In this document: in pieces, positions 1-64,000 of the stretch
How the letters are laid out: every line of letters begins with the position of its first letter
How positions within the stretch are numbered: position 1 is the first letter of the stretch
DNA from: Klebsormidium nitens
Taxonomy: Eukaryota; Plantae; Klebsormidiophyceae
Direction of reading: 5' to 3'
Length of the DNA: 64,000 nt
Assembly: GCA_000708835.1 (NCBI GenBank)
Contig: DF237126.1
Span: 50,369 to 114,368, forward strand
Notes under the pieces: model-generated
Database searches by the model: none
What the model was told of the DNA's origin: nothing
The model's input: the letters and a program-made list of their open reading frames with translations, nothing else
Position numbers and translations under genes: made by a program

Positions 1-449
1 AAGAGCAGCAGCTGCGACGGACTCGGGAGGCTAGGTTTATTAATATTATTCTTGACATTTAACTTTCGAGAAATTGGCCCTGAATCTTTCAGATACCGTT
101 ACCTAAGTTCGTCAGGACCGGCGATAATGTACGGGCTGCTCATGCCGGTTCTCGTTAGCAGTTCTGTCTGATAATGGATACAGTGTAAAAGTAGAAGGCC
201 CGTAAATGTTGTCACACTAGTTGTCACAATGATGGCGCCAGCACAGTTGCGCTACCTCGTAGGCTAGTCAGCTCATTGCCCAGCAAAGAAGGCTCAGTGG
301 TGCATTTCTCTGTGGTGCATTTCTTACGCCCCGCCTCTGCTCCTGCACGGACCTTCGAGAAGGCCGAAACAAGCAACATAGGGTGGCCCCTTTGCAGGCA
401 AGAGTGGCGATGACAATTGCCCAAGCTAGGCTCTAACCACCGGTCAAGT

Positions 450-3400
450 ATGGAGAGTGGGGTCGACCCCATGGGAGTCCTGCCTGCTGAGGCCTCCATT
501 GACTGGCAGCAGCTGGACAAGGCAAAGTTTCTGTGGCTGGGGACTGTGGCCTCGTCAGCATTCACAGCCCTGCTGCACCCTGTGTCCCTTGTGAAGACAC
601 GGCTGCAGGCGCAGCAGTCTGGGGTGTACCGAAACAGCGCACACGCCGTACGGAAGATCTTGCAAGCGGAAGGTCCAAAGGGGTTGTATAGGGTGAGAAG
701 TTCTCTCGCTACCTTGTTTCATTTGCAATGGTGGTGGTGGAAGGTTCCACGTTGTGAGGAATTGAGAGGGCGCCACTCTCAAATGCAGACCATTCAAGGC
801 AGTGCCTTCAAACTGACCATGAGCCAAAGATTTTGTGAGACTCCTTTTCCTTCCAAGGATCAGTGATGCATCGATGCAGCATCTGTCCAACTGATGGTAG
901 ATCAGAAGCCCAAAAAACTTCCAAATCTTGGAATTCAAACCATTGATGCGAAAGCACCAATATGAAACTGGTGCTTATGCTTGATTGTAATCAGGTGATG
1001 TCCTTGTGCGTTTCGTCACAGCTCATTGATCAATTGGTTATTCATCGTATCTCCCAAGACAACGACTGCGTATGCCCAATTTTGCTTCAGGGGCTGGGCA
1101 CAGTCCTGCTAGGCACGGTCCCTGCAGAGATTGTCTATGTTGGTCTTCTGGAGATCACAAAGAGCGGGACGAGACAGACTGCGGAGCAGGGCGGCTGGTC
1201 AGACGAGGCGGCTGCAGGGCTGGCCGACAGTTGCGGTGGGCTCGTGGCAGGGGTTGCCACGCAGGGGGTAACAGTTCCGGTCGAAGTGGTGAGGGCCCCC
1301 ACTGATTGCTGTCAGACTTGATTTATGGAAATTTGGACAGATTTCTCTCTCGCTCCCATAGGGAGACTTCTGTGGGTATTCTCAAAGAAGTGAAGTTGGA
1401 CTCAGGAACATGTCTTGAGCTTCCGGCTTACAGCTAGATCAGAAAGTAGAAAATGCATCAAATCCAGTCATGTGGCTCATTGTTGCCCATCCCTTTCCGA
1501 GCCTCAACTGTTTTCAACAATGACCATCACTTGGCAGGATGGTTGGGAGTTCTCGTCAAGATCTCCGCCAAGATCTCCCTTGGAAAGAGTTTGTCGAGGC
1601 ACACTTCTTGCCTCTGAGTGAAAAAGTCAGGCCATCTCCTTTGCAGGTTAGCCAGCGGTTGATGGTCCAGGGGGCCCACTCCTCTGCCTTTTCGAACCGG
1701 TACCAGGGAAGCGCCCTTGACATTACGAGAGCGATCATCCGCCAGGAAGGGTTGCGAGGCTTGTACCGGGGATACGGCCTCTCCGTGTTGGCAGACGCCC
1801 CCAGCAGCATGGTTTGGTGGCTTGCATACGGGGCGACGCAGCGAGCACTCTGGAGGTGAGCTTGCAGATCGCCAGACTGAGAACATCTCAATCTCTGGTC
1901 AAGTCTAGATCGGGTAAATCCTTCATTTCAGTGGTTCAAAAATGAGGTTCTGAGCACTTGTGTGCATGCCGAAAGGACAGGGGAAGTCCTAAGCGCACAG
2001 CTTGACATTCGCCGACATCATGAACTTCAGGCACTTACTCCTCGATAGCCCCCGCATCAGTGAGGCTGCTCTTCTGCGAGCCCCGCCACTGGACGAACGC
2101 ATTGTGCATTGGTGTTCTGCCCTCTCCACTTAATGGCTAAGAGGGCTATCGGGTCCTCGCCTTGCAGGGCGTTGGGTTATGGGTCAGGCCGGCGAGGGGA
2201 GCCCAGCCCGCAGGAGCTGATGGGAGTGCAGGCAGCGGCCGGCACTTTTGCAGGGGCCATTGCGGGGGTGGTCACGACGCCGCTGGACGTCATCAAAACC
2301 AGGCTGCAGGTCAGGCCGGTTGCCCCGTGGCTGCCTGTGCCGTTGCACGCTCTTGGCAACCAATTTGCAGATTCTGATGGAGTTTGCGCGCTCATGCCAA
2401 AGGCCGGAGTTTTAAGCCCTCATGTGAACACAAGTCTTTGTTGGGTAAAATGGTGCTTATATAGAGAAGAGGACGGACACGAGTCAACACTTCTTGCCCT
2501 CCAGCAGCTTCGTACCACAGTTTTGAAGGCAGATCGGTCCGGATTCTCAGGGTCGAGACGCCAAGGGAAAGCGTTCACGAGCTGGATCCGATGTTGCGGC
2601 TTTGTCGATGCATCTTTCGATTCCGTGCTTCCGTTTCTCCAGCTGTATTCCGTCGTCTCAGGTCCTCGACCAGTCCTCGGGGAAGCAGCCGACCATTGCG
2701 AGCACGTTCCGAAGCCTGCTGCAACAGGACGGCGCGAAAGGCCTGTTTCGAGGGGTGTTCCCGTACTCGGCCTACATGGCACTGTCGACGGGGGCCATCA
2801 TTGTTGGCTACGAGTACATAAGTGCGGATCACGTCCAACGCTTTGTTTCCGTTGCAGTTACGCTTTCTGGCTGTTAGACTTACTACTTCTCGTTTCCCTT
2901 CCCAATTGTGAATCCCAACGTTTGAAATGCCAGGCTAGGTCCTGAATGAACTTTAGTTCTGCAGGTCCTTCTCGATCTCGAATCCTTTTCTGGATTGTCC
3001 TCTGGCTTCAATTGACAAGCTGCGTACTTGCTGTGAAGAGGGCTGGGTCCAAATTCGCTTCTTTCCAATATGATGGAACCGGAACGGCTGTCATGCCCTT
3101 ACAGAAGCAGTCTATTGATTTGCTCCAGTCGTCCGTCCTCATAGCAATCAGCCCCTTCTCGTTGCAAGGGCGCAACCAGTCATACTTACAAAGGCTCGCT
3201 ACCTTGTCGGCAAACTAATCTTTACAACCGAGTTTTGACGATCTTTAGTACGAGTTGTCGCCAGGAGACTCCAGCCCTGGACATGGGTAGATTATAATGA
3301 CACGAGTTGCGTTGTAAAGTTCAGTGTTTTGTGAGACCGCGCTTCACCTTTTTGCCCTTAATCAGATTCTGACCACGTCAACCTTCTTTCGCTCTGACCA

Positions 3401-3567
3401 CGTCGACCAACTCCCGTCAACTTTTACTACCTGCAGAACGGACGTGTGTGAAAAGCGACTTGCCGGACCGAGTTTCTAGGATTGATGACAGCGAACCTAG
3501 TCAAATCGAAGAAGATAGTCGTATTGATATTTCCCCGAAGGCTGGAACGTCAAAACATTCTAGATAG
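450..3567 (+). CDS. SLC25A44: Mitochondrial substrate carrier (SLC25 family, SLC25A44-like), 6 exons, ~360 aa
   Basis: Exons 450-692, 1091-1288, 1647-1855, 2168-2309, 2662-2821, 3437-3567 join in frame through GT-AG introns. Three carrier repeats with PVSLVKTR, PVEVVSQR and PLDVIKTR, plus EGxxGLYRG motifs; the pattern matches the SLC25A44 subfamily. Confidence 0.9.
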
Positions 3568-4857
3568 GTACAATTGTCCTTGGACTGAGTCTGCAGCAAA
3601 TAGATTGTTCTGGCAGCAAGGCGTAGGTATCTTGACAAAGTAATAGGATATCGCACGAGCCGCACGCCAACAGGAGTTGTGTACAGGTGAGGCGCCTTCG
3701 ATTGGTGGCCACATGTTCCCAAGAAGAGATGACTGCGCTATTTCTGATGCGAACCGGAATGGCAATTTGTATGACCAAGTGTCACGAGGCGAGCAGGCTT
3801 GCTCATGGGATCCTTTCAAGCCGCAATCGACTCGGATAGTGCAACCTAGGCGCCACTGAACAGCTCTAGCCATATATAGCGCGCAAGACTGAACCACTAG
3901 CTGCATCATCCTTGAGTCATAGCATGTGAATCCTGGAGTCCGTGATCTCACATGATCTCGTTGACTGCACGCAGTGCCGCTTGGTAATTTAAGCGCGGGG
4001 CTAGCAGTCGTGTGTGCACCGTTGTGCATTTCGCATTCTGTACCGTGCTCGCGCGGCTCCTGCGGCCCGCACTGAAAGCATGTGTGTACTTCATGAATGC
4101 GCGCACCACCCGCAGGAATTCTATGCACTTGACACTCAGTGGCCGCCCATGCATATTCAATCTCTTAAACTAACTCAACGGCGCGGCTGGGCTGCCCGCC
4201 GCACCGCGCGAAAAAACATCTCGAATTAGGGCCGGCCGCGGCGGCTGAAGCATGGATTGCGTTTCGGCATATATATGATCGCGTTGCGATGTAATGCATG
4301 ATCGACGGATCGGTTGCTGTTCGGCCGCAGTTCAATGCATGCACTAAGGTTCAGTGCGCTTCGAAATGGAAATTGATTTGAAAAGTTCCGAGGTTCCATG
4401 CCAAAGCAGCACTTCGCGCGCGTCCATGCCATGGCCATGCATACATAGGACGGACCGTCATGCATGGACCGGGCCCGACATGGGAAGGACCTCGACCATA
4501 TCCTACAAACTCAGACGCGTCCAAGGATAGACTGCATGCTTTCAATTAAACAGGCTTAAGTCACTTGAATCACTACGCGTGCAACATCGTGACTGTAATT
4601 GCGGCGCCTCGAGATGCACGATTTTTGTGTCACTCTTTGGGCCGCAGTAGATCTGACTAATGCAAACACGTATGGTTGCACGGCCGGGACGGGCCGTGTT
4701 GCTCATGCAGAAGGATCGATTGTGTCCAATCAGCATTCGTTTGTTGCAACCTTATAATGGAACAAAATTGACTCGCGACGTGTCTGCAGTATTCTTTATT
4801 TTCGGCGACTACGTGACAGTTCCAGCTGTATTGAAAGCACTCGTGCGCTATCATTTG

Positions 4858-7090
4858 CTATGAGTACTCCATAAGCTTGAGCTTGAACAGAGCAAAAGCC
4901 ACGCAGATCTGCAAGTAAAGCGTAACAAGGATGCATTGCGTGGTCCCATTTGGATGAGCAGCTGGAGGCCTTCGAAGAACGTCCAAGGTGTCGTCACAAT
5001 CAAACGAAAACGTCGACAGAAGTTACACAAAAAAAGTTGACATGCGCACATTGCGAAAACCACGTTTTCCCCAAAACAAGCGTGCAGCTTCTTTCGGAAT
5101 CAAAAGAACGAGATGTCCGATAAAAGTGCTCCACTGCCCAAGGTCTACAAGGAGAGAATCGATCATGGCCCCGTCATAAAAGACTTTCGGAAACTGTATG
5201 GGTAACACGTCCGATTTTTGCTAGCCTTTGAGATACGGGAGGGATCAACCATTTTGAACCGCTATCTCAAAGAACTGGCCATGAGAAAGCTCTTGTCAAG
5301 CACAACTTACGTGCACATCAGGAAACGACGTCGTTTGCCCTACCGAAAAAGAATCTACACTCATTGCTTCAACGAGAGGTTTGTCAGGAAACCGAATGGT
5401 AGGCGACGGTGCGGTCTCGGAAGTCGTGCAATCTCACCTCCACCAGAGTGGGCAGAATGTTACAAAACACCACGATGTAGACGAACCAGGCAAGTTCCCA
5501 ATGCTGCAGTCAAATATAGAACGCCGGTCATCGACACGAATACGGTCTTTAATATGCCCTGTCAAGTCTCCAGCTTTGGCGAAGTGAGAAGAGAAGAAAC
5601 CTAGCGTTCGTATCAAACCCTGCTTTCATTGGTGAAGCATGCACGCGTCGATCTCAATCCTCTGCAGGAACGGAACTAGTGGATCTGGAGAATCTTTCTG
5701 GGGATGTCTAGGATCCTCCGTCCAACACCGGTTCAAGTGCTTTGCAACTTGCCCGAGCTTTTCTGTCTCACCTGGGAAACGAAGAACGATAGCAGGACCG
5801 CACCTACGAAGTGTAGCCAGATATCTGGGGCGCTGGACTTGTCAAGGAACCACAAGGAAAGGAAGAAAAAAGCAGGGACTTGCAGACTTTTATCGGTCTC
5901 TCCAAATTAGCACAATGCTGACTTATTTTTGCCAGCCAATCGAACTTACGCCGTTGTTGCTAGATCGAGCGAGCGTTCAAGTTGATGAGGAACATTGCAA
6001 GGGACAGCGATGTGGAACGGCTAAAGGATACAGAGGCCGTTGACCTTGGGCAGGAAGAGAGAGACTCCGGAGAAGGTCCCCAGGAACTCGGCCACAAAGC
6101 ACACCATGGAGATGGCCGACAGAGCCAACAGCCTGCAAGCAGAGTAGTGTGCATACTCGACTTCTTCCTTCAGATTTTGGAAGGATCACACAATTCGTGA
6201 CATGAACCTCTGTTGCCTTGAAAAATTCATGGAGAGGTCTTGTGAGCCCACAGCAGTTAATTGCAAGAAACGTGACGTTGTATGGAAAGCTTGCTTCAAA
6301 GAAAGAGTTTTGGGTCTGTGTGATCACCAAAGCTGTCTACAGGGGCAACAGACCCTGCTGCAACGGGTCAAGCGAAAGACGAAAATGTCTTTCAGCCAGA
6401 CTTTGCTCGCTGTCAGCTCACTTAACCTATTGGACCTTTTAAAGTCTCCACTGTGTGTGGCAGAGAAGATCAGCGGTATGTCCGGGTTAAAAGTGAACGA
6501 ACTGTTTAAACCCAGACTCACTCTGTTCGATGCCTTTGCACTTGAGGCTCTGTTGCATTGATATCCAGAGCACGCAACACTATGTTGTCCTGCAGGCCAA
6601 GCAAAACGTTTGTGTTATAGCTGGCCAGATGCTCTTCGAACCACTTGGCCAATGGCAGCTACCACTAACCATTTTCATTTATTACCATTTTCATTTCTTA
6701 CAGTGCTGAATTTGGAAATTGAATGATGGTTGGAAAGTTGCATCATCGATAAATGCTGCAGAGTTCAGTCAAGAAGAGAAAGCCGCCAACCAGCCAAGAT
6801 TGAAACCAACTGTTGGTTATACCGCAACGTTGAAAGCTGACAAAAGCTAGACTCTCAAGCACAGCTAAAACTCAAAAGTATTGAGAGGATGTTTGTGAGA
6901 ACAGTGCAAGCCCCATACTTCATGAAATGCTGATAAGTATCTACTTGCAAAGAGATGAGAAACACACGCAATTACCAACATCTTGCTCCTACAAAAGATT
7001 TCTTACCACGTCATAAAAGATCGTCAAGCTGCAGACAAGGTGCGCTGCTGTAGTCAGGAATCGAGCTGGCAACGTAATCTCCTCCACCAT
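4858..7090 (-). CDS. TMEM107: TMEM107-like ciliary transition-zone membrane protein, 6 exons, 140 aa
   Basis: Exons 7090-7007, 6589-6522, 6132-6032, 5824-5772, 5503-5438, 4908-4858 (423 nt) give MVEEITLPARFLTTAAHLVCSLTIFYDVDNIVLRALDINATEPQVQRHRTELLALSAISMVCFVAEFLGTFSGVSLFLPKVNGLYIWLHFVGAVLLSFFVSQHWELAWFVYIVVFCNILPTLVEICVAFALFKLKLMEYS. Matches TMEM107 motifs (PxRFLTxxAH, ELxGFxSGVSxF, HW..W.YI..F...LP..xE). Confidence 0.9.
5825..6031 (-). other. U12-type (minor spliceosome) GT-AG intron, TMEM107 intron 3
   Basis: 5' site GTATCCTTT at 6031-6023; branch point TTCCTTGAC at 5849-5841, followed by 16 nt ending in CAG. Confidence 0.9.
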
Positions 7091-8261
7091 GGTTGCTGGC
7101 TTGAAGTATCTGACAAAAGTGATGTACCAGGGCAGAAGCAGGGGGGTAAGGCAGATTGAGGTCAAGCCCAACCAGGAGCCCATATCAGGGTCCGCAGTTC
7201 CGCCACTGTCGACCAAGGTTAGCTCATTGCTTTGGTATAATTTGGCCAGCTTGCTTTCTATCAGTAAAGCAGTTGCGCAGGTTTTGAGTTGGCTGAAACT
7301 TCCAAGCTCTTTTTGTTTACGAGCCGTTGGTCGTGAGCTGCTGGCTGCATGAAGTACTGCTGCAATTCAAGTTTAGACAGATTGCAATCATGTCTATCAA
7401 GGGCCCCAACTGAGAGCTTGTAGCACCAGAAACACACGGGAATAGCAGCTTGCCAATCTGCAAAGTTATTCTCAGCTAGTTTGCTGATGCTGCAGCTAGA
7501 GCTTCTGCAATTGTCCGAGACCACAGCTTGGCACGTGCCCTTGTTATGTACCTAGTAGGCACAAAGCTTGCCCCTCATCGATGTGGCCAAAGGGGGCGCC
7601 AGGGCTCCCAAATGATGAGCTAGCACAGCTCTGAACATGAAGCGATCCGCCACAAAACTTAAGGGATTCATCAGCACCTCAGGCTCTGATCTTCACTGAT
7701 TAGAGTCGGACCCCAGTCGGACTCTAGGTATCTAGAGCGCAGGCTGCGCAGCACAGTCGGTTATACCGCCATGAACAAAGTTTTGCGCGCGCTCCAACTG
7801 AATATTGCCGGATTGGCTCCACCGGCAACAGGCGGCTCCTTCGCATCTTTGGCACCGGGCAACTTGCCCATGGTCTACCGAAGAATGAAATCAAATGCCA
7901 GTGTCAAAGAAACAGGGTCGGAAACCGGCGAGCAAGACGGGACGCCTCGGCAGGCTCGTGGCTTGCGTAACATTTTGTTGAGTGGCCAGCTTTTCGTTGC
8001 TCTCTGCACGCCCTCAGGCTCCTGCATGCGTCCCTCATGCGCGCCAATGCCAATGGCAATGCAGACGGTGTGTGAGGAGAGCGCTCGCCGCTGGTGTCCT
8101 GTTTGCCAATGCTGTGATGTTAGCCAAATGCGGTCTGCCACTGGTAGTGGGTAGTATTCTCCGAATCCCGAGAATGTAGGCGGGACGGTTGTATCTCCGC
8201 TGCTGCAAGCTCTCATGTAAAGCTGCTTTCACGCGTACTGGTAGGAGGGGCCCAAGACCAG

Positions 8262-11200
8262 ATGGCTCTCAGCGGATCTCTCTGCAGCCTGAGACCAGGC
8301 TTGAGAACGCCTAATTATGGGTCAATCACAGGCAACAGGTGGGGGGAGTCAATGCAGACAAAGAGCTCTCCATATCCTAGAAGAAAAGCAGCTTGCAACA
8401 ATGTCTGCAATCACATTGGCAGCTTCTGTGGCACTCGTTTGGTGTGGCACGGCACATGCAAGCTGGAAACTACACGGAAGGGATGTCTTCATGCGACCTT
8501 TTCTGCGCTCTCCAAATCAGCCTCTGCCAAGGCTTGCATGTTAAAAAGAGGTACGGAGGGCCCTTCAGTAGGTGGTGGTTGTGCCCAGATAGAAGACGGC
8601 GCTCCCAAGCTGCTCAGCAAAACATACAGCATTGCTTCAAGCAGGATTGTCTCCAGTTTAGTGACAGGCGCCGTCGCCGCTGGGCTGGTGCTTTCTGCAA
8701 GCAGCGGGGACGTTGCGCTCGCCGAGCTGAGCCATGCAACCGAACAGCAGCGTTTGGAACTGATTCACAATGTAGCGTTCAACGCCACCAGTCTTCCTGA
8801 AGCTGCAAACAGCAGTGATCCGGAGCCCGTGTTGTCAACTGCCTCGCTGACCGCCCCGGAGCTCTCACCGACATCAGTGAGCAGTGAGACTGCGGCGAGT
8901 GGAGGTCAGGGCTCCTACAATGAGATGGTGTACGGGCGGTTGAGCGAGTTGCACAATGACGAGGAAGCCCATCGTGCAATGTTCACAGATGACGCCTGGG
9001 AAGGAATGAACATTGTACGAGAGTACGGGCGGTTGATTGAGACCAAGGAGGAGGAGGAGAATGCGTGCGCCGAGTGCTTGCAGAACCGAAAGCTGGTCGA
9101 GCGGGCCTGGCAGGTTGTGTCGAATGAGTTCTACGATCCGGTGCGCGGTTTCTCGCAGGTGAGGGGATGGGAGCTAGCCTGCATGGAAAGGGGAATAGAC
9201 AGCAAATTGTGTACGTTTTGGAATTGAGGCCACTCTAGTTCCTGTTCCCAAATGAGCAGTGGCTGTCAGCGTCTTCAGAGCCAGTATCTGAAAGATGGGC
9301 CACTGCTTCGATGGCGACATTGGTTGTGGTGTACAATGAGGGGTCACATTGATCCTGTGTCCGGCAAACAGAAACTCCTGCTTAGTAATCTTCGTGCTGG
9401 CGACAAAAGACTTTCCTTTCACTCCGATCGACTACCTTGCTACTATAGATTTAGGTTGGGGACCCACATAGGTCCTAAGAACATCAAGTCCTGGATGACA
9501 TGAATACGGAGTTTCATCCCCCCTCGGAGGGAAGCACCTTCTCCCATACATACTGCCAGTGGTAGACAATTCAAGCCCAAATACACAGGCTCTCTCTTCA
9601 TCAACCGTGTCTAATCTTGCAGGCCAAGTGGGCCCAAGCACTGTACACCAGCATGGCAAAAGCGGGGGGCTTGCTGCGCACCAAAGCGCAAACGTACGCC
9701 GTCCTGACCGACATGGTGGCGTCCTTGGGGGACCGCTACAGTGCATTTCTACCCCCCTCTTTGTACCGGCTGGCCATCCGGCACCCAAACCCCTCAGAGG
9801 TGCGATACCTCGCGGCGCAGTACACAGGGATTGGCATCGAGGTGAGACTGAAACTTTTGGTGAAGCTTCAACCAACTTGGTTTTGAAGGCTAAGTTACTA
9901 TCCCATCGGTCAAATTCCGGAGCGCCTACTTTGAGACAAGCTCGACTCAGCTCTCCCGTGCTTTTTGCCAGATGGATTCAGAAGGCGGTTGCACTTGCAA
10001 AAGTGGACGGAACGCTATATATACATACTGGTGGCATCGAAAACTTCCTCGTCCTTCCATTGTTGACAATTGTGTGGCCAATTCTTGCAGCATCGCGGGG
10101 GGGTTGTATCAAGCTTCATTCCATACGCATGAGCCACGCCGATTAATCCGGATCGTTTTGTTCTATCCACAAAAGTTGGGCGAACTTTACCACCAAATTC
10201 GCAACTACCAGACCGCGCAACGGGTTTCGAACTTAGCTCAGGTGGCCCAAATTCCGTATCGCATGCAATCCCTGAAAGCAAAGCCGGTTTGATTTTAACG
10301 GCTGACAGTAGAGTTGTGTATCTGCAGTTGGGCCCTGTGTCTCCCTTGGGGGGATTCACTATCGTGGCCCCGTTTGCCAGTTCGCCGGCGGAGGAAGCGG
10401 GCATTCGGCCGGGGGAGAGCCTGGTGGCCATTGATGGCCTCCCCTGCGAGCAGCTCACGAGAGACGAGGCCGCCACTCTCATGCGGGGGCCTGTGGGGTC
10501 ACCGGTACGTGTGCTGGGCTTTTGCAACGTCATCGCTGGAGCTCTCGTGCAGAACCCGTCGACCAATCTGAGTGCCCCGAGATACAACATTCATTATCCT
10601 CGATTGGTGTCCTCTATCTCGATGCATTTGACTCAAAACTGCTCAACCTGCCCGTTTATGACAGTGTTTCGGATCCTGTTTGTCGTCAGCAGACTCCCTC
10701 ATATATTTCTTGCACAAGAACCCTGCAAACCGAGCTCTGCAAACGGGTCCCGTCCTTCCTACCCCGTTCACAAACATTCTTCCAATCCGAAGAGCGCTTC
10801 GAGGAGTCACTTCCTCCTCAGAGGTCAGAAAAGGTTGGGAAGAGCTTCACGAAGTCACTTCCATTTCAGGGGTCAAAAGCCAGAAGTTCGTCCTTTCCCA
10901 CACGCTATTTTGAAGATCAAGCGTTCAATTTCACCACCATGGGAGCGCGACTGCTGCCGTACAGTAGCCAGCAACCTTGGCTTCCGACGCCCTTCGACGG
11001 ACACTTCACCCACCCATGTCCACAGGTACAACTAGACGTGGTCAGTCTCGCGGGGCAGGAGCGCCAGGTGACGATCGAGCGGCGAACGCTTCCGCGGCCG
11101 CCAATGAAGCACTTCAACGTCAGCGGGCCGGGCGGGCAGCTCTTCTCGTACATTCGGTTACACTACTTTTCTTCAGACGGAACGCGGATGGTGCAGGCCG

Positions 11201-13109
11201 CCATAAAAGAAGGGGAGGCGCTCGGCGTTGATGGATACAGTGAGTCGCACAGCGGACTATTTCTCGTTCGTTCCTTATCATCGGCTAATATTTTCAGAGT
11301 CCATCGTGAGGTCAGTAAGTGAGTTGGCAAGTGACCAAACATTCTGGCGGTGGCTCCTTCATATTCTATTCAGGAAAGCGCGAAGACCCGTTCTAAATAG
11401 GTCCCCGCAAACTACGACCGTGCATTTTATTTCTCGTACCTGCCTTCGTAAGCAAAGTCTCTCAGCTGGGAAGATCTGCGAACCTTTCACAGGAGGTTCG
11501 CTTAAGCACCCAACTGTTCCGTGCAATTTCTGCCCATGCCATGTTGCATTTTGGGCGACCTGCCCGCCTAAACCCTGCACTTTCGCCCTCGCCCTAGTTC
11601 TCGACCTGCGGAACAACCCGGGGGGCGTATTTGAGGAAGCCGTGGCGTGCGCTGCGCTGTGGCTGGACTGCGGCAGCTGCCAGGTCGTCACCACCGTCAA
11701 CACCAACGCGGGGGATGACGTCATCTACCAGGCGGACAACCTGAGCAAGAACGTCTTCCCCGCCCACCCGGGGAACCTCACCCGGGCACCCCTCGTCGTG
11801 CTGGCCAACCGGGGCAGCGCCAGTGCGAGCGAGGTCAGCGCACTCCTTTCACTCGCTTTCTGGCGAAAAGTCGGACCTTTTGCTGGGGAAAAAAGTCCAA
11901 CGTTTTTGCAGATGGGCTGTTGCGCCTGGCTCCTCGTTCCTTGTCGCAACCTCGTCAGGCGAGCCAAAGAGATCTACAAGTGGCGTTTTTTGTTTTTTGC
12001 ACTATCTCAGAGAACACGCAGGCAGCGGAGTGTTCCAAGGGGATGCGGCCTATCTTTTTCGAGCTCTGCAGGACTGTAAGATCACGCCAGAGCCTTCACA
12101 TCGTCCAGGTTTCGTAGTCGAAGCCTCCTTGGGCCAGACGCCGAGGCTCCGGTTGAACGGAGCACACGAAACTGCAGTGTTCGACAAACCGCTTGATTCG
12201 CTGTCTGAACCGGCAACAGATTCTGGAGCCGCAGTCTGCAACCTAGGATTTCCTAACCCTGCAGAGAGTCTTGAATCTTCACAGAACCCGCTCGTATCGC
12301 TGTTCTCTTGGCCAACCCCGAGACCATGGCGTCTTAGGTTTAAGCTGACGCGCAGGTTCTGGCTGGCGCACTGCGCGACAACAGCCGCGCGGTGTATGTC
12401 GGGGAGCGTTCTTTCGGGAAGGGCGTCATTCAGTACTACTTCCCTATGACCGACGGCTCGGGCCTCAAGCTCACCGTCGCCAAGTACCTCACGCCCGCCA
12501 AGTACGACATCGCCGCCAGGTCAGCACCCGCGCGCATTCCAAAAGATTCAGGACCCCTTGAAAATCTATCAGGACCCCTTGAAAATCTATCAGGACCCCT
12601 TGAAAATCTAGTAGACGACTCTTAGGAGCGCACCTGGTCTGAAAACAGGGTACTCGACCATCCTAGGAGCGTAAGAAGACCAGGAGATGTTTCAGTGTGG
12701 CAGGGAGAGCTCAAGCGGGGAGGACTCCAACCCACCTCGTTGAGAGTGAGGTGTGCAGTCAGCAAGTTGGCCCAACCTCGCATCTATCCTCCACGGCTCT
12801 TTCCCGCTGCGAAAGGTTGGAATGGCGATAGATTCACGCTATCAGTGAGCACTTTCGGCGGAAACAATCTACGATTCTCGCGTGACGTCACTTGCTGGTG
12901 CCCTGACTTGCAGCGGGGGCCTTGTCCCGGACCTGGAGTGCCACGACTACCCCCACGGCCGGGCCACCGACGACTGCATTCAGCTAGCCATGCGGGTCAT
13001 GTCAAAAACTTCAGAGGAGCGGCGCACGTTGCTGCGGCCCACGCCCGACTCGAGAACGATACCGTATGCTGCGGCTGGGGTCGGTGGAGCCGGGTCGTAT
13101 TCAATGTAG
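8262..13109 (+). CDS. C-terminal processing peptidase (S41A, CtpA family; PDZ plus catalytic domain), probably plastid/thylakoid targeted, 7 exons
   Basis: Exons 8262-9158, 9623-9841, 10328-10504, 11026-11239, 11598-11833, 12356-12519, 12914-13109. PDZ-like GIGIE..SPAEEAGI..IDG; motifs LDLRNNPGG, SASASE (catalytic Ser), FGKG (catalytic Lys), LKLTVAKYLTP. N-terminal Ser/Arg-rich transit-like region followed by a hydrophobic AxA segment. Confidence 0.9.
12549..12610 (+). repeat. Intronic tandem repeat, 21 bp x ~3
   Basis: CAGGACCCCTTGAAAATCTAT repeated head to tail (third copy lacks the last base), in CtpA intron 6. Confidence 0.95.
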
Positions 13110-13892
13110 CTACGGACGAGTTGTAATGCACTGCATGGCTGGCACGATTCGTAGTGGTTAGGTTGGCATCCTCTTAGAAAATCAGAGCTCTTGCTGATTG
13201 CTAGAGTTGAATTGTTGATTCTATTCGGACCCCGCAAAGTGTTGCGTGACGATTGGATCCTAGGCCTAGGTTGGCCATATGTACAGCTCGCTAGGACACG
13301 GCCTGTTGAATCTTGTATGCAGAACGGACTGAATCTTTGAAGTCTATAGCTATAGGCCTCCAACCGGCCTGGATCAGAGCTAGCTAGATCTAACATTTGA
13401 TCCTGACGAGATTTAGAGCTCAGTCGGCGGGCTCAGCTACCAATCCTAGCTGCATACACTATGACCAAATCTCAGACGGAGTCGTTATTGAAGTGGCAGT
13501 CCTGATTTGTCGTGCACAAACCAGAGGCGGCCGAGCAGCTATATAGGTATGCAGCTATTTTGAGTTGACCATCCGCATTGATCGACCTCAGATGGTAATC
13601 GCAAGGATGCGCGTTTGTCAGGAACATGCAAGAGATACTTAGCGTGCAATAACAAAGCTGCTATCACAGACTCAGAAGACTACAATCTCGAATCAATGTT
13701 GTGACTAGGCGACACGTGACATATCATGAAGGTGAATATCGCACGACATCCATACGACCACCAAGATGTCCAAGAAATCGCAAGTGTTTCAAATGAAGAA
13801 CTGATATGGTCTGCAATCGCGACTAGGCCTGCAGGAGAAAGCATTTAATGCTCTCTGTAACTGCACCTCAATTTTAAGCCGATCTAGCCAAT

Positions 13893-15607
13893 CTATCTCA
13901 ACTCCTGTGCTTTTGCTGCAGGGTCCTTATCAACCCCGTTGATTGCGATCAGCTCAGTGTCAAAAACGAGAGTAGCCCCGCCTGCATGAACACAAAGATG
14001 CATCAGCATCCTTGCACTTTGCACGGTGACAAAGTGATTGTGGATGTCATGAAATGCTCACGTAAGAACAACAAGAGCACACCGGAATAGAATACGAGCA
14101 CAATTTCCAGCTTCCAGGTTTGACAACATTCCGCATACCTGGAATCTTTGGTGGAGAACCATGGTCACCATACCCCAAGCTGGAGGGGATCCGGAGCTTG
14201 CGCTTCTCGCCTATGCACATCCCAGCAATGCCCTGATCCCAACCTGTCGCAAAAGCACCAGTAGGTTAGCAGATTGCCAGAACATAAACGGATATGGAGC
14301 ATACGTGTCAGCACGTTGGGTGCTTTGCCAACAGACGGTGTCGGCTGGACTTAGCGGCCATACTGCACTAACGTAGCAAAGCGCTTTTTGAAAGCCCACT
14401 TCAGAATCCCTTGCTGTAGCCTTGCACTCAAAGCCAGAGCCTCGGCAGCTTGTTCCATCCAACGGCACAAGATTAGACCCACCTTTGATGACCCTGCCAA
14501 CTCCAAGTTCAAAGTCGATTGGCTGCCCTCTGTCATAGCTAGCATCAAAGACTGTCCCATCGGTGAGCATGCCCTGCGTTGTTGAGGAGAGGATATTCAG
14601 AAAAAGTCATTGGGCAAAGTTTCTCTGCCTACCTTTGATGACTTGGCCAGCACCGAGCTTGAAATCAAATGGCGCACCACGATCGTAGCTTGCGTCAAAC
14701 TGGGAACCATCAGTCAGGCTCCCCTGCAGGCAATTGTGTCTGAGTCATGCATTCAGGTTCACATTGGGGATCGAAACAGTCATGTTGAGATAGAACTTAA
14801 AACCATCTTGAACCTACAATGCGCTGCACTGCAAAACTTTCAGAAGAAGTGCCTCAAACTCTAGTAACAGGTCACCAAAGGACATTGATGTGCACCGCCT
14901 CTCACATCATGTCCTCTGGGACATGATGTCCTTTGGGTGTCTCTGAGGGTATTGTGGAGGCACCATACTCACCCGATAGTGCACCGACACTTGGTCACCC
15001 TTGGAGGCTTTGATGGAGCACACCTCAGGCTTGAACTGGAAAGCCAGGGGGAGAACTATAAGCGGCGGGTCTGGGCTACCAGTGGCCAAGATTGTAACCA
15101 ATTTTGGGCTGTTTTGCTAGGATTTTGGGAAACACTTTACAAAGCACTCTCAATTGCAACACAACAGCTTGAATATCGTCCGTATTCTGAAGTAGCGGGA
15201 GCACAGATCGACACATTATAGACTGGGGCGTTGATCATGGCCCCTTTTCTCATCAAGGCTCGCGCAATGAAGAATGCTTACCTTCACACCAATCTGAAGT
15301 TCCGTGACATCCTTCGACTTCTTCTTGGCAGATACAACTGCAAAATCAAACTCATACTATTTATTGACCTGAAACGCATTTGTAGTGATGTTCAGTCACT
15401 TCTTCATCGAGCGTCAGATGATGGGGAGCTACAAGCTGCATCTGGAAGCAATATTCTCGAGTCTAAGTATGGCTCCCCCCATTGAAGCAGAAGAAGCTCA
15501 AGCCTACATCAATACAGCCATCCAAGACCAAGCAACTCACCGTCTGTCAGCAGCAGCACACCACAGAGGATGGCGAGCACCAGGAAGGCAATCTTGTGAG
15601 CGGCCAT
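13893..15607 (-). CDS. FKBP15: FKBP-type peptidyl-prolyl isomerase, ER FKBP15/FKBP2 type, 6 exons, 156 aa
   Basis: Exons 15607-15541, 15337-15282, 15035-14973, 14573-14483, 14243-14139, 13981-13893. Signal peptide [20 protein letters not shown]; motifs [55 protein letters not shown]. Confidence 0.95.
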
Positions 15608-16065
15608 GCTGACCGTTCGCTCCTTCTCTTTGGAAACGCAGCTCTTGTACTAGTAGTTGAACTTGTGCCCGTCGATCTCTACCTAGCTGTTTTGTCAGTG
15701 TTGACCACGTACCCCCCCATGCGCTCCATAAAACAGCTCAACCTGGTCTACCGACTAGGTAGCCGGGAACATCACATCACCTTCTCTGACCCCTGCAAGT
15801 AGCCGGTGTATATCTCCGAGCAGAGAATTCCGAAAGTGTTCCCTACCTTCACCCCCATGCCAACTTTTAGGCTCGCAGAATTAAGCATGTCGATCAGCTC
15901 CTTTCTATACCCAATGCCAACATTTGGCATTCGCAAGGGCCAAGGCGCTCAACTTCAAGGAAGGGGCCCAGGGGGGTAGCCATATAATCCAGCATCATTG
16001 CAATTGTTGATCATGACATGCTTCAGACTTGAAGTTGAAGCAACCGGCCCATGACACTCTGCTAG
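15608..16065. promoter_or_regulatory. Compact divergent (likely bidirectional) promoter region between FKBP15 and serine racemase
   Basis: Only 458 bp separate the two divergent ATGs. Inferred from geometry; no specific element identified. Confidence 0.4.
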
Positions 16066-18335
16066 ATGGCGCCCTCCATGACCTATGCCGCGGATATTGA
16101 CAGCATTAAAGATGCTCAGAAGCGGATTGCTCCGTATGCCCATGTCACCCCAGTTCTTACGTCGTCGTCTGTAGATGGTCTCGCAAAGGGAAGGAGCCTG
16201 CACTTCAAATGTGAGGTGTTCCAGAAGGGGTGAGTGGAGCTCACCACCGCATTGGTGAGATTAGCCACACTTCCTGTTTGCACATTAAATGCATTTGATC
16301 CTACTTATGGGTTCCAACATTATACACGACAGAGCATGCCAAGTCATTTGCACGCTGCTCTTCGGCCCATAAGCGGCACAACTCTGATTCTTCTGCATCT
16401 TCAGCAAAAAGGTCCTTGCAAGTGGGAGATTGATCTGATGGCTCCTGGTGCTTCATGTTGAAGCGACTTTTGTGGAAGCATATGAATGCTCACTGAAGAG
16501 ATGACTTGAGCTACCACCACCAGGCCTACCACCTCTTTTTACCCCAGCTGACAAAACCGTCCCCCTCTTGTCTCAGAGGTTCGTTCAAATTCCGGGGGGC
16601 CTGCAATTCCATCTTTTCCTTGTCGGACGAAGATGCAAGGCACGGAGTTGTTACTCACAGCAGGCAAGTCCCCTCATCTTCCTTGATAAGAGCTTTAATA
16701 TTATTGGGAGTGATAGCCGCACCATCTGATGTTTTCAGCGGGCCCAAGTCTGGGAGTCCTCTTTCTTAATATTTGAGCTGAATGTCGATTGGAGCAATTG
16801 CACGGGTCCCCTGGACGGATGTTGCATTTAGTATGTCCAATTTGAAATGGTCAAATGCGCCTTCCACTTTCCGGACTCTGCTGCCAACTAACTCTCAGAG
16901 TTGAAGGACTTTTTTGGCCCTTATTGTCATCCTCATGGCTTGCAGTGGCAACCATGCCGCAGCATGCGCCCTTGCCGCCAGCCTCCGCAACATCTCTGCA
17001 CACATTGTGGTCCCTAACGGAGCCCCAGAATGCAAAGTGGCCGCTGTTCGAAGGTATGGTGGGGACGTCGTCTTCTGTGAACCGACTCTGCAGGCAAGGG
17101 AAGAGGCTGCCAGCCTCATTCAGAAGAAGACTGGCGCCATAATGATTCCGCCGTTTAACTACGGGCCAACAATAAGTGGCCAGGGGACAATCGCACTGGA
17201 GTTATTGGAGCAGGTGCCGGACCTCGAAGCTATAGTCGTGCCAATCAGCGGTGAGGAACACAGGACTTTGTTTGAGTTGTCTCCAATAATACTCTAGATA
17301 GTCCAATCTTGGAGTCTACCGGACGCACAACAAAGTTTGTCGAGTCCTAATGGGGTTGGGAGTTTCCGGCGTTGACTTTGATGTGATGCAGACCAGTCTG
17401 TAGATAGGCTAAGCCTCCAATGGTCGAACCAGTTTTCTTGGTCTCTCGCATCCCAAGTGAGAAAGTCGGCGTGCCCTGGATGTCCAATCTATCAACCAAA
17501 GCTCTGCAAACGATTATTGATTCGTTGAGCCATAAGTTTGGACAATATCTAAACCGCTGGTGACTGGGGATAAGTTGGTGACTGAGACCCCCTACCCTAA
17601 TTTGGGCGTCATCTGTATGGCAGGGGGTGGCATGATCTCCGGCATCGCCATTGCGGCAAAGGCTCTCAAGCCAGGGATCCGCATCATCGCCGCAGAGCCG
17701 GCAGGGGCCAATGATGCGGCTCTCTCCAAAGCGGCTGGGAAATGCATACCCTGTACGGCGCCCAAGACTATCGCGGATGGCCTTCGAGCCAGTTTGGGTG
17801 ACCTAACATGGTGAGTAACGTCTGCTAGGGCTGGTCGCCTATAGGAGATCATGGCTTTTTCAGGCCGGCTTGGACACTTAGAGCTCTCTGTGATCAGCGG
17901 TGCTTCGGGTGCCAAAATCCGAGTAAGGTGTTTAGCTGAGCGACTGGTCCTGCTTGGAAGTCGAAGAGCTGCGCCTGGCTCCGCATCTGCTCTTGTTCGT
18001 ACTGCCTGTTTTTGGTGCATCAGAGGTGACAAGCATGGAGACGCATTTGAGCAGCTGTGCTGTGATGGTTCTGCAGGCCTGTCGTGAGAGACCTCGTCGA
18101 TGCTGTCGTGACAGTCGATGACAAGGAGATAGTCGCAGCAATGAAGGTCGTTTACGAGCAGCTTAAAGTAGCCGTAGAACCTAGTGGGGCTGTTGGGTTG
18201 GCAGCTGTTTTGTCGTCAGCATTTCACGAAAACGAGGAGTGGAAAGACGTCAAGAACGTTGGTGTCGTCTTATGTGGCGGCAACCTTGATCTGTCTGTCC
18301 TCTGGGATGCACTCAACAAAAGTTGTTTGACTTGA
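16066..18335 (+). CDS. SR: Serine racemase / serine dehydratase (PLP fold type II), 5 exons
   Basis: Exons 16066-16229, 16577-16663, 16946-17250, 17624-17810, 18077-18335. Motifs KCEVFQKGGSFKFRGA (PLP Lys), THSSGNHA, GQGTIALE, VPISGGGMISG, TIADGL, VEPSGA, CGGNLDL. Confidence 0.95.
16664..16945 (+). other. GC-AG intron, serine racemase intron 2
   Basis: Donor AG|GCAAGT at 16664 is needed to build the conserved THSSGNHA motif in frame; acceptor TTGCAG at 16945. Confidence 0.85.
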
Positions 18336-19589
18336 TATCATTTCTGCACTTGTCTCTTTTCGAGATTGTTGCGCTAAGCTGTAGCTGTAACCCGCATCCT
18401 TTACCAATTGGAATTTTTTTCCCCCAACGAAATGGTAGGATAGATGCATGCTGTACCACAGGTGTTGAAGACCTTCAAAGAGTAGTTCGTTTCAGCGCTG
18501 GCCTAGGTTGATGCTCCGAGGTAGATGTTTGGATTTCCTTGCAATTGGTAGTTTTCCATTTGTCAACGCTCTTAGTCAAATCTATGATCAGAGCCGTGGA
18601 ACATGGTAAGCTTTGCCTTTCGGAGAAGTAGTTCGAATCACAAAACAAGCAGATTCTTCATGCATCGAGCCATGTCACACAGCTACTACATCGATCAATA
18701 CATGGTTCATACTAGATTTATGCATGGAAAAAGCTTGCACGCGCTTTAACCGGGACATCAATTGCGACGGCGGTCCGGCGGTCGCTCACATAACATGTTG
18801 TTGAGGGCCATGTGCCGACGTCGCACCGCTAGCGCTTGCGATTAAGGATGTGGATTTTTGCAGTGCTTGCATGTGCAACAAGCTACTGAGGCACGCGAGC
18901 AGCTCTCGTGCGCGCGCGAGCAATACTAGCATTGCTAGCTCGACATTTTCATGCATCGAAGCTATAGCTTACCACACTACATGTCGGATCCGTGAGTAAC
19001 GAATTGCAGGTGGGCCATGCACTGCAGGCTGCTGCATACAATGACACACATGAAGACCGGTCTGCATGCCATGGACACACATGTTGCAAACTCCACCGGC
19101 CGCTCGGTGAATTGATGTATGACGAAACTTGAAATATATGCACAGGCCATGAGCGGGGCCGGCATGCTGCACAATAATATATACTCACATGTACCATGCC
19201 TCAGCTCAGACCATCGATCTCTGATTGGTGCCTCGAAATGACGATTGGACCATTGCCTGATGGATCCATTAGTACGCACACCAATTACAGCCTTCTAGTA
19301 ACCATCTTCGGGGCCATGGCCCGCTGTGGTACTCAAAAGAAGATTGTTTTATGAAGTTTATTGTACCGTCTTTCAGGTCTTCTTTGAACAGGAGGCTTTA
19401 CTTCGCGTGAGCCTACATCAGCTAAATCTGTATATCCATTCCGACGCCCTGGTATCGCCGTCTGGTTGCAGATTGGGACAATGTCCATGATGTCTCAGGA
19501 TGAACGAAAAACGACTGTTGCGCCAATGCAAATCTGCGAGCCCCAAATTCCTAGCATCGGCCATCGCGGCAAAGAAGCGCTGCATCTAC

Positions 19590-22500
19590 TTATTTTGACG
19601 CCTTTATCTTGAGAGACCTCATCACTGAATCGAGCACGGACACACAGTGCTTCACCTCGCTCCCATCACCACCGTTCATGCTCGCTCCAGCCTGTGCGCT
19701 CACGGCCAGTGTCTTTGACCCGTTCGCTTCTCCGTTGGCTCCCGCATCCCCCGGTTTGTTCTTCACCAGCCCGATCGCCGTATCGAGCTGCAAGATCGCG
19801 TGCCTAACCTCCTCGCTCTCATACCCCGCCGACACCTCTTCCATCACCAGCGTCCTCTTGACGGGGCTCGCTACGCCGCCGCCAGTCTCCAGCTCCGCAA
19901 ACGACGGAATGGACGGCATGTGCTCGATGCCCGGGTCCCTGGCGATCCCGTTCGCGAACGCACCATCGGCGTTCGCTTTACTCCTCGGCGTGACCACCCG
20001 GTTGTACGACGGCATAGGGGGCACGTCTCCCGTGCCCGGCGTCTGAGGGTCCTCAAGCGCGGAGTTGGTGGCGATGCCCATTGAGAACGACGGCCCCGCC
20101 GAGTTGAAGCTCGTCCTGCGGCTCAGGCTGGGCTTGTTCTCCTCGGAGTTGCTGCGCGACAAACGGGACGCCCGCCGCGAGAGCTGCCGCCCCAGCCGCC
20201 CCGGATCGGGCCCGTCACTGGCGCCGCTCCCTTGGCGTGAAACCTGCGGACCGGAAACTGGGCTCGACATTCTGGACAGCTGACGTGGAAGAGAAGGTTT
20301 TCGCTAGGACACAGCAGAACAAAGGTGCTAGATCGGTAGGGCGTTTCCCTTTGCCTCTGACCAGTCGGATTGTGTCGATCGACGAGAGCACATCGACGAC
20401 ATTCGACCCACAAAAACCAAAAGGGCACGGCCTAAGCTGCTTAGTGCACAACGGAGTATTGTAAGGACCTTGTCCGAGATCGAAAACCACAGGCACGGTC
20501 ATCGGGTGCCTCAGACAGCCGTATCTAGCAAATGCCGACCAGTATCAGACTGCCCGCGGTTGTTGAAACTACTCGAGAACCTGGTCAGGACAGGCAGACA
20601 GGCAGAGCCCAGCTTTCCTTTCAAACGCTGCCGCTTACCCGCCCCGGAGTCCCCCCTTCCACCGCATCCTGTCCCCGGCCTTCGCCGTCAGTGCCAGCCA
20701 CCTCCACTTCGTTGATGGCCGGTCTGTCGTCCTCGTCTACAACGTCGATGTCACTATCGTCCCGCGGCCGTGAGACGCCACGTGCCTGTGAGTGACAGCA
20801 AGTGCTTCACACAGGAGTCCATTCAATCTGTCACGCTGCTTCAGGAAAACGAAGTCGGGAAAGCCAACTCGGCAACGCAATTGGCCCTCGCTTCCCATCT
20901 TGGCAAGTCGAGTGCCACGAGAACTCGACTATTCCTCCGGACCTATTCGATTTGTCTGGATGAACTGTCGGCGAACAACGGCCTCAAACTCCACGGACGG
21001 GATGCGAGGACTCACCCGGAGCATGGCCTCCGCCGTCTCTTTTTCCATAGCCCGAATGTCGTCCATGCTCAGGCCGAACCACTCGTCCAGCCAACAGAAC
21101 AGCTTGCGGTGGCCCTCCAGCAGCACCTTCCGCTGTGCATGCTGCACGACGCCAGCGCATGCGTCACATTCCGGCAATCTCGTGCCAAGCACAAAGCCTG
21201 CATAGAAGCAGTTGAAGCGCGCAACAATGACGTCGACCTGCAATCTTAGACGACTTACTGACCGTCTAATTCAATTCGACACCGTTTTAGACGAGGCATA
21301 CGCCGTTTTCACGTTTGAAAACGTTGCAACGGTTCGAATCTTGCGCCATACCATTATACGGATCTGCTGTGGAGAGACGAACCTCGAAAAAGAGAGAAAA
21401 GCTCCGAGGTTGAATCAAAAGTAGGGCTGAAACCGCAGCACTCGTGAACGAAGCTGCTTAGGTTTGAAACGGGGCCGGGCTGCCTACCTTTGCTACGAAC
21501 TTTTCCACGGAGCTGCCCCAACCGAAGTAGGGCACGTCCACCGTCACCAGCTTGTACGCAGTCATCACAGGGTCGCACTTTTTCTGCACAGACAGAACCA
21601 GAGGGAAGAGTGATAGGGGCAGTTGGTAGGTTGCTAGTAATAGCACACCGATACTGTCCACCAGCAATTGTCCTCTAAACGGAAGCTGTTGCGTGACCAC
21701 TATATCCTGAGTCCCGAGTACAGCGATATAAGAGGGTTGTCTCAATCATCTCAGATGCCTTCATTCTTGGGCATCTGCTTCTTCGAAGGAGCCGCCACTG
21801 GCTGCAGGTTCGAAGTGCGCAGCCCTGTACAACCTGACAGATGAACCGTCCTGCAAGATGGTGACGAAAAAGGCAATCCTGTTTGACTGAGGAAACAGCT
21901 CCTGATCCACATACTGCCAAGAGGTGACGACATAAAGTTGAGGCGTCAGAACCATCGACTTACATGCCAGCCTGCCTTCAGAGGCCCTCGCCCTGTTTTC
22001 TTGGACTTGAATTTGCAGGGGTCCTCCTCTTCCACATATTTCTCCACCGGGTCCGTTGCAATGTCAATCATTTCGACCTGCCTCTTCTTCAGTTGAGCAG
22101 CGCTCATATCCAAGGCCTGCAAGGAGGGTCGGCTTCTCACACATGACCGAATGATCTTTCTAGGATCGCCTTGAAGCATACAACGATCAAGAAGTATGTC
22201 TACTTACCGCCTAACTTTGTTACTGGTTAGTCTGTGGGGAAAATTGTAAGTCCAACCTCATAATGGGACCGGATTGAGTGAGCAAGCACAAAGTTCCTCA
22301 ATCTGCATTCAATCGGCGGACAGAACTTACATTGTCTGAGTCTCCTCTGTCTGGAAGATGCATGGTGTCAAGCTGGAGCTTGAACTTGCTGAGATAAGGG
22401 CACTGCATCAGAAAGCTTAGGTCAATTGAAGCACTCAGAATGGAGGTTCACAAGCTTTTTCGCGGAAGCAGAAATTAGGGGAACTAAAAGTGGGCAGTGC

Positions 22501-23716
22501 TACAGACATGGAAGAAGCAACAGACAAGAGGCGGAAGCTAGTTCCTTCCAAAAGTAAAAAAGGTTTTGTTTTTCTCACCTTCAAAACTGCAGAAGGTTGG
22601 CAAACACATGCACAGGAAAGTACATGATCAACAAAAGCCCTTGATCAGCGCTTCGTAGATGTCGGCAATCTGCACACAGCCTCCGTTTTGCATCGACTTC
22701 ATGCAGATGACCAGGCGCACTCCTTTTCCACTCCTGTGAATGACAGTGCACGAGGATGTGCAGTTCGACGCACCTGTAACGCAGCGGGGGTATGCGTTCC
22801 ATGCCTCTTCCTCCAGCGTCAGGGCGTTCTTTGGGATGAGGCTGACCAGCCAGGACGGTAGCTTGCTCGCCAAGTGGTAGATCTTGTTGGTGTACTGGCC
22901 CCGGCCAAAGTCATTCTCAAATGGTTCGTTCTTCACAATCTCAACTCCGTCTGAACCACTGTCGCCCCCTGACTCAGCAGCGGAGTACTTGGCCACCATG
23001 TACAGCTGAGCGACTCGGTACTGCAGGTAAAAGAATTTCCAGGTTCACTTATGCAGAAAACACACAATGGACAACAGAACCTTCAAGGAATAACACTGTA
23101 GCACTTTTTAGATGCCATGTTATGGGGCAATCTTTACTGATGGCCCCCCGTATCTTTGGGCCTTTGTTCCATCGATCGATACCTGGACAATCTCGCAATT
23201 CAGTCTTGGAAACAGCATATGTATTGAAAGGTCAAATGTCTATCTCAACTGCAAAAAAGCTCCCAACCCGAGATCCCCTGGGGCACTTCCCCCCCAAGAT
23301 CGATTATGACAATGTTGACAGCTTGGAAATGGATAATCCTGCATTACGTCACTCCAGGCTCGCTGATCAGGATTAGGGAGGGGGTTGGGCAGCTCACCTC
23401 TTCAACCGACACAGGGAGCACTACCCGGCTGTGATTGTGGTCGCTGGTCAAGGACTTTGACAGGAGATGAAAAAGCAATGCAAGCAGATAGCAAGAAGAG
23501 CGTCAGATGATGGTGATCCCCTGAGAACATCATAACAACTGTGAAGGCACTGGACCGAATGCAGCATGATCAGCAAGGAGTCTGCCAAATGTTTCACTGC
23601 ATGCACGGTTATAAGGGTATGACCAGAGAATTGGACAGCACAGTCTTCCTTTCTTCAAGTTCAACCTCAAGGAAACACTGCTTTGGCCAAGGATACAACT
23701 CTCGCAACTGCACCAT
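19590..23716 (-). CDS. START-like phosphatidylinositol transfer protein (PITP/IP_trans domain, ~251 aa) with a ~266-aa C-terminal extension, 10 exons, ~517 aa
   Basis: Exons 23716-23697, 23428-23398, 23020-22774, 22586-22579, 22402-22331, 22116-21964, 21583-21488, 21141-21016, 20785-20639, 20243-19590. Motifs EFRVVLPVSVEEYRVAQLYM, GQYTNKIYHL, EEAWNAYPRC, TGRGPL..GW, MTAYKLVTV, GHRKLFCWLDEW..LSMDDIR. Confidence 0.92.
23429..23696 (-). other. U12-type GT-AG intron, PITP intron 1
   Basis: 5' site GTATCCTT at 23696-23689; branch point TCCTTGAC at 23454-23447, followed by 18 nt ending in CAG. Confidence 0.88.
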
Positions 23717-24278
23717 CGCTGACTCGACCTGCTATGCAGCAAGCCAATCAACGCAGTTGTGCAGTAGCTGCCAGAACCCCGCTGATTAAGTGGTGCTCTG
23801 CAGACGGTTGACGCCCACTGCTGTCACCAGCCCTTAAAGATCAATCTGCGCAGCAATGTGGTGCAACGGTGTGCGCTGATCACTCGGGGACTTCACTTCA
23901 GAGCGTCGGATCGATTGCAGGCCTGCATTTGTCTGAGTTTGACTTGACTTTCTGCCACCCCTCCTGGCATCCTGCAGGGATTGATCTGGTGCCAAAGTGG
24001 CGCTGCCTCTCGCCATATGCAGGACAATGCGGACTGCAGCACGCACAGGTGCCAAGAAGTCTCGGGGTGAATCTTCTCTGAAGTGTTTTTGCCAGCGCAA
24101 ATTTTGCAATCATGAATGCCACCAAGCAGAGCAGAGGGCTCAGGGGACGCGAACCTGGCCCTGCCCAGGCCCTGCCTTGACTCTGAGGTTTCAAGTTTTA
24201 GGGTTTGAGAGTGCGGAAGAGAGTTGGCATTATCAGCTTGCATGCAATGCCATTGCAGGCAATGAGCATCACCACAAA

Positions 24279-26211
24279 ATGGCCGCATCATCAGCAACTT
24301 TGGAATGGCAGCGCCTCTGTAGGGTCCCAGGGCACTGTGCTAGCGATTGCACACGTTTCCCAGGTACCGAAAGGCTTGAGAGCGAATCTTCAAGCCGTCC
24401 TTCACATTGCCGATGGGCGAGAACGTCTTTCAAACCTGCTTGCTGCATTAGTCCGCCACCGCCGCAGCTGAGGGTAGATAGCACTCTGCCTTTTGGGAGT
24501 GGTCAACAGATCCGAAAGGCGGGAAAAAGGGGCAGCTCAAAGGCACAATCTCTTGGAGATGGCGCAGAAGCGTTTATCAGAAAACCCATGACTTTCCTTG
24601 GTGAGCCCTAGTAAGGCTCCACGGCTTCTCCATCAGCCTGCATCAATGTCTTGAGACATACATATTAGGCATGTGTGCTGCATCAAAAGATTCAGAAGCG
24701 AAGTATTTTAGCAGGAGTTTGATTGTTTCACTGGTGGTATGACTTCCTTGAGATGAAACTCCTTTTTAGTGTTGCTCTGGGCTTGCAGCTTTGGGTTGCC
24801 GGCTTGCCACCAACTCGCGTACCAAAGACTTCATTATAGCTGACATCATTGGACTCCCGCGTGCCACGGGAGCTTTTCCCGTCCATCAGGAAACGCAGCT
24901 TCACGCTCACATTGAAGAAAACTTCATCATATCCAAAAAAGAGGCTTGAGGGGCCTTTCCTATGTCATAACCTGTTCAAATGAAAGTCTGGTGACTGCCT
25001 TCAAGTCTCCAATGCCACAGCATGGCCATCCTCCCGGATCTAGCTTAAGAGACCGTGCGCTACTGTTATTTGGCAGCATGTCCAACCCATTCGAGATCGA
25101 GCTTGCTGTTCGGGACTCAGAGCTGGATGCCTTCGGAGTCGTCAACAACGCGATATTCTCGGTGTACATAGAGCATGGTGAGATTTGCATTCTCGGACCA
25201 GGTCTCTCAACTTGGAGTGCGCCAGGTGCGCTTGAACCAAGGTACTCTATGTTCTCAGATGCATTCTTCTTCTATCCTAAGTGCCTTTGAATCTTCTCTG
25301 TCAGTTTGTGGAATCACAGTCTGGACATTCAGTGTGTTTCATTAAAGAGTCAGACTCATGTCTTCAAGAATCCAAGCTTGCCTTGGGTTTAGTACAACCG
25401 TACCCTCAAAACGATATTGCCTTGTGCCACTGCTGCAAATATCAACCCGATGAAGGCAGGAATGTCAGATTGACGACCTTCCCCAATCATTGAGAAGGAC
25501 ATTCCCTGTGTTGTACGTTCCAGGCCGTCATGAGCTGCTGCGGGACATGGGCCTGGACATCAAAGCAATCATGAGAACTGGAGATGCGCTTGCACTTGCG
25601 GAGCAGACTCTCAAGTTCTTTGGGCCGCTTCGGGTAAGTACCGATGTTTGGTTCATGTTTGTTGCCTCCATATTGTCTCTGGGTTGCCTACTTCAAGTCG
25701 ATCAGCCAAAGCCTAGGTTTGATCAAAGTCTTGAAAAGCCCTGACTGCCTCCAGCAAGTCACCATGTCATTTGGGTAATCTGACCACGCAACCCCACACG
25801 TTCTTACAGAGTGGCGACCACTTTATCGTCAGCACCCGGATATCCAAGGTGTCTGCGGTTCGACTCATCTTCGAGCAGGCCGTTTTCAGATTGCCGGAAA
25901 AAGAGGTGCGGAGTCTTCAAACAATCCACGAATGTATGAACCCCTTCAGGTTTGCTCTTTCCAACTCTTCAAATTGAACCCTGTCGCGACTTTTATGTCC
26001 AGGAATCAGTGCTGGCGGCCGACCTTTCCAGCTTACAATTCCGTGCTTTACTTAACTCAACCGGTGAACTCATCTTCCAAAAGCCTGTCTCCTCTTGCAG
26101 AAGGTACTCGAGGCCTCGTCAGTGGGTTGCTTTTTGGACAAGCGGTATAAGCCCACGAGAATACCAGCGGATGCTAGAGTGAAACTCAAGCTTTATTGCG
26201 ACACCCACTAG
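24279..26211 (+). CDS. ALT: Hotdog-fold acyl thioesterase (ALT / methylketone synthase 2 type); 5' transit-peptide exon(s) uncertain
   Basis: Core exons 25077-25177, 25524-25633, 25810-25905, 26101-26211 give [60 protein letters not shown]. The start at 24279 (MAASSA..., donor at 24601) is a guess; its phase does not join the core directly. Confidence 0.85.
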
Positions 26212-27479
26212 CGTGTCAAGTCAGGATATACGGGATGTCACTCGAACATAGAAGTCCATAAAATACTTCTATGGACACGCCAAGCATGTTTCATTATGCA
26301 CGCAATGTCGGGCTGACGTTGTTTGACTGTCCGCTTCTCGTGGTGGCTTCGAACTTCGAAAGGCAATCATCATGTCCTAAATAGCTACCGTATACGTGGT
26401 TCGAGGCCCTTGACACGAAGTTGAACGCCGTGGCAATCGGTACTGACTGAAGGTTCCAGCTTTGATTCTGAAGCATGCACGTGCTTGCTCTGACTAGAAG
26501 GCCGCGTATACTATACTGAGCCCTGCCAGGTTGGTATACCAGTGACCATGGTGCGTGACAATCGACGTTGATGGAAGTGACACTCTTTCGCAATCAACAT
26601 TAGTATATCACATGCTACATGTGCTCCGGCATGTGGCAAACCACGGCAACATGCATTCATTTACGTACGCGATATGCAGCTGCGCCGGCCGCACTATCGA
26701 GTCGATCACACCGGGCCAGAAAGGGTACTAAGCTAACGGTCATCTCAAGCGTGTCCATAAGATCTGGGCCGCCGGGCTAGACATGACGACGCAGTTGCGT
26801 ACATGGGCTGCATTCGAGAGGATTTGGGCGCCCACTGATGCACATATATGGATAATTTGTGCATAAACGTACATAATTCGTGGTTTTCAAGAGTCGGGTC
26901 CTTAATGCAATTGCCGGTCAAGACCAGTCCGTGCAGGTTCTCAAGGTCCATGAACATTTCCTAAGGTCACGGTCCCCGCCGCCGGTGATGTAGGCCCTAG
27001 CCAACCGCTCATGACTGAAATCGTGGATACTGAATGATAGACGGTCTGCAAGTCCGTGCATGATCGACGCAATACGTCAGGCCTTAAGTCATGCGCACGG
27101 CGGCTGCGCCACATTTAGTCCACAAAGCTCCAAGACTCTAGTCGAGTGCATGTATCACGAATGCACATGGTGCGTTGATCCCGAAACTTTCCAGTTAAGA
27201 AATTGTGCATAGACTACCGAGTCAAGACCGCGATCAAGATCCCCGTAGTCCCGCCAGCCGAAAGGTAGATTGGTTGCAAAACGTAAGCGCTGCGTCCAGC
27301 TGAGCTCGACCAGGCACGCATTCCAATGTCAGTCAGAATTCTCAACTCGTCACAACAGTGACTTTGCTAGCGTCACGGCCTAGGCTTCTCCTACTTTCTA
27401 CACTAGGCTGTCGGTAAACTCGATGGAAACACTCACGTAGAAAGGCTAGGGTCTTGCCTTTCCGGTCGCCCAATCCTCT

Positions 27480-30400
27480 CTAATCTTTACTCTTCTTGGC
27501 CTTGGCTTTCCCCTTCCCCTTCCCGGGCAGGTCCAGCCCCCCGCCCAATCCCTGCGGAGCCTGCGGCGGAGCTGCTGCCCCCCCGTTGGCGTTTGGCGAC
27601 GCCGGCACACTTCCTGACGGCTTTTTCACTGACTCTTTCCCGGCTTTCGGAGTGGGCGGCGCAGACGAGCCCGCGCCACCCCCGGGGGGCAGCCTCGGTC
27701 CCAACCCGACTCCCAGACCCCCCGCAGCGCCAAGGGCCCCTAGCCCGGTTGGCCCCCCCGCTTTCTTGCCCGCCGCACCTTTCGCTGCCCCACCTGCCGG
27801 GGGGGGGCCCTGGTGCTTCAGATTGTGGCCCCCCTCGGAGATGAGCCGCAGCAGCTCTTCAAACGACATCTTCCCGGGCTCTGCGCGGTTCTGGCCCACG
27901 CCGCGCGCCTGCGCCTTGCGCCGGATCTCCTCCTGCGCCTTGACGGTGCGCTCGTCGACCCCGCGGCGCACGCGCGGCTGCGCCTCGGCGGCCTGCCGCT
28001 CGTACTGCTTCATGAACTGGGTGTAGCCGCCTGCGCGCTGGATGGCCGCCTGCAACTGCTGCTGCCGCAGCGCGACTTGGGCGACCGACGGGGACAGCAG
28101 CGGGTTGTTCTTGCGCTGCTGGGCCTGCAGAAAGAGGGCCGCGAACCAGGGGTGAGGATTACATCTGCTGCATCGGTAAGAAAATCTTAAGACCAATGAT
28201 GCGGGCTCTTTCTGCGACTTTTGGACTTGGGGACGGTGCCGATTTCGGTTTTGTGAGCTAACCGGTTCCGGGTTCTTTGTCCAGGACCAATGTGATCTTT
28301 GAAGGCAGCGCTCTGAGACCATGTAACCTGAAAGCTTCGTTGAGGGGACTCCCGTTTGAGCTAAAACTGCGGCATAACCCCATTAGTCACCGTTCACACT
28401 TTCGCTTGTATCTCGTGCTCCAGCAGGTTCAGCGCCAGCAGATGACAAACATAGATCTCGTACACCCTTTTGGTTATTTGATCCGCATACAGCAACAGCT
28501 TACAACGATGCCGAATAGGGAACATGTACTTTCCTACGACTCGTTCCAAGCAAACGAGACCCGCGGCGCCGCCTCACCTCGGCGTCCTTCTGCTTGAACT
28601 GGCGCAGGAAGGTGGCGCTGTCAAGCACGCGCTGCTCGTCCTCCCCGAGCACCTTCTTCAAAATGGTGTACGTGCTCGTCTCGTGCCGGATGGCCAGCTT
28701 GTAGTTGCCCATCGCGTCAAACACCAGCGCCAGCGTGTGCAGGCATACCGCCGTCTGCACGTGCTCGTCGCCCAGCAGCTTCTGGCTCAGCTTCAGCGCC
28801 TCCTGCAGGGGGGTACAATAAGACGCCGGTCAGTCTTGCATTTGAGGTCTGTCCAAAGGTGTTATAGATCTAGCTCAGTTTCAGCGCCTCCTGCAGGAGG
28901 AGCAGATTCTATAACGCGGTTAGTCGTGATTGGATAAGCGTATGGCGGTCTCGTGGAAGATGTTGGTGAATGTGGCTCAGCCTTGGCAGCGGGCTTCGTA
29001 CCCAGACATCTGCGGAACCGTGTCGCTCGTTTACACTCCTTCTGGTCGTTTCCCACTTTCTTTCCGAGGTACCCCAAAGTTCCGCCGGACTGCACGTTCT
29101 GTTCTTCCCCGAGGGTTTCCGGATTTCGATCCTTTCTGGGACTCCTCAACTGGTTCGAAGTTCTTTGACGTGACCAACGTGCGGGAGGCTCCGCATCCTG
29201 GAGATGCTGAACTTGACCTGACAACAGCTTACAAGGGGCGTCCTCTTCGCTACCAAGAGAACGACGACAAACCATCTGACGGCGAAACTCCTCAGCGACA
29301 AGCCTCCTTTTTACCACACCAGCAACCTCAACACCAGACGTCAAGCACAGAACAAAAGCCGAAATTGTCGAACGCTGGCAGCTTCACCCGGGACGACCAA
29401 CAGGCGCGTGTAAGAAATCAATCCAAAGCAGCAAACCAGTCCACGTGAACGCGTAGCTTGTCAGCGCTCCATGTTCTCACTTGGAGGTAGCGCAGCGCGG
29501 TGCCATAGCGGCCGAGCTCGTGGTAGTGCATGGCGATGTTGATCATGGTGGACGCGACCTCGGGGTGGTCCTGCCCCGTGACCACCGCCAGCAGCTCCAG
29601 CGCGCGCTTCAGGTGCCGCAGCGAGGCCTCGCCCGTGCCCACGTTGCTGTTGCGGTAGTACGACGCCAGGTTGCCGTAGCTGCGGGAATCACGTGGGCCG
29701 TTTAGATGGGGACGATCAACATTTTGCAAGGAAGAGGCAGAAATCTCAAGAGGCGTTGTCGTCGGATGTAGCACCAGAAAGAGGGACTGCAACTCACTCA
29801 GGTACCCTGCCCCTACGGGCACGAGTGCAGGGGCACTGCGAATTTAATGAATGGTTGTCGAGGTGAAAACAACGCTCATGGTCGATAACATTGAGAAGTG
29901 GCAACGATTCTGGCCAAGTTTGAGGTTGGAGTCAGACTGAATTTGCCGGGCCTCCTAAGTAGATTGTACCGTTCTTATCATACTCGCCCACGAAAGCCCC
30001 ACAAGAGCACCGTTCAATCTGTCCGAGCCTCTCTAGAGGCTCAGTGAAACCCGAAGTCTGGGATCCTGGTACGTGACTCTGTTCCTCTTGTTTCTGACTC
30101 AAATTGAGAAGGCCAATATCCACAATAGGTGAGTCCATTCCCCTCTGCCCCCCCACCCGAACCAAACAATGCAGCCTCGCACTGCTTCCCACCTTCCTCA
30201 AAGAGACCTCTCACCTGTGGATGGTGTCGGGGTGGTCCAGCCCCAGGATGCGCTCATTGAGGATGAGCTCCTTGTGGCCCTGCGCGATGGCGCCCCCGAA
30301 GTCCTCTGCGTGGAACAGTACCACGGCCAGCAGCTTGCAGCACTGCGCCACCTCCTTGCTCATCGCGCCGTGCACGTTCTGGAACAGGTTCGCCGCCTCG

Positions 30401-33400
30401 TTCAGCAGCTCGAACGCGCCCTGCAGGTCGCTCTGCGGGGAGAGGAAGGGGAGCGGGGTCAGGGCCCGGTGGCAGGGCTGGACGAGGGCTGGGCTCAAAA
30501 GTGTGCTCGGAAAGCCTGGCAAAACGCGAAAGTGGCAGAGACAACAAGCCGCAACGGTTGAAATCAAACCTCTTGGAAAGTGCTCGCTTGGGAGAGTTAG
30601 CGGCTCCAGATCAACAAAAAGTCGCCTTCGTATGAGACCTCGTTCAAGGGAGCTCTTAACAACCGCTCAATCCACGGTCAAGCGCTGTTTTGCTCCAAAA
30701 TGCAAGGGGCAGCCACCGGATGCTAACGAAATGGTTCGTCAGTCTGTGTTTCGAACAGCTCTAGAGACCAAGGGTACGAGGAACAGCAGCGTTTCGTTGG
30801 GACAGTCGTCAGGCAAACTTTGCTGCTCGACTAAGAATGAAGCTTTTTCGTTGGTTTTTCCGTTGGTATCTCCAGTATTTAAGAGATGGCCGTCGAACAG
30901 CGAAAATTCTCACCTGCTCCTGCAGGCGGAGCTTGCCGGCCTCGAGCAGCGTGCGCGCCTCGCTGGAGGTCGGGTCGGTATGTTTCACCATGGGGTGCAG
31001 GTCCAGAATGTCCTCCGGCTTGAGCGGGTCCAACACGTCGAAGTCGTAGTCGCGCGCGGCGATTGAGATGCCCATCTGCGCGAAGTTGGTGCTAACATGT
31101 CAGAATACAAGAGTGCGCTGGGGACGATGATATGAAGGATTGGCTCGGCGTCGTATGACGCAGCCGGCTGAACTCCGTAGTCTACAGCATCGTGGAAGCG
31201 TAAAGGATCTACGAAGCAGAAGGAAAAGGGAAACGATTGTAGTAGAACACGGGGGCAGCGCTTCAGGAGGGGTTATCAACGGCTCTGTTACATGGGGCCT
31301 TCCCCTTTTGAGCATCCCCCGTCACTACGCACCACCTCTGCCAAACGCCAACCTTTTCAACAGCACGACGTGCAACGCCACAGCCATGCGAGACTGCCGA
31401 GAAACTTGCCCAGGTCAACTTCCCGAACCAGGCGGAAACTGGGGAGAGGGTCTCCGCGGGGCTGACCTTTTGGCAGAGGTTCCGCAGCAGCGACAGCTTG
31501 CGCACGCGCTCGCGCGTGCCCTCAGGCAGCTGCGCCTTGTACTTGAGCCACACGCCCTCCTCCACGTCGCCCCAGATGGACTCCCCGGTCACTTTCATGT
31601 ACACCGGCCGGAAGTCCAGCAGCGCCGGGTCGATCTCCTCGCTCTTCTCCGCGCCCGCCTTGTCCCCATCAGCCGCCTCCGCCTTCTTCCCGTCCACCTC
31701 TTTCTTCTCGCTACCCTCGTTCTTCGCCTCGTCCTTCCCTTGTCCCTTCTTACCCTTCTTCTTCTTCCCCGGCGATTCTGCCCGGGGCGGCGTACCGGGC
31801 TCCTTCACCTCGGGTTCTTCGTTCTTCTTAGGGGCATCTTCCGCCTTGGCCGGGGTGACCGGGTTGATCTCCCCGGGTCCGGGCGCCTTCCCAACGACGC
31901 AGTTGAGGTAGTGCGCGATGGCGGGGGCGAGGTCCCACTCGCCTGTCTCGCGCAGGATCGCCCGGAAGACGCGCTTGCAGACGCGCGAAATCATCTCGAG
32001 GAAGCACAGGTCCCGGAAGTAGTCGCGCTCTGACAACTCGGCGACCTGGGAAGGGATACGAAAGTGTCACCAACGAGCACCCCTGTAGCGGCGGTATTTG
32101 TTATTCAGCTTCTTCAGCCCGACTTCGGGAATTTGGGGGAATTGTTTTTGGGCTTGCGAGTGTACTGAGGAGACTTACTGCGGATTAGCAGCTTGCACAT
32201 GGTTTGGCGTTCTGGAAAGTCAGAGTCTCGAAATACAAATGGGATGCCAGCTAGCGCGCAAGTTCAGAAGGGGATGGCAGATGACTTGTGATGGCATCCA
32301 CTTTTGATAATTTGATGTAAGGCAGATTTTAGGGAGTGGTATGACTTGCTTGAAGGACCCTTTCCAAGCATGACAAGCTGACAATACTTGTACTTGCAAA
32401 GATACACAGACTTAGAATTCAAGTCGAGCGCAGCAGGGACAAAGTTGGTTCTCGATCGCTTACAAACATAGCCCCGCTTCGTTTGATGAAAGGTCGACTC
32501 CAACTTTTGCCACACATCTTCAAGGCGCCCACGGCTCACCTTTCCTAGGTAGCGTATGTTGATGCCAAAAGCGTGCATGGAGGCAGTCAGCGTCTGGCCG
32601 TCTAGCGGGAGCACTTCAAGGGCGTGGATACCCGCCACTAACTTCGGGATCTGCGTCTTGACCAAGAACTCCCCAGCACGCCGTACCAGGTCTTCCGCCT
32701 TTTCAATCTCCTGTAGGGAAACCAGACGGATGGGTAAGGCCTTGAAAAACAGGCCCTCTTTAACCCCTCCGTACAAGCCAACTGCATAACATACGAGCAA
32801 GCTGATGCCGCCCAATTGCTGAATGTATTTTCTCAGAAAAAATGAGGACACGGGTGGTCTGAGTAAGAGACTCTTGGATACCTCGGATGCGAGAAGATGC
32901 ATTCACGACGGGATCACTACTCATCGGCTTTAAGGAGGACCTTGAGATCCTGACATGGCCCTCTGAAAAGAGAGTGACACGGAACAAGAATAATCAGGAG
33001 ACAGTTCTGCTCAACAGAGCAGCACGGACAACTAGGGTCCAGCATGCGCACCTCCTTGTCGCCCCCCAGCTTGTATGGCGAGAAGACCGATGGATGGAGG
33101 GCAACCGAGGTCGCATCGGCCTTCTCCCCTTCCTTGCCTTTCCCTTTCAACTCCGTAGCCTTTTCAGACTCCAGCTGCATAAGACAGCAGAGAAACTCGT
33201 CAGAATCGTGACTGCGTGCGATAAACCGCGATACAGTGCATCCTAGACAAAGACAGGCACACACTGAGACCAGAAGAAGGGCGTCACTGCGTGAGCCTGA
33301 CACAACCAGACCAGCACACTGAAAGAATTGAGGCAGAAAGCATACCGGCAAGCAGAAGATCAGGCGAAAACCCAGCGGATAAAGGAACGGAAAGCCCTGA

Positions 33401-36400
33401 GACAATACCAAGCTTCACCGTTGAGGGCCATGAAAAGGGTGTCTCCTCCTCCACTGCTGCAAATCCCTTGAGACCCTTCCCGTCGTTCCAACACGTGGGT
33501 TCAAAAACACCACAGTCCCGCCAAGCGCCAAGCATAACATCAGCAATAACCGCTCGCCGGCCAGACTTGCATACGCGCAAAGCCCAGGCGCCCACCTCGG
33601 CGAACATGCTAATCAGCTCCGGCCGGAGCACCGCGTTGGCCTTCTCCACGCCCTTGTAGTTGACGTCGCGCGGCGTGACGCGGTGCAGGTCCGTGAGGTA
33701 CTTGCGCCCATCCGCGCCCAGCACGCCCTTCACCTCCAGTCCCGCCGCCAACTCGACCGCCTTGCCCGCCCCGTCGACCACGCTGTGCTCCGCAATGTGG
33801 AGCTTCTTACCCACCTCCGCGATCTGCGGAAGAATGTGCGAGCGTGGTGACGGTGGGGACGGGGACCGTCCGCGAAAGCATTATCAGGTCAGAATCTTTC
33901 GAGAGATTTCATCTTGACCACAAGGGAAAGATTTGAGAGCCAGTCAAGCGGCCTCTACGATTGTCGTTGCCTTAGAGCAGATACTTCGGGAGCAGACGCA
34001 CAAGCTCGCAGATGCGTGAAAACCCTGGCATTTGTTGTTCGTTTCTTAATGTCGAGGCAAATCTGTGCGCCCAACTCATCGCTCTTCGTATGAAGAAATC
34101 CAGAAGGAAAGAGAACGCCAGATTTTGTCTTTGTTTCGGTAAAGCAAGCAACATTCCGGAATCTTTGCAACACAACCTTAAAACACTTCATCACACCGTG
34201 AGTCTCAAGCAGACTCTGGCAAACCCACCTTTTCGTGGAAGTCTTTGTCCCACTTGATGGTTTCTCCCAGGTCGGGGGACCCGTACTTGAGCTCCGCGGT
34301 CTTGCTCGAGTAGAGCAGCCCCGGGAGGACCGACTGCGCGACCAGGCGATGGCCTTTGTAGTCAACAACACAGTACGCCAGCGTGTGGACGCCTGCCAGG
34401 CAGAAAACACTTGTCAACTACGGCAACGGGTCGCTTAGGGCTAACAGACGGTACTGCTATGTTAGATAAAGTCAGGATTCGATCAGGAGGGACGGCTTGA
34501 GAGAGACCAGCATGTAGAGGAAGCACCTTGTCGACTTCCATCGGGGCTCCCCGTCGCGAACCAAAACAACAGAATATGGACTTGAAATCCAGAGGGCTCT
34601 GCCCTTAACCTGGACGCTGCCTGAGCTCGATGGCCTGGTTTTTCATCAGACCGCCAAACTAAGTGCGAAAGCGCCCATTGACCACTCAAATCGGTCGTGA
34701 ACGAGCTATCTAGGATCAACATTCTCCACGCTTTGCTGACATGTATGAACGCATACCTACCTGGAACGTCCGCACTTTCAACCGCCCTATGCCCCCGCAG
34801 GTTCGCGTTCGCTGACGCATATGATGTGCAGTCTTTTTCCGCCTGCAACATGCCCCCAGCTCTCAACCCACGCCCCGGGCTCTTCGCCTCCGCCTCTGGC
34901 GAGTTGTCCTCCGTTTCTTCTAACGAGGGCCCATCCCCGCCGCCCCTCTCAGACGGCGGCGGCCTAGTGATCGTGCGCCCCTCTTTCTCCGCGTCTTTCT
35001 TTTCAATCTCCTGCTTCTGCCGCAGCCGTTGCAGGACCAAAAAATCGTGGTCCAAGGCATAACCGAAAACGATCCCGTTCTGGACCCACATGTGATAAGC
35101 CTCCGGCATGTGCCCGTTAATGGGCGCGATGCTCTGTCGCACAATTTGTTTCACTCCCTTGATTGCAGTGTCGACGAAGTCCGCATTCACGCGCCGGATG
35201 TTGATGTCCCGGTTGATCCTGCAGGGCGATGGGGCGTTGAGAATGCTTAGAATGGATGGACCAGAGGTCAACGGACAAAAAGTTCAAGTAGCAAGTATTT
35301 GGCATCCAGGATCCACGTTGGTGTCGCGGATGTTGGAGATATTTATCACTCGGGACATAAAAGCTGTGCACCATAAAGATGCTCGAGTTGCATGTTCCAC
35401 CTTTTTCTTTGAACTCTACGGGAGACGATCTTTCTGAGACTGACGTGGAGAGGGTTGATTAAACTTCAACGATATCCCAGTACTTCCAGGGTTGATTAAA
35501 CTTCAAAGATATCCCAGTACTTCCACACCCCAGGCGCCGGTCAATCTCTTGTGACCACATCAGCATGAGCAGGCTGTTGCATCGGAATAGAACAAAACCG
35601 ACCCTCCTCTGTACCTTTCTTGCCGCGTCTCCCTGGAGATCTCCCTGCTGCCCTGCAGGTCCTCGTTAAAGTCCCGCCCCTCGTTCACTCCACTCGTCGC
35701 ATACCATGCAACCATCGCCTCCTCCGCTCTCCCGGGGTCAGCCGCAACCTCCCTCGGCTTTCGGCCCCCAACCCACTGGTTAACCGGGAAGGTTAGAGGG
35801 AACAGCTCGAACTGGTCTGTCTCGAGCTTCTGCTTGTGGATGGCTTCGTAGTTCTCCTTTGCCTTGGGGGAAACCAGGCTCAGGAGGCCAACTAGAGTGT
35901 GGTGCTGCAGCTCCGGGTTCTTCATCTCGGGATTGAACGGCTGCCCTGACTTGAGCTCGGTCTTGTTGACAAAGAAGCCCTGGGAGTGGCCGGTTATGCA
36001 GAGTGACTCGCCCTCGACCGTCACCACGTCAAGGTACACAAGGTCACCAACGATCCTGAACAATGAAGAAAACAGTATCTACCTTAGAGCTATTACAACG
36101 ATACACAAAGCACTCATTAGTCGGAGGTGCCTTGGAGGAGAAAGAAGCAATAGGATGGACTCTGTTCGGCCCAGGGGTTGTCCAATGCCTGTGTTCCTCT
36201 TAGATTAGGGCTTCAAAAGCGCCAGGACCGACACAACTTGACTGAAGTACAACCACAGCTCTGCGCAGGTCACATTGCCTTTAATCAAGGCCACAGCGGG
36301 CTTTGTTGTGCATGCAAGTGTGCAGCGACATCCTTCCTCCGCACAGAGAGAAGCCATCTAACAACTACCCACGAACGCACCTCCTATGGCTGGGCGGCGG

Positions 36401-37843
36401 GTTATACGCCGAGTACGCGATACTCTTCACCGCGTCCGGCACACTCTCCTCCTCAGGTTCTGTCACCACCTTCTCCAGCGTCCCCTTCTCCTCCGCTGCG
36501 AAGCCCAGCCCGTCGACCAGCTCCGCCGGCAGCTTATCATCAACCTCATCATCCTTGGGACCCCCCGCCTTGGCCTCCTCCTCGACGCGCTTCTCGTGCT
36601 CCCGCTGCAGCGCCGACGAGAGCGAGCGGTGCGGCCGCCGGAAGGTGAGCAGCTCGCGGGAGCGGCTGACGTGGAACTGCATCTGGCGGTCCTCATAGAT
36701 GACTGCGCGCAGGGAGCAGGTGTTGTGAGGATGGCACCAGAGAGAATGACTTGGTTGAGTTGTCCGAGCCCTCTGTTTGTGGAGGCGCTTTTTAGGGGAT
36801 AGAGCAGCTGCACCACCCTGGCATCAGTCACGGAAGTCATACCTGGCGCTCCCGCTGTCTTTGGCAAAAGGAATCTTTGGCGGTTCCTACATCAAGTTCG
36901 TAAAAAAAAGCATTGATGCTGTTTGCCGTACTGCAAATCCTCTTATTCACCGAGCTGTGTGCCAAGAGTGATACTTGCATGCACCTCTAAGCCACAGCCC
37001 TTCTGAATGCCTCCATCCACGACTTAGTTCCTCCCACATTGTGAAAGCAGCAGCGGCCACACCACTTACGCTGCACCACCTCCAAGAATGCCCCCCCAGC
37101 CTCGATGCCCTTCTCGGAGATCACGTCCTGCAGGGGCTGGAAGTCCGCCAGCTGGTAGCGCAGGCCGTCTTTCAGGTTGACAATGAGGTCATAGTGGGTG
37201 TAGTGAGTGACCTCAGGCAGCTCCAGCAGGAACTGCTTCAGGTCCAGGATGGTGTCCTGGGCCGCCACTTGGAGCTCCGTCTTCTCACCAGAAGGGCCGC
37301 GAATCTCCATTGGGTACAGGTTTGGTTCATCTGGACAAGGGCTGCCTTGGTCAGAGTACTGCTGAGAAGCCTTATGTTAGTAGCGCGTTTGAGGGGGAAG
37401 GTAGGGACTACTTTGTAAGGTTCAAGAGCAACCTCGAGCAGCTCAGTATGCAAGTGGACACCTCGTTATGGCAATTGGAAAAGGCTGCATTGCTCAGCTG
37501 CATTGCGAGTATCCTCAGCAGTTGCGGCAAGTAGCTCACCTTGACCCTCCTCCTCTTTCTTCTCTTCGTTCTCAGACCCTCCTGCTTTCGACCCCTCCGC
37601 TGCAACCTTCTCTGCCTCTTCTACCAGGGCCGCCCCCTCGGCACTGCTCCCATCAGCCTCTGCTTTTGATTCTTCTCCCTTCCCTTCCGCAGCCACCTCC
37701 GTCTTGGCTGAGGCAGTCTCCTCAGCAGGCGTCTCGACCTTCTCCTCTGGTACAGCCGCTGCAGGCGGGGCCTCTATCTCCTCCTTGACGGCCCCATCAG
37801 CCGCAGGCTTCGAGTCTGCCTTTCCTTTCTTTGACTTTCCCAT
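27480..37843 (-). CDS. CLU: Clustered mitochondria protein (CLU / FRIENDLY / TIF31 family: CLU_N, Clu, central and TPR domains), ~14 exons
   Basis: Start MGKSKKGKADSK at 37843. CLU_N segment EIRGPSG..ILDLKQFL..THYDL; Clu motifs SAYNPPPSHRR, GDLVYLDVVTVEG, RDFNEDLQ, VVDYKGHRLVAQSVLPG, GVLGADGRKYLTDLHRVTPRD, HAFGINIRYLG; TPRs GLDHPDTI, GQDHPEVA. Internal exon boundaries are approximate. Confidence 0.95.
28785..28897 (-). repeat. 25-bp duplication of a CLU 3' splice site plus exon start (24/25 identical, 88 bp apart)
   Basis: 28785-28809 gctcagcttcagcgcctcctgcagg versus 28873-28897 gctcagtttcagcgcctcctgcagg. Confidence 0.9.
35451..35524 (+). repeat. Intronic tandem duplication, 37 bp x 2
   Basis: AGGGTTGATTAAACTTCAA(C/A)GATATCCCAGTACTTCC twice with one mismatch, inside a CLU intron. 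Confidence 0.95.
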
Positions 37844-38888
37844 GTTTCTTCGCTCTGCCAGACAAACTAACGTTGCGATGAGAATTGACACCTTCCATTT
37901 AAGGTAGGTACTTAGGCAAAGGCCAGTTTGGCTGGTTCTTGGCAGAAAGCCGTACAATCTCAGCTCTGTGCCCGAGTCAATATAAGTGGTTGCGCTCAGC
38001 AGCTCTTGTGTCTAGACATTACTATGTTTCGTCAGTCAGTGTTTGCTTCAATGAAGCCGAGTGGCCTTCTTTATGGCGGGCTGATTCAGCAACTAATAGA
38101 AGTTCATTGGTGTGAAAACCATTGCCACCATAACATCGCTGCATTCTGAAAAGAGGCAATGGTCAACAAGTAGACGGTAAAGGATTCTAAAGCAGCCCAT
38201 TGGTAGAGACGATATTAGTGCCCTCTATCAATGCAGTAAGACCATGTTTGCACGCCTTCGCACGCCCTGAAGCAGAAAATGAAACCAGGAACCCCAAACC
38301 TTGCAGCTATAGGAGACGGCAACAACTGCATTGGGAGGGGTTACTGTTGGTGCAGACATCTTGCAGCTTGCCCTTCACCAATGCACTCCAACTTCGACGG
38401 ACCTAGTGCGAGTGCTCTTCGCATGTGCCTCGAGTCTGACTTGGAATCAAAAAAGAGTCAGAATGTGTTGCTGCGTCCATGGCTTACCTCAGGTGCAGAA
38501 CTGGGACCACTATATGCTGGTTCTTGGCTGCCTTGATACTGCCATCAACAAAGATGTAGCATTTGGTTGTGCTCAGCTCTGAATGGTCTGCACGCTGTTG
38601 GAAGTGGAGGTTTGCGTGCTCTTTTGACTCCACCAACTGCAGCTACTTCAAGCACTTGCACAGAATGTGGGCCTCGCACCAACGAAACGGGCAATGCAAT
38701 GCCTCCTCCTTACCCCAAAGCCAGTGACCTCTGTGAACCCCCTCCTACGTGTGACCTAGCGCCTTTCCAGAGACGGATGTCAACCTTCCAGCTCTGATCA
38801 GTGCGCTGCCCCTTGCTAGGCTTCGACCAGGATTCAGAAGTGAAGCGGGAAATTAGATAGTATTACAAGCAAAAGTATCTCGATAGTA

Positions 38889-38990
38889 CGGTATAGGCCA
38901 CTCATGTTGTGAATGAGTCGCCTGATCAGATTGGGATTGACGTATACCGGTATACGGTATTTGGAATAAGGGGACATGTGGCCTATACCG
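38889..38990. mobile_element. Putative miniature TIR element (Tc1/mariner-like, TA-flanked), 102 bp
   Basis: Perfect inverted repeat GTACGGTATAGGCCAC (38886-38901) / GTGGCCTATACCGTAC (38978-38993), with TA on both outer sides of CGGTATAGGCCAC. Internal perfect palindrome CGTATACCGGTATACG at 38941-38956. Confidence 0.55.
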
Positions 38991-39300
38991 TACCTAGGTA
39001 GTTTTCATGAATTGAGACTACGTTTGTCGGCAAGACACTTATGTACTCATAAGAACGACCCCTGTATTCAAACCAAAAACAAGCGACTATGTAACAGTTT
39101 CTTGCTTGAATAGAAGGGGGAAGGGGACGGGCTGCAGCGCTGCTGCCGCTGCACTGCCTGCAGCTAGCTGGCCACATGTTGACAACATCTCGTTTTCAGC
39201 TGACAGAACAACCTATGTAAAGAGCCGGTTGTGGTGGTGAGCGTTTGTGCATTGTGCAGCGTGTAGTATTGGCAGCATCTGGCACATAGAAGCACTCGTG

Positions 39301-41493
39301 ATGGCTACTTCTGCAGCAAAGGGGCAGGTGAGCGGCAGATTGTTGAAAAGCTGCGGTGTGTAATTTGAGCTGGACAATGTTTATGGACACCAGTTGAGCA
39401 AAGGTTCAGGGCTTGTTGCTTCTTTCTTAAATTCGCTCTTACCAGTTCTCACGTTGTATTTCTTTGTGTTTCTAGACTGATCTCCTCGACCAGATTGACT
39501 GGCCATCGGTGGAGTGCTTGAATGAAAGCTCGGACCACCCAGTTGCAAATGCACTCAAGCAGGTATGTTCGCTCATATAGCCCCCAGCCTCTGCTCTCTG
39601 CAAGATGCCTGCTTGTTGCATCGCCCTCTCAAACTTTTGAAATTGCTGAGAGCTGTATCGAGCCCCCAGGTGCATACCGGTCAACTCAGAACAATCCATT
39701 TCTTAGCTGCAAGACAGTGCTTGCGCTAGCTCGTCGAGCTCTTCTTCACCGTCATCTGTATTGATCTTTGACGGTCTAAGGAACTGTGATTTGCAGGGCT
39801 ACAGGGACGACGACGGCTTGATTTTAGAGAGTGATGCAGACGAGCAGATACTGCTCACAGTACCATTTCAACAGGTGGTCAAGCTTCACTCGCTGGGGCT
39901 GAAAGCCCCCTCTGACTCTGGTGAGATCTTCTCCACGAGCTAGAGACCTTTTACTTATGGCAGTGATCAGATCATTGCTCTAACCAATGTCTTAGGAGTG
40001 TCCAAAGGTTGTTGGGAGCACAGCTGAAGTCTCCGCTTGGGCTGTACGAATGGGAACCGCCATTGTTTGCAAGGATCAATGATTCTAAATCGAACGAGAT
40101 GCGTCGCATCTGTTTCCCAACATTCAGGGCGTCCAGGGTCTGTGCAGGTCCAAAGAAAGTAAAGTTATTCACCAATCGGACCAGCCTCGGTTTCAGGTGA
40201 GTGTCTGAGCTGACGTCAAATAGGATGGTGAAGGTCTGCACAAACTTTCTGCACTCCAGTCTAGCCGTACCTATCTGTGGGGCAGACCCAGGGGGCTGGT
40301 CTCTCTACAGCCACATACGTGTTTTCTTGGCTATCGATCTGAAGTCTCAGGTCTCGGTTCCTGCAGTGAAGCAACGGATGGGTTGGTTCCTCAACAAGAG
40401 ATTATCTTTACCCCCGAACAACTAGATGTAAGTCACAAGTCTTGCATGTATCAAGTTGCCTTCATGTTCAACCTTTAAGGAGGGACCCCCAAGACCAAAT
40501 GTCGGTGAAATTGTGCAAGCTCTATCACTTCTTGGCCGTCCCTCTTTACGAAGTTTCATATTCCGAAGCTCTGCAATTGCTGCAATTCGGCTGCAATCAT
40601 GGTCTTGATTCGAAGCTCTCTGCTTGCTGGTTTCTCAATTGTGAAGTCCCTCCTCAATCCAGGGAACACCCATACCCTTGAAGTACGTGAAATTCCAAGG
40701 TGTACGCAGGTGAGGTGCCTCCTACAAACTTCGTTTGAGATTTATCAACGGAAATCGGCCAACAGCTGTAGGATTGTATCTGACTTCGCAAGGCAACAAT
40801 CATCCCCGTATTGCGGCCAAGCACCGTTTCCTCTTGTGACGCTATGCTGACGTGACCTGTCCAACGGTTCTGTACACGCTCGGTTACTCTCATCAAAGCA
40901 ACTTTGTGTAGTGCAGCTTGACGATATTTGTAGAGAGTAATCAAGAGGACGAAGACACAACGAAGATCCAGAAGATCCTCCTGCTTGGTTCCACGTGAGG
41001 CCTCTTTGCCCCTTCTCTCTTCTGGAAAAGCCATTCAATCTCTCGACTTGTGATACGGCCCAGGCTAGGACTGGACCGTCCGTACTTATGAACCAACTTG
41101 ATTTGGTCGGTCCGACCCTGCTAGGGACCAGCGAGTAAAGATATTGCTCATCTGCTGATCCACAATCGGATTGGAGGGTCACCAGTCAGAAGAGCTTACT
41201 TCCGAAAATATAGACGATTGGAAACAGCTCTTGCGGTCATGGTGAGAGCCAGCTGGGTAAGTCGGGGGTAAGTCCGACGAGACGTGGTCCTTGACGGACT
41301 GAGAGTTGTCTTACTGGCTTCTGATAGGTGATATTGACGCGCGTGCTCATTGTGAGGTTTCATCTTCACTGAAAGTCTGTTAGGTTCTTCGAAAGTGGGG
41401 TTTCGACGAGCCGTGCTTAGCATTTCCAGTTTCCGCAGGGTCGAGACCACCGACATGAAGGCGCTGAAGAAAGTGGACGAGCACCAACATTGA
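39301..41493 (+). CDS. PITH domain protein (standalone, plant type), 8 exons, 175 aa
   Basis: Exons 39301-39327, 39476-39562, 39797-39920, 40148-40196, 40367-40427, 40663-40709, 40917-40994, 41439-41493. Motifs [68 protein letters not shown]. Confidence 0.93.
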
Positions 41494-42449
41494 CACGAAC
41501 TTTGCACCCAGTGCTTCTGTATTCTTGCGGTATGTGCATCGACATGTACCGACAGATTGTGACCCGGTGGTCACTTGCTTCGACCTCCTGTTTATCCGAT
41601 TTTACTATTTTCTGGCGATACATCCGTCAAACTTGTGAAGAAGATTCCCGCCAAGTGGCATCAATTTGCAGACGTGAGCTCCTCCGTTACAATGTTTCAG
41701 CTACCCCAATGGACTCGAGCATAGAGCGGTGTGCGATGTATGCAGCATTGATTGACATGTCACTTCGGATCTTTTGAGCTACCTATTATTGGTAGCTCCA
41801 GGCAATAAGTCCGGTGCACTTTGCATGCAAGTCGGCCACTGAATATACTAAACTGTGCAGCTCAGTTAGATATGCAATGCACTGAGTCGAAGTTAGATAA
41901 TCGAAACATGTCTGTGTACGAAGCACGTGGGCCGGCACCAGTAGCATACTCGGAATGGTTGAACAGCCCGTTAATGTGGCAGCTAGGTCCGACATGCCAC
42001 TATATAGCTTGCGTGACCACGTGTATATTGAGCAGGCTGCTTGTTGTCAGCCGCGATCGTGCACATCTATCATGCTCAAAGTATTCTTCAAGCTTGATTC
42101 CACGACCTTCGAGGAAAAGCGCACTGGCAGCGAACATAAGTTCTTCAATCGTTCAAACGTTCCACGGCAGGCGCCATCGCACCAAAATCCTGGATATAGC
42201 ATAAGATCTAGCAGGGCCTTGATTCCTACATATCAGTCATTGCGACAAGTACGTCCGTAATTGCAATTAAGAAGAGTACGTTCATTCGATTGAGCTACGT
42301 ATGTTGTCCGAACGTCGCTGCTAACTATGGCACGCCCCCAAGACGTCATCTAATTCAGAGGCACAGACATACTGTACATACGAGTCCTCCGCTGATGGAT
42401 CGGTGTCAAAATTAAGCCTAATTCACAAAGACAAATCCTTACTAGTGAA

Positions 42450-43833
42450 TCAGTGCGACGGTGGGGGCCCAACTACGATTACAACGAAAAGCAAAAACAG
42501 CCCCACTACAACAATCCCAGCTTTGAAAAAACGTTCGTCAGTCCAAACATTCAAAGCCGAGTTTTCTATGCGTCTGGTTTCGTCCTCTTTCTCATTACGG
42601 GCGAATTTGGGTGGTGGTCGTGCCTTTGGCCGCTCCACGTACGATTCCATTTGCTTTTGGCCCCCCTGAATCGATTTCGTGAAGCTCGACCAGGCCCCAT
42701 CCCAATTAACCGAGTTCTTATTTGCATCTGCATTAAGAAGAGACTTTTGAAAGATAGATTTGAGCTGTCAAACTTTCAACCTCCGTTTTCTTTTAGTATG
42801 CTCTACGAGTCCAATCTCTGAACATGACACAAAGCTGAATAGTGCCACGTCAAACCAATATTTACATGTTTTTGTGTTGGAGCCTGCAAATTGTGGAAGT
42901 GAGCGTCGCAGCTAGCCACCCATTCAGTACAGCAAATCCATGTGCCCACCTTTGTTAGCTTCAGAATCCTCCGGACCTTTGTTTGAACCGCTCTTTTGTT
43001 CACATCTGATCTGAGAAGAAGCCCGTCTTCGAAAAGCTCGATTGCTGAAACAGCGATCTGAAAACTGCATGTGCGAAAATAAGATAGGCTTCAGTGTCGC
43101 TGGCAGCAACTTTCCCAAATACCGAACTCCTAGGCAGAAGGGCCCGCCACTTTTTATTGTATGTGAACGCAGACGATAACATGATGACTGTCTTGGCAAG
43201 CTTGTGCTTCACTCTGTAGTCGAGCAATCAGGAGACAAAAACGCCATGCATAGTCATGCATATGAGCTCCAGAACCAATTTGACAAAAAGTATGATGGAG
43301 GGGTCAACAAAATGAAAGCAGCCTGCGTCAACCTTAAAAAGAACGAGATATTCTGTTTGACAGCTGGCAGTGAGTAGCGGAGGAGCACCCACGTTCTTTT
43401 CAACTACACAGGATTACGGCATTTCCTATGCTAAGTAGAAGTTGGTGGTACTTTCCCTTAACATTGGCCCGTAACAACCACTACCTTGCAAAAGAATACT
43501 ACTGTACAATGAGGGCCAGACTAAGTACTGCTAGACGCTAGACTTTTTCACCAAAATGAAAGCAGTTGCAAACGAAAGCCGTAAACCTGGCCGGCGGCAT
43601 CGACATTTGACCTCCCTCACGAGCTGCTTACAGCTGCAGCAAAAACCCGAAACAGGCAGCTTAGCAAGGGAATGAGATTGCTCACTGAAAGCATCACTTC
43701 TCATCTGTCTTACCTTGGCTGCTGCAAACAAGGGGAACTGTCGATGCAGCGCCTGTCGCTGCTGCGGTACACTGCAGACAGCAGCAAAGGGTGATGCATG
43801 CAGGCATTGGCAACAGGCCAAGGTCTGTGCCAT
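42450..43833 (-). CDS. Uncharacterised plastid-targeted single-pass membrane protein, 3 exons, 170 aa
   Basis: Exons 43833-43714, 43064-42950, 42727-42450 join in frame. Transit-like N-terminus ending RRRASSQIRCE, then VNWDGAWSSF, RRIENSALNVWT, and a C-terminal TM AGIVVVGLFLLFVVIVVGPPP. Confidence 0.75.
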
Positions 43834-44112
43834 CGCAAGCAGTTGCTCCCACCTCCTCGTAGGCGCCCTTTAATTGTATGATTCCAATGGCGCCTTCCCA
43901 CACTGCCACAGTATTGATCAATCTTCTCAACGTTTTCCAAACAGCCTTTCCAATTTCTCATCGAGGTCGGGGCTTTCAGCGTTTACGACTTTAGGGTTCT
44001 AGAATTGCATTGTTGGCCTGCTGGCATTTAGATGATCTCGCCAAAAGGGGTGTGGGCGCATGCTGGGCATGCTGACATTTTTGAACAGTTCAAAGTTGAG
44101 GTAGCGACAGAC

Positions 44113-44494
44113 CAATGTTCGTGGCGAAACTAATTATTCTCGCCAATTTGATTTTCGCCAGATTTTCGCCATTTAGTGTTTGGGAACGGGATTTCACCGG
44201 CCTGGCGAAAATGGTCAGGCCGTCAGCCAGTTTTTACATTCTCGGGTGTTCCCACCGGTTTTGAAGAATCTTAACCCTGCTCAGAACCCCGTTTCTTACC
44301 TCTGCTTGTACTTTGTCAAGTAGCTCTTCTGAGAAAACGAAGAAAATTAGGTCGGTATGGCAGATTCTAGGGCCGGGACACCCTACCGGCCACAACCGCC
44401 ACTAGGATTTTCGCCATTAGTGTCATTTTCGCCAATTAGTGTCTTGGAGGTCCTATTTAGTGTATTTCAGGATTTATTTTCGCCACGAACACTG
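44113..44494. mobile_element. Non-autonomous hAT-type DNA transposon (MITE), 382 bp
   Basis: TIRs CAATGTTCGTGGCGAAA (44113-) and the reverse complement of TTTCGCCACGAACACTG (-44494), 16/17 identical. Perfect 8-bp TSD CGACAGAC at 44105-44112 and 44495-44502. Clustered subterminal TTTTCGCCA and TTAGTGT motifs at both ends; no transposase ORF. Confidence 0.9.
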
Positions 44495-45051
44495 CGACAG
44501 ACGTTGAGGCTCCGCTCCTGTCAGGGCGCCTTCACTTCCTTTTAGTCTTTGCCTCTTCGTGGAGGCTTTTCTTTCTGACAGCATTGAGCGCCGAACCCCA
44601 GAGCCAGGATTCAAAAGCTGGATCGGAAGTTTGAACTGGGTGCTTGTGGAAGGCAGCAAGAGCAAACTTGTGGGTTCTTCTACATATCTCCTGTCATTCT
44701 ATTTGAACCATGCTGGTGGTTGTGAATTACAGTTTCCCAGGTTCCTTTCCTGACCCGTTTTATCGCGCATCTCATGGACCTATTTCCAAAAATCCTTTTT
44801 TAAATGTGACTAGATTGCGTTTGCTGCTCTTACGGGGATTGTTTTACTTCTGAAAATCTCGCTGAGCCATCTCTTCTTGATTGCCTCTTGAAGCATAGAC
44901 CACTTACAACGACCCGAGGAGTGACCGGCCAGTGTGGCGGCTCAGTGATTGGAGTGATGCTTTGCTCAGGGGTTTCGCTTGAGACACTCGCCTTATGACG
45001 CTACAGGTTGCAAAGGGTCCGGGCTATCTCCCCCTCCAACTCTCAGCTGAC

Positions 45052-45497
45052 ATGATTCATCCTGACCGGCTGACACCCTTTGGGAAGGTTGCTATCTTCG
45101 TTGGCGGGTGAGTTTGAGGAGAACGAGCTGAGTGATTCTACTTTCTTGAAGGCAACATCCTCTATAAAGCTCCACTGCGATCAGCCTTTGTTATGCCAGT
45201 TGCACCACCCGGACAATCAGTCACAAAACTGTCGGGGGCATTGTCAGTGTGTTCTCTACTCTGCAATGTGGAGTATCGCAGGCAAAGAGGTCGGTTTGAC
45301 TTTCTTGCAGGTGTGTGGTAGTCGCCCTTACCACCCTCGACATCCATCGCTCGATCCGTTACAATGAGCAGCCACCCTCCAAAGAGCAGATGGCCGCATT
45401 TGAGCAGCGCATTCACGACGTACGGCAGAATGAAGCGCTGAGGGGGTTGTCGGGACTGCCAGGCCTTGGAGACAGCGAGCCATCAAATAAGAGATAA
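45052..45497 (+). CDS. Small single-pass membrane protein of unknown function, 2 exons, 80 aa
   Basis: Exons 45052-45107 and 45311-45497 (GTGAGT donor, TTCTTGCAG acceptor, phase 2) give MIHPDRLTPFGKVAIFVGGCVVVALTTLDIHRSIRYNEQPPSKEQMAAFEQRIHDVRQNEALRGLSGLPGLGDSEPSNKR. Confidence 0.7.
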
Positions 45498-45607
45498 GAG
45501 TGTTAGATAGTGCAGCTGCACAGCAAGCTGACAAAGTAGTGCGACGGCGGCATCCCCAACGTGATGGTTACAGCAGCTATTGGATTTTCAGCAGCAGGGC
45601 TCAAGTC

Positions 45608-47331
45608 ATGGCACAGGTGGTCGGACTGATCTCGGACACGCATGGTGTCCTGCTTCCGGAGGCAGTGCGGGCTCTGAGCGCCGCCACAGGGACCATCATT
45701 CACGCCGGTGAGTAACTCTAATTCCTGGTCACTTGAGCCAGATTTCTTTCGAGGTGACTGGTGTACACGTGCTGAAGTGAAGTAAATGCTGGTACCTCTC
45801 TGAGTTGCCATAATTGGATCTAGGATCAAGGCTTTGTTTCAACGCCTTTCCAGTTATGGCCTCACCTACGAGGTTGGGACGACTGGCCTGCAACAGATTC
45901 GTCCAGAAGGTTCACTTAAAGACAAGTCGTCTTCGAAGACCTTTTCGTCACTTGTTGAGAGTTGAGCCATGAATCTATAAGAATCTGGGCACAGGGTGCT
46001 GGTTCGAGTCGCTACGCTCAAACATTGAAGCATTGCATCAGTGCAGGTGATATAGGTGAGCCACGCTACAAGAGTCGGCTCAAAGCCTCTGACCTCGTTG
46101 AAGAACTTGAGACAGGCACGGGATCAAAAGTCGTCGCAGTCACTGGCAATGTGGACGACAACTGCCCGGAAACGTGAGATCCTTTACTTCTTTCTTCTTC
46201 CGCTCGAGATCATGTTTTGTAATCATGATGACTTCATGGTGTTTAAGGCTTGTTTCTGGAGCGCAAAGAAGTTACTATTCGCATTGTGAATCGATTCCCC
46301 TGTAGAGCCTTCTTCCTGATCGCGCTGCTTTTGTGGGTTTCCACAATCAGATACATATGCGCCAACTTTGATGGGTGCCCTGTGAAATCCATTATTACTG
46401 AGATCGCTCAAACCGTCTTTTGCAGGGTGGCTCTGTACCCGGCCTTCCGGACCCTGAGATTGTTCGACAGGAAGTTCCTTGTCATGTAAGCCTGACATCG
46501 CTCAGATTTCGGAGAACGATTGCCTCTTTGGTTCGATCCGACCGATCCTGGCCAAGAGTGAACGAGGACTTTCCTCTCACGGCAGTTGCCATGATTGTAG
46601 TTCAGGTTGCTCGTTGCTCTACCCGGCGCAGGTGGCTCAATTTTTTTGTTGGAATAAAGATTGGCCTGCCTGCCTGGTCGCTCCTCTGTCCATATTGTAC
46701 TCTGGATAACTTGCAGCCACATCTGCGGCTTCCCACCAGCGGTCGATCCTCGGGCTGCGGACATCATTGCGGCTGAGCATCCGGACGTGGTCGTCTTTGG
46801 GCACTCGCATGTTCCTGGGGCCGAGCTCCATGAAGGGACTTTGTACATAAATCGTGAGCATTTGTCTTCGTCCTTAACACCGTTTCTTCTTGTCAAAAAG
46901 CATGGGGAGATTTCGTACATAACTCGTGAGCATTTATCTTCTTTCTTGACACCGTTTCTTTTTGCCAGACCCATGGGGAATACAGCTCTATCTTTCCGAA
47001 CCTCATTTTTCCTGACCATCGCATGTGGTAACCCAGGGATACAACACCCTAATCGATTCTATCAACGGACCCAAACTGGCTTCATTGCCTATTGTGGACG
47101 TCTCTTTTCTTATGCCTGAGTTTTGATCCTTGTACAGCGGGAAGCGCTGGGCCCGTTCGATTTCGCCTTCCACAGTGCATTGCCGTACTACATTTTGATG
47201 GGGAGTATTGTGTACGCTTTATTAGGCTAGGGTCTTCAAACAACAAATTGATGGCACTGCCTATCAATGTGAAACTTCTGTATGATTCAAAAGCCGGATG
47301 CTTTGAACTTGACAGACCCAAGATCCGGTAG
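45608..47331 (+). CDS. Calcineurin-like metallophosphoesterase (YfcE/MJ0936 type), 5 exons, 205 aa
   Basis: Exons 45608-45707, 46047-46173, 46426-46485, 46717-46853, 47138-47331. Metal motifs ISDTHG, HAGD, GNVD, IH, FGHSH, NPGSAGP are all present. Confidence 0.92.
46843..46979 (+). repeat. ~72-bp diverged tandem duplication spanning the exon 4 donor of the metallophosphoesterase
   Basis: GTACATAAATC|GTGAGCATTT (GT at 46854) and GTACATAACTC|GTGAGCATTT (GT at 46926); similarity continues through ACACCGTTTCTT..CATGGGGA. Confidence 0.9.
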
Positions 47332-49538
47332 GTCGAGTAGAGATTGTTTTACACATGGTGACGCTTGCTGATGTCAGGAGTGGCGCCGTAGTAAAGCAGG
47401 TATATATGCAGACGTCGATCGAAGCCACTGCGCTTTATGGTCAAGTCGATGTCGAACTGATACCGGCGAGGGCAAACTAGCATGAGCACCAGATCGAGGA
47501 GGCGATGACATGTCAGACAGTATTATAGAACCGCAGGCTGGCTCGCATTCTTATCATGGAAGCTGGATTGCAACATGACTCTGAAAGTATCTGCTTGTTT
47601 GTATTTCGTATCCCCTCATGTGGAGGATCAAAACGACGGTCGAAACCTACCGTAAGATTCAGCCGGTGGATCTCACAAGATGCCGCAAAGATGATCCAGA
47701 CCGCCGACCAGGCTGCATCAACTGATGGCCCCCTGATGACTATCGCTATATACATCCCTTGCTTACAAATTCTCGCTTATCCAAGCCAGCCTATTCAATT
47801 GTAGGCCCGACATCGTAGCTCGTGGCTCACTCATCCAATGCTGCATGAGCACTCCATCATAATATTACCGATCGCGGTAAATTTAGAGTGAGACGGATGC
47901 ACATCAACTTCGCTACTGAGACACTAGCAAAACGGGCTAGCCGTTGCTATCATGGTGCATGTTGTCTGTATATGCACGCTTACAATGATCGACGCGCTCA
48001 ACAAACTCCTGATCGGAAACAGCCCATGCCAGATCCAATTAAGTGACAGCAACGACATTTTTAATTAGACGGAAATTGTATGCCATGCATGACCACTGCA
48101 TGCAGTATGTACGTAGCTGGCATGTATGCATCATCATGTGAGCGGAGCTTTGGAATAGCGGGGCGCTGGGGCGCGCTCTCTGGCTCTCTAGTAATGGTAG
48201 GCTTTTGGATTGACTAAAATAGACCGGCCCGGGCACAGCTGCAACATTGACACCTAAGTTCAACAATGAGCCTTCAGGAAGTCCACTGAGGTAGTGCCTG
48301 TAGTGCGCCGCACCGTGCGCATGACTCAGGCTGCACTGCCACGCAGCGAGCCGCGCGGCCGACCGGCTGGCCGGCGCCGCGCGCGGGTCATGACGCGCGG
48401 GCGGAGGTTTGAGCAAAACCGCGCGCTGACCTCATCAAAGTCAAAGGCAAAGGAAAAGTCAACCGGTTGCGTGACTGAGAGCTTTTGATTGGTGGACACC
48501 AGAGCCACGTGATCAGAGACGCATGAAAGCTTTGACCGACATGGTAATGTCCCGAAACATACGCGTCGAATTGTTCTCTGCAGCGTTCCCAGTTATTGGA
48601 TGGTCGACGGAGGAGGTGTTGGCAACGACGGGACTCAGATTCGTAACCGACAAGACGACAGTTAAAAGTTGCGAGCATCAACGGATGGTGCACAATTGAG
48701 CCTTGGACGCAGCACTAGGACTAGCGGTTTGGTGGCGCCCTGCATGGAAGATTCCAGCAGAGCCTGTTAGAATGTCGGCAAGTAGGTAGGGCACAGGAGA
48801 GACAGAAGAGTTGTTGACTGGGCATGGGGCGAGATCGCGAGATCTGCATCATGTCCATCTGGCACCACCAATTGAACCGTGTTGAGAGTGATCTCGGTCA
48901 TCGACATGATCACAGGCAAACCCCCATTGGGGACGAAAGTCCGCAGCACTGTCTCGTCTAGCGCCGCTGCTTGTCACGCACCAGTTGCGTAGTACAAGGG
49001 GGCTACACCAAGCAGCTGCTCTGCCCAATTGTCGCGTAGAAGTCTGGCCAGGCAGATCCAAATGACTTTGACTGCCAACAAGTGATCTGCCTTAAGGTCT
49101 CTGCTTCAGGACTCAGAAGCTTTAACATAAGCAGAAGGCCAAGTGACGGTGACCAATCTTCAAAGACAAACTTTGCACGCTAGTACACCCACCACGTACT
49201 GACTTGCACTGCAATTGCCATAGCACAAATCACGCTCCTGAGAGCCACTCCGCTCGCGAGCAACAGTCTCAGTGCAATAGTCAGTAAGAAAGATTTGAGT
49301 CTTAAGCATACTGACTGATCAGCTGAGAACAGCCATCTACCTGAGCGGTAGCATCGCCGCAGTTGATCTTGGATCTCTATAGCAGACTTCTTCTAGATCT
49401 GCAGGTCTGGCTCTTCTAGTGCCTGACCAGTCAAGAGTCAAAGCCAGTCGAACAATCTGATCAGCCCGCACTAGAGGATGCAAAGGAGTGTCCTTCTGAT
49501 TGATCCAGTCCAGGCAGTTCAGAAGCAGAGAGTCCAAG

Positions 49539-52500
49539 ATGATTGGCTCAAGTCTAGCTCGTGTTAAGGTTTCTTCTATCGCATTTGCAACTCCTCAGCA
49601 GCAGGGAGCAAAAAGATCCCAATCAGCGGTGCGTCAAGCACCCTACTCTGCAGTACAGTCTGGGAAGTCAGGCGCTCAGCAATTGACAACTGTAACTTTG
49701 AACAGTGACCCTCATTTGCGGAGCTTCAGGCACCAGATTATCCCAGCGGTGCAGAAGGTGCAATTCGTTGTCAGTGTTGAAAGAAGGAAGCCGGCCTTGG
49801 TTCAGTCGATTCAAACGGCCAGTCCTAGCCTGGCACCTCCTTCACCAAGAGGCTTCAGAAAGAGGGCGGTGGAGTATCCAGTTAGCACTGAGGAGTCTCC
49901 AGTGAGGAGGAGAGCTGCTGAGAGATCAAGGCCGGTTCACACACGGGGTACCGCACAGGTAGACGCTGATCCAAAGTTCATGCCTTCACGTTTCCAGATC
50001 ATACTGCATCGAGAGACATGCTTTTTATGCGTTGTGATCTCGTAGAAACTAGCATCTTAGACTTGGTCTCGTGTCTGAGAAGTCTTTCCGTTTTCCTTGT
50101 AGAGCAGATTTTGAGTGCTTTGAGAAAGTTCTGAGTGCTTGAGCCTTAGTAATCTTTAAGTTCCTGGGCAATTGCTGCATAGAGCAAGTAGATTGAATGC
50201 TCACACGAGCGTGAGGAACATTGCATCATATCTTGAGTACCACTCTCCTTGAATTCTGATCTTTCTTGTTGAACACGAGGAGCTTCCTCCTTGCATGAAG
50301 CACTATGTTTGGTGTTGAGGAGAGATCTACAACCTTGCTCGTTGTGCAGGTGGCATTTCCACCTCTTTCGAGCGAAGAAGATGTTTGGAGGCAACTGGAA
50401 GCGTCGTCAACCAGCCTCGGGTCTTCATCAACCGATCTGAAGTCTGTGGAGGCAGTCATTTTGTCAACTTTCCAGGAATCAATCGCAGCTCTTCGATCCC
50501 CAGCCACAACGAGCACCCTCCTCCTTCACCTTCTCGCAGCACTCTACGGATCGAACACTGTCGTCGCCAAGCTCATAGACTCCTCAGCCGCAGACTTGCC
50601 CCCCAGTCTGACAACCTTGGCTAGATACGTCATCACGACGCTGCCCTTTGTACCTGCTCTCTGGGGAGCTCTCCGCTCAAAGGAAGATGGTCTCTTCTTG
50701 GGGGGGTGTGAGCTGGGCCTGCAGGCCTTCCTTGGCATCCTGTGTGGATCAGCAGCTGCAAAGTCAGCGACAGCCAGCAACGCGTCGATGCTGTTCACGT
50801 TCACGGTATGTGGCACATGCAATCGTTCAGCTTGATTGAGTCCTTGTAATCTACCTCTTATCTTATACTTGTATCAGCCTCTGCTGTAGCCTCTTGCCTG
50901 ACTGGTCCTGCCGGATCTTGCTTTTCATGATGGGTTGCTTGGCTCGCTTTTAGGATTATCCCCCTCCTCTTCAATCAGACAGCAACGCTGCTCACCCCTG
51001 GTACGTCAGGAAGTGTAAAGATTGTCTGCTTTGGATCTGAGCCCGAACAAACGTCTCAATCTGAGGAGATTTCTGCCGTACTTTTGCACCGGTAGCCTTG
51101 CAATGAGTTCCTCTTCGGGAGGGAGTGCTGTCAATGATGTTGGTCACTCCGCAAAAAGAGATGATTTGTTTTTCCCAACCCTGTACCGCACAGCCTTTCG
51201 GTGCCCTAGTTTAGGCCCTTCTCGTCCTGTCTCTTGCAAACAGGACATGAAAACCGGCGTTCTCCGTGCAGACATATTTGCCTCGCAGAGGACCCATCTC
51301 ACCTGCCGACCTTTGTTTGTTACGTATGCAGATCATCGTCATGCCAATGATGGAGATCTTTGCGGGCAGATCGGTGAGCAAGCTGACCTGGGGCGCAACT
51401 CTGGCGGCCATATCGGCTATGGGGCTGCTCGAGTGGGAGGGGGCCCACGTCCATGACGCTCTGGCCCCTCACGCAGGCGACATGTGGCCGCTTATCGGGT
51501 GCGCTTTGTCAGCCGCACAAATCTTCCGTTCTGAGAGTCTCTCGGCGAAGTTCGACCCACTGCACTTGACTGCGGTCCAGGTGAGCGCACAGAAAAGATG
51601 CTTGTCGACTCAAAGAGCACGCTGTTTACGTTTTCAAGGGAATCTCTAAAAAGAGCGTCACAATCGAATTCTGCTCTGCTCTAATCAAGCAAGCTTTACG
51701 TCTTCTTGCACTTCCTTTCTGATGTTGTAGATTCTGTTTCGCTTCTTCCTTTTCCTCCCCCGTTCCGAGCTTTGCAGGAATGCTGTACGTCCGTTCTACC
51801 TGACTGAAAACTTCGTGCCAGCCGTTGCCTTCTTTTCGCTTTCAAAGGTCATGACTTGCTGACCCCAATTTGCGTTCGCTCTCAGCTGGGCGTTCTGACC
51901 CTCCTCTCCGCCGGTTGGGAGGCCTTCACCCTGATCAGCGGCGGTACGCACCTCGACGCCCTACAAGGTCAGCTGGAGGACCTTCCTTGGGGGCTGCTCT
52001 TGTACAGCGGCCTCGTCTGTGCTGGTGAGCCACGTGAAAGATTCTTCGCATACTCTGAGCTTGCCTCGAGGAGAAAATGTACTTTCTGTTCTTATGATTC
52101 TGTTTCAAATACGTACTTTGTAGGCTTCTGATCGTTTCGGCGTGCTCTGACACCATGGCTGCTCGCTCGGCGGACCCCTCTGCAACGAAGAAGCGAAATT
52201 TCCACAAGTTTCTTGACTGTACACAACGCTCGATGCTGGTCTGCTCCTGCGCGCCAAGTCTAAGTACGTGGGAAAATAGCTCGTTCTACAGCTTGAGCGT
52301 GGTCAAAAGACTTGTATAATGGCTCATCCGTTACTGTTCCTGACGCTCCTTTCCGCCCGTTCCGTCCTTGTCCAGGCCTCTGCCAGTGGGCGGAGCTCAA
52401 GGGCCTGCGCCACGTGCACGCCTCCACCGCGACGCTCATCTACACCACCATCCCCGTCTGGGGCGCTTTTCTCTCCTTCCTCGTTCGCGGCGAGCCGCCG

Positions 52501-53253
52501 GGCAACGCCACCACCCTGGGGGCCGCCCTCCTGGTCAGCCTCGCCGTCGGCGGCCAGGCGTTCCGCGGAGCCGCGGCCGCGTTCGGCGCCGTCCGGGGTT
52601 TGGAGGGTTTGGAGGCGGCCGAGACAGGCATGGCCTTTTTGCCCAAGCTGGAGCTGGCCGCCCCGAAGGCGAACTCGGAGGCGCTCCCCGCCGCGCTTCT
52701 CTCGACGCAGCTCAAGCTGCCGTTCTACGCGGCGGAGGCGCAGCGCGTCATGGCTGAGACGAAGCTCCGCCTCGCGGCGGCCAAGTCGTCGCTCGAGTCG
52801 TGGAGCGGTAGCCTGATCGGAGGGCTTACGGGGCCTAACTCGGAGGAGCTCAACGGCAGTCAAAACAACCCCTCCACGGCGGTGTCAACCTTGAACCCCG
52901 TTCCAGATGCTGCTGCGCTCGCGCACCGCACCGCCGAAGCTTCTCACGCCTATCCGATCCACCCCGGCGTCGAAGCGCCCTCCTCGCACCTAGTCGGGAC
53001 CGCTGATGCGGCCATCCACGCAGGAGGAACGCTGGCCAAGTCTTTCGTGGACAAGGCAGAAGCGCTGGGAGCGGTTCTTACTTCGGGAAGTGTACAGATT
53101 ACGGACTTCGCAAACGAGGGCCTTCGGACGGCAGCGTCCGCAGAGCAAAACCTGGCTCAGTCGTGGATCACAGCAGTGGAGCCGCCACTCAGCTGGATCG
53201 GACACGTGGCCGCGCTGGATGTGGCCACGTGGTGCCATCTCCTGCGCCACTGA
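49539..53253 (+). CDS. EamA/DMT-family transporter with N-terminal transit-like region and long C-terminal extension, 5 exons, ~713 aa
   Basis: Exons 49539-49958, 50350-50805, 51332-51580, 51886-52024, 52376-53253. DMT-type segments LYGSNTVVAK, GGCELG, GDMWPLIG, LPWGLLLYSGLVCAGLCQWAE, ATLIYTTIPVWGAFLSFLVRGE. Confidence 0.88.
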
Positions 53254-54526
53254 ACTCCCCTCCTTCGGAGCCCCTGATTGTGAGAAGCTTGCCCTATAAA
53301 ATAAGAGGACGAGATCAGCCGCATAAACAAAAACTTTCGTTGAGTCCAGGATCAATAGATTTGCGAGGTCAAAAAGGCACGCGCTTGACATAGGAGCAGC
53401 CAAAGCTGTGTGTGGTGGGTCAAAACGTAGTCTGCGTTTGATGTGTGGGGCGATGAGGCAGACACATTGTCTGGAAAGCTGTAAATAATATTTAAGCCGC
53501 TGTAATAGTCAGACACATTGTCTGCGTAGGACGTGGATGTAACTTGAGCAGTAGGGCAGCCACATAGCTGGTTCGAATGATTGATCGCTTGTTGATAGGC
53601 CCTTCGGCGGTGAGGGGAGAGTCTTCGAGGCCTGCATAAGTTGAGCTTAAAGCTAAATTTGACATTGCAAAGACGATGAGATTTCTTAGATGTAGCAGTT
53701 TTCTACTTCACGCGCCCAATCCACGTGTGGCGCAGGGATAAGGCAAAGTCGATTCGATTGAGGGTGATCTGAAAAAGTTCGAAAGCTAGCTACAGATCTG
53801 TGAAACACTATTCTAACCGTCACCCCTCATGCTCCAACTTATTCCTGAGATGTCCTGGTATGGAGCTTGACCTGACCTTACCACATGGCAGAAGTGACTC
53901 AATCATACATGCTGCATGTCAAGGCGCCTTCGATCAACCTACACCTTGTATACAGGCGGCATCATACGGACACGCCTGTCATCAGTGCACGAATGATGAA
54001 AGGGTGTTCAAATGTGGTCTTATAATGCAATGCGTACGCGCGCACTGCTCAACTTGGCATGGATATGTAACCACTTCGCTATACAATGATGGTCTCAGTT
54101 TCTTCAAACACGCCATAATCATTCAAATAAGTGGATTTGATTGTACGTTTATGTATGAAAAGAGAGAGCTGTATGCCACAGCAACAATTACACGGCTAGA
54201 TCTACTGCAGATGATCTAGATATTCTGTCAAATTGCCATTGAGATCAACGATCGCGCCTATAACAACGAATCATTGGGCATGCATTAATTCAGCGGAAAC
54301 TCGGAACCCATCAACGATTCTGGTCATTCTGCGGAAGAGTCCTGCTGGTAAGTACTACATATCAAGTCTCAAATACATAACCAGTTATCATGCTATCGAA
54401 GGTTGCATCTTATAACCTGCGTTCAATGTTCAAACCCTGGTTGCTGACAGTCAATGACATAGAACATTTTTGAGCTGAGTCAGCTCTGGAGCATCTCCAT
54501 GGCATACTATTCCGCTTTGATCAATT

Positions 54527-55582
54527 CTATCCCACCATTGGCGGCCTTACAACTTTGGCTTCCTTGTTTACATAGATGCGCACACGCAGAGGATTGTAAT
54601 CCATGGTGACAATGGCATCCTCAGGCACAATGAAGATAGACAGCTTGTTAGGAGACTCTGTTTCAATAACGCTTTTAGCCTGCAACCCAGTGGCTCCCAT
54701 AAGCTCCGGCCAGGAGGTCTTTGACATTGGTTCCCCCTGTTGAATGGCACCTGAAGAGAGATTGCAAAAGAACGAGACTACTTTCAGACCACGTCAGGGC
54801 AACTTCAAATGAGACATCATCGACGCCGTTGTAGCGTCCTTCTTTGCTGAATTCGACTTGCAAGCCTACAACACTTTGTATGTTCATGGGTCCCTGATAG
54901 GACCTACGAGCATCGAAGAATAAAACACCGAAAGCAACAGATATCCTGCTGATTGTGAGCTTGATAAACAGCTCAGGGGCTGGCTCACTAAAATTTTGGG
55001 CGCAGTATGAACAGTTCGTAGACTGAGTGAGCGGGGGCAGCTCGCATTCTGCCAATCCCAAGCCAAACAAGCCCCGATGTAGGCACGCTTCCCTAAGAAG
55101 CGTGACGATGCTGCTGGTTTCAAGGGTGTTGACAAGCAAAAACGCTCTCTAGTGCAGGTGTTGAGTTCGAATCACGCTCACCTTCTGTTTGGCCCTGATT
55201 CACCACGCTCTGGAGCTGCAGGATCAAAGGCAGAGTCTTTTCTCACTAAGTTGATTCTGGCAAATCCAGAGGAAATTACAGCCTTCTAGGGCAATAACAA
55301 GCATTATGAGCAGTCGCCTTTAAGCTTTGATGAGAGAGTGCGTGAAACGGGGGTTCTGAAAGGTATTGAGGCAGTAGATTATACTGGCACAGGCACAACT
55401 GAGGCGTCAAACAACATTGCAATCAGCTCTAGAGCTTGCCGGTCAAGCTGGTTTGCTTTCACCACTGCACTTACCTTGGAATCGAACGAGTTGATAGTCG
55501 GTTTGCTCAGGGCTCCTGCACTCAAGTACAGCACAACCAGGAGAAGAAGAGGGATAGCTGCCCGTCTACAGCACGAGGACAT
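54527..55582 (-). CDS. Secreted potato inhibitor I family (I13) serine protease inhibitor, 3 exons, 121 aa
   Basis: Exons 55582-55475, 55215-55182, 54750-54527. Signal peptide AAIPLLLLVVLYLSAGALS, then KTSWPELMG..AKSVIETE..VTMDYNPLRVRIYVN..VVRPPMVG. Confidence 0.92.
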
Positions 55583-56803
55583 TGCGCCTGCACTTACTTT
55601 CAGGGCTGTCCTGCAATATGTAGCAACCTGGGTCCAAGGTCAAGATGGAGGAAACGTATTCCTGTCAAGATGCAGTCCCACAAGCGCAGACCGGCATGCA
55701 CAATAATAGCGCTCAAGGTTCAGGCTTCCTAGCTCTGGCTGTACGTCTCTTGATCGATTGAGCTTGGAACCCTAATTTCTCCCCGTCGATCTGTTGTTCT
55801 ACTTCCGACTATCTTGAGCCGTCAGATATGAATGAAATTGCGGCCTTCAAATCTATCGACGGCTTAGCAGTGAGCACTGAAGCTTTAACGGGCTCACAAA
55901 CATCGACAGGCTCACGCTCTATCGTTCAGAGCTTTCTAGCCTCTAGAAGGAATGGACGGACGGAGCCATCCATCAACTTTGGATGAAGCAGATACCGTAT
56001 ACCGATAATTAGATATTGAGAAGCAGGCCGCCAACTTCAAAGCTCGACGAGATTGAACAGTAGGGGAACAGTATAGCTTGACTCGACGCAAATTAAGATC
56101 CGACAGCGCATCAAATTCCGAAAAGAGGCCGGTCTTGGTTCTCACCACATCACGATTGAAGATCGACAAATGGTGTTGCGTCGATGGTTAATACTTTTTT
56201 TTGCAGGAGACACAACAATCCGATCTTGTGCTGTGGCATGCGTATAGATCTTCCATGATTCCCATGATTTGCCTGATTCTTCGAATCCACACTGATCGGA
56301 CATGTTCGAGTCCACATATGCTCATCTTGACCTCTTCTTAACGTCTTGTGTGTACGTGCCGCACTGATCCGATCATGGCTTGCTTAAGAGAAGCGACCAT
56401 TGTCGAGTCTCATTCGATTCTCTTAGAGGATCAGAGCAGATTGGAGCATGCTTGGTCGCACATGAGCTTGCAGCACATGATTGATTGAATGTGTTGATTG
56501 CTTCTGACTTTAAACTTAGCACATGCCGCTGCACCCTTTGAGCTTGCCCCTGCAAACGTTATTTCATAACCCAGATATGGTGTCATGGGGCATTCGTACC
56601 TTGCCATACGTCGTACGGCAATATGTGAAGTTGATCTGGAAACGAGAAAGAGGAGTGACTGCTTATGCTATCGTTGCTTCAGTGTCACAAATCATCTTCG
56701 AATCGTCTGATAACATCAAGACCTCATCAGGTACTAATCAGGGCTGAGTTTGCCTGCCCAACAAGGTTTTCTCGGGAAACAGCCCTCTTTTGGGCGGTCT
56801 TCC

Positions 56804-59800
56804 TCAAACATACCGGTAGTCTCCCATCACAAAGTCCTTGGGCCCCAGACTCGGCTTCACGAGGTGCCGATAATACCGCCCGTTCATGAGCCTGAGCCCC
56901 GCATATGCAACTTTGTCCTGCAACGACAGTTTCACCAATTCGTCTCGTAACCAGGCCTCCATGAGCCCCTGGAAGGCCTTGGTGACCGGACGGATGTAAG
57001 GGGGATCCCTCTGCTGGTAGAGGACGCCCGCTGACATCAGAGCGCGCGCTACTTCGTCCTCGAGGAACTCGCTCGCGGCCAAATTGACGTAGTTCACCTG
57101 GAGATGGGTGATATAGCTTCCTTAGTCGCTATTATGCGGATTCGTTTTTGCTGACCGGATCAGACGCCGTGTTCAGTTTAAGCAGAGCAACAAAAACAGG
57201 CCATCCAAACCGGCTCGGTAAACCGTCCTTCCGACCTTTCTAAAGAGAGACCGACCGGAGCAGACAGCGTATCGAAGCAGACCGCGGTGACAGGGCCCCC
57301 GTTAGTCTGAAAGAGCTCGAAAAAGTGGTGAAGCGACAGCGGCTGATTTCTGGATCTCGCCTCATGCTAGGAAGGTCGTCCACTGTCTGGCTGCAATCTC
57401 CCCTGAAGAAATCTCCAACGAAAACTCGCACGAGCAATCAAGACCTACCTTGAACGAGAATATCTCCATGATTAAAAGACTTGAACCTGCCAAGAGACCA
57501 TCTGGTTCGCCACCACATTCGAAGTGAAGCAGGCGTAGGCTTCATCGCTTGAATGCTTTTGAAGGGTACTCACGATTTGGAGCTGAATCTCTGGGATCCA
57601 CTTTACAACTCTAAAATAATTATTGAAATCTTGAGACCCACTTCTTTATGTTGAGATTTAAGCTTTCTGGAACGGGCCCCTCGGCCCAAAGGAACAGACG
57701 CGTCAAGAAGCGAGGTAGAAAAAGAAGAGATTCAACGAAAAAGCCGGGTGGAGCGAAAGACGATCAAGCAAAAGGTAACTCTCGTAAGAAAGAAGAACGA
57801 AGAGTATCAAAAGGAAAACATGGCTCACCCCATAACGCGCTCGCTGCAGCGCCCGGAGGAAGTCGAGAACTTGGAGCGTCGCCCAGCGGACCCATCGCAC
57901 GTCGTCCCATCGCCGAATAAGCCCCCGGGCCCAGCTGCGCCGCGCCGTCCACGCCTCCCGCCCCTTTTCCGCAACTCTGCGCACCACGTCCCGCATCGCC
58001 GGTCTGAAACTCTCCCGCTCTAGTTCGTCCAGGTACTCGACCACGGTCCTGTCAAAATGCGACCCCTCATCGGATGAGTCCCTCACCGCTGACGTCAGCC
58101 CCGCCGCACGCTCGGCCCACAGCGAATGGAACTCCGCCAAGTGGCGCGCGTTCAGGCCCACCGCGTCGTTCAACCGGGCCCACTGCGCGGGGGAAACCAA
58201 CCGGGGCACCAAGTGCACCGAGGCCTCTACTGCCGTCCAGCCAAAGTACTCGGAGGGCTTCACCCGGGCTTCGAGGAACTTCTGCTCGGTGTCGAAGTCA
58301 TTCGAATAGTGCCCGTCGGAAGTGGTCAGTATAACGGGCAGCGTTTTGGCGCGCTCCGTCAACTGCAAGATTAACTGGTCGTGGAATTGCGCGCCGGACA
58401 CCACGTGGCGTAACCGTTTCCGGCGGCTGTGCCCGAGCCCCGGCGCCTGCCGCAGCAACTCGATCCCGTGAATAACTAGTTTGGGCTCAAATGTCCCCGC
58501 CTCCGCAGCCGCTGACAGCAGATCTATCATTAACACGCTCCATGCGGTTGCCGCGTCCGCCGCCCCCCGCCCCGGCCCCTGGCTCCGCCACTCCTCTTGC
58601 ACCTCTAGTACTTGACGCGCCAAATGAAGCGCATTCAGCGCCAGCCCGATTTGGTTCGGCTCGTGGTACTGTTTCTTTGCCACGGCGGGGACGTTAACCA
58701 GAGCTTCTAACCATAACCGCCCTGTGTTTGGGTCCGGTTCCCTCCGGAACTGCAACTTTTTGACCACCAACTCCGGTCCGCTGTCTGATGCGTCCTTTTT
58801 GTCCGGGTCCGTCACTTCGAAGATCTCATAAGTGCTCGCTAACTCAGCATAAGCTGGCCCCGCAACGCTCTTGAGCCGCCGGAAGCTCATAGAGCTGTCG
58901 GGGGAGCGGACGCTGCCGTCTGAAAGGTGGCGTTCGAGGGCGGCGTCCACGTGGCGCCTCCACGTGAGCGCCCAGAAGATGTCTTCCATCTTGATCTTGT
59001 TCCGCCGGATTCCTTCCTTCACAACGGAAAGAAGCCCGAGCTCAAGATTGGTGCGGAGAGCTCTCTGATATCGGGGCTGAAAAACGGCAGGACCCGGGAA
59101 GCTTTCGGAGTCCGGGGACATCGACGCTCCGTCGACGGCGTGCTCTTTGCTACGGGGTTCCTCTGTCTGCGAAGAACTGCTTGACAGGTGCGCCAGTCCT
59201 GCTCTTGAGGCACTGCTCTCGTTGGAGGGGCTCGACGCGGCTTCCGGGTAAAGTCGGTTGAGCCAGGGGGGAGAAGGGCTAGCGTCCGAGCGGGGGGTAA
59301 GGAGTGCAGCGTAGAGGTCAACATGCGCAACTGCATGTGGAGGACTGGCCCAGTCCTTCAACACCGCTGCAAGGAACGAATACTCTGCTTTGAGAAGGCA
59401 GTTTCGGGTCACGAAAGCTTTTGAGGGACTGGTTGTTGCTAGAATTCTACGATGAGCGAAACGAAGGTCGTAACTTGGGGAAAACCCGCAATGTTCACCG
59501 ATGCTTTTCAGGAGTCAGAAGTACAGCCATGGGAAAAGGCCCTGAAATACCTTGACCTTATCGGGTGCAGACAATGAAAAGGGACAGGGGCGCATGCCGC
59601 AGAACGGAAGTATCACAGAATAAGGGCAATTCATTTTCTGATTTGAATTACCTGAGTGTGACCAGGAGGCAACAACAAATATGGTCTCCCTGAACACCAC
59701 CGATGAGATGCAGACATGACAAACCTTTCTAACATCTTTGGTCAGGCTGAACTGACATATGAATCCCAGAAAAGCCACCTTGAAGGAACCACCCTGACCG

Positions 59801-60604
59801 AAGGACTGCCGCGCTGAACAGCAGTGAAACTGTGCGGCGACCTTTGGCTGCCCAACAGCCAAAGAACCCAAAAGCCTCAAGAGGCGGCCCAACAACTTGC
59901 AGTTCTCATGAGCTGGATTCCGAGAGTCAAGCTCTCTCACTCCTATGAAACAAAAAAGTGGTGGCAGTTGAACTCGTGTCCCCCACCTTTGACGGCCGTC
60001 CGTTTCCCCACACCGCGTGGTCCGTGTAGGACAAATATGTCGTCCGCAAGCGTGCTGGCGCCGTAGCTCTTGACAGCCGACTCAACTGCAAAGCGCCTGA
60101 TGATGGGCCAATCTTTTGGGGAGGTGGACTTTCCTGCATCTGCTGGGGGAGCAGCCGCGCTTTCTGGGGGTGATGCTGAGGGTGGTGCAGAAGGGGGGGG
60201 CGCCGACGAGCAAAAGGAGTGGCCGGAGACGGGGGGCCATTGGTCCAGGCCAATGCTGAGCGCCACCTGTCAGATGTGGAGCAGGCGTGCTGATTGCTTC
60301 TTGATTGAGAACCAGTTGTCCGCCATGGTTGCAGGGGAGCCGCCAAAGACAACAACCGGTTTTTGCTGCTTAAGGTGCATGCATGATGAACATTGCTGAC
60401 GCTACTTAGATCTGTGTGGGAAAAGGCATTGAAGCCTGCATCTTCAACTGAGATCAGCATGAGGGCAGGATTGCTCACCGCTCGCAACCGCGCGATGCCG
60501 CAACCGCTTCGAAGCGCCCCGCTGCTCGAAAGTGCAACCGCCCACTGCTGTTGCACGGCGGCGCTGTGGTGCCATGAGGCGGATTGCTGCACCTGTCTCA
60601 ACAT
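56804..60604 (-). CDS. Uncharacterised P-loop NTPase-like protein, probably organelle targeted, 4 exons, ~745 aa (3' end uncertain)
   Basis: Exons 60604-60479, 60266-59987, 59366-57829, 57097-56804 join in frame. Walker-A-like FVLHGPRGVGKRT followed by VLKDW..HVDL. A donor at 56813 (GTATGT) could add a further 3' exon. Confidence 0.75.
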
Positions 60605-62987
60605 GGTTATTGACGTGTCACTGTCACCAGAGGTGCAAACAATCCGCAATGACTTTTCTGATGAGCGGCGCCATTGTCACATGGCGCTTGCAAGTTGCAG
60701 CAACTCCTGTGCTCCTATTAATGTGACGCTTCGTACATAAGTATGCGCGCGCGAGGGCAAGTTGGTAGGGGGGCAGGAATTCGTTCAGGCATTTGATTAG
60801 AAGTAGTTGCCCTTCAAGTTGGAAACCACGGGCAGCAGCCGCTGTATTCTCAACACATGAGTTCACCATTACCGAGCGATAATGCTTTTCAATGAGCCCC
60901 CTTAAAAAGGTCAAAGCTGCTCGCTACCTGCTCTGTAATTTTGTGTGTGCGTGTGTGTTTTTACAGATTCATTGCAGGAAGCAGGTTGGTGGCGCTTTGC
61001 ACGGAGTGGCGCATGTGGACAAAAGCTTCCCAGACTGTGGCACCCCTGGTGTCTCAGCATGTCGGCACATAGTTTTCAATCTGAATTGCCCCCTGCAGCC
61101 GGCGCCGCCCCCGCTACCTGATTTGCCAGTTCTGTTTCAGAGTTGTCGGCCTGATGATGAGCTAGAACGGAGATCTGAGAGCGCTGTGTCGAAGCCTCCA
61201 TTTAGGGGCTCCACCGCTCTGTCCGGATGAGAACCTAGCACAAGCAGCTGATGGGCCGAAGTAAGTCTTTTCTCGTCGGTTGGATCTTCTTGGCGCCTGC
61301 TTCTTTTCATTCTCGGTTTCTTTGAAGCAATCTTTTCATCAGAAGCTGACACTGGTACGTGTCAAGCTGGGAGAATTGCCTTGGTGCTATTCGTAGCTCA
61401 ATCGACGAGGTGCTGAGTTGTGATTCCTGCATCTGCTGTCCTGCAATGCCAGGGGCACCCTTTGCAGTCAGGATTGCGTTTCTGGTGTCTTTTAGGTGGA
61501 ACAGCAGTTTGTTCTTGTTTAGAGTTGAGCTGCAACCAGGTTCAGATGCGCGACGCCACAGCAGCAAGTTGGTTGCAGACTTACCCTTGTTTAGGACACT
61601 TCAATGTCTATCATATTTGTTGCCCCGCTTATTTCTGTACCTCAAAGTCTGGCTGAACTACTCTAATTTTTCTCTCTTTTGTTCCTTGACAAGTATTCCT
61701 GTCAAATGATCTTTACAGCTTGGACACTTGGACATTGTCGATCTTGCCACTTTTGCCAGACACGCCTCAATCCGTTCTGTCACGGGTAGAACTTCCTGGA
61801 AACTTTCCTGGAATCAACACGCTGGAGAACTTGACGCTTGCCTTTCCTTTTACTGCTCTGCTTTGACCTTCCCTCCGGGAATGTCTGTTTATCCTTGTGA
61901 GTCACACTTTTGCTTTTGTTTCAAGCTCAATCGCTTGGACAGACCCACATCAAATCCAACATGCACCGAAAACGTACGGTCAAAAAGTCAGACGTTTGAT
62001 GCAAAGAGCCTGGCACTGCCCTTTTGAGTACAGGGAGACTTGTTCTTTTCGTGACAGCCCCCTTGAAACACCTCTTTGGTGTTTCTTAGATCATCAAATC
62101 GAAAACCGTTCAGACACTACGCTTGCAAGATGTTTAGGCACCTGTTCAGACCCTGGCGATTAGCAGTGGACCGAAAGACAGCGCTCAGTTTGAGCGCCGC
62201 TGAAAATTTACTGATTTGACAATCCTATGACTTGCAACTCTTAGCCCCAATTGTCTCTATGCCGCGGGGTGGTCGTAAAGATTAATCTTGCATCATGAAC
62301 CTCCATGATGACAATTGATTTTGCTGGCATGCGCAACGGTTACTCCTCTTATACTAAGACAGCTGGAATGAGAGCAGCGCACATGTCCGATCGTCATTTA
62401 ACGATACGTGTGCATATCATGGCAGTATGCTTCGCGAGGTGTGGTGTGAGCAATCAGATAATCACTCGAGCGGCCGGGTAGTCTCCACAAGCTATCATGC
62501 ATCAGACAGCTTGTAGGACCATGCCGCCATGAAGCTCTGTAGTTTATATCATCTCGTCCATGCACCATGGATCTGATGTAGTTACGTCCTGGCAACATAA
62601 GTATGCGGCGGGCATACTTTAGAGCTAGAGATATCGTCCACCCTTGCTTGATTAGATACATTCAGACGACATCCGTATGAAGCATACTTTTTTCTGGAAA
62701 GAGCAGCACCATAAACGCGGGTGCACTCATGGCGTGCTGACAATACAGCCATATATTTGGGGATGGCACAATTGCAACCTGGATGTGCGCTGGATAGCAC
62801 AGGGAAGGACGCGACAGAACATTGCTTCGAAAACGCCAGCAGCACCTGGGTATTCAAGCATAAACTTCGAGAGATTGCTTTGAGTAAATTGTAAGAATTA
62901 TGCTGACTGAAGGTGAAGTCAAAGGGTCTCCGCGCTTACAAACGCTGCAGAGTAGACAGCGTCACCAACGACACTCAGGGACTCCGC

Positions 62988-63674
62988 TCAGAGACTGCGG
63001 TAGTCAAGCACTGGGACCTCGTCACTTGGTGCATCCAAATCCACGTACCTGCACAACCACCAGCTCAATAAGCCTCACGACAATCCTGCCCTTAGAGCAG
63101 TTTTCTCAAGCATGCGTGTTTTGCATATCCCAGGCAATCGTAATGTCGAAATACCCCAAATACCTTCCTGTAAAATTTTGACGAGCACGCAAATTGAAAG
63201 AATGAGCTGAACGACTCACTCTCTCACTCCCCGCGGGTCCTGCCTCATGTTTGGCGGCGGCGGCATCATGGGCATGAACCCTCCCCGCATGAACCCACCC
63301 CTGCCCCTCCCCCTGAAGCCCCCTCTACCCCGACCGCGCCCCTCCTGCCTGCCCATCTCCTCCGGAGACATATCCTCCCGCACCGGTCCCAGTCTCGCCG
63401 CCAGATTCCTGTCAGGGGGTGGGCCTCTACCCTCCGGCGGGCCCAACTGCTCAGGGGGGCCCCGCGGTTCGATCGGGCCCCGTTCGGGGGGCAAAGGCCC
63501 CAGTCGATCCGCCAGGGGGGGACCTCGGGGAGGGGGCATTTCGGGGATGAACCCGTCGTCGAAATCCTGGTTGGCGATGACCGGGCCCGGGCCGAGCGGG
63601 ATGCCGCCTGCCTCGCGCTGAGCCAGGATGCGGCGGGCGACGTCTGGGGGCGCGGGGACGAAAGGACCGAGAGG
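62988..63674 (-). CDS. SE: SERRATE/ARS2 RNA effector, last two exons only (gene continues past the window end)
   Basis: Exons 63674-63220 and 63048-62988. GPFVPAPPDVA, a Pro/Gly/RGG-rich tail, and the diagnostic C-terminus RQDPRGVREYVDLDAPSDEVPVLDYRSL-stop. Confidence 0.93.
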
Positions 63675-64000
63675 GCTGCAGCGATAGGAATACTTCGTTC
63701 CTTGACGTTGTGAAAGAGGAGAAAACGTTGTTCGAATATTCAAAGCGCTGGTAAAATGAGAAGCGCGACTTTGGAACCGTGGCTAGACGCTTTTGCGAAA
63801 TGATCAAAGGCCGCTCCGAAAACCCGACAAAAGCGGCTTCAGCTCAAACCTGTTGACCCTATCGCAAACCGATTGGAAGCGAAGCCATCATTCTTGCAAG
63901 GCGGAAGGGCGGCCGCTTGCCAACAATTCACAAGTACAGCCGCCCGCTCATCCAAAGCACCTAGAAAAGAAAGACGGGCACCAGCGTGCGTCCCTTACCC

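Follow-up and report, generated by a model that had tools for sequence, protein, structure and literature searches.

On contig DF237126.1 of Klebsormidium nitens, an open reading frame (ORF) for a small membrane protein (ORF1) ends 110 nt before the start codon of a metallophosphoesterase (ORF2). Judged by sequence comparison, this pairing is conserved, and we think it moderately probable from the same kind of evidence that both ORFs are carried by one bicistronic mRNA in K. nitens. This reading is favoured because the pairing is conserved, because the spacer is short compared with neighbouring same-strand gaps of 2.2-2.6 kb, and because the two genes share an exon in a liverwort gene annotation. 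Both the single transcript and the mode of ORF2 translation are what we infer from these observations.

The window is the whole 64,000-nt stretch analysed (contig positions 50,369 to 114,368, forward strand). In the following list of features, given in window coordinates, relatives are metagenomic Klebsormidium loci (L002-L005):

44115..45006, + strand, region within which the deposited model KFL_001770190 places additional upstream coding exons, unsupported as coding sequence
44995..44997, + strand, in-frame upstream ATG that would give 99 aa, not conserved in relatives
45052..45107, + strand, microprotein exon 1 (ATG, 18 codons plus 2 nt), encoding the N-terminal tail and half of the predicted transmembrane helix, namely its first (MIHPDRLTPFGKVAIFVG-G)
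45108..45310, + strand, microprotein intron (203 nt, GTGAGT...TTGCAG, phase 2), splice positions and phase kept in L002-L004
45311..45497, + strand, coding part of microprotein exon 2 (61 codons plus stop TAA), second half of the predicted transmembrane helix, invariant motif and variable tail
45498..45607, + strand, inter-ORF spacer of 110 nt; the 160-nt spacer of relatives can be aligned only beside the stop and beside the ATG
45564..45629, + strand, upstream ATG with a favourable context (gtgATGg) and the 21-codon ORF it opens, which runs out of frame across the enzyme start
45585..45597, + strand, TTTTCAG CAG CAG, whose acceptor-like AGs share the phase of the exon 1 donor; relatives have an aligned TTGCAG, out of phase
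45608..45707, + strand, phosphoesterase exon 1 (ATG at 45608, DxH metal motif), 85-94% identical in relatives
46047..46173, + strand, phosphoesterase exon 2 (GD and GNxD motifs)
46426..46485, + strand, phosphoesterase exon 3
46717..46853, + strand, phosphoesterase exon 4 (GHSH motif)
47138..47331, + strand, phosphoesterase exon 5 with stop TAG

The small ORF is spliced from 45052-45107 and 45311-45497 and comprises 80 aa. Its donor is CGG/GTGAGT after 45107 and its acceptor TTGCAG/G before 45311 (slashes mark splice junctions); the TAA stop occupies 45495-45497. On the contig itself (window position plus 50,368), the microprotein runs from its ATG at 95420 to its stop at 95865, and the enzyme from its ATG at 95976 to its stop at 97699. 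The original prediction had an 80-aa ORF stopping at 45497 and an enzyme ATG at 45608 across a 110-bp gap, and all of these coordinates were confirmed. From its sequence, ORF1 is a predicted single-pass membrane microprotein of 80 aa, consisting of a short N-terminal tail, one transmembrane helix (Kyte-Doolittle value of about 2.0) cut by the phase-2 intron, a juxtamembrane motif encoded by exon 2 (TT-DIHRSI--N--PPS-EQ, invariant) and a variable tail. In the alignment, the invariant residues fall in the helix and the juxtamembrane motif, and the C-terminal 15-20 residues are the least conserved.

Homology searches for the microprotein were run with exon 2 and with the database proteins P0002 and P0003, both of which include the spliced sequence. 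HMMER matches comprised P0002 of K. nitens, P0003 of Klebsormidium subtile (88% identity) and the metagenome protein P0004, which, like the other metagenome/Logan proteins P0010 and P0011, is 65% identical to the microprotein. The exon 1 peptide is 90-100% identical to that of L002-L004, in which the first conserved position coincides exactly with the ATG at 45052 and a 281-nt intron keeps the donor and acceptor positions and the phase found in K. nitens. Between K. nitens and these three loci, ORF1 has a dN/dS of 0.06-0.09 with saturated synonymous sites (pS 0.64-0.71), and about 13/3/32 changes at codon positions 1/2/3. Because a low dN/dS is combined with this codon-position bias, matching ORF2 (omega 0.07, pS of about 0.65-0.7 against the same loci), the small ORF is, by its pattern of substitution, a genuine protein-coding gene under purifying selection and not a chance ORF. 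A word search with exon 2 gave no match, in part because of length filtering; as it also overlooked P0004, no weight is placed on this result. Pfam returned no family for the microprotein exons, P0002 or P0003. The ESM Atlas returned weak look-alikes among small single-pass mitochondrial-type proteins, for example COX6C and SMIM20/MITRAC7 (scores 0.85-0.92), which we take as leads only and from which we assign no function.

Downstream, five hand-drawn exons exactly match the deposited 205-aa protein (P0001, KFL_001770200), for which an exact look-up returned the genome record only. ORF2 encodes a YfcE/MJ0936/VPS29-type metallophosphoesterase (Pfam PF12850 Metallophos_2, COG0622) with a full-length family match (residues 5-162 of 205, E 3.7e-29, 102.1 bits against a gathering cut-off of 27) and no targeting extension. 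The metal motifs DxH, GD, GNxD and GHSH are intact, and D10, H12, D35, N68, H97, H125 and H127 are invariant in the orthologue alignment. A PDB search with P0001 as single sequence gave no match; the structures of YfcE, MJ0936 and VPS29 (1su1, 1s3l, 1w24) were found with a profile of ORF2 orthologues (E 5e-13 to 4e-9). ORF2 shares with these proteins the PF12850 profile and the invariant metal motifs, but it belongs to a streptophyte-specific branch, with 45-54% identity to liverwort, zygnematophyte, fern and conifer orthologues, and at its C-terminus it is extended by about 40 aa. For the Cryptomeria orthologue, an exact look-up gave no record.

The spacing of the two ORFs stands apart from that of their neighbours. 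In the deposited annotation, the coding sequences of the PITH gene and KFL_001770190 lie 2.6 kb apart on the same strand, and those of the enzyme and the EamA gene 2.2 kb apart, in line with the earlier statement that other same-strand gaps here exceed 1 kb. Synteny, which had been proposed as a check, bore the pairing out: the two ORFs are adjacent in L002-L005, with a spacer of 160 nt, and in the liverwort Calypogeia fissa. Flanking same-strand gaps in L003 measure about 1.8 kb. Intron and spacer sequences are unalignable between K. nitens and its relatives, yet the short spacing has been retained. The 110 nt of K. nitens also fits the published sizes of green-algal bicistrons; chlorophyte nuclear polycistronic loci have median inter-ORF distances of 212-260 nt, and the corresponding median for the remaining colinear gene pairs is 3.3-3.4 kb (Gallaher et al., 2021; PMC7896298).

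In C. fissa (locus L013), a homologue of microprotein exon 2 (E 1e-11; 64 aa aligned, 41% identical) immediately precedes the orthologous enzyme and has the same intron acceptor phase as in K. nitens. All four enzyme introns occupy identical positions in the two species, which supports orthology of the algal and liverwort enzymes. The liverwort microprotein ORF reaches its stop (L013 5036-5038) 1 nt before the donor G/GTAATT and downstream of both the annotated enzyme ATG at 5001 and a second ATG at 5022; in the annotated model the small ORF overlaps the enzyme start codon and one exon is common to both. Because the next enzyme exon has no in-frame ATG, the enzyme start must sit on the microprotein exon. 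A candidate for the liverwort microprotein exon 1 (ATG at L013 3707/3728, donor GC/GTATGC at 3792) was weak and not convincing.

If the two ORFs share a transcript, the locus would form one conserved two-gene unit in which the microprotein ORF precedes that of the phosphoesterase, and 45311-45707 would be a single exon in which the last part of ORF1 is followed by the 110-nt spacer and then by the initial 33 codons of ORF2. Translation of ORF1 would start at the first AUG, and only a minority of ribosomes would get to the ORF2 AUG through leaky scanning and through reinitiation after short out-of-frame ORFs. With few ribosomes at ORF2, we propose that the enzyme would be kept at a low level coupled to microprotein expression. 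Among the arrangements put forward in the original prediction, the bicistronic transcript appears to be the best-supported one, since both genes are real by sequence, their spacing is kept at saturated divergence and an exon is shared in the liverwort annotation; the transcript itself is not demonstrated.

Start codons are not depleted upstream of ORF2. Spliced RNA would contain four further ATGs between the first ATG and the enzyme ATG (mRNA positions 109, 135, 175 and 309, the last being window position 45564), giving an observed/expected ratio of 0.77 (P(shuffle<=obs) 0.42). Relatives have 5-6 intervening ATGs and ratios of 0.64-0.79 (shuffle P 0.2-0.4 overall). The original prediction had seen in several upstream ATGs an argument against simple leaky scanning, rightly so given these ratios. 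Both the non-depleted ATGs and the strong context of the ATG at 45564, which overlaps the ORF2 start, speak against a bicistron. The start contexts are gctgacATGA for ORF1 (gcacttATGA in relatives) and caagtcATGG for ORF2 (aggctgATGG in relatives); taken by itself, the base at +4 would favour ORF2. Four exon junctions downstream of the ORF1 stop also count against a bicistron; an mRNA with exon junctions after the ORF1 stop would be a target of plant nonsense-mediated decay.

Further observations concern transcripts and proteomes. The K. subtile microprotein P0003 (EukProt EP00243, contig TRINITY_DN1386_c0_g1_i1) is labelled '.p2', that is, the second ORF of its Trinity transcript. No enzyme orthologue from the K. 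subtile proteome that holds this microprotein was found among the matches of P0001, an absence that would be unexpected if both ORFs always shared one assembled transcript and that speaks against a bicistron. The same holds for the monocistronic leaders of the enzyme orthologue in conifer-like RNA contigs (35-188 nt, stops in all frames, no microprotein ORF) and for the enzyme orthologues of the fern Adiantum and the trebouxiophyte Myrmecia bisecta, upstream of which no microprotein homologue was found. When metagenomes were scanned with the microprotein alignment, 599 patterns matched and 0 of them were confirmed, and a degenerate exon 1-exon 2 junction pattern for spliced cDNA gave 0 matches in metagenome and metatranscriptome contigs. 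Together with the look-up of P0001, these searches yielded no RNA-derived contig for either ORF in K. nitens or its relatives, which also speaks against a bicistron.

Several of these observations would be accommodated by two separate, abutting or overlapping transcription units, an explanation that we consider possible but doubtful. The microprotein mRNA would be polyadenylated in or just past the spacer, for example in enzyme exon 1 or intron 1; enzyme transcription would start inside microprotein exon 2 or the spacer, and interleaved promoter and terminator elements would keep the spacing tight. The non-depleted ATGs and the strong overlapping ATG would be harmless if the enzyme mRNA began downstream of them, and both the K. 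subtile proteome, with its microprotein and no detectable enzyme orthologue, and the monocistronic enzyme orthologue of the conifer-like contigs would be as expected. The original prediction noted, as we confirm, that AATAAA and TGTAA are both absent from the 110-nt spacer, and took this to argue against a terminator. That argument is void because neither AAUAAA nor UGUAA serves as poly(A) signal in Klebsormidium ESTs (PMC1868727), so a poly(A) site in or near the spacer is possible. In L002 and L004, furthermore, a TATA-like TTTTATAAATAG precedes the enzyme ATG by 34-41 nt, but K. nitens lacks this motif and L003 has a weakened form of it. Weighing against separate units, 110-160 nt is too small for a 3' UTR, a promoter and a 5' UTR in series, where other gaps measure about 2 kb. 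In the annotated C. fissa model, the enzyme start codon lies within the microprotein ORF on the same exon, so that a fully separate unit would be impossible there unless the promoter were within the microprotein gene.

The original prediction also offered alternative splicing, with exon 1 joined to an acceptor ending at 45591, 45594 or 45597 so that one promoter would yield either the microprotein or an N-terminally extended phosphoesterase. These three AGs follow a short T-run in K. nitens, they do match the phase of the exon 1 donor and give the fusion peptide that had been described, and the frame is open to the enzyme ATG. We nevertheless consider this very improbable, as the in-frame junction is specific to K. 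nitens: relatives do have an acceptor-like TTGCAG at the aligned position, but in the wrong phase, so that its use would shift the reading frame of the product, and the only in-phase site there is a weak AAG/G 4 nt before the ATG. None of 11 aligned enzyme orthologues and relatives (0/11) has a hydrophobic N-terminal extension, exon 1 encodes half of a predicted transmembrane helix whose conserved partner is exon 2, and by our estimate chance alone would place a CAG within about 15 nt of an ATG roughly 1 in 4 times.

We give equally little credence to the small ORF acting mainly as a regulatory conserved-peptide upstream ORF (CPuORF), whose nascent peptide would control enzyme translation with no stand-alone protein; its position is that of a long upstream ORF, and if the mRNA were shared it would repress translation of ORF2, but stalling peptides are usually most conserved next to the stop, the opposite of a microprotein of 80 aa with a clear membrane helix, conservation peaking in helix and juxtamembrane motif, and a variable tail beside the stop.

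Three other candidates concerning the spacer were set aside. An IRES-like or structured spacer was rejected because folding is no stronger than in shuffles (MFE -31.9 kcal/mol, with shuffles averaging -35.8; z = +1.2). Read-through of the stop codon and fusion by frameshift were both rejected since the frames of ORF1 and ORF2 differ and the enzyme opens directly with its first beta-strand and DxH motif. A spacer intron (GA/GTGTTAG ... TTTTCAG) was considered because GTGTTAG is conserved beside the microprotein stop; it is unlikely, as all five introns here have GTRAG donors, which GTGTTA does not match, and such an intron would also destroy the stop codon in relatives.

Nuclear mRNAs that encode two proteins are well documented in chlorophyte algae. 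For the land-plant lineage, to our knowledge, they have been documented at very few loci, CDC26/TTM3 being the example. The pair in K. nitens probably fits the arrangement already known from green algae, if its features are compared with those of the chlorophyte loci (PMC7896298, PMC11291117). As in those loci, ORF1 is small and conserved, in many cases encoding a membrane or mitochondrial microprotein, and precedes a larger ORF2 on the same strand; inter-ORF distances are about 100-260 nt, compared with kilobases between ordinary neighbours; colinearity is kept across species; and ORF1 is often missed or mis-modelled in annotation. Unlike those loci, the pair belongs to a streptophyte alga and is known here from genomic sequence. 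In chlorophyte bicistrons, start codons are depleted, and one added ATG lowered ORF2 output (PMC11291117). This leaky-scanning signature is missing in the K. nitens pair, because observed/expected ratios of 0.64-0.79 show no depletion of ATGs ahead of ORF2, and one of these ATGs opens an ORF that runs across the ORF2 start.

Conservation of the CDC26/TTM3 bicistronic transcript has been described for both plants and green algae (PMC11291117), and the earlier remark that such an arrangement would be unusual for a streptophyte was overstated. Both systems place a microprotein ORF of about 65-80 aa before a phosphatase- or phosphoesterase-type enzyme and keep the pairing over very long distances, including land plants. 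The proteins are unrelated, with a membrane microprotein in place of CDC26 and PF12850 in place of the triphosphate tunnel metalloenzyme, and the pairing described here is seen only in Klebsormidium and one liverwort, being undetected in the fern, the conifer-like transcripts and the trebouxiophyte. It is rather unlikely, in our estimate, that the pair is an ancient streptophyte dicistronic gene that predates the split between Klebsormidiophyceae and land plants, with ORF2 translated without start-codon depletion and with overlapping ORFs in the liverwort. Were this the case, ORF2 would be reached by another route, such as reinitiation after short ORFs or an internal start site; alternatively, microprotein and enzyme would be functional partners, for example through membrane recruitment. 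A pairing that spans a streptophyte alga and a liverwort would be the second deep example after CDC26/TTM3, and a bicistron without ATG depletion could offer a test of how much of ORF2 translation leaky scanning accounts for.

The comparison also bears on the annotation of the microprotein. The deposited model, KFL_001770190, has 179 aa with an extra N-terminal 97 aa, which are unsupported by sequence comparison: neither K. subtile P0003 nor L002-L004 has anything that corresponds to this part, tblastx against relatives detected no conservation from 42745 to 45045, and relatives have no in-frame ATG upstream of the microprotein start before a stop is reached. KFL_001770190 should be corrected to 80 aa, and the liverwort homologue is wholly unannotated. 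If the pairing of alga and liverwort is true, an unannotated conserved family of membrane microproteins would come to light.

The original prediction described a two-exon open reading frame of 80 aa upstream of a phosphoesterase gene, starting at 45052 and ending at 45497, and re-reading of the sequence returns the same structure. Over 21.7 kb the window matches scaffold DF237126.1 of Klebsormidium nitens (GCA_000708835.1) with 0 mismatches, and coordinates in that record equal window coordinates plus 50,368.

45052 to 45107, + strand: microprotein exon 1, from the ATG at 45052 to the donor CGG/GTGAGT
45311 to 45497, + strand: microprotein exon 2, from the acceptor TTGCAG/G to the stop TAA at 45495-45497; total product 80 aa

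The deposited upstream gene, KFL_001770190 (P0002, GAQ84133.1), encodes instead 179 aa from a start at 44115 and has the stop at 45497 in common with the 80-aa ORF. Exon 2 (61 aa) served as query, and P0002 and P0003 were taken as proxies for the spliced 80-aa protein. Searched in full by HMMER with exon 2, 1.84 billion representatives yielded as true relatives P0002 itself, the Klebsormidium subtile ORF TRINITY_DN1386_c0_g1_i1.p2 (P0003; 117 aa, 88% identity) and a metagenome/Logan cluster (P0004, P0010 and P0011; 65% identity). P0004 (62 aa, with 12 5-residue words in common with the query) had been missed by a word-index protein search, the blanks of which are unreliable on very short proteins. 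Residues 1-97 of P0002 have no counterpart in P0003 or in the cluster. Furthermore, tblastx against the relatives detects no cross-species conservation from 42745 to 45045, and conservation sets in exactly at ATG 45052. No relative has an in-frame ATG upstream of the matching position before a stop is reached, and the in-frame ATG 44995 of K. nitens is not kept. The upstream coding exons of KFL_001770190 (44115-45006) are themselves devoid of relatives and of cross-species conservation.

Against the metagenomic relatives, the microprotein ORF has a dN/dS of 0.06-0.09, with synonymous sites near saturation (pS 0.64-0.71), and its substitutions fall on codon positions 1/2/3 in counts of about 13/3/32. 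The same substitution pattern (omega 0.07) is seen in the adjacent enzyme ORF. Comparative sequence evidence makes the small ORF a genuine gene and the deposited 179-aa model wrong; what is conserved is the 80-aa protein from 45052. The annotation is thereby corrected, and a conserved microprotein is newly recognised. In the alignment, one predicted transmembrane helix (Kyte-Doolittle about 2.0), interrupted by the intron, is followed by an invariant motif, TT-DIHRSI--N--PPS-EQ, and a variable tail. A Pfam search returned no family for this protein; look-alikes in the ESM Atlas (scores 0.85-0.92) are small single-pass, mostly mitochondrial-type proteins and serve as leads only.

The phosphoesterase begins at ATG 45608 as predicted, and five exons drawn by hand reproduce the deposited 205-aa KFL_001770200 (P0001) exactly. 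P0001 matches PF12850 (Metallophos_2; E 3.7e-29), and a profile of its orthologues matches the structures of VPS29, YfcE (1su1) and MJ0936 (1s3l). D10, H12, D35, N68, H97, H125 and H127 are invariant in the alignment, which makes phosphodiesterase or phosphatase activity of P0001 probable. The protein opens directly with its first strand and the DxH motif. Orthologues with 45-54% identity are found in a liverwort, Mesotaenium, Spirogloea, a fern and a conifer. Within the gene, a 67-nt tandem duplication (46829-46895 and 46901-46967, 82% identity) places a second copy of the exon 4 end, donor GTGAGC included, inside intron 4, which thereby gains a decoy donor site.

The original prediction called for synteny in related algae, and the pair is indeed adjacent in all four contigs of Klebsormidium relatives compared (the JGI metagenome contigs L002 and L003 and the Logan contigs L004 and L005), with microprotein exon 1, exon 2 and the enzyme exons in the same order. 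In these contigs the microprotein intron is 281 nt long, with position and phase as in K. nitens, and the spacer measures 160 nt; neither can be aligned with K. nitens, except for a handful of bases adjoining the stop and the ATG. Wider synteny is also kept, comprising a PITH gene, a minus-strand small ORF, the microprotein-enzyme pair and an EamA gene, with other gaps of about 2 kb. The minus-strand ORF (42450-42728) is 81% identical in amino acids to L002 and L003 across 93 aa, and has a hydrophobic C-terminal tail (…GIVVVGLFLLFVVIVVG) and no gene call in the deposited K. nitens annotation. Placed head-to-head to the microprotein gene across an interval of about 2.3 kb, it probably encodes an unannotated tail-anchored small protein.

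In K. nitens the two ORFs are 110 nt apart, and the same-strand CDS gaps beside the pair are 2.6 and 2.2 kb in the deposited annotation, in line with the more than 1 kb previously noted. The spacer lacks AATAAA and TGTAA, as had been observed; this absence is uninformative, given that neither motif is seen close to cleavage sites in ESTs of Klebsormidium (PMC1868727). Its predicted RNA structure is nothing unusual (z = +1.2). A TATA-like element, TTTTATAAATAG, precedes the phosphoesterase ATG by 34-41 nt in L002 (6307-6318) and L004 (1207-1218); it reads TTTTACAAATAG in L003 (6514-6525) and is absent in K. nitens.

The most telling case for a conserved pairing is the liverwort Calypogeia fissa, in whose DNA (L013) the K. 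subtile microprotein matches directly upstream of the orthologous enzyme (E 1e-11, 41% identity, 64 aa).

L013 4867-5039: microprotein exon-2 homologue, reading frame ending at TGA 5036-5038; not annotated in C. fissa

This homologue begins after ttggcag/G, in the same phase as in Klebsormidium, and needs a first exon because an in-frame stop sits just upstream. A convincing first exon was looked for upstream in L013 and not found; several copies of a repeat of about 130 nt occupy 4160-4720, within the would-be intron. The annotated start of the liverwort enzyme (P0012), ATG 5001, and a second ATG at 5022 in a strong context lie within the microprotein ORF but out of its frame; the exon extends 1 nt past the microprotein stop, to G/GTAATT, and the next enzyme exon offers no in-frame ATG before the catalytic core. 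If the annotated gene model is right, the enzyme start codon would thus lie on the last coding exon of the microprotein. The four other enzyme introns occupy identical positions in alga and liverwort. GTGTTAG is found at or right after the microprotein stop in K. nitens (45498-45510) and relatives (L002 6187-6199), and the liverwort has a good donor, G/GTAATT, at this point (L013 5036-5045); this recurrence of GT beside the stop across the three lineages may be coincidental. Adiantum, Myrmecia bisecta and conifer-like RNA contigs that carry the orthologue were examined for the pairing and did not show it; the leaders of those contigs span 35-188 nt with stops in all frames.

We lean towards a single transcript carrying both the microprotein and the enzyme, a reading on comparative grounds. 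In its favor are the short spacing retained across deep divergence, the exon that both ORFs would have in common in the liverwort, and the '.p2' label of the K. subtile ORF, which denotes a longer ORF on the same contig. The layout also resembles published green-algal bicistrons, in which ORF1 is small and a median of 212-260 nt separates the two ORFs, against more than 3 kb between other colinear genes (PMC7896298). Among known systems, the nearest are the polycistronic loci of chlorophytes and, in plants and algae, the CDC26/TTM3 bicistron; the present locus resembles them in layout and conserved colinearity but not in start-codon depletion, and the single transcript that defines them is here a prediction. 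We found no published report of nuclear bicistronic mRNAs in Klebsormidium.

Several observations count against one bicistronic mRNA. Chlorophyte bicistrons are depleted of upstream ATGs, and a single added ATG strongly cuts ORF2 output (PMC11291117), whereas ATGs ahead of ORF2 in K. nitens and the relatives are not depleted (observed/expected 0.64-0.79, inside the shuffle range). The several upstream ATGs of the original prediction amount to four beyond the first in the spliced RNA, and that at 45564 (gtgATGg) opens a 21-codon ORF running across the enzyme start. With the ORF1 stop followed by four exon junctions, nonsense-mediated decay would be expected. Moreover, no K. subtile enzyme orthologue is among the P0001 matches. 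An exact look-up of P0001 returned the genome record only, and a metagenome scan with the microprotein and a splice-junction pattern search gave no match. Two interleaved monocistronic units are the less likely alternative.

The small remaining probability is divided between a purely regulatory upstream ORF and the proposed in-frame splicing of microprotein exon 1 onto the enzyme. The latter is not supported. It could occur in K. nitens, where candidate acceptor AGs (ends at 45591, 45594 and 45597) share the phase of the exon-1 donor, but the TTGCAG of the relatives, although consensus-like, has the wrong phase, and what is in phase there is a weak AAG/G alone. Exon 1 would contribute only half of the helix; neither the fused N-terminus nor any hydrophobic N-terminal extension occurs in the orthologues aligned. 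In the liverwort, one exon would serve both proteins in a different manner, through overlapping reading frames.
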